DNA of 26,942 bases, from positions 1 through 26,942 of the forward strand of contig NIVC01000047.1 in the NCBI GenBank assembly GCA_002269645.1, written 5' to 3'. Positions 1 through 26,942 of the stretch are shown here, piece after piece. Made by a program: the position numbers and the translations under genes. How positions within the stretch are numbered: position 1 is the stretch's first letter; every line of letters begins with the position of its first letter. Under the pieces are notes generated by a model, which worked only from the letters and a program-made list of their open reading frames with translations, did not search any database and was not told the origin of the DNA. This stretch comes from Macrostomum lignano. Taxonomy: Eukaryota.

Positions 1-1690
1 TGCACCAAACCAATGCAAGGACTTCCCATTCTATTTGTGAATATTTTTTCTCAGCTTCAATGTCTCGCTCATGTAAAACCACGACTTGACGCTTTCAACA
101 CTCCACCCAGAGCTCGCTGAGAACTGTCCCATTCCATTCAATTGCTTCTTGGGTTGAATATTTGGAGACTTGATTGATTGTAAAGTGCAGCCTGATTTTT
201 TGTCGAATGCTCCTGGCACTCCATTGTCCACAAAATCTTTCGTTTTTCTTCCTTAGCCGGTTGAGTGGCTTGCTCAGTGCAGCTAAGGTTCTGATGAACT
301 TTCCGCTGAAGTTATGGAGACCCAGAAAGGACTCAAGTTCACCGAAATTCTGCGGTGGATTCATGTCCTTCACTTGGCTGGATCTGGTTTCAGTTGATCT
401 CCTTCCAGTAAATACCCAGAAATTCGATTGACCTTTCACGAAATTCACTTTCGCCTTCTGATTTGATCTTTAATCCTTGATGGTTCATTCTGCTGCAACA
501 CTTCCTTCTCTCGACCCGCAACTGATCTAAGCTTTTGCGCTAAGCTTCAAGATGTTCTCCACATCGCAATGACACCTGGTATTTCTTGTAGGACTGGCTA
601 ATGTACGCTGGAAGATCGCGGGCACTGTCCTCACTCCAACGGGAGCCGAATGTCAGCAACTTCGAGATACGTAAACATTGCCGAATTTTGCTGACATGAC
701 TGTGAGCTCTTTAGAAGTGTCATCCAATAGAATCTGGTGATAAGCCTTCTCTAAGTCCAGACGAGTGTAAATCTGGCTGCCGAACGCAGTTGCAATTACG
801 AGTACTTCATCAGGAGCGGGCATCGGATAGGAATCATTGACAAGAGGTCACCTTGTAGTGCACGCAAATTCTCAGCTTTCCAGAAGGACTGACTCTGACG
901 ATTGGTGAAACCCATTCACTGAACTTGATTTGTCTGATTATGCCTTCTTTGAGCAGTTTTGATCAATCTCTTCCTTTACTCCGTCTTAGTGCAAACGGCA
1001 GTTGTCTTAGTTTGCAGTGAATCAGAATGGCCCCTCCTTGATCTTCAGAGTCACTGGTCGAAATTCACCTGACGTGCTGTAGATGCTTTCTGATCAACAG
1101 CATTGAGTGTCAAGTTTAGCTTGTCCTGACGAACAAGAACAAAGTTTCTCTGAGATTCTACGATGTAGAATATGCTTGGGATTGACTCGCCACTGTACTC
1201 CAATTCGTTTCAAGATTTCCAAAAACCTTCACCCGGGTATCGGCATACGCCATCAGTACCGTGTCGGTAGGCTTTAGTCTTGGGTGGCCCACAACCGTTT
1301 CCAGATTGTTTTAGACATGACGGAGACTCCTGCGCCAGCAGCGATCTGCGCATTTACTGTCGACATCGATCCACTAGTCTGCTTTAACTTCACAGGTATG
1401 GTGTAACTTTCTGCTGAATGTCTAATGTGAAAGCAATTCTCACTTCCAGTACCTTCCGTCTCTACAAAACCGGTAGTCTTTGGTCGCGTTGAAGTTCTCC
1501 TGAACCGACTATGAGTAGGCGGACTTTTCTTGTGTCTTGGGCGCTTCAGCGATTTTGATAGCCATGTCAAATGTGACAGTGCTGAAATCCTGTTCCAACA
1601 GCTTGCTGATTGCTACCTGTGGAGTTATGGGTTCTGCGAGGCAAAGTGCTTGTTGTGAGAAGCGTGAAAAGTGAAGCCCTTTGGCTTGCG
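1..1690 (-). mobile_element. pol: Decayed Ty3/Gypsy element B (gag C-terminus, protease, RT), running off the left edge
   Basis: Minus-strand fragments in gag-PR-RT order: AISKLLEQDFSTVTFDMAIKIAEA (~1550-1640), degenerate protease VNAQIAAGAGVSVMS (~1310-1360), RT LDLEKAYHQI-like (~730-770), RT thumb ELESFLGLHNFSGKFIRTLAALSKPLNRL (ORF 95..448). Many stops and frameshifts. Confidence 0.85.
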
Positions 1691-1876
1691 ACAGCGTCCA
1701 TATATTTATATTGTTTAGTGCAGTACATTTATTGAGTCGCACGCAGGAGTGAGATGGGGTGGTGGGTACTAGAATAAATATGATTGGCTAGGCACGCATA
1801 AGAGTGGGGGCGGGGTCACAGGGCTTGCACGTTGACTAAGAAAGTGAATAAAACAAGTTACAGTAACAATCCGACA
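1690..1876 (-). repeat. 3' LTR of Gypsy element A (left boundary approximate)
   Basis: Minus strand reads AGGGGGGAGA (PPT) immediately followed by TGTCGGATTG at 1876. The non-coding stretch continues until element B gag resumes near 1680-1690. No second copy was found in the window. Confidence 0.7.
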
Positions 1877-1886
1877 TCTCCCCCCT
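1877..1886 (-). promoter_or_regulatory. Polypurine tract of Gypsy element A
   Basis: Plus-strand tctcccccct, located between the integrase C-terminus and the TGT LTR start. Confidence 0.8.
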
Positions 1887-1941
1887 AAAGTTCGAAGCGC
1901 GTCAGTCAGTTCGAATAGTCCCTTAGTCAAACTGCAGACGC

Positions 1942-2290
1942 TCAGGTGGCTGCCTCCGACGCTGTGGGTAGCGCCGGGCTGTCGTGGCCGTCTGCGCCCG
2001 GGCAGTCTGCGGCCGCTTCGCTGTGCTCAGCAAGTGGCAGCGCTGCTTCGCCGAAAGTTTCCAGTGGTGGTGCGGGTCCCGCATCCGGCAGCGAGCTCGC
2101 TAGCAGCTGGTCGGCGTGCCGCTGGTGGATAGCGCCGCCGACGTCAACGGCGCAATTGCGGGTTCCGGCAGACACGACGGTTCCCTCCGTCCAGCGGGTG
2201 TCTCCGGCCTTCGCACCGGAGCTGAAGTCGCGCAGCAGAACTTGATCGCCGACTTGAAACTCGCGCGCATGCGGCTGCTGCTCGACCTGC
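1942..2290 (-). pseudogene. pol: Integrase C-terminal (SH3-like) region and low-complexity tail of element A
   Basis: FQVGDQVLLRDF...RWTEGTVVSAGTRNCAVDVGGAIHQRHADQL matches the Gypsy integrase C-terminal pattern. Confidence 0.7.
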
Positions 2291-2470
2291 CGCTCTAGGG
2301 AGGCCCGTCCCTAATCCTGCAATAGGGACGGGCTGATTAAGTCTCCTGACGCGATCCCTCGCTCAGAGTCCGAAGTCTGAGTCCAGTTGACTGACGCCAT
2401 CTTCGGCTCGTTCACTGTGATAATCAGAGTCGCGATCCGGCCTGTAGCACAACAATAGTGGCAGCAGACG

Positions 2471-3110
2471 TTACGCTGTCTTATGAAACTCCGGCCACTT
2501 GCTGAAGGCGTCCACGATGACCAGGTACGTGCGACCGTTAACGGGCCTGGCGAAGTCGAGGTGCAGCCTCGCCCAAGGTTCAGCAACTTGTCCGGTCACC
2601 GCGTTGACTTGACCAAGGATCGTCGGCCAGTCCAGTCTCAGCTCTTTCAGCCAGTCGCGACCCAGTACTGCAACATCGCTTTGCTCGACTACAAGCAGCG
2701 TCAACCGCCGATCTTGGCCGTTGTGCTGAACCGCGAGCTCTGCCTGTCCGATGGGTCGAAAGCTCTCGTCCGTGTAAGTTCGCAGCACCGTGGATGTCGG
2801 CGACAAACGGAGACCCGGCAGAACATCCTCCTGGAGGCTCTTCGGGATGACGGTGAGGGCGGACCCGGTGTCCACCTCGAAGCGACACGGCTTGCCTTGC
2901 AGTTGCAGCTCAACCGCCAGTCCTTTGCTCGATCCGCTCTGCCGGAGGCTAAAGAGTGGCTCCTGCAGCTCGGTCGGCTCGGGATTCACCTTGTGCAGCT
3001 TGGAAGATCTGCAAACTTTTCGGATGTGGCCGACCTTGCCACAGTTGTGGCACTTAGCATCGCGAAGCTTGCACTCCTTGCGATTGTGAGCGCCACCACA
3101 GCTGGCACAC
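2471..3110 (-). pseudogene. pol: CCHC knuckle plus aspartic protease fused in frame to an integrase-core fragment
   Basis: CHNCGKVGHIRKVC lies just upstream of ORF 2471..2989. The ORF has FEVDTGSALTVIP and LGRDWL, then runs directly into EPWARLHLDFARPVNGRTYLVIVDAFSKWPE. Confidence 0.9.
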
Positions 3111-3660
3111 AGCGACTGTGAGGCGCTGGCTGAGCTTGGGGTGCTTGGCGAGAACCCTGCTTCTGCGGTGGCGGCCTGTTATGAAACTGCAGGTGATCCT
3201 CTGGTTCAGCCTTGTGCGTCATCTCCGATGAGGATTTCTCCGCAGTCTCCAAAGAGTCGACCTTAACAACCACAGCTTTGAAGTCGGGTTTGTCGATTTC
3301 CAAGAGCTTGGCGCGGTAAGAAGCGTTGCGAAGGCCGAAAATGAGCTGATCCCGCAGCCTCTCGCATAGGTTTTCCCCGAATTCGATGTGCTCGGAAGCT
3401 GCCTTGAGACCGGCTACGAAGTTAGCGAAGCTCTCGCTCGGCCTTTGGACACGCTGCTGAAAGGGAAATCTGGCCGATAGCATGGAAGTTCTCGCAGCGT
3501 AGTGCTCCCTCAGAATTTTCGACAGCTGTGTGAAATTCTTGGAGACCACAGTATCGGGCTGGCACAAGTTGCGGAGCACTTTTTAGGCTTCTTCCCCGAT
3601 TGCTGTCACCAGGGTGGCCACTTTCGCCTCTTCTCGGACCTCCGAGAACAAAATTCTTGG
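2986..3660 (-). pseudogene. gag: Gypsy gag (capsid) of element A
   Basis: KVATLVTAIGEEA*KVLRNL...FQQRVQRPSESFANFVAGLK...RLRDQLIFGL. The premature TAA at 3583 sits at a position that is usually Tyr, and there is a frameshift before the knuckle. Confidence 0.88.
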
Positions 3661-3699
3661 AGACAAAATATTGCTTGACAAAACTGTTTTCTTCAAAAA

Positions 3700-4606
3700 T
3701 ATTTTTCCCTGCTTCTTTGGAGCAGCTCGGTCTGCCAAGGCGTCATATAACTTGTTGCTGAGCTTAATGAGAAGCAGTTTGTTTTTCGTGTCCTCCTGCC
3801 AGCCGTTGAGTTCACTGCACTGCGAGAATCTATTACCTCTGAAAGTTCGCAGTTTCATCTAATTTTTCGATTTCAAATTGCTGGCCTCTTGAGAGCGCGT
3901 TTGGTGTCGCACCTTGTGCGTTTGATTGCTCCACTGTCGCAACAGCCGACTCGGCCACTTGTACAGATTTCGTGGAAATCGCTGGCGCTGATTTCTCGCC
4001 AGCGGCTGTCTTACCAACTCTTTTGGATGGCGACTTTGTCGGACTTCCAGGCATTTCGGTAGCTGCTGCTTGCAATATGCCCCTGTTGTGCATTGCTAAA
4101 GCCTCAATTTGAGCTTGACAGCTGATGCAGCTCTCAGTCCATTTTATTTGTTTTATTTCTAGTTTGGTCCGTTCGACCTCTTCATATTAACATAACTGAA
4201 CAATCACGTAACTAAATGTCTATGGGGAACATTTATTTCACCCGCATAATTTTCCTGTTCACTTTTTTTTCTTGTTCACTGTTATTCTGCGCTGCGTTTC
4301 CATTGCGACTGCGTCACGCGAAAAGTAAACTGCGCATCACCCAAAATCGTGAGACCTTTCTGCCGGTTGTTCTTTGGGGTCAGCTGTATAGGGCCTAGGT
4401 GGAATTGGAGCGTTGCACGCCTGTCCCGAAACTACTCCCGACCGGCACCGCGTAGTACGCGTGCTGGAGGCAGGTCGAGCTGCTTAACTGACTGCCGCCC
4501 CCCCCCTCTGACCTCGCGTCGTACGCGAGTGGTTTGAGGACCACATTGAGAGTCCGAGCACTAGCCCCAACTCTGAGAGAAAAGACTGGGATCCCTCCTG
4601 TCACCA
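3700..4606 (-). mobile_element. gag: Gypsy 5' leader and a second gag N-terminus (possibly the 5' part of element B)
   Basis: ORFs 3833..4093 and 3583..3858 contain LNGWQEDTKNKLLLIKLSNKLYDALADRAAPKK, a gag N-terminal helix pattern. A PBS-like motif sits at 4591-4606. Confidence 0.55.
4591..4606 (-). promoter_or_regulatory. Putative primer binding site (tRNA-Leu-like)
   Basis: Minus strand TGGTGACAGGAGGGAT resembles the complement of a tRNA-Leu 3' end (TGGTGTCAGGAGTGGGAT, recalled from memory). It lies upstream of gag, but no clear adjoining LTR was identified. Confidence 0.5.
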
Positions 4607-4733
4607 CAGGGCTGAATAAGCGTGCATGACATTAGCGCATGTGTAATTAAGCGCAGGCGTACATATTTCAACTTTTAAACCAACCCATTTTTTCACTCCA
4701 CACAAGCGAATCTCCGCTCACTGCGCTCTGCAG

Positions 4734-6385
4734 GCAGCCAACCTGCAGTGACAGCCACGGCGTGCGGTGTGCGGCCTGCACACGATACGTGCCATGCGAT
4801 CCAGTGCTGCAGCAGATTCTACGAGTACAGAACTGAAAAAATCCTAAATCAGAATTTTCACAGACACAGTTATCATGGAGTTAGAAAACGGCTTTGGTAT
4901 ACTGATGACGGAGTTCACCTCGTTCGGGCGACCAGACCGAGCTCGACCAACGAGCTCAGAGTGAGCTTCAGCTTCCAAGAGAAAGACATCATGAGACGCC
5001 TGAGCACAGTCAAGGGCCAGTTGTTCACACTCATCAAGTTCATCTTCAAGAGACACTTGCCGCTCACTCTGGACACACCTGGACTCAAAACCTACCATGC
5101 AAAGACTCTGCTCTTCGCAATTCTGGAGAAGCATGACTCAAATAGTTGGCGTACTGAGGCTTGGCTGTCCCACAATCTGATCGCTCTGCTCAAGGAGTCT
5201 CTTGACGTGATGCTGAAATTTATGAAGTCAAGGAGGTCGCCCGATGAGTGCATGCCGCACTTCTTCATGCCCGACGCTCCGCTCTACTTCAAGAACGCTG
5301 GAATCGGCGGCGACTTCGACAACACAAAGTCGAGGGTTCGAGATCGACTTTGTGAGCTGAGAAGCGACATCGGCGGAGTGGTCGAGCAGCTGAGGAGACT
5401 CGTGAGACCTCTGCAGTCAGAGAAGTTCTACTTTCACCCGTTCACTCTGCTGCCTCTGACAGCGCCGCCCGCTGTCAGAGAGATCAGGGAAGGAAGTCAG
5501 CATCGAGAAGAAATGTACTACAAGTTTGCAGACGTGTACAGTGTGGTGCACCAGTGTGTGAGCGAGCTGCAGTCGGAATCGAGCGACAGAGACACCCTGA
5601 TGAGGCAGCTCAGTCTCCTGCATGAGCTGCAGTGGTGCAAGTGCGCCGCCCTGTGCATGACCGCCATGGCGCATTTGAAGTTCGGAGAATCTGAGGAGGC
5701 TGAGAGACTCGCGATGGAGCTGCAGAGACATCAGGTTGAGTCAGGGTTGAAGCCACAGGATATTCGTCACCGAGGGTCTGAACATGGCCCAACTGAATTG
5801 CCAGAAGACTCAGACTGGGCGTGGAGGTTCTGCCTCCCCTGCGACTCTCCGCCTCGCTTCCCATTCCTTCCCGAGTTCACGCAGACTCTGTTCACAGCCA
5901 GACTGTTGCAGCCTCTCTCCTCCCACCTGTACGTGAACTTCCGCTGCCTGAGCTGGAGTCTCCAAGCTGAGCTGCTCCGCAATCGCGCACCTGCAATCGC
6001 ATTCGATCATTGGATTGAACAGCTGCTTGGAGACCCGGACTTGGAGGAGCTGCTCACTCTGGCTCACTACAGCGACTGCCGCGAGCACGTGGAGCTCAGC
6101 CTGCAGCAGATGGAGATGATCGAGAAAGAGAGATGCGTCGCCATGGAGACGCAGGACGAGGAGAAGATCGGCTGGGTCAGGCAGAAGCGGTGGCGAGTTT
6201 CGAACCGCAGCGGCAGCGACAGCGGCGCTCACCGCATCAGGGAAGATGAGGAGCGGAGGCTTTGGGCAAGGGCGAGACTGCAGCAAGACTGGGTCGACTT
6301 GGGTCGCCTGGTTGCCATGGAGACTGCAGCGGAGCAGAGAGACAGCTGGACTCATGCCAAGCTCAGTCGGATGAGACTGCAGTGA
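4734..6385 (+). CDS. Terminal coding exon of a Mab-21/cGAS-like receptor (cGLR) nucleotidyltransferase with a long helical C-terminal extension
   Basis: Open 545-codon frame with collinear Mab-21 motifs: HDTCHAIQC (D.VPAI.C), GVHLV, ELRVSFSFQEKDIM (WRLSFS.AEK.L), LIKFIFK, LKTYHAKTLLF (SYHLKT), CMPHFFMP (CPHYFIP). There is no ATG before the motifs. Upstream is a T-tract, a CTCAC branch-like motif and ctctgcag (AG 4732-4733), followed after the stop by an AT-rich 3' UTR-like region. Alternative AGs exist at 4736-4737 and 4747-4748. Confidence 0.85.
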
Positions 6386-6711
6386 CCTGAGGACTTCGTT
6401 GCTCAGATTTCCAAGTTGTGCTGGACTTGAATTTCAGCTCCAATAACTGTGTACTTTTTTGCTAGGTTTACAGACTTTTTTTATTGAATTCAGTTGAGTC
6501 CGTAAGCTTGGTAAATTTTATTGTATTAACTTTTGTTTAATGTATAAAATTGATTTAATATTAAATTATGCTGTAACTATGATTGCGTTTGTCTGCAAAT
6601 TTTCCTTTGTTTCTGCTTTTATGTGCTTTTTAGGAAATGAGCACATCGAGAACCATTGAGTACGAGTAGCCCTCCTGCTATGAATTGCAGTTTTTTACAT
6701 TTGTGATGCTA

Positions 6712-7895
6712 CCTCGGCTGTCCAGAAAGTCGTGAGAATGTATTTAAAAAACCAGTCAGAACTATCAGAAAACACGATAACTGTACTAGTTGGTAATCCA
6801 ATCTCGCCTTGCGTTGATTACAGCTTGGCAATGGTCAACGAGTCGCTGAACCTCTCTTTTTAAGCAATCTTAGCAAGCACAGAACGGGCTGCGTGAGGTC
6901 GCACGTTGTCCCACTGCCAAATAACATCCGACAGGTGAACTGACTTTGACCTGAGAGTACGCCATAGGTCTCCCGTGTGCCGAATGAATTCAACTATGCC
7001 ATCTGCATCAACAGTTTGCTTTGGGGCTGTGGAATTAATGGAGAAGTGTTTGCTTGGAGTGAAAGCAACCAGAAGCATTGTCTTTACATTGCCGACCGAG
7101 TGCCTGACAACCTGGGGCCGATGATCCCCTTGGCCAAGCCAGCACCTGTTGTTTTGCTTTGTGCCAGTGTTGTTCAGGTACACCCACGTCTCATCCTCCA
7201 CCACATACTTGTCGCAAAATTTTTCCACGCCCTCGTTGTAAAAAAGCCTGCGAATTGGCGTGGCACAATTGATGCGAGCATGCAGTCTTGTTCTCCTCGG
7301 AGGGAGCATGTGGAACCCAGACAGCAGAAACGTTTCGAAGGTGCAAATCCTCGGTCAAAATTTCGTGCACTGTTGTTTTTCCAACTTCCAAAAAGTCGGC
7401 GAGGTCTCGGACACTAACTTTTGAGTCCTCTTCAACGAGAGCTCGGCAGGTTTCGATCAGTTCCGCTGTCCTTGTTGACCGTGGCCGATCAGTCCGAGGA
7501 GCTGAAGCCAGGGGAAATGCTTCATCACGGAACTTTGAGTACCATCTGTAAACCGTTGACTGACCTGGTGTGGCATCTCCATAAACTTTGAGCAGCTCGT
7601 CATGACATCTAATAGCGGAGATTCCAAGACGGTATCTAGCGTAGGCATAACCCTGGAAGTCTTCCATTTTGAAGAACTCGCTGTCAAAATTTTCAAGCTT
7701 GATCACTGCGTTGCATTTGCTATTGAGCACTTTATACTGAGCTCGCCCCTGCCCCCAATTTTGCTACTAGAATAACAAGAATTTACACTATAGACATATA
7801 TGAGTCTATTATTGAAATTTTATGCATATCATGTCAACAGCTTGCTGCTTTCTTGCTTGACTGACACATTCTCACGACTTTCCGGACAGCCGATA
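6712..7895 (-). mobile_element. Tc1/mariner (mariner-type) DNA transposon, internally deleted
   Basis: TIR core tcggctgtccagaaagtcgtgagaatgt (6714-6741) versus acattctcacgactttccggacagccga (7866-7893) has 1 mismatch in 28. TA flanks lie at 6710-6711 and 7896-7897, with a transposase remnant inside. Confidence 0.93.
6786..7667 (-). pseudogene. Mariner transposase pseudogene
   Basis: ATG at 7667; HTH region STVYRWYSKF; WVPH motif; frameshift near 7290-7310; DETW and WDNVRPH catalytic motifs; C-terminal LVDHCQAVINARRDWIT. The YSPDL/third-Asp segment is missing. Confidence 0.9.
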
Positions 7896-8340
7896 TACAT
7901 TTATATATCCAGTGCATGCAGAATTTGCTTCTTTCGTTCCCTTTTTAGAATTTTCATAGACATGAGAAAGTTTCCAAAGGTTTTCTAATTTTCTATGTAC
8001 TTCTATTTTGCATTTTCACCTGCGGACATCGACAATTCCCGGAGGAATGAATATTCGGTATATAGCAATGAAGTGAGGTTTTCTCGGCGATTTTGTTCTG
8101 CGGAGTGCAGCCAAATGCAGTTTTGTAGTGCCACATGAATATAAATTGACTCTATACAGGAAAGCAGAGAGATGTGAAGCTCGGTGCAGTGAGCGAGACA
8201 TTGCAGACAAAACAATTTTGAATACAATGCACTAAGGCACTACTCAGTCAGTAGTTAGTGGGAATGCGGTTGCACCTTATTTAAAGCAAGAAGACATTGA
8301 TAGCAAAAAAGAGAACAATGTCTTGGCTGTCCTCAGATCG

Positions 8341-8428
8341 CTACCCTGTTGCTACCCTGTTGCTACCCTGTTGCTATCCGGTTGCTACCCTGTTGCTATC
8401 TGGATGCCATCCCGTTGCCAACCGGTTT
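8341..8428. repeat. 11-bp minisatellite (CTACCCTGTTG), 8 copies
   Basis: Copies 1-3 and 5 are perfect; copies 4 and 6-8 carry substitutions. There are no spacers. Confidence 0.95.
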
Positions 8429-8440
8429 CTGGCCGTATAT

Positions 8441-8634
8441 TTTTTTTATTCACAGCCTTTCTGACCGTCCGGCAAAAATCGACAGCAACCGAAGTTTTGC
8501 CAGTTTGCCTCCAGCGGCCGCCTTTGACTTCCTGGCGCCGACCGAGGCGTCGCCAGTGACCGACGGGTTGCGACTGCTGGGGACACCCGAGGGGAGTCGA
8601 CATCTGCATAACTGGGGGGCGGATGGGACAGCGG

Positions 8635-8668
<34 letters not shown>

Positions 8669-8753
8669 ACATCCGACGAACGATCCTCTTATCGCTACCA
8701 TTGACAGCCAATACGAGAAGTAGATACCTAAAGTGAGTTGGGCTATGACATAA
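8441..8753. mobile_element. Candidate non-autonomous Helentron-type (HINE/DINE-1-like) element
   Basis: T-run start; imperfect inverted pair ttattcacagcc (8446-8457) and ggctatgacataa (8741-8753); internal (GTCT)n microsatellite. Confidence 0.35.
8635..8668. repeat. (GTCT)8 microsatellite
   Basis: Read directly from the sequence. Confidence 0.97.
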
Positions 8754-8817
8754 ATGAAGGAATACGAGTAATATGGGTTGCTCACCTGAAATAATTTATG
8801 GTCAATTTAGCTGATGG

Positions 8818-8916
8818 TAAAATAATCCCCTGGATTCGATTCGCTGTTGAGCTGCTGGGAATCCAGACTGACAGACTGATTCAACAGCAAATCAAATCCT
8901 ACGGGGGATTATTTTA
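8818..8916. repeat. ~100-bp foldback / mini-MITE with ~33-36 bp imperfect inverted arms
   Basis: taaaataatcccctggattcgattcgctgttga (8818-8850) pairs with tcaacagcaaatcaaatcctacgggggattatttta (8881-8916). Confidence 0.8.
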
Positions 8917-9039
8917 ACTTTTATTGATTTATAGTTTCCTAAGGGCATAGTATTCCTACATCCATGAATATGAGCTTAAACATGTGCAGTACGAGCAATA
9001 GAACTTAAAAAAGATGCGTAAAAGAGAAACTCAACTTCT

Positions 9040-9520
9040 ACAAATCAGCTTTAGAGTTTGGTCTGCAGTACACCGTCGCTTATCGATCAAGCTTTCTTTA
9101 TGGGCTTGTGAGCTGGAGCCATAGACATAACAGACCAGTCAGTGCATTTCCTTCGGAATTCTCAGCTTAAAGAGTTCTACAGATAAAAGAGTAGGGCCAC
9201 AGACAGTTGATCTCTTATTCAACTGCGAGTTCTTTCCACTCTCTCTATGGTCACTCAGTCGATCCTGTATCGAGCTATGCCTCTATAGAGACGAGCGCTA
9301 GCTGGAATATCAAGCCTGATCTTAAATACGTTTACCATCTCTGATCTGCATCTTGAAATACAAGAGCTGGCTTTTCTAAAGCTGCAACATAGATTGAGCT
9401 GCACGCAGCAAAATGTTCCATCAGTCAATCAACCAAACCGGTCGCAAACACAGGAGAAACGTCATTGTTACCAACTGACGAAGGATCGACACCTGATCCA
9501 TTATAGGTACGTGACAGCTA
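9040..9520 (-). pseudogene. Possible highly decayed CR1/L2-like LINE RT C-terminal remnant
   Basis: Fragmentary minus-strand peptides DRFG*LTDGTF...CSFRKAS, FKIRLDIPAS and IERVERTR echo the DLGV..D..L.F..H...KA and I..LE.VQRRA patterns. Many stops. Confidence 0.3.
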
Positions 9521-9724
9521 TTTTAGAGTGAAACCTGAATATCGGGACTTAAAAGTGCTTTATAGAAGTTTTTTCTGGTAAAGGGGTAGCAAACCACAAC
9601 TGAACTGCAGAAGCATTGGCTCTTAGTTAATAAGAGGATTGTGCAGTAGTGCACTGTTAAATCATTTCGAATGGTAGGCTGTGTCATTCATGCAACTGTA
9701 CCTTTTGAATTGAATGATCTAGGA

Positions 9725-9997
9725 CAGGGGTCGGCAAACTCTGGCCTGAGGGCCACATGCGGCTTGCGAAGCCTCTCTATCCGGCCCTCGGGTTCTTTGA
9801 AACTTCACAATAGCAATCCGGCCCCGCTCAAGGTTTGTCTCTTCTCAGCTCTCTCCTCTTTAATCTCCTCTCCCTTCTCTCTCTAACTATTCTCCTCTAT
9901 TCTCCTCTATTCCATATTATCTCTTTCGCTCTCTGACCCGGAGTCATTCGTTAGATTTTTTATCTGGCCTATTCGGTAAAACGTTTGCCAACCCCTG
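9725..9997. mobile_element. hAT (Charlie/SPIN-like) MITE, 273 bp
   Basis: TIRs CAGGGGTCGGCAAAC and GTTTGCCAACCCCTG (1 mismatch in 15). Left flank ATCTAGGA fits the NNCTAGNN target, and CTAGGA is repeated on the right. There is an internal TC-rich tract. Confidence 0.9.
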
Positions 9998-10462
9998 CTA
10001 GGATAAAAGCTTTTTATGAAGTCCAAAATTGGTGTTTCTTAAGGAAATAAAAATCCTATCGTGTACTGTTATTACGATATAACGATAGACAACAATAATC
10101 TTTTTTATTATTCTTTCTGCTTCTATCCAGACCATAAGCAGCTGCAGAATCATTTAACCAGTACGTGCATGGGCCCTGTAGAGGAGTAGTCGGTTCAGTA
10201 ATTTGAAGCGGCTAGCATAGTCTATGGCTTTTCTTTCCATTTTGGTGCGTTCGCTCATCAGAGCTTTCGCAGCCTACTTGGGCTGAATTGATTCCAAGCA
10301 AGATGTGCCAAAGGGACAAAGCTGAATTTCACTTGTCTATGGTCACTAGGCCTGTCACTGTAGCTTTCAGTTTGGTCTAATAAGCATTCATTGGGTCAAG
10401 AAAAGCAAGAAGCCAGCTTTAGAACCAGAGAGTACCGAGCTAACATAGAGAGACAATTGAAA

Positions 10463-10860
10463 TGACAGAATACCACAGATTGCACAATCGACTAGTAGAA
10501 TGCGTCTCGAATTAAAAAACCATAGATACTACTCTTCCTGCGAATATTTATAAGTAGTTGTAACTAATTGTAGGCATAGGAATTGCAGCCACAAGCTGCG
10601 CACTGGGTCTCGAGATTTTGCCATGATAACACTGCACTGCTTTTCGCCGCAGAATAAAAGAATGTTCGTTGATCTACGACGTATGATTACTAAAAAACAG
10701 AAGACAATCACAAGCCCATGCGAGTGATATCGTCTATGGTGATTCTTCTCCATACTACTTTCCCACAGCTTCACAGGAAGAGTATCACAAAGCGAAAATA
10801 ATTTCGCAATGAGATTTTTTCTTCAGGGTGGCTGAATGAGCATTCTGTGGTATTCTGTGA
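10463..10860. mobile_element. Candidate ~400-bp MITE with terminal and subterminal inverted repeats
   Basis: Perfect 15-bp inverted repeat acagaataccacaga (10465-10479) / tctgtggtattctgt (10844-10858). A nested perfect 11-bp inverted repeat tactcttcctg (10530-10540) / caggaagagta (10774-10784) lies inside. No TSD was identified. Confidence 0.5.
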
Positions 10861-12221
10861 TTAAAACTGAAACCAAAATTCCAATTCAAATCTTTGGGCT
10901 CCTACGAGCTGTACTTTTTGACCATAAACAAAAGTTGGAACTATTTTTCGCTCGTAGACAAAAAATACTCGGCTGGTCTGGCATATGATTACTGCATTAA
11001 TTCACTTGATATTCACTGCCCAAATTCTCGAATTAAGCAATATATATATATGAAGTGGGGTCGCCTTTCTTACCTCGTAGCTGCATTGTACTTGCTGCCA
11101 CACTGCTGCCTTTGTCTCGTTTTTTTGGGGTTGCGGGTCACTGATTATTTTATAATTTTCTCATAGCTCGTAAGAGGAGCTTCAACCTTCAACTTTTTAA
11201 CTTTTAGATGTGCGCATGCAGGTAGCTACTAAAGTGGCAAAATAGATCGGAAATCTCAGTGACATGTCGTCATTCTTTCTGTAGGAAAACTGACTCAAAG
11301 CTTGTTGAAAAAAATGGTTACAGAAATAGGAAATTCAGGAGTGCACGAAAAATGGATCGTAGGATATTTCAGTACAGCAAAGTGGCAAACCAGGTAAGTT
11401 TATCATGGTTGCTTTAAAAATGTTTTTTATTGTTGATAAAATTTAAGCTGTTTAAGAAGCGCAAACATACCAGCATCAAATCAAGTCTACAATGATGGGT
11501 GTGTCTAAAGAGTTTTGGACAATATGCTATCCGTGATGCTAAATTCTGTTAATAGGAAATACCAGCGTTGAGTTAGGCTAATAAAGAGGGGTCTAAGGCC
11601 GTCGGGGATTGGTATATTGAGCTCCTGTGGACTAGAATATACCTAGGCCAATGACGATATGCACTAAGAGTTTTTGCTTGAAAGGATAAGCACCACTTGC
11701 TAATTGAGAAAAGGAAAGAGAAAGGGTAGACAAGCGGTAAAAAGCCACCCGGCGGGGGGATAAATGGCTAGTAGGTAACCATAAAAAAGAAATATTATTA
11801 GAGCATCAAACAAATAAAATATACAACTAATTAAATTTTTTTTAATTAAGATAAGAATCAAATAAAAATTTATTACTAGACATTAAACTTATTTAAACAC
11901 AAAAACACCATAGAATATAAAAACACCGATTACGAACAGAATTACATGTACGTCATCGTTACATATCGCTTGTTTGATTGAATAAAAATTAACTACTCGT
12001 ACCTGCCCTCTAATGATGGACAAAACACATTTTCATTCAATATTTAATGCTTTCGTTGACATTTGTTGCTTACATTGGGATTAGTCTTTATAGTTGCCTA
12101 TGCGCGTCAACATGTACACGTAAATGATTTTTAAAGTTTGCTTTTTTCCGATTGTGTTTTTGTGACTCTTTCGATATACGGGTATATATTATGATGCAGG
12201 TACAAAACTTTTAATAGCCAT

Positions 12222-12259
12222 AAAAGAGCGCATTTACGCTTTGTCGCGACTTTCCTAGT
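12222..12259 (+). mobile_element. Possible Helitron-like 3' terminus
   Basis: Weak GC hairpin and gtcgcgac palindrome followed by CTAG|T at 12255-12259, ending an AT-rich block. The 5' end was not defined. Confidence 0.3.
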
Positions 12260-13342
12260 CATTTCTTTTCAACTTTGCACTTGTCTATGTTTGTTTTACT
12301 CTGTTTTCTGTCCCTCTCTGTCCAATTCAGTCTTGTTATTTTCTCTCTCTCCGTCACTGCCTTCTGATTGGCTGCTCAATCTCACCTCTTTCTTTCGTCA
12401 CGCACTCCCCACCCCTCCTTGTCTTATCTTGCACTCAACCCCCCAAATTGAAATCAATTTATTAGATTTAAAATCAAATAATTCTCAATGCCCTAAATGT
12501 ACTGATTTGAGCCTGCCAACCTGTCTGACTCCTTCCTGGTTATTTAGTTAGTTTTGTCAACTCCAATTAAATAAATTGTTTAACACTACGAGTAATTAAA
12601 TTATTCTCTACTCTGTTCGTCTATTTCCATTGGCTTGGTAGGATTTGCGTCTGCACAGATTTGTCTCTTCATTTGTCTTGGCTCGCTGGATTTTGCACTC
12701 GACGCAGTCTCTGCTTCTCTTCGTGGTCCAGGCTTCAGACTCAGTGCTCACTTAGGATTCAGGACTCAGGACGGATGGACCGGACAGCAGCCTGAAGAAG
12801 ACATGGGTTCGTCTGAAAGCTAAGTTTTCATTTGAAGTGTTTTTAGTTGCTGTTTAAATTTCAACTCATTTACATATAATTATGCTGTTCCCTCGCTACT
12901 CATTACACATTGTTTATTTTTCACTTTCTTGCTTAAACCCGCGTAGATTTTCACTCTGTCATTTTGCTTGCGGATTCCACATACAGTTAAGCTGCTCTGA
13001 TTAGAGCAGCGGTCACTCGGACTAGCTCAAAGGTCAACATGCTCTTGTCGCTGATTTTGGTGAAATGCGGAAGCCGACGCTGATGCAGATGCGTGCGTAG
13101 ATCGAGGTTCTGAAGAAGAATCTGAAGGCTTTAAAAGGTGCAGATGGGGAGATTCAGGTAGATCTATCCAAAGATAAGATGGAATCGGAGTTGGCTGAGA
13201 GCTATGGATATTCGTTTTGCTGCCGCAAGTGTATTAACTTGTTGGAAAATTCCCTCAGTTAAAGTGTGGCGCAACAGCAAACAACCCCCAAGCTCTGTTC
13301 AACCTCATTGAAGCATCTTTAAGTGTCAGCTACCAACCTTTA

Positions 13343-13756
13343 ATGGGACAGTTGCATGTTAGAAGACCCCCTGGGATCAGTTTTTGTCATCAGTGGATTC
13401 AAATTCATCGCTCGGTGATATTCACAAATTCAGTTATTTGCTCGCTTCTCTCTCCGACTTGGCCAAGTCTGGCAGTGACTGGCGCGAATTACGCAGCTGC
13501 GGTCGTCATTCTGCGAAATCAGTTTGGCAAGCCAGATCTGAAAGTCAGAGACTCAATGCATCAGCTGTCAGAGTTTAGGCTAACTGACACCTCGCTTTCA
13601 AGCCTGAAACAATTTCATGACGATGTTTTTGCTGCCGTGCGCAGCCTTGAAGCTCAGAATGTGCAAGCTGACTCGTATGAGACATTGTTGCTGCCAAACC
13701 TACTCAAGCGGTGTCCCGATGAGTTAGGGTTGGACATGCTAATACCAGCCGCTTAG
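13343..13756 (+). pseudogene. gag: BEL/Pao gag fragment (DUF1759-like)
   Basis: VTGANYAAAVVILRNQFGKPDL...LKQFHDDVFAAVRSLEAQNV pattern. Confidence 0.8.
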
Positions 13757-14636
13757 TTAGAATCGCAGTGCAATTCAGTTAGGGACTCTTTTATATCTTT
13801 TTAAGCCAGGCAATTATTTGAGGTTCGTGAAAAGGCTATTTTGGTTGGCAAGAAGACTGGACATGATCGCAAGCGGTCCGGAGGCTCACGGAAGCCTTCA
13901 CTTTCAACTCGAAAGTTCAAGCTAAACTGAAGAACACATTAAAGGAATCTGTAAAAGTCTTTTGCACCTACTGCAATTCAGGACACAAGTATGGAGATTG
14001 TGATAATTTTGCACCAGCGGCCAGCCGTCGTGATTTTAGCACTGCACCAGGAAAGCCACTGCTTTCGATGCGTGCGCACAGGTCACGGTGCTCATATATG
14101 CTGTGATCCTCGGCAGTGCAGATTCTGGCGGAGCTGATCATCACGTGAGAATTCGCAACAAAGCTCCAGCTAAAGCTATCATGACCAGGCTACTCTAGAC
14201 GAGCGAGCACCAGTTGCTGCACAAAATAACGTCTCTGAACATTTTTCTTCGGACATGATCACTACCAGCAATCTTTCAGTGGTCATTCCTGTTACCAAAG
14301 CTATACTGCTGAGTGCTGGTGGTCAGCAAGTGATTACAATGTTACTCAATACAGCTAGCAGCAGATTCTACACCAGAAAGGATGTATGTGATCTCTTAGG
14401 CATCACAGCGATCAAGATTGAGCCATTGTCTGTGTCGAAGTTCACCGGTCTCAATGCAACAACCGAATCAGGCACTGCTAGATTATCAATCAGAAAGATA
14501 AATTTGCGTCACCTTCTGAGCATCCGCGCTAATATGGTCAAATGATATCTGTCAGCCTCAGCGCACAGTCCAGTCTTAGTGAACCAGTTTCCTCATCTGC
14601 GCAATTTAGACTTAGCAGATCTGCACGAACCATGCG

Positions 14637-16420
14637 ATGAAAGCACGCCAACTTGTGTTGATCGGAGCTGATCAATATTACGATGTGGTTTTGTCCTTTT
14701 TCGAGCCAGTCAAGTTGCCTGAGGACTATGGCAGTCCCTTGAGCTTTTCAGCAGCTGGGCGCTATGTTATCAAGCTTTCTTGGAAGCATCCAGATGACTC
14801 AACGCATGCTACGCAATCACTTCGATCTTGCGTGCAAGCGTTTGGACTCGACTTTGCCCACTCTCTTACACCAAACAGGTACAATCATTTGAGAGCATCT
14901 GAGATCACCCGTGAGCAGGAAGCCAGAGGCTTCATTGAGAAAGTGGGTGACGCCGACCTACAGCAGGATAATGACTGTCATTATCTTCCTCATAGCTGTG
15001 TCATGAGCACACGAAACTGTGTATTGTCTTTGTCGGTTCTGCACGAGCTTTCAGGAAAGATTAATCAATCAGCGACCATTTACAAGTCGGGCCGACAGAT
15101 TTTCCTTAAATTTCCGATATTCTCTTGCGCTTCCGTCGTAACCCTGTTGAAATTTCTGTTGCTATCCTTAGTGACATTGAGAAAGCATTTCTCAAAATTT
15201 CGATTCATGCTAGCGATCGCAATTTGTTGCGTTTTCTGTGGCCCAATTTGGCAGACAATAAGCAAATCTGTCATCTGCCATTACGTTTGACATGTTCGCC
15301 AGGTGTGCTCCGATCTACCATCCAGACACAATTGAGTCTGCTTTTTTAGAATGTGCCAGAATTTTTCGGAAAGACCTTGACGTCGATAATTTCGTGACCA
15401 CTTGAGGTTATGACACAGAAGCTGACACGAAAAATTGTTTGATCTTGGTGGTTGGTATGAATATGCGTCAGTGGATGTTCAATTCTGCTTTATTCAACGA
15501 ACATCTTCCGGAACAAGATATGGGTCACGTCTAAAGGTCCTGGGGCTCATCTGTTGCTGGGGTAGTGATGTCTTTCGTATGGACTGCCGTAAATCGGCTT
15601 GTGTTCACAGCGAGCATTGTTCAATACTGAGTAAGCTGTCCTCAGTGTACGATTCTCTTGGACTAGTTTGTCATGCATTGATTTTTTTCAGAATATTGCT
15701 TCAGGAGCTGTGTGTCAAACAGTCGACTGGAATGAGCCTCTTCCACCTGACATATCCCAGGCTTGGCAATCCTTGCAGCAGTCTTGGTATGGCTGCATAT
15801 TTCAGTTTTTTTTCGATATTTACTTCCGCAAGCTTAGCGCCAAGCCAACAAAAAATTCAACTGCACGGCTTCTGTGATTTTATCGAGTTGGCCTTTGCTG
15901 CTTGCATCTACGCACGTGCTGAATCTGACGACGGTGCCGTCGACACGGTGCCCATTATGGCAAAGTCTCGCGTTACACCGTTATTGAATCTGTCAATTGC
16001 TCGCGTGGAGTTGCTAGGTGCCTTGATCCTATCGCGCCTTATGTACCGGGTCTCTCAACAATTCCCAGGCGCTGATCGCTTTTTCTGGACTAACAGTTTA
16101 ACAGCACTCTGCTGGATCATTAACATAGAGAAGCTTCGCAAGGTGTTCGTTCAGAATCGTAGACATTCCATCTAGAGGCTGTCGACCAGAAAATCTGCGG
16201 TTGAACACCATTTTGACGATTTTCGATCGTCTTTGAATCGTTTCCTTAGCCAGTGGCCGAATATTCCACGTCTCAGTCTGCTGAGGTGCTCCTTTCCTCT
16301 GTGACTGCAACCACGTTCCCTGATCGAGAGTCTTTTTTGGATTCTCCAACATTTGATTTGTCCTTGATTGCTGATGTCGAGGGGTTTTGTAGTTGTAGCA
16401 AGTTATTTCACGTCACAGCT
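14637..16420 (+). pseudogene. pol: BEL/Pao RT and RNase H fragments
   Basis: ORFs 14637..15290, 15125..15349 and 15435..16175 carry the Pao motifs listed above; the last coding motif is FCSCSKLFHVTA near 16385-16420. Confidence 0.87.
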
Positions 16421-16539
16421 CGGCGCCATTCAACCTGTCTGATTCCTGGTTATTTAGTTTGTTTTGACCTGTCTAATGGCGTGCTCAGTGGTAAAAAATA
16501 ATGGCCCAGCATGATTCGTTAAAGTTGCTTTCAGGCAAC

Positions 16540-17850
16540 TGACGGATGCTGACAACTGATTGCTCGGGTCAGTGGAATTGGAGTGGAAATAGGCGCTATC
16601 AAAGCATCCATAGCCTGAACGAAAACCTTTGCCGTAACCCTAACCGACAAAGCCGACAACCCACGAATAGTTCTCAGCCGTTTAGTTTGATGCTATCTGG
16701 GTGCTAAAATATTGCAAAGATCTTCAACAGAGTAGCTCGCAGCTGCTGATTTGGATCCTCGTTGCCTGTCCTTGACTTGCCCAAACCGATGCTATTTGAT
16801 CACTGCCACAAGTATGCTTATCAACACCAGAATAAAAAAGCACACAAAGCCAGAATGTAGACCTTTTTAAAGAAGCTCCGCTGCATGAAGTTGCGAAAAT
16901 GTGATATCTGATCCAAGGGCAGCGTTGCAGAGCGACAGAGTGGCGGGCATCGAGCTGAACTGACGGAGTTGAGAGCCCATGGAAAGGTACAACACGCAGG
17001 CAAAGGCAGAAAACACCAGAGACAGTGAAGCAAGGTAGGCAACCAATCGAGTCTCACAGCAGCTTACTGTGGCGATAAAGTGCCTTAGATTTCGGGTGAG
17101 CCTAGCGAGTTGAAACAGCCTCAGCTGAAGCAAGAATGTGTCGTCAGCAAGGCAGTTGCAGAAATTCTGATTCAGCTGCATCACAGCCTGTAGATTTGAG
17201 ACGCCAGTAGACGCTAGGCACCTGCGAACCGGGCAGATCCAGGCTATCGCTGGTAACACAAAGGTCGCAGATACCAGGAGGTTCCAGCAGACGTAGTTAA
17301 CACCTTGTATCCGAGAGTCACAGTGGTGTACCCAAGACTCCAACCTAGCGACTGAGTGGCGCAGAGTAAATGTTCCAAGCGAATTCGCAGCCTCCAAAAG
17401 ACTCGCAGTTGATGGCGAAGGCAGTGTAAGTGAACATTGAGGCATCTGGATAGAATAAACTGAGTTCCAGCTTGATTTTCTTTGTGTGGTGGGCATTCAT
17501 TCAGTTAAATTCAGAGAGTGACGGCAGCATTTGGATTGTCGCATTGAAGCGAGTTGGCAGATCGACAGAATCTGTGGCGTTGCTGGCATCGATTTGCGAT
17601 GCGAATTGCGAAGCCTGCCGACTGCATCAAGTTGACAGTTTCAATTCGGCTCAGGCAAGGTGATGCCAGCAGAAAGCCGTATACCGCATTATCAGCAATA
17701 AACTTAGACCGAGCCGGATTTTCTGCAGAGAAAAGCGCTGGCACGCCAAACTTAGGAAGACAAGGAAGCACTGCTTTGGCAACGCTAGCTGACTGCAGCC
17801 AGGAGAATTTGAGATGATTTAAAAGTCTGCTATGCAACTGGAATTCTGGA
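16540..17850 (-). pseudogene. Decayed non-LTR (LINE) reverse transcriptase remnant
   Basis: In order on the minus strand: VAKAVLPCLPKFGVPALFSAE (KA...KSPG.DG..AE-like), IQGVN...VSATF (PQG..LSP-like), CLADDTFLL (YADD-like), VTAKVFVQAMDALIAP. Confidence 0.5.
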
Positions 17851-18221
17851 GTTTTGACAGCGCCTGTACTGTCGAGACAAAGCAGAGCGAAATGTCAGAG
17901 GCTTAGACCGGCTTGCAGTTCATTTTAAAAAAACTACACTGACTGCTGTTCTGGCTGTGGCTTTTTCCAAAGCTCGCTTAGGTAGCAGACGTAATCTACA
18001 ATTGAAATGGAGAAGTATGTGATTCCCCTGGCTATATTAGGCTATGCTCACTCACCTAAGTACATGAGTTATCATCCTCGTCGAGCTCCATCACCCTGAC
18101 GCACGTCCGAGTTTTTTAAGTCGCTGTCTTTGCGCATCATAATTACAAAAATTCATCCGATGAGGAGGACCTTCCTGAATTGGATGAGGAAGGCGGTTTC
18201 CAGAAAGAGTGAAACACAACA

Positions 18222-18395
18222 GCCACCTTTGTGACTTCTCCTGTCCCAATCCACTGCATAGAAGACGATAAAGACTTACTATTCAATGATGGTGCTGAGC
18301 GCTATAAACCACCCAATAAACTGACACCTTTAATTGGAGGCTAAACTGGCTTTGTTGTCTCTTTAAGAGGCTGAATAGGGGGCCACCTTTGTGAC
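18222..18395. repeat. 160-bp tandem duplication: copy 1 (18222-18381) and first 14 bp of copy 2
   Basis: gccacctttgtgac recurs at 18222 and 18382. Copy 2 continues at 22008-22153 after the LTR element. Manual alignment gives ~19 substitutions and 2 gaps over ~146 bp (~86%). Confidence 0.93.
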
Positions 18396-18552
18396 TGTTC
18401 TGTTTTGGGGCTGGTCCGCACAAGTAATGCTGCCTTAATTCTGGCAGTAGGTTATTATATTTTATTTATTGTCGCGGGATAGCCGAGCACTTATACTAGT
18501 GCATACTTTGGGACATAGAAGAACATAATGGTGAGTATGCGTTAATCCAAAA
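18396..18552 (-). repeat. 3' LTR of element C
   Basis: 9 mismatches in 157 bp against the 5' LTR (manual count, ~94%). The minus-strand TG start is mutated to TT. Confidence 0.97.
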
Positions 18553-18563
18553 TCTCCCCTTTT
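18553..18563 (-). promoter_or_regulatory. Polypurine tract of element C
   Basis: Plus-strand tctcccctttt abutting the LTR. Confidence 0.9.
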
Positions 18564-18618
18564 ACGAGCGTAACGGTTTATCGCATTCAAGTAATATTCT
18601 CTTCCACTCTCCTTCTCG

Positions 18619-21600
18619 TCAAGAGATCTCGGGTTCTCCGAACTTCTTGTATCGAAACCTGCGTTCTGGAACCCCTTTGTTCAATCGTTGACTTCGCCAT
18701 GGGACATTATTTGTAGTTGTCGGCTTGGGCACCGGTGCGTGTACAACTCTGGCTGGCGGGCTGGTAACATTCTTGACAGGCGAATTGATGCTAATTAGCT
18801 GCTCCTGCGGCAGACTCTTCCGGATAAATACGCGGTTTCGACGCAGGATCCGGCTACTGGCCAGCTTGACGTAGTAGTCTCGGTGCTTGCCAACTTCTAC
18901 AATTATCCCTTTAGCTTCCCAATGCTTTGTTACTGGACTCTGAAGAACAACATGAGCTCCAATGTGGAGGGGTGGCATAGTTTTGTCGCAACATCGTTTT
19001 GTCGCATCGTAGTGCTCTTGAACGCGCGCCTGAAATCTCGCTGCAGTCCTCTCCATCTCGTAGAATCGTATATCTTATCCTTTCAAACCTTGGCAAAACT
19101 CTTTCGGTGAACTAGTGAAGTATCCCGTGTACTGGGTGTCCAAATACCATGATAGAAGGCACTCTACCATCATACAGCGGAGTATTACGCAGTTGCAGCA
19201 AGCCTTGCGCTAATTTATCTTTGTGAACGTCATTTGCATGGTCGTCCCATGCTCCACGTATAATTTTCTTTACGCTCTTGACAGCAGCCTAATATTTGCC
19301 GTAACTTTGATGATGATAAGGAGATGAGTTTTGAATCTGCACTCCCCAGCGACTCAAAAAAATTAACAAAATGTGTTGCTTTAAATTGAGGACCGGAGTC
19401 TGAGCAAAGTTTTTCAGGCACTGATGTATGAAAGAAAAGTTCTCGACACGCGTTAATGAGTTTTTAAGTTGGTGCTCGATCACCAAAGTTCCATAGAGAT
19501 GGCCAACTGGAATAGGCGTCCACGATTACCAGGAACGTTTTGTTGGCGTGTTCACAGAAATCTGCATATAAGTGCTGAAAACATCGTTCTGGCGGATTTA
19601 ATGTGCTCATGGGCTCCCTAACTTGTGACGGGAGGTGTTCCTGGCATGACTTACATTGTCTTATAGTGCTCTTAATGTCTCGGTCGATGCCTGGCCAGTA
19701 CACGGCCATTCTAGCCCTCTGTTTTGTCTTGGTAAGTCCTTGGTGGCTTGAGTGCAGCTGTGTAAGAACCTGCTTTCTCAAAGCTCGTGGAACGACGCAT
19801 CGACTTCCGCAGAGGATGATCCCGTCTTCGACGATAGGCTTTTCGCGCACATTCCAGAATGGTCGCACATTGTTGGGCATATTGGCCTTTTTGTTCAGAA
19901 ATCCGTCTGTAATGTGCTGCTTTAGGTCCTGCAGATCCTGATCAACAGTCGTGCTCTCTTGCACTCTGCGCAAGCTAGGATCCAGTTCCGCACATTGTAG
20001 AATCATGATGGGCAGTTATGACAGGTGAAGGTCTGCTGATTCTGCTAGCTCGTCTTGTTGAGTCGGATAATCTACAGGTGCTCTCGATAGAGCGTCAGCG
20101 TCGGCATTATTCTTTGCATTTAACCCATCTTGCTTTGTACGCATAGAGATCCAGTTTAGCTCTCAGGCGCTGGATTCTGGGATTCTCGATCTGGTCCAGC
20201 TGGTAGCTGTTCAGAATCGGAACTAGGGGCTTGTGGTCAGTAACGTCGAATTCAGGCAGACCTTCTAGGAAAAGTCTACATTTCTGAGTCGCCCAGACCA
20301 CGGTTAACAGTTCTAGCTCAATCATTGCGTATCTAATTTCGGTATCAGAGATGAATTTGGTCCCGCCTGGACTACGCGCCAGCTTCTATCGGCTTGTCTC
20401 TGCTTGAGCAAGAATCCGATTCCCTTAAGCGGGATGCATCTGTGTGCAAGGCCATGAGTTTGCGCTGGTCATAGTAGGCAAGGACAGGCGTGTTTGCGAG
20501 GTTCCTGCGGGCCTTTTCAAAAGCGTCTTGCTGCTCTTGTCCCCACTGAAACATATTCTTCTCCGATAGCAGCGGTCTCAGCGGGCCTGTTACCTCCGCA
20601 ACTTCTGGAGTAAATGTTCCAACTTGGTTCACGAGACCAAAGAATGCTCGAAGATCAGTAATATTTTTAGGCGCTGGAAATTCGCAGACAGCTTTCACGA
20701 GCTCTGGTTCGATACAGTTAGCCATCTGCCAATACGCGAAATCCCGAAAAGCTTACTTGTGTTCTGAAAAATGTGATTTTTTTATTTAAGGAGATTCCGT
20801 TATCCTGACAGCGTTAAAGAAATTTTCGAACTGCTTGCACGGGCGATTCTCGGTCATTACTCGAAATCAAGCAGTCATCAACGACATGACGAACGCAGTT
20901 CAGGTCTTGAAACGTGTCATCCAACCGTTGATTGTAGAATTTGGCAATCGAACTTATGCCGAATGGAGCCATCTTATACATATATCTTCCCAGAGGTGTG
21001 ATGAAAGTCCATAGGTGCATGCATGCTTTCTTCATCTAGTGGTATCTGGTGATATCCCTTAAGACTTAAGTGCATCAACGCCGGTGAAAGACTTGGCTCT
21101 AGAAGCATCAGTGCTGTCTATTATTTCAAGAGTAGTTTGAGACTGATATCTGGGTCTGATGACGTATTTATTAAGCTGTCTGAAGTCCAATCACAAGCGG
21201 ATTCCACTAACTTTTTTTCGGCGCGACCACAATAGGTACGCACCAGTGAGTCGGGGTTGTCAGTTTGCAGATTATGCACTGTTACTCAAGTGCGTCCAGC
21301 TCCATTTTCAATCTATTGTACATAGGGAATGGAATTCTTCTGGGTGTCTTCACTGAAAATGGTTGAGCGTCGTCACGCAGCTTAATTTTGAACGTTTCGC
21401 CTTTCATAGGCCTTACGATGCCATCGAATACCCTTGGAAATTCATTTATTAGGTCGTCCTCTGTGATGAAATATTTTTCAAGCGTACGAATGGTATTGAT
21501 CACTTGTTCTGGGTGGGCGGATTGCTGCGCCTTCACTTCGGGGCTGTCCGCTTCGCTCAGCTTGACGCCCATTGCCTCGAAATAGGCCTCGATGGTCGCT

Positions 21601-21725
21601 TGCCATGCGTCAAACTCGTCTATAGTATCTGTTGCAAGATCGAGACGCGGGATCTGTAGCCCAGGAAGGCTGAACCGACTGGTACTTGCAGTCACAGCAG
21701 CGGCTCCTGCTCCTTGGCTTGTCAC
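18619..21725 (-). pseudogene. pol: Fragmented gag-pol of element C (gag N-terminus, RT, RNase H, integrase)
   Basis: ORFs 21282..21725, 20814..21035, 20372..20725, 20107..20325, 19464..20006, 19230..19486 and 18619..19056 are collinear, broken by frameshifts and stops. Confidence 0.93.
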
Positions 21726-21830
21726 TGGTCTCGTAGGCGATATCGATCGCGGGGTTTTTTATCCCATCGCTGGATTCGGGCTTTTGCTCATTCTTGCTGA
21801 TCAGATTGATGCTAGCAGCAGGTCAGATAA

Positions 21831-21845
21831 CTGCTTGCGACGCCA
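21831..21845 (-). promoter_or_regulatory. Primer binding site of element C
   Basis: TGGCGTCGCAAGCAG directly follows the CA end of the 5' LTR. The cognate tRNA was not determined. Confidence 0.85.
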
Positions 21846-22002
21846 TGTTCTGTTTTGGGGCTGGTGCGCCCAAGTAATGCAGCCTTGATTCTGACAGTAG
21901 GTTATTATATTTTATTTATTGTCGCGGGATAGCCGAGCACTTATACTAGTGCATACTTTGGGCCATAGAAGAACATAACTGTGAGTATGCGTTAATCCAA
22001 CA
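21846..22002 (-). repeat. 5' LTR of element C
   Basis: Intact TGT...ACA termini, with flanking TSD GTGAC. Confidence 0.97.
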
Positions 22003-22007
22003 GTGAC

Positions 22008-22153
22008 TTCACCTGCCCCAATCCTTTACATAGAAGACGATAATGAATTCAGATTCAACGATGTGCTGAGCGCTATAAACCACCCACTAAAACTGACACC
22101 TGTAATTGGAAGCTAAACTGGCTTCCTTGTCTCTTTTAGAGGCTGAATGGAGG
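22008..22153. repeat. Remainder of copy 2 of the 160-bp tandem duplication
   Basis: Aligns to 18236-18381. Confidence 0.92.
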
Positions 22154-22299
22154 TGCATTGCAGGTTGTCGCACTCGACTGCTTATATATCAGGTTCGCTC
22201 TAAAATAAGCGAAGTCAGATGCATATCTTGTTAAACATTATACGATTTACAAGACAGATATTTTGTCTGTCCGAACGTTGGTGAGGAGGCTGCCATTCA

Positions 22300-23706
22300 C
22301 CATTATCAGAGTTCGGCTCTTGAGATTGCCTTGACGTTAGGAATATCACCGTGATGGTAGTAGTGACTGGCACCACAATGAGTGCACTCATCATGGACAC
22401 AATCAGGAAGCCCAAGGACATGATCAGCCGTCAAAGCTTGGGGTCCGGCTGACCTGCCGATATCGCATCGCCCACTGCACAGAACATTGCATTCGTCACC
22501 ATAGTGATGAAGTGCACTGAAGCAGGTGGTGAAGCGCTGCAGTCTAGAGAAATTTGTCTCAGTAGATCGCTTCATCACGGTTACCCACAAGTGCTCGTCT
22601 GTGAGCTTGCAACCAAAGTTGTTGCGGAGGATAGCCGGTGAACGGCTCGTGTCGCCGTGGGAAGACAGATAAGTTGATACAGGCTGTCCGTCATCGCTCA
22701 GTGGGGTGTGCGGTATGAAGAAGTTGTACGCAAAGTTTTATAGATATAATCAGAGAGATTCATCTATCAGGATTTAGCGACCACTCATGCATGTCTTTAG
22801 TGACTGTCCGTGACAACAATCTTTCTCAGCATCCAGAGCTCCAATTCCTCATGCGCGGCAGTCATTTGCAGTTGAATTTTGAGAATATCTCCTAAATTAC
22901 TGCCTGTCGTCATGTGGAATCGATCAATGGTATTGCTATTGAAGCTCTGAAATTTCGTGCCATTATATGTGAATCTAGTGCAACGGATTTTATCGCTTTT
23001 AAACGGCGTTTCACCTGTCGGATTCCATCGTCAAGTATTCTGGAATATTCTATACTACAAGATGTTCCAACAACAGTCATGCAGATTTTTTGTACACAGC
23101 AGTCAAGTTTTCCGTTGAATGCGTTGATGAGGTAGACTTGCGCCAGACTTCTGCCATCTATCAGTGGTTGTAGGTAAACTGAAAGCATTTTCGCATTTAA
23201 GATTTTGTTTTTGCAAGAAGAGTATTAAAAATAACTGAACAGCTAACCAGTATGCTATTTCGCTTGTCAGCCCATCTCAAAATGGTATTGATGGGAATGA
23301 AGATAAGCCCCACAAAGTCACCACGATGGTGACGGCGGCAGCGCTGCCTACCTTCTGTTATTTTTGAATGAAAGGCACTGGAGGCACAACTGCATTTACT
23401 CTCGGCTTGTTCACCGCCCCTTTGCAGATTCCTCTTCACTGACGATACTATTCTCGACCTCAAGTGGCTGCAGTTGTACCCGGAATTCAATCTTATCCAT
23501 TAGGTCGCGGCCAATGATCTTTTTGCCCGACCTCATGATGTAGAAATCGTGCTGCAGCTAACGACTCTTGTGTTTAACGGTCGCAATCTGTTTTCCGCCG
23601 CAAGCTTTTAGCTGCATTGCAGAAGGTCTTAGCTGCTATTCTCCCCAGGTCCTTGCTATGGCTTCGCTCATCAGTGACACTTCAGCCCAGCAGTCGACCA
23701 TCAGGC
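22300..23706 (-). pseudogene. Putative decayed Polinton/Maverick-type protein-primed DNA polymerase B, C-terminal part
   Basis: Collinear degenerate motifs: SGYN (~23480), GLIFIPINTILR (~23290; GLF..YINTFLK), RSLAQVYLINAFNGKL (~23130; motif B R.LAKL.LNS.WGK), TAAHEELEL..VTDS (~22800-22860; TA.ARL.LY...DTDS), KLTDE (~22605), SAGPQ (~22445; S.GPK), NVKAIS (~22330; KVKG). Judged by eye across frameshifts. Confidence 0.5.
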
Positions 23707-23856
23707 TGAAGTTTCTCGTGATCGCTTTGCCAGTGAGAAAATGAAATGTGCGCTCGTTCATTTATCTTAGCCTGTGGGCTCCTTGACTGAAACGAGACGA
23801 ATAAAAATCAGAAGTGGTCATATACAAATGATGCGGCTGTCTCTGGCCGCCACACA
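23707..23856 (-). repeat. 3' LTR of element D (~150 bp)
   Basis: Adjacent to PPT GGTGGGGGGAGC. About 17 mismatches over the first ~95 bp against the 26267 copy (~82%). Confidence 0.85.
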
Positions 23857-26266
23857 GCTCCCCCCACCAGCGTTGAGCTACCTGCCGAAATGCGCCGGTC
23901 AGCACTGCTTTGACCGGCACGCGCCGGGGCGACCCCGTGGGCGAAGAGCCGGCTGTAGGACAGGGTCGATGATATCGAGAATGGCCGGCTTTAAACTGTC
24001 AACGCTCAGCCAATCGCGCCACCGCGTGCCCAGGTCTAACAAAAATGTCTTGGCTTCCCTCTCGATGACTCTGAATGGCCCGGCGTATGGCTTCTGGAGT
24101 GGAGAGCCGTCCAGGCACATAATAACAAATTTGCAGGTGTTGAAAGCTGCGGGCCAGGCGGATGGTCGTCTGCCATAGTGCGACGTCGGCACCGGCCGAA
24201 AAGTCTGCAGGGCTGTGCACAACTGAACCAGGAACTGGTCGTGGCCGCCAGCATCGGTGATGCTGCGCATCAGGCACTCTCCAGAGACACTGAGCGGCGC
24301 CCCGTACACCAGCTCTGCCGATGATGCCGGCAGGTCCTCCTTGAGAGCTGTGCAGACCTCTAGCAACACCCAGGGCAACTCGCTGACCCAGGCTGATCCT
24401 GACAAGCGCGCCATCAATGAAGCCTTGAGCTGCCGGTGAAATCTTTTCACCGGATGGAAAGCCGTTGTCGCATGCAACTGCATGCCAAGTAGGCGGGTGA
24501 TGTTGGTTGGTCCACAACTACGAAGTGAACGGTGCGCCCCAGTCCGAGGTGATATTTATTGGTACACTGGACATGGCGATCCAGTGAGCAATTAGAGCGG
24601 ATGCACATGCAGCTGCTGACGTGTCGGCAATAGACTCGCCTCTAGCCACCGGGTGAAACGGTCTACTATTGTAAACAGCTGCGTGAAACCCTGGGATTGT
24701 GGCAGTGGCCCCACCAGATTGACATGGATGTGGGGGCGAAACGCTGGTTGGGGACCTGTTCTACCTACAGGTGCGATAACATGCCGATGAGCCTTGGCCG
24801 TCTTGCAAGCGACGCAGTTGCGGGCCCACTGGCTAATGTCATTGTTCCTGCCGGCCGAGACGAACTTTACAGTCATAAGGCGACTTGATCTGCGGACCGA
24901 TGGGTGAGCGAGGCCGTGGATGGCGTCGAAAACTGCGCGACAGAAATCCGGAGGTGCCAAAGGACGCAGCAGGCCGGTGGAGATATCGCAGAGCGGGGCG
25001 GTTCCAGAGCCGAGCTGCAGTGGCTTGAGCTGGAGGTTGGTATCCGCCAGAGCAATGGTGCTGCCGGGCAGCAGCATGGCTTTTTGAGCGTTGATCTAGT
25101 GGCCCAGGAAGTTTGATCGCACTTGTCCGGGTTGATGGTAAGGCCGTTTTCAGCTATGTGCTCCCGGTGCTGCTGCGAGCCGCGGCTGGCCACCAGGATA
25201 TCATCGATGTAGGCGAAGACAAAATCAAGGTCCTGGCAGATTGAATCGACGGGACGCTGGAAAGCTTGGGCGACGTTCTTGAGCCCAAACGGCATTCGCA
25301 GGAACTCGAAGAGGCCAAACGGTGTGATGACAGCGGTCTTGAAAACGTCGGCAGCGCGACGGGCATCTGGTGGTAGTCTCGCACTAGGTCAATTTTGGCG
25401 AAAACCGAGCTACCCTCCAGGTGTGCCGAAAAGTCCTGAATGTGACTTTTCGGCGCACTGGCAGTGACGACACTGGATAGCGGTCGGGCATCGTGGCGTC
25501 GTTGAGCCTCCTGGAGTTACCACAGGGCCGCCAAGGAACGACAAGTAGCCGAGATCCAGAGTTAGCTGGCAGGTACCGGAGGTCCTGATCCGACTGCTCT
25601 TGGCTGCGTAGAGCGGTGGGCTTTGGAGAAAATCATATGTCTGCCCCTGCCACTGGAAATATGCTGACTTCAGCGTCCGTGCTTATTAGGAAACGCCGGT
25701 CTGTCTGTAAATCCGGGATGAGGAGCAGGCTGCTGCTGCTGCCGGCCGCAGAGCTGTTCACTGACACCCGCCCGTTTCCCTGAAATTGACAAAGCGCTTC
25801 ACAACGTCTGGCCTTTGTGCCGAACTTCTTATGAACGTAGCACAGATCAGTGGCTTCCTCGGAGGGACGCAGTGATGGCCGGTCGCGGGAGAAACGGCTT
25901 CTACTGCTCTTGCGGGCGCCGCAACTACTAGCTTGTCGAGCTGCTGAACTTCGGCCACCAACGACTGGGCTCGGCTGGCCCAAAGCTTGTCGGCGAGGTG
26001 TGTCACTGCTTCTCCAGTACGTCCAGAAGTCGCTGACCGAATGCTGATCCAGAGATGCGTCCAAATGCTGGTATGTAGTTTTGTCTCGTGTTATTCCTTG
26101 GAGGCTCAAATGTGCCTCGGCCTGGATGAACCAAGCCCATGCCTGAGCAGGCCAAAATGTCGGCAACTTGACCGCTACAGCCTTGGTGGTTGAATTTCTG
26201 AGGCGCTGCGTCTTCTGCGTGCTCAGGCATGCTCAAACTTGCAGTTTAAATAGTCGGGCTCACGAA

Positions 26267-26382
26267 TGAAGTGACTCGCGATCGCGAAGCCAGTGAGAAA
26301 AGGAAGAGTGCGCTCGTTTATTTCTTTCAGCCTGTGGGCTTCTTAACTGTAAAGAGACGCGTACAAATGAGTACTGGCTATA
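26267..26382 (-). repeat. Truncated 5' LTR of element D
   Basis: Aligns to 23707-~23823, after which similarity is lost. It adjoins a PBS-like TCGTGAGCCCGAC, resembling TGGTGACCCCGAC (tRNA-Trp-like). Confidence 0.8.
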
Positions 26383-26384
26383 GC

Positions 26385-26942
26385 TTAAGCTGCCCAATGG
26401 TCAGTAGAGCTGACCCAACAGCCTTTACTGCTATTAATTTTTTTGGAATCTATGGTAAAAGAAAAGTTATGTGCTGCACAGTAGCCGTTCCTGCCGAGCA
26501 TGGCCAGCGAAATCATACGAAAAATGGATGAAAAAAGTCCTACTTATCTGCAATGGAATGCAGCGATTCAGTTTCAGCATTCTCTGTGATGACATCATCA
26601 GTCTTAGAATCCGATGTACGCAAAATTTCCATGCTTGTAGCTGATTTACTTTTCAATAAAATGATGCACTGCTCGTATTAAGGAGGTGTAGTGCTTTCTC
26701 TTTCAAAAAGGCGTGTTTGGAGATTTTAAAGTGAACTGTAGTGTCTATAGCTAGACATCGAGTGTACACACTGCATAATCTAATTAGAGAGCATTAAGTA
26801 AAATGCACTTTGAAACTGCTTTTTTCAACCTAGGTTTGTCCAAGCTAAGTATAAAATGCTGCCTTCTCGGCTAGAAAGGCTTTGCACAGGGGCGCAATAA
26901 GATTCTAGCTATGGTCTATGGTCGGCATGTCGGCAGGAGCGA
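26385..26942 (-). pseudogene. Putative upstream part of the same Polinton/Maverick-type pPolB
   Basis: QFQSAFY (~26810; EF.GCFWH-like), YEQ...SYK/MEI (~26625-26680; LY..T...GY.V.EIWEC-like), GR(T) (~26490; GGRT-like), S/LY.PLG (~26400; SLYP-like). All are highly degenerate. Confidence 0.4.

What the first reader, a model, noticed from the sequence alone, without database searches (positions are those of the whole stretch)
4734..6385. cGAS-like receptor (Mab-21 fold) with an atypical ~300-aa helical C-terminal extension, intact amid dead transposons
This is the only long undisrupted ORF in the window. It has the cGLR C-lobe motifs and a candidate third catalytic Asp (HDTCHAIQC), and lacks the vertebrate cGAS zinc-thumb insert between QEKDIMRRL and LIKF. 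Established knowledge: animal cGLRs are nucleic-acid-sensing cyclic dinucleotide synthases that are often lineage-expanded. Inference: the extension (e.g. CAALCMTAMAHLKFGESEEAERL, TPR-like) may define an uncharacterised receptor architecture with a different ligand or partner. This is the best candidate for a novel immune system here.
Basis: partly seen in the sequence, partly recalled or inferred. Interest (0 to 1): 0.75.

Follow-up and report, generated by a model that had tools for sequence, protein, structure and literature searches.

The report
Flatworm cGAS-like receptor gene, last exon only
The long open reading frame is real, but it is only the last exon of a gene from a large, already catalogued flatworm (Macrostomum) family of ankyrin-repeat cGAS-like receptors, so the window holds the back half of the enzyme plus an uncharacterised tail domain, not a complete receptor.

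Summary
The ORF is real. It is open from 4679 to 6382 (568 codons; the longest ORF in 50 shuffles of the window was 211 codons), and the exon starts at the AG acceptor at 4733/4734.

It is 81-84% identical to annotated Macrostomum lignano proteins built as ankyrin repeats + cGAS/Mab-21 nucleotidyltransferase + a ~250-aa C-terminal domain. At least 75 clusters (50% identity) match at E<1e-10. An AlphaFold model of a full paralogue matches cGAS structures (Foldseek E=6e-8).

Three points do not:
- The ORF is one exon. The GS and DxD catalytic motifs and the ankyrin repeats lie on upstream exons in the paralogues and are nowhere in this window.
- The architecture is not new. Li et al. 2023 catalogued and cloned five M. 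lignano ANK-cGLRs, one of them (PAA68676.1) from this subfamily.
- The extension is not a detectable TPR. It has no Pfam, PDB-sequence or Foldseek match and was found only in this lineage.

The window cannot show whether this copy belongs to a live gene or is a 5'-truncated fragment. dN/dS is 0.6-0.8, as between annotated paralogues, and all indels are in frame. It is a new member of a known kind, of low to moderate interest.

The parts
4674..4733 (+). Conserved 3' end of the preceding intron, with pyrimidine-rich tract and AG acceptor (ctctgcag ending at 4733)
   Evidence: DNA homology to paralogous loci L001 and L003 starts at window 4674/4673, about 57 nt before the exon. L001 and L003 share the same boundary with each other.
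4734..6382 (+). Large 3' coding exon of an ankyrin-cGLR paralogue. Its first base completes a Gly codon begun in the missing upstream exon.
   Evidence: The frame is open over 568 codons. It is 81-84% identical to M. lignano P0114 and P0001. tblastn of the paralogues aligns only to 4700-6382.
4784..4786 (+). Codon of the candidate third catalytic Asp (RPAHD)
   Evidence: It aligns with the RPAxD column of the family, where the Pro is invariant. It lies in strand E146-155 of the P0114 model (mapping).
4859..4906 (+). Window-private in-frame 48-nt insertion (HRHSYHGVRKRLWYTD) in a loop
   Evidence: It appears as a 48-nt gap against all four close paralogous exons. More distant subfamilies carry longer inserts at the same site.
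4913..5428 (+). Mab-21 / cGAS C-lobe: last core strands and helix bundle. The Pfam Mab-21_C match covers 5069-5284.
   Evidence: Pfam PF20266 at 24.8 bits. Family profile against cGAS at E=6e-8 over this stretch. The P0114 model matches cGAS by Foldseek at E=5.8e-8, target TM 0.52. Coordinate map.
5441..6199 (+). Family-specific C-terminal domain of about 250 aa: helical hairpins plus a small three-stranded sheet. It is an orphan domain.
   Evidence: AF2 model at pLDDT 82. No Foldseek hit at E<=0.001, no Pfam family and no PDB sequence match. A profile search found it only in M. lignano proteins and one JGI metagenome contig.
6200..6382 (+). Charged tail (RWRVSN...SRMRLQ), predicted as one long helix at low confidence and dispensable in the family
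   Evidence: pLDDT is mostly 50-73 in the window model, and the matching stretch of the P0114 model is also low, 35-60. The segment is absent from the paralogous exon in L002 and from P0115, P0116 and P0118. P0114 and the copy L003b end in the same RLQ-stop.
6383..6493 (+). TGA stop (6383-6385) and conserved 3' flank
   Evidence: Sequence. Homology to L003 continues to window 6493.
2474..3582 (-). Degraded LTR-retrotransposon gag / zinc-knuckle / aspartyl-protease ORFs upstream, inside what would be the intron
   Evidence: Pfam Asp_protease_2, RVP and zf-CCHC.
6863..7763 (-). Mariner/Mos1-like transposase remnant downstream
   Evidence: Pfam HTH_48 and HTH_32. The reading frame is broken into two ORFs.

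Best explanation
Window 4734-6382 is the last, large coding exon of one paralogue of the Macrostomum ankyrin-repeat cGAS-like receptor (ANK-cGLR) family.

In complete family members the order is: ankyrin repeats; then a Mab-21/cGAS nucleotidyltransferase whose spine helix, GS loop (MTGSYAEGWANS) and metal-binding DID sit on upstream exons; then this exon. The exon supplies the strand with the third catalytic Asp, the C-lobe helix bundle that closes the active-site cage, a ~250-aa lineage-specific C-terminal domain, and an optional charged tail.

Inferred mechanism for the whole protein, by analogy with cGAS and cGLRs: a ligand binds, the NTase is activated, and it makes a nucleotide second messenger. 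Neither the ligand nor the product is known, and it is not known whether the ankyrin repeats or the C-terminal domain take part in sensing.

The exon alone cannot be an active cGLR. I take it, at slightly better than even odds, to belong to a still-coding gene whose upstream exons lie beyond the window's 5' end, across an intron enlarged by a retrotransposon.
For: Shown:
- Identity to M. lignano proteins is 81-84% over the whole ORF.
- Paralogue exon maps put the GS/DID exon upstream of an intron of 0.49 kb (L003) to 6 kb (L001).
- The acceptor and 57 nt of the intron are conserved in the window.
- Family members carry MTGS-X20-DIDW.
- The family profile hits cGAS at 6e-8 and cGLR1 at 3e-6.
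- The AF2 model of P0114 (pLDDT 83, pTM 0.84) matches cGAS, MAB21L1 and MB21D2.

For continued coding:
- Every indel against four paralogous exons is a multiple of 3.
- Only 2 of 84 family-conserved coding positions are changed (a further two deviations lie in the intron-derived ORF codons 10-11).
- The private substitution load (38 of 1570) equals that of annotated paralogues.
- The 3' flank is conserved.
Against: - No upstream exon is found anywhere in the window, which includes 4.7 kb upstream.
- That upstream stretch is retrotransposon debris.
- 5'-truncated copies of this exon with open frames exist elsewhere in the M. lignano genome: L003 36283-37860 and L004 9999-10643.
- dN/dS is 0.60-0.82.
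- The private substitutions are 26 nonsynonymous to 12 synonymous against a neutral expectation of 78% nonsynonymous. The chance of no stop arising neutrally is 0.18. Constraint on this particular copy is therefore not demonstrated.
- No exact match to an annotated product was found.
- Expression is untested.
Confidence: 0.55

Rival explanations
1. It is a dead, 5'-truncated gene fragment. A duplication or a retrotransposon-associated rearrangement copied only the last exon (plus 57 nt of intron), and the frame is still open simply because the copy is young.
For: - There are no upstream exons in the window.
- Transposon debris lies on both sides.
- Other partial copies with open frames exist: L003b, L004 and the partial models P0184-P0186.
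- The private nonsynonymous-to-synonymous ratio does not differ significantly from neutral, and P(no stop) is 0.18.
- Two substitutions fall at otherwise conserved positions, Q112K and R486C.
- No annotated product in the protein collection has the sequence of the one candidate product looked up.
Against: - Homology stops at exactly the same intron position at which the complete paralogues L001 and L003 stop resembling each other. The break is therefore a property of the intron, not a truncation signature.
- All indels are in frame, including a private 48-nt one.
- The acceptor and the 3' flank are preserved.
- The same intron is 6 kb in a complete paralogue, which is longer than the upstream sequence available here.
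Confidence: 0.38
2. It is expressed on its own as a catalytically dead protein made of the C-lobe plus the C-terminal domain, for example from the first in-frame ATG at 4991 (464 aa). That protein would modulate or act as a decoy for full-length paralogues.
For: This is mostly inference. The frame is preserved, and an in-frame ATG at 4991 leaves the C-lobe helices and the whole C-terminal domain.
Against: There is no evidence for a promoter, for trans-splicing or for a transcript. No exact product is on record. A C-lobe without its N-lobe is unlikely to fold as modelled, because the P0114 model is one compact body with pTM 0.84.
Confidence: 0.05
3. It is not a cGAS/Mab-21 relative at all: a chance ORF, or an unrelated helical protein with a marginal Pfam hit.
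For: In the single sequence the Pfam Mab-21_C hit is only 0.7 bits above its cut-off, and phmmer of the ORF against PDB sequences finds nothing.
Against: There are 106 homologues, 75 of them at E<1e-10. The profile-level hit to cGAS is E=6e-8. The structural match has probability 1.0 over about 370 columns. The ORF length is far beyond the shuffles.
Confidence: 0.01

Closest known systems
Macrostomum lignano ankyrin-repeat cGLRs catalogued by Li et al. 2023 (PMC9980059). Screen constructs #89-93 include PAA68676.1 (Mlig016402g1, our P0168) and PAA93208.1.
   Same: It is the same subfamily. P0168 is 83% identical to the first sequence (P0001 module) of the family alignment A1 and 85% to P0114. 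It has the same motifs (MTGS...DIDW...RPAQD), the same C-lobe and the same C-terminal domain. The screen sequences, printed truncated in the supplement, run into that C-terminal region.
   Different: The window copy is a separate, unannotated paralogue: 81-84% identical to the nearest proteins, and 92-96% in DNA only to partial copies. It is represented here by its last exon only. It has a private 16-aa loop insertion and ends in the RLQ-stop tail variant.
Vertebrate cGAS (e.g. mouse cGAS, PDB 4k9b)
   Same: The Mab-21/NTase bilobed fold is shared: Foldseek E=5.8e-8, target TM about 0.52. Sequence similarity holds across the C-lobe helices, and the SFSxxEK motif and the FF[IM]P motif are shared.
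   Different: There is no zinc thumb. Identity is only about 17%. The flatworm family adds N-terminal ankyrin repeats and a ~250-aa C-terminal domain. Ligand and product are unknown.
Invertebrate cGLRs (cGLR1 entry PDB 8gjy; coral and oyster cGLR expansions, some fused to ankyrin, TPR or death domains)
   Same: Both are lineage-specific expansions of cGLRs with added interaction domains. The profile hits cGLR1 at E=3e-6. hhalign to a Stylophora cGLR gives E=5.7e-5 over the C-lobe.
   Different: The C-terminal domain here was not found outside the Macrostomum lineage. None of the 15 biochemically characterised cGLRs in Li et al. is from a flatworm.
MAB21L1 / MB21D2 (PDB 5eom, 7lt1)
   Same: The fold is the same (Foldseek E=5e-6 to 1e-5).
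   Different: The sequence match is weaker than to cGAS (E=0.055 for MAB21L1). [quoted passage not shown]

Membership tests
cGAS-like receptor (cGLR), criteria of Li et al. 2023 | Active-site motif h[QT]GS X8-20 [DE]h[DE]h X50-90 h[DE]h | tested here: not met
   For the window sequence, no GS or DxD element exists in the ORF or in any of the six frames; only the third acidic position (RPAHD) is present. Full-length paralogues do carry MTGS-X20-DIDW. The family meets this criterion, but the window's exon alone does not.
cGAS-like receptor (cGLR), criteria of Li et al. 2023 | [quoted passage not shown] | tested here: inconclusive
   The C-terminal helix bundle is met (Pfam Mab-21_C; profile against cGAS E=6e-8). 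Only the last strands of the NTase core are in the window. The rest lies on exons not present here.
cGAS-like receptor (cGLR), criteria of Li et al. 2023 | Predicted structural homology to known cGLR / CD-NTase enzymes | tested here: met
   This was tested on the complete paralogue P0114 (84% identical to the window ORF in alignment A2). The AF2 model has pLDDT 83.4 and pTM 0.84. Its Foldseek top hits are cGAS (E=5.8e-8, probability 1.0), MAB21L1 and MB21D2.
cGAS-like receptor (cGLR) | Ligand-activated synthesis of a cyclic di- or oligonucleotide | not testable with these tools
   This needs biochemistry. M. lignano constructs were in the published screen but are not among the 15 characterised enzymes.
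Vertebrate cGAS orthologue | Zinc-thumb insert (H/C-rich) between the SFSxxEK motif and the following helix | tested here: not met
   The profile has 13 positions where mouse cGAS has 25 residues. The window segment RRLSTVKGQ has no Cys or His.
TPR repeat domain (for the C-terminal extension) | Match to TPR sequence profiles or to a TPR solenoid structure | tested here: not met
   No TPR family appears in Pfam at E<=1 for the ORF or at E<=0.1 for 16 family C-terminal domains. The best Foldseek E is 0.18 with TM<0.35. The model contains a three-stranded sheet between helical parts.
Macrostomum ANK-cGLR expansion | N-terminal ankyrin repeats on the same polypeptide | tested here: not met
   Seven of 8 top homologues scanned have both Ank and Mab-21_C Pfam hits; the eighth, P0003, has Ank only. 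No ankyrin-coding sequence was found in the window. This is undetermined for the gene as a whole, because upstream exons may lie outside the window.

The most novel reading that the evidence does not exclude
The ~250-aa orphan C-terminal domain accompanies the Mab-21 core in the family members examined. In the model it appears docked to the core as one body; this is inferred from pTM 0.84, as no PAE was seen. It could be a new ligand-sensing or effector-coupling module that gives this flatworm cGLR radiation a non-nucleic-acid trigger or a non-STING output. Truncated copies such as this one might be kept as regulators.
Probability: 0.15. Interest if true: 0.6.

Novelty: new member of a known kind. 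Interest (0 to 1): 0.3.

Why it matters
Li et al. [quoted passage not shown] Macrostomum is the exception, with a large ankyrin-cGLR radiation whose ligands, products and downstream receptors are unknown. This window adds one more, incomplete copy and shows how the family spreads through a transposon-rich genome as whole and partial exon copies. The only element that might reward work is the lineage-restricted C-terminal domain: it folds confidently but resembles nothing known. Working out its role needs a complete paralogue, not this locus.

Tried and rejected
- phmmer of the single ORF against PDB sequences found nothing relevant. A family profile was needed.
- tblastn against phage genomes gave no match, and Rfam gave no RNA family in the window.
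- Two protein-database searches timed out before one succeeded.
- Upstream exons were sought with tblastn of seven paralogue N-termini at E<=10 and word size 2, and with blastn of the L001 exon region at word size 7. Only chance-level hits came back.
- A motif regex over all six frames found no GS or DxD signature.
- I looked for an LTR pair or other repeat boundary that would explain the homology break at 4673. There is none near the ORF; the only direct repeats are at 18.2-22.1 kb.
- I first suspected that RWRVSN...RMRL was a retained intron. I rejected this because the L002 paralogue lacks the segment in its genomic DNA, so it is an indel and not a splice variant.
- hhalign of the family against a coral cGLR aligned only the C-lobe (probability 66%). 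It could not confirm residue-by-residue equivalence of the catalytic motifs.
- An exact look-up of the ATG-start product found no record, so the source locus could not be extended.
- The closest partial copy, L004 (96% identical), is a different locus whose flanks do not match.

Full report
**Observation.** The window holds an uninterrupted frame from 4679 to 6382, followed by TGA at 6383-6385. At 568 codons it is the longest frame in the window; the next is 249 codons, and the longest in 50 shuffles was 211. It has no ATG near its 5' end: the first in-frame ATG is at 4991. The surrounding ORFs are degraded mobile elements. These are gag/protease at 2474-3582 (-), a Mos1-like HTH at 7194-7763 (-), a Pao/BEL element at 13.2-16.2 kb (+), and integrase, RNase H and RT fragments at 19.4-25.4 kb (-).

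**What it belongs to.**
- A search of 1.84 billion representative proteins gave 106 hits at E<=1e-3, of which 75 were <=1e-10 and 36 were <=1e-30.
- Almost all hits that carry a name are from the free-living flatworm Macrostomum lignano. The best are P0114 (Mlig011252g1, 81% identity, 100% coverage) and P0001 (84%).
- Seven of the eight top homologues scanned share one plan: N-terminal ankyrin repeats and then a Mab-21_C-positive region (P0003 has the Ank hits only). The conserved ~580-aa module spans that region.
- The window ORF aligns only to the back two-thirds of that module.
- The front third carries the conserved MTGSYAEGWANS and SDIDWTV motifs. That is h[QT]GS-X20-[DE]h[DE]h, the first two elements of the cGLR active-site signature (signature from Li et al. 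2023).

**Gene structure.**
- In the paralogous locus L001 (P0001) the coding exons lie at 10001-11575, 12986-13351 and 19398-21062. A 6-kb intron therefore precedes the large last exon.
- In L003 (P0114) the same intron is 0.49 kb.
- DNA homology of the window to both loci begins at 4673/4674, about 57 nt before the acceptor. L001 and L003 stop resembling each other at the same point.
- The interior of this intron is thus variable in every copy, so the homology break in the window is not in itself evidence of truncation.
- No sequence related to the ankyrin or GS/DID exons exists anywhere in the 26.9-kb window. This held for tblastn at E<=10, blastn at word size 7 and a motif regex in six frames.
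- The window therefore contains only the last exon. The 4.7 kb upstream is retrotransposon debris on the opposite strand.

**Is it really cGAS-like?**
- On the single sequence the evidence is thin: Mab-21_C scores 24.8 bits against a cut-off of 24.1, and there is no PDB sequence hit.
- At family level it is solid. A profile of 16 diverse modules hits mouse cGAS at E=6e-8, a cGLR1 entry (8gjy) at 3e-6, human cGAS at 7e-4 and MAB21L1 at 0.055.
- An AlphaFold2 model of the complete paralogue P0114 (pLDDT 83.4, pTM 0.84) retrieves cGAS structures first (E=5.8e-8, probability 1.0, target TM about 0.52 over about 370 columns). MAB21L1 and MB21D2 follow.
It also falls in a beta-strand of the model.
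- The zinc thumb of vertebrate cGAS is absent: the profile has 13 positions where mouse cGAS has 25 residues.

**The extension.**
- Beyond the Mab-21 core, which ends near ORF residue 250 (nt ~5428), lies a ~250-aa domain at 5441-6199. A ~60-aa charged tail follows at 6200-6382. Some paralogues lack the tail in their genomic DNA.
- Modelled alone from the window sequence, the region folds confidently (pLDDT 82.3, pTM 0.77). It forms helical hairpins around a small three-stranded sheet.
- It is not a recognisable TPR. There is no TPR or other Pfam family, no PDB sequence match and no Foldseek hit at E<=0.001. The best Foldseek E is 0.18, to generic alpha-solenoids such as CTR9, IFIT1 and BepA, all with TM<0.35.
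- A profile of the domain alone found only M. lignano proteins and one metagenome contig. The exhaustive phmmer search likewise showed no extension-only hit that could be placed in another named taxon.
- It is an orphan, lineage-restricted domain.

**Already known?** Yes, at the level of the family.
- Li et al. 2023 (PMC9980059) state that most platyhelminths have no cGLRs beyond Mab21-like proteins, and that some cGLRs carry ankyrin or TPR modules.
- Their domain table lists M. lignano accessions with Ank_2 hits.
- Their screen constructs #89-93 are M. lignano proteins. #92 and #93 (PAA93208.1; PAA68676.1 = Mlig016402g1 = our P0168) belong to the window's own subfamily. Their printed (truncated) sequences run into the C-terminal region.
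- The 15 enzymes characterised in depth come from insects, anemones, molluscs, hydras and corals. The flatworm enzymes' ligands and products therefore remain undescribed there.
- I could not see the per-construct screen results (their Figure S3).

**Live or dead?**
- Pairwise dN/dS (Nei-Gojobori) between the window exon and four paralogous exons is 0.60-0.82. Between annotated paralogues it is 0.64-0.75, so the regime is the same.
- All indels against the paralogues are multiples of three, including a private 48-nt insertion at 4859-4906.
- The window has 38 private substitutions in 1570 aligned sites, no more than annotated copies with 36-68.
- Of those 38, 26 are nonsynonymous and 12 synonymous, against a neutral expectation of 78% nonsynonymous. 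The neutral chance of acquiring no stop is 0.18.
- Two coding positions that are otherwise conserved in at least 90% of sequences are changed: Q112K and R486C.
- The genome also holds partial copies with open frames. L003 36283-37860 is 92% identical in DNA to window 4913-6459, and L004 9999-10643 is 96% identical to 5535-6188.
- The evidence leans slightly towards a still-coding exon, on frame preservation and the intact acceptor and 3' flank, but it does not exclude a young truncated fragment.

**Mechanism.**
- Shown: the exon encodes the strand carrying the third acidic residue, the C-lobe and the C-terminal domain.
- Inferred from cGAS/cGLR knowledge: in a complete protein these close the nucleotidyltransferase cage formed with the GS loop and the DID metal site. 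[quoted passage not shown]
- Unknown: the ligand, the product, the receptor, and the roles of the ankyrin repeats and the C-terminal domain.
- The product of this exon alone would lack two of the three catalytic elements and could not be an active enzyme.

**Verdict.** The claim of an 'intact' receptor with a novel TPR-like architecture is not. This is a further, incomplete paralogue of a published flatworm cGLR radiation. The orphan C-terminal domain is the only part with residual novelty.

Noticed in passing
window 16870-17496 (-): A 209-codon ORF matches the Pfam polycystin cation channel family (PKD_channel, E=2e-9). It may be an exon of a PKD2-like gene, or a pseudogene, lying between retrotransposon fragments.
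   Followed up: no
window 13238-16172 (+): Pao/BEL-type retrotransposon remnants (DUF1759 gag-like, Peptidase_A17 at E=2e-24), broken into several ORFs.
   Followed up: partly
window 18231-22063: A gypsy-like element lies on the minus strand (integrase zinc-binding domain at 19467-20015, RNase H at 20375-20752). It is bracketed by direct repeats of 155 nt (18396-18550 and 21846-22000, 95% identical) and 61 nt. These could be LTR pieces or an internal duplication.
   Followed up: no
window 8340-8427 and 8635-8668: Short tandem arrays: 11/22-nt units (GCTACCCTGTT) and (GTCT)8.5.
   Followed up: no
L003 36283-37860 and L004 9999-10643: These are 5'-truncated copies of the same cGLR exon, and L003b still has an open frame. 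L003b lies about 0.45 kb downstream of the P0114 stop codon. The copies are 92% and 96% identical to parts of the window ORF, closer than any complete paralogue. That suggests fragment duplication or gene conversion within the family.
   Followed up: partly
L001 5186-5262 and 25681-25757; window 5817-5893: A 77-nt piece encoding the most conserved part of the C-terminal domain (WAWRFCLPCDSPPRFPFLPEFTQTL) occurs on its own, 95% identical, in each copy of a ~20.5-kb segmental duplication that flanks the P0001 gene.
   Followed up: partly
proteins P0007 and P0109 (M. lignano Mlig012150g1, Mlig018330g1): In P0007 the gene model joins the cGLR module to ankyrin repeats and a C-terminal caspase domain (Peptidase_C14, E=2.7e-25); its cluster-mate P0109 is named a caspase p20 domain protein by UniRef. 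Other models in the P0104 cluster carry SPRY names, and P0014 holds two tandem cGLR modules. I did not check whether these are real fusions or merged gene models.
   Followed up: no
proteins P0176 and P0006: P0176, a 347-aa partial family member on a 1-kb contig, is deposited as a 'Kangiellaceae bacterium' MAG protein. This is probably flatworm DNA binned into a bacterial MAG. P0006 is a 48-52% identical relative on a 3.2-kb JGI metagenome contig.
   Followed up: no
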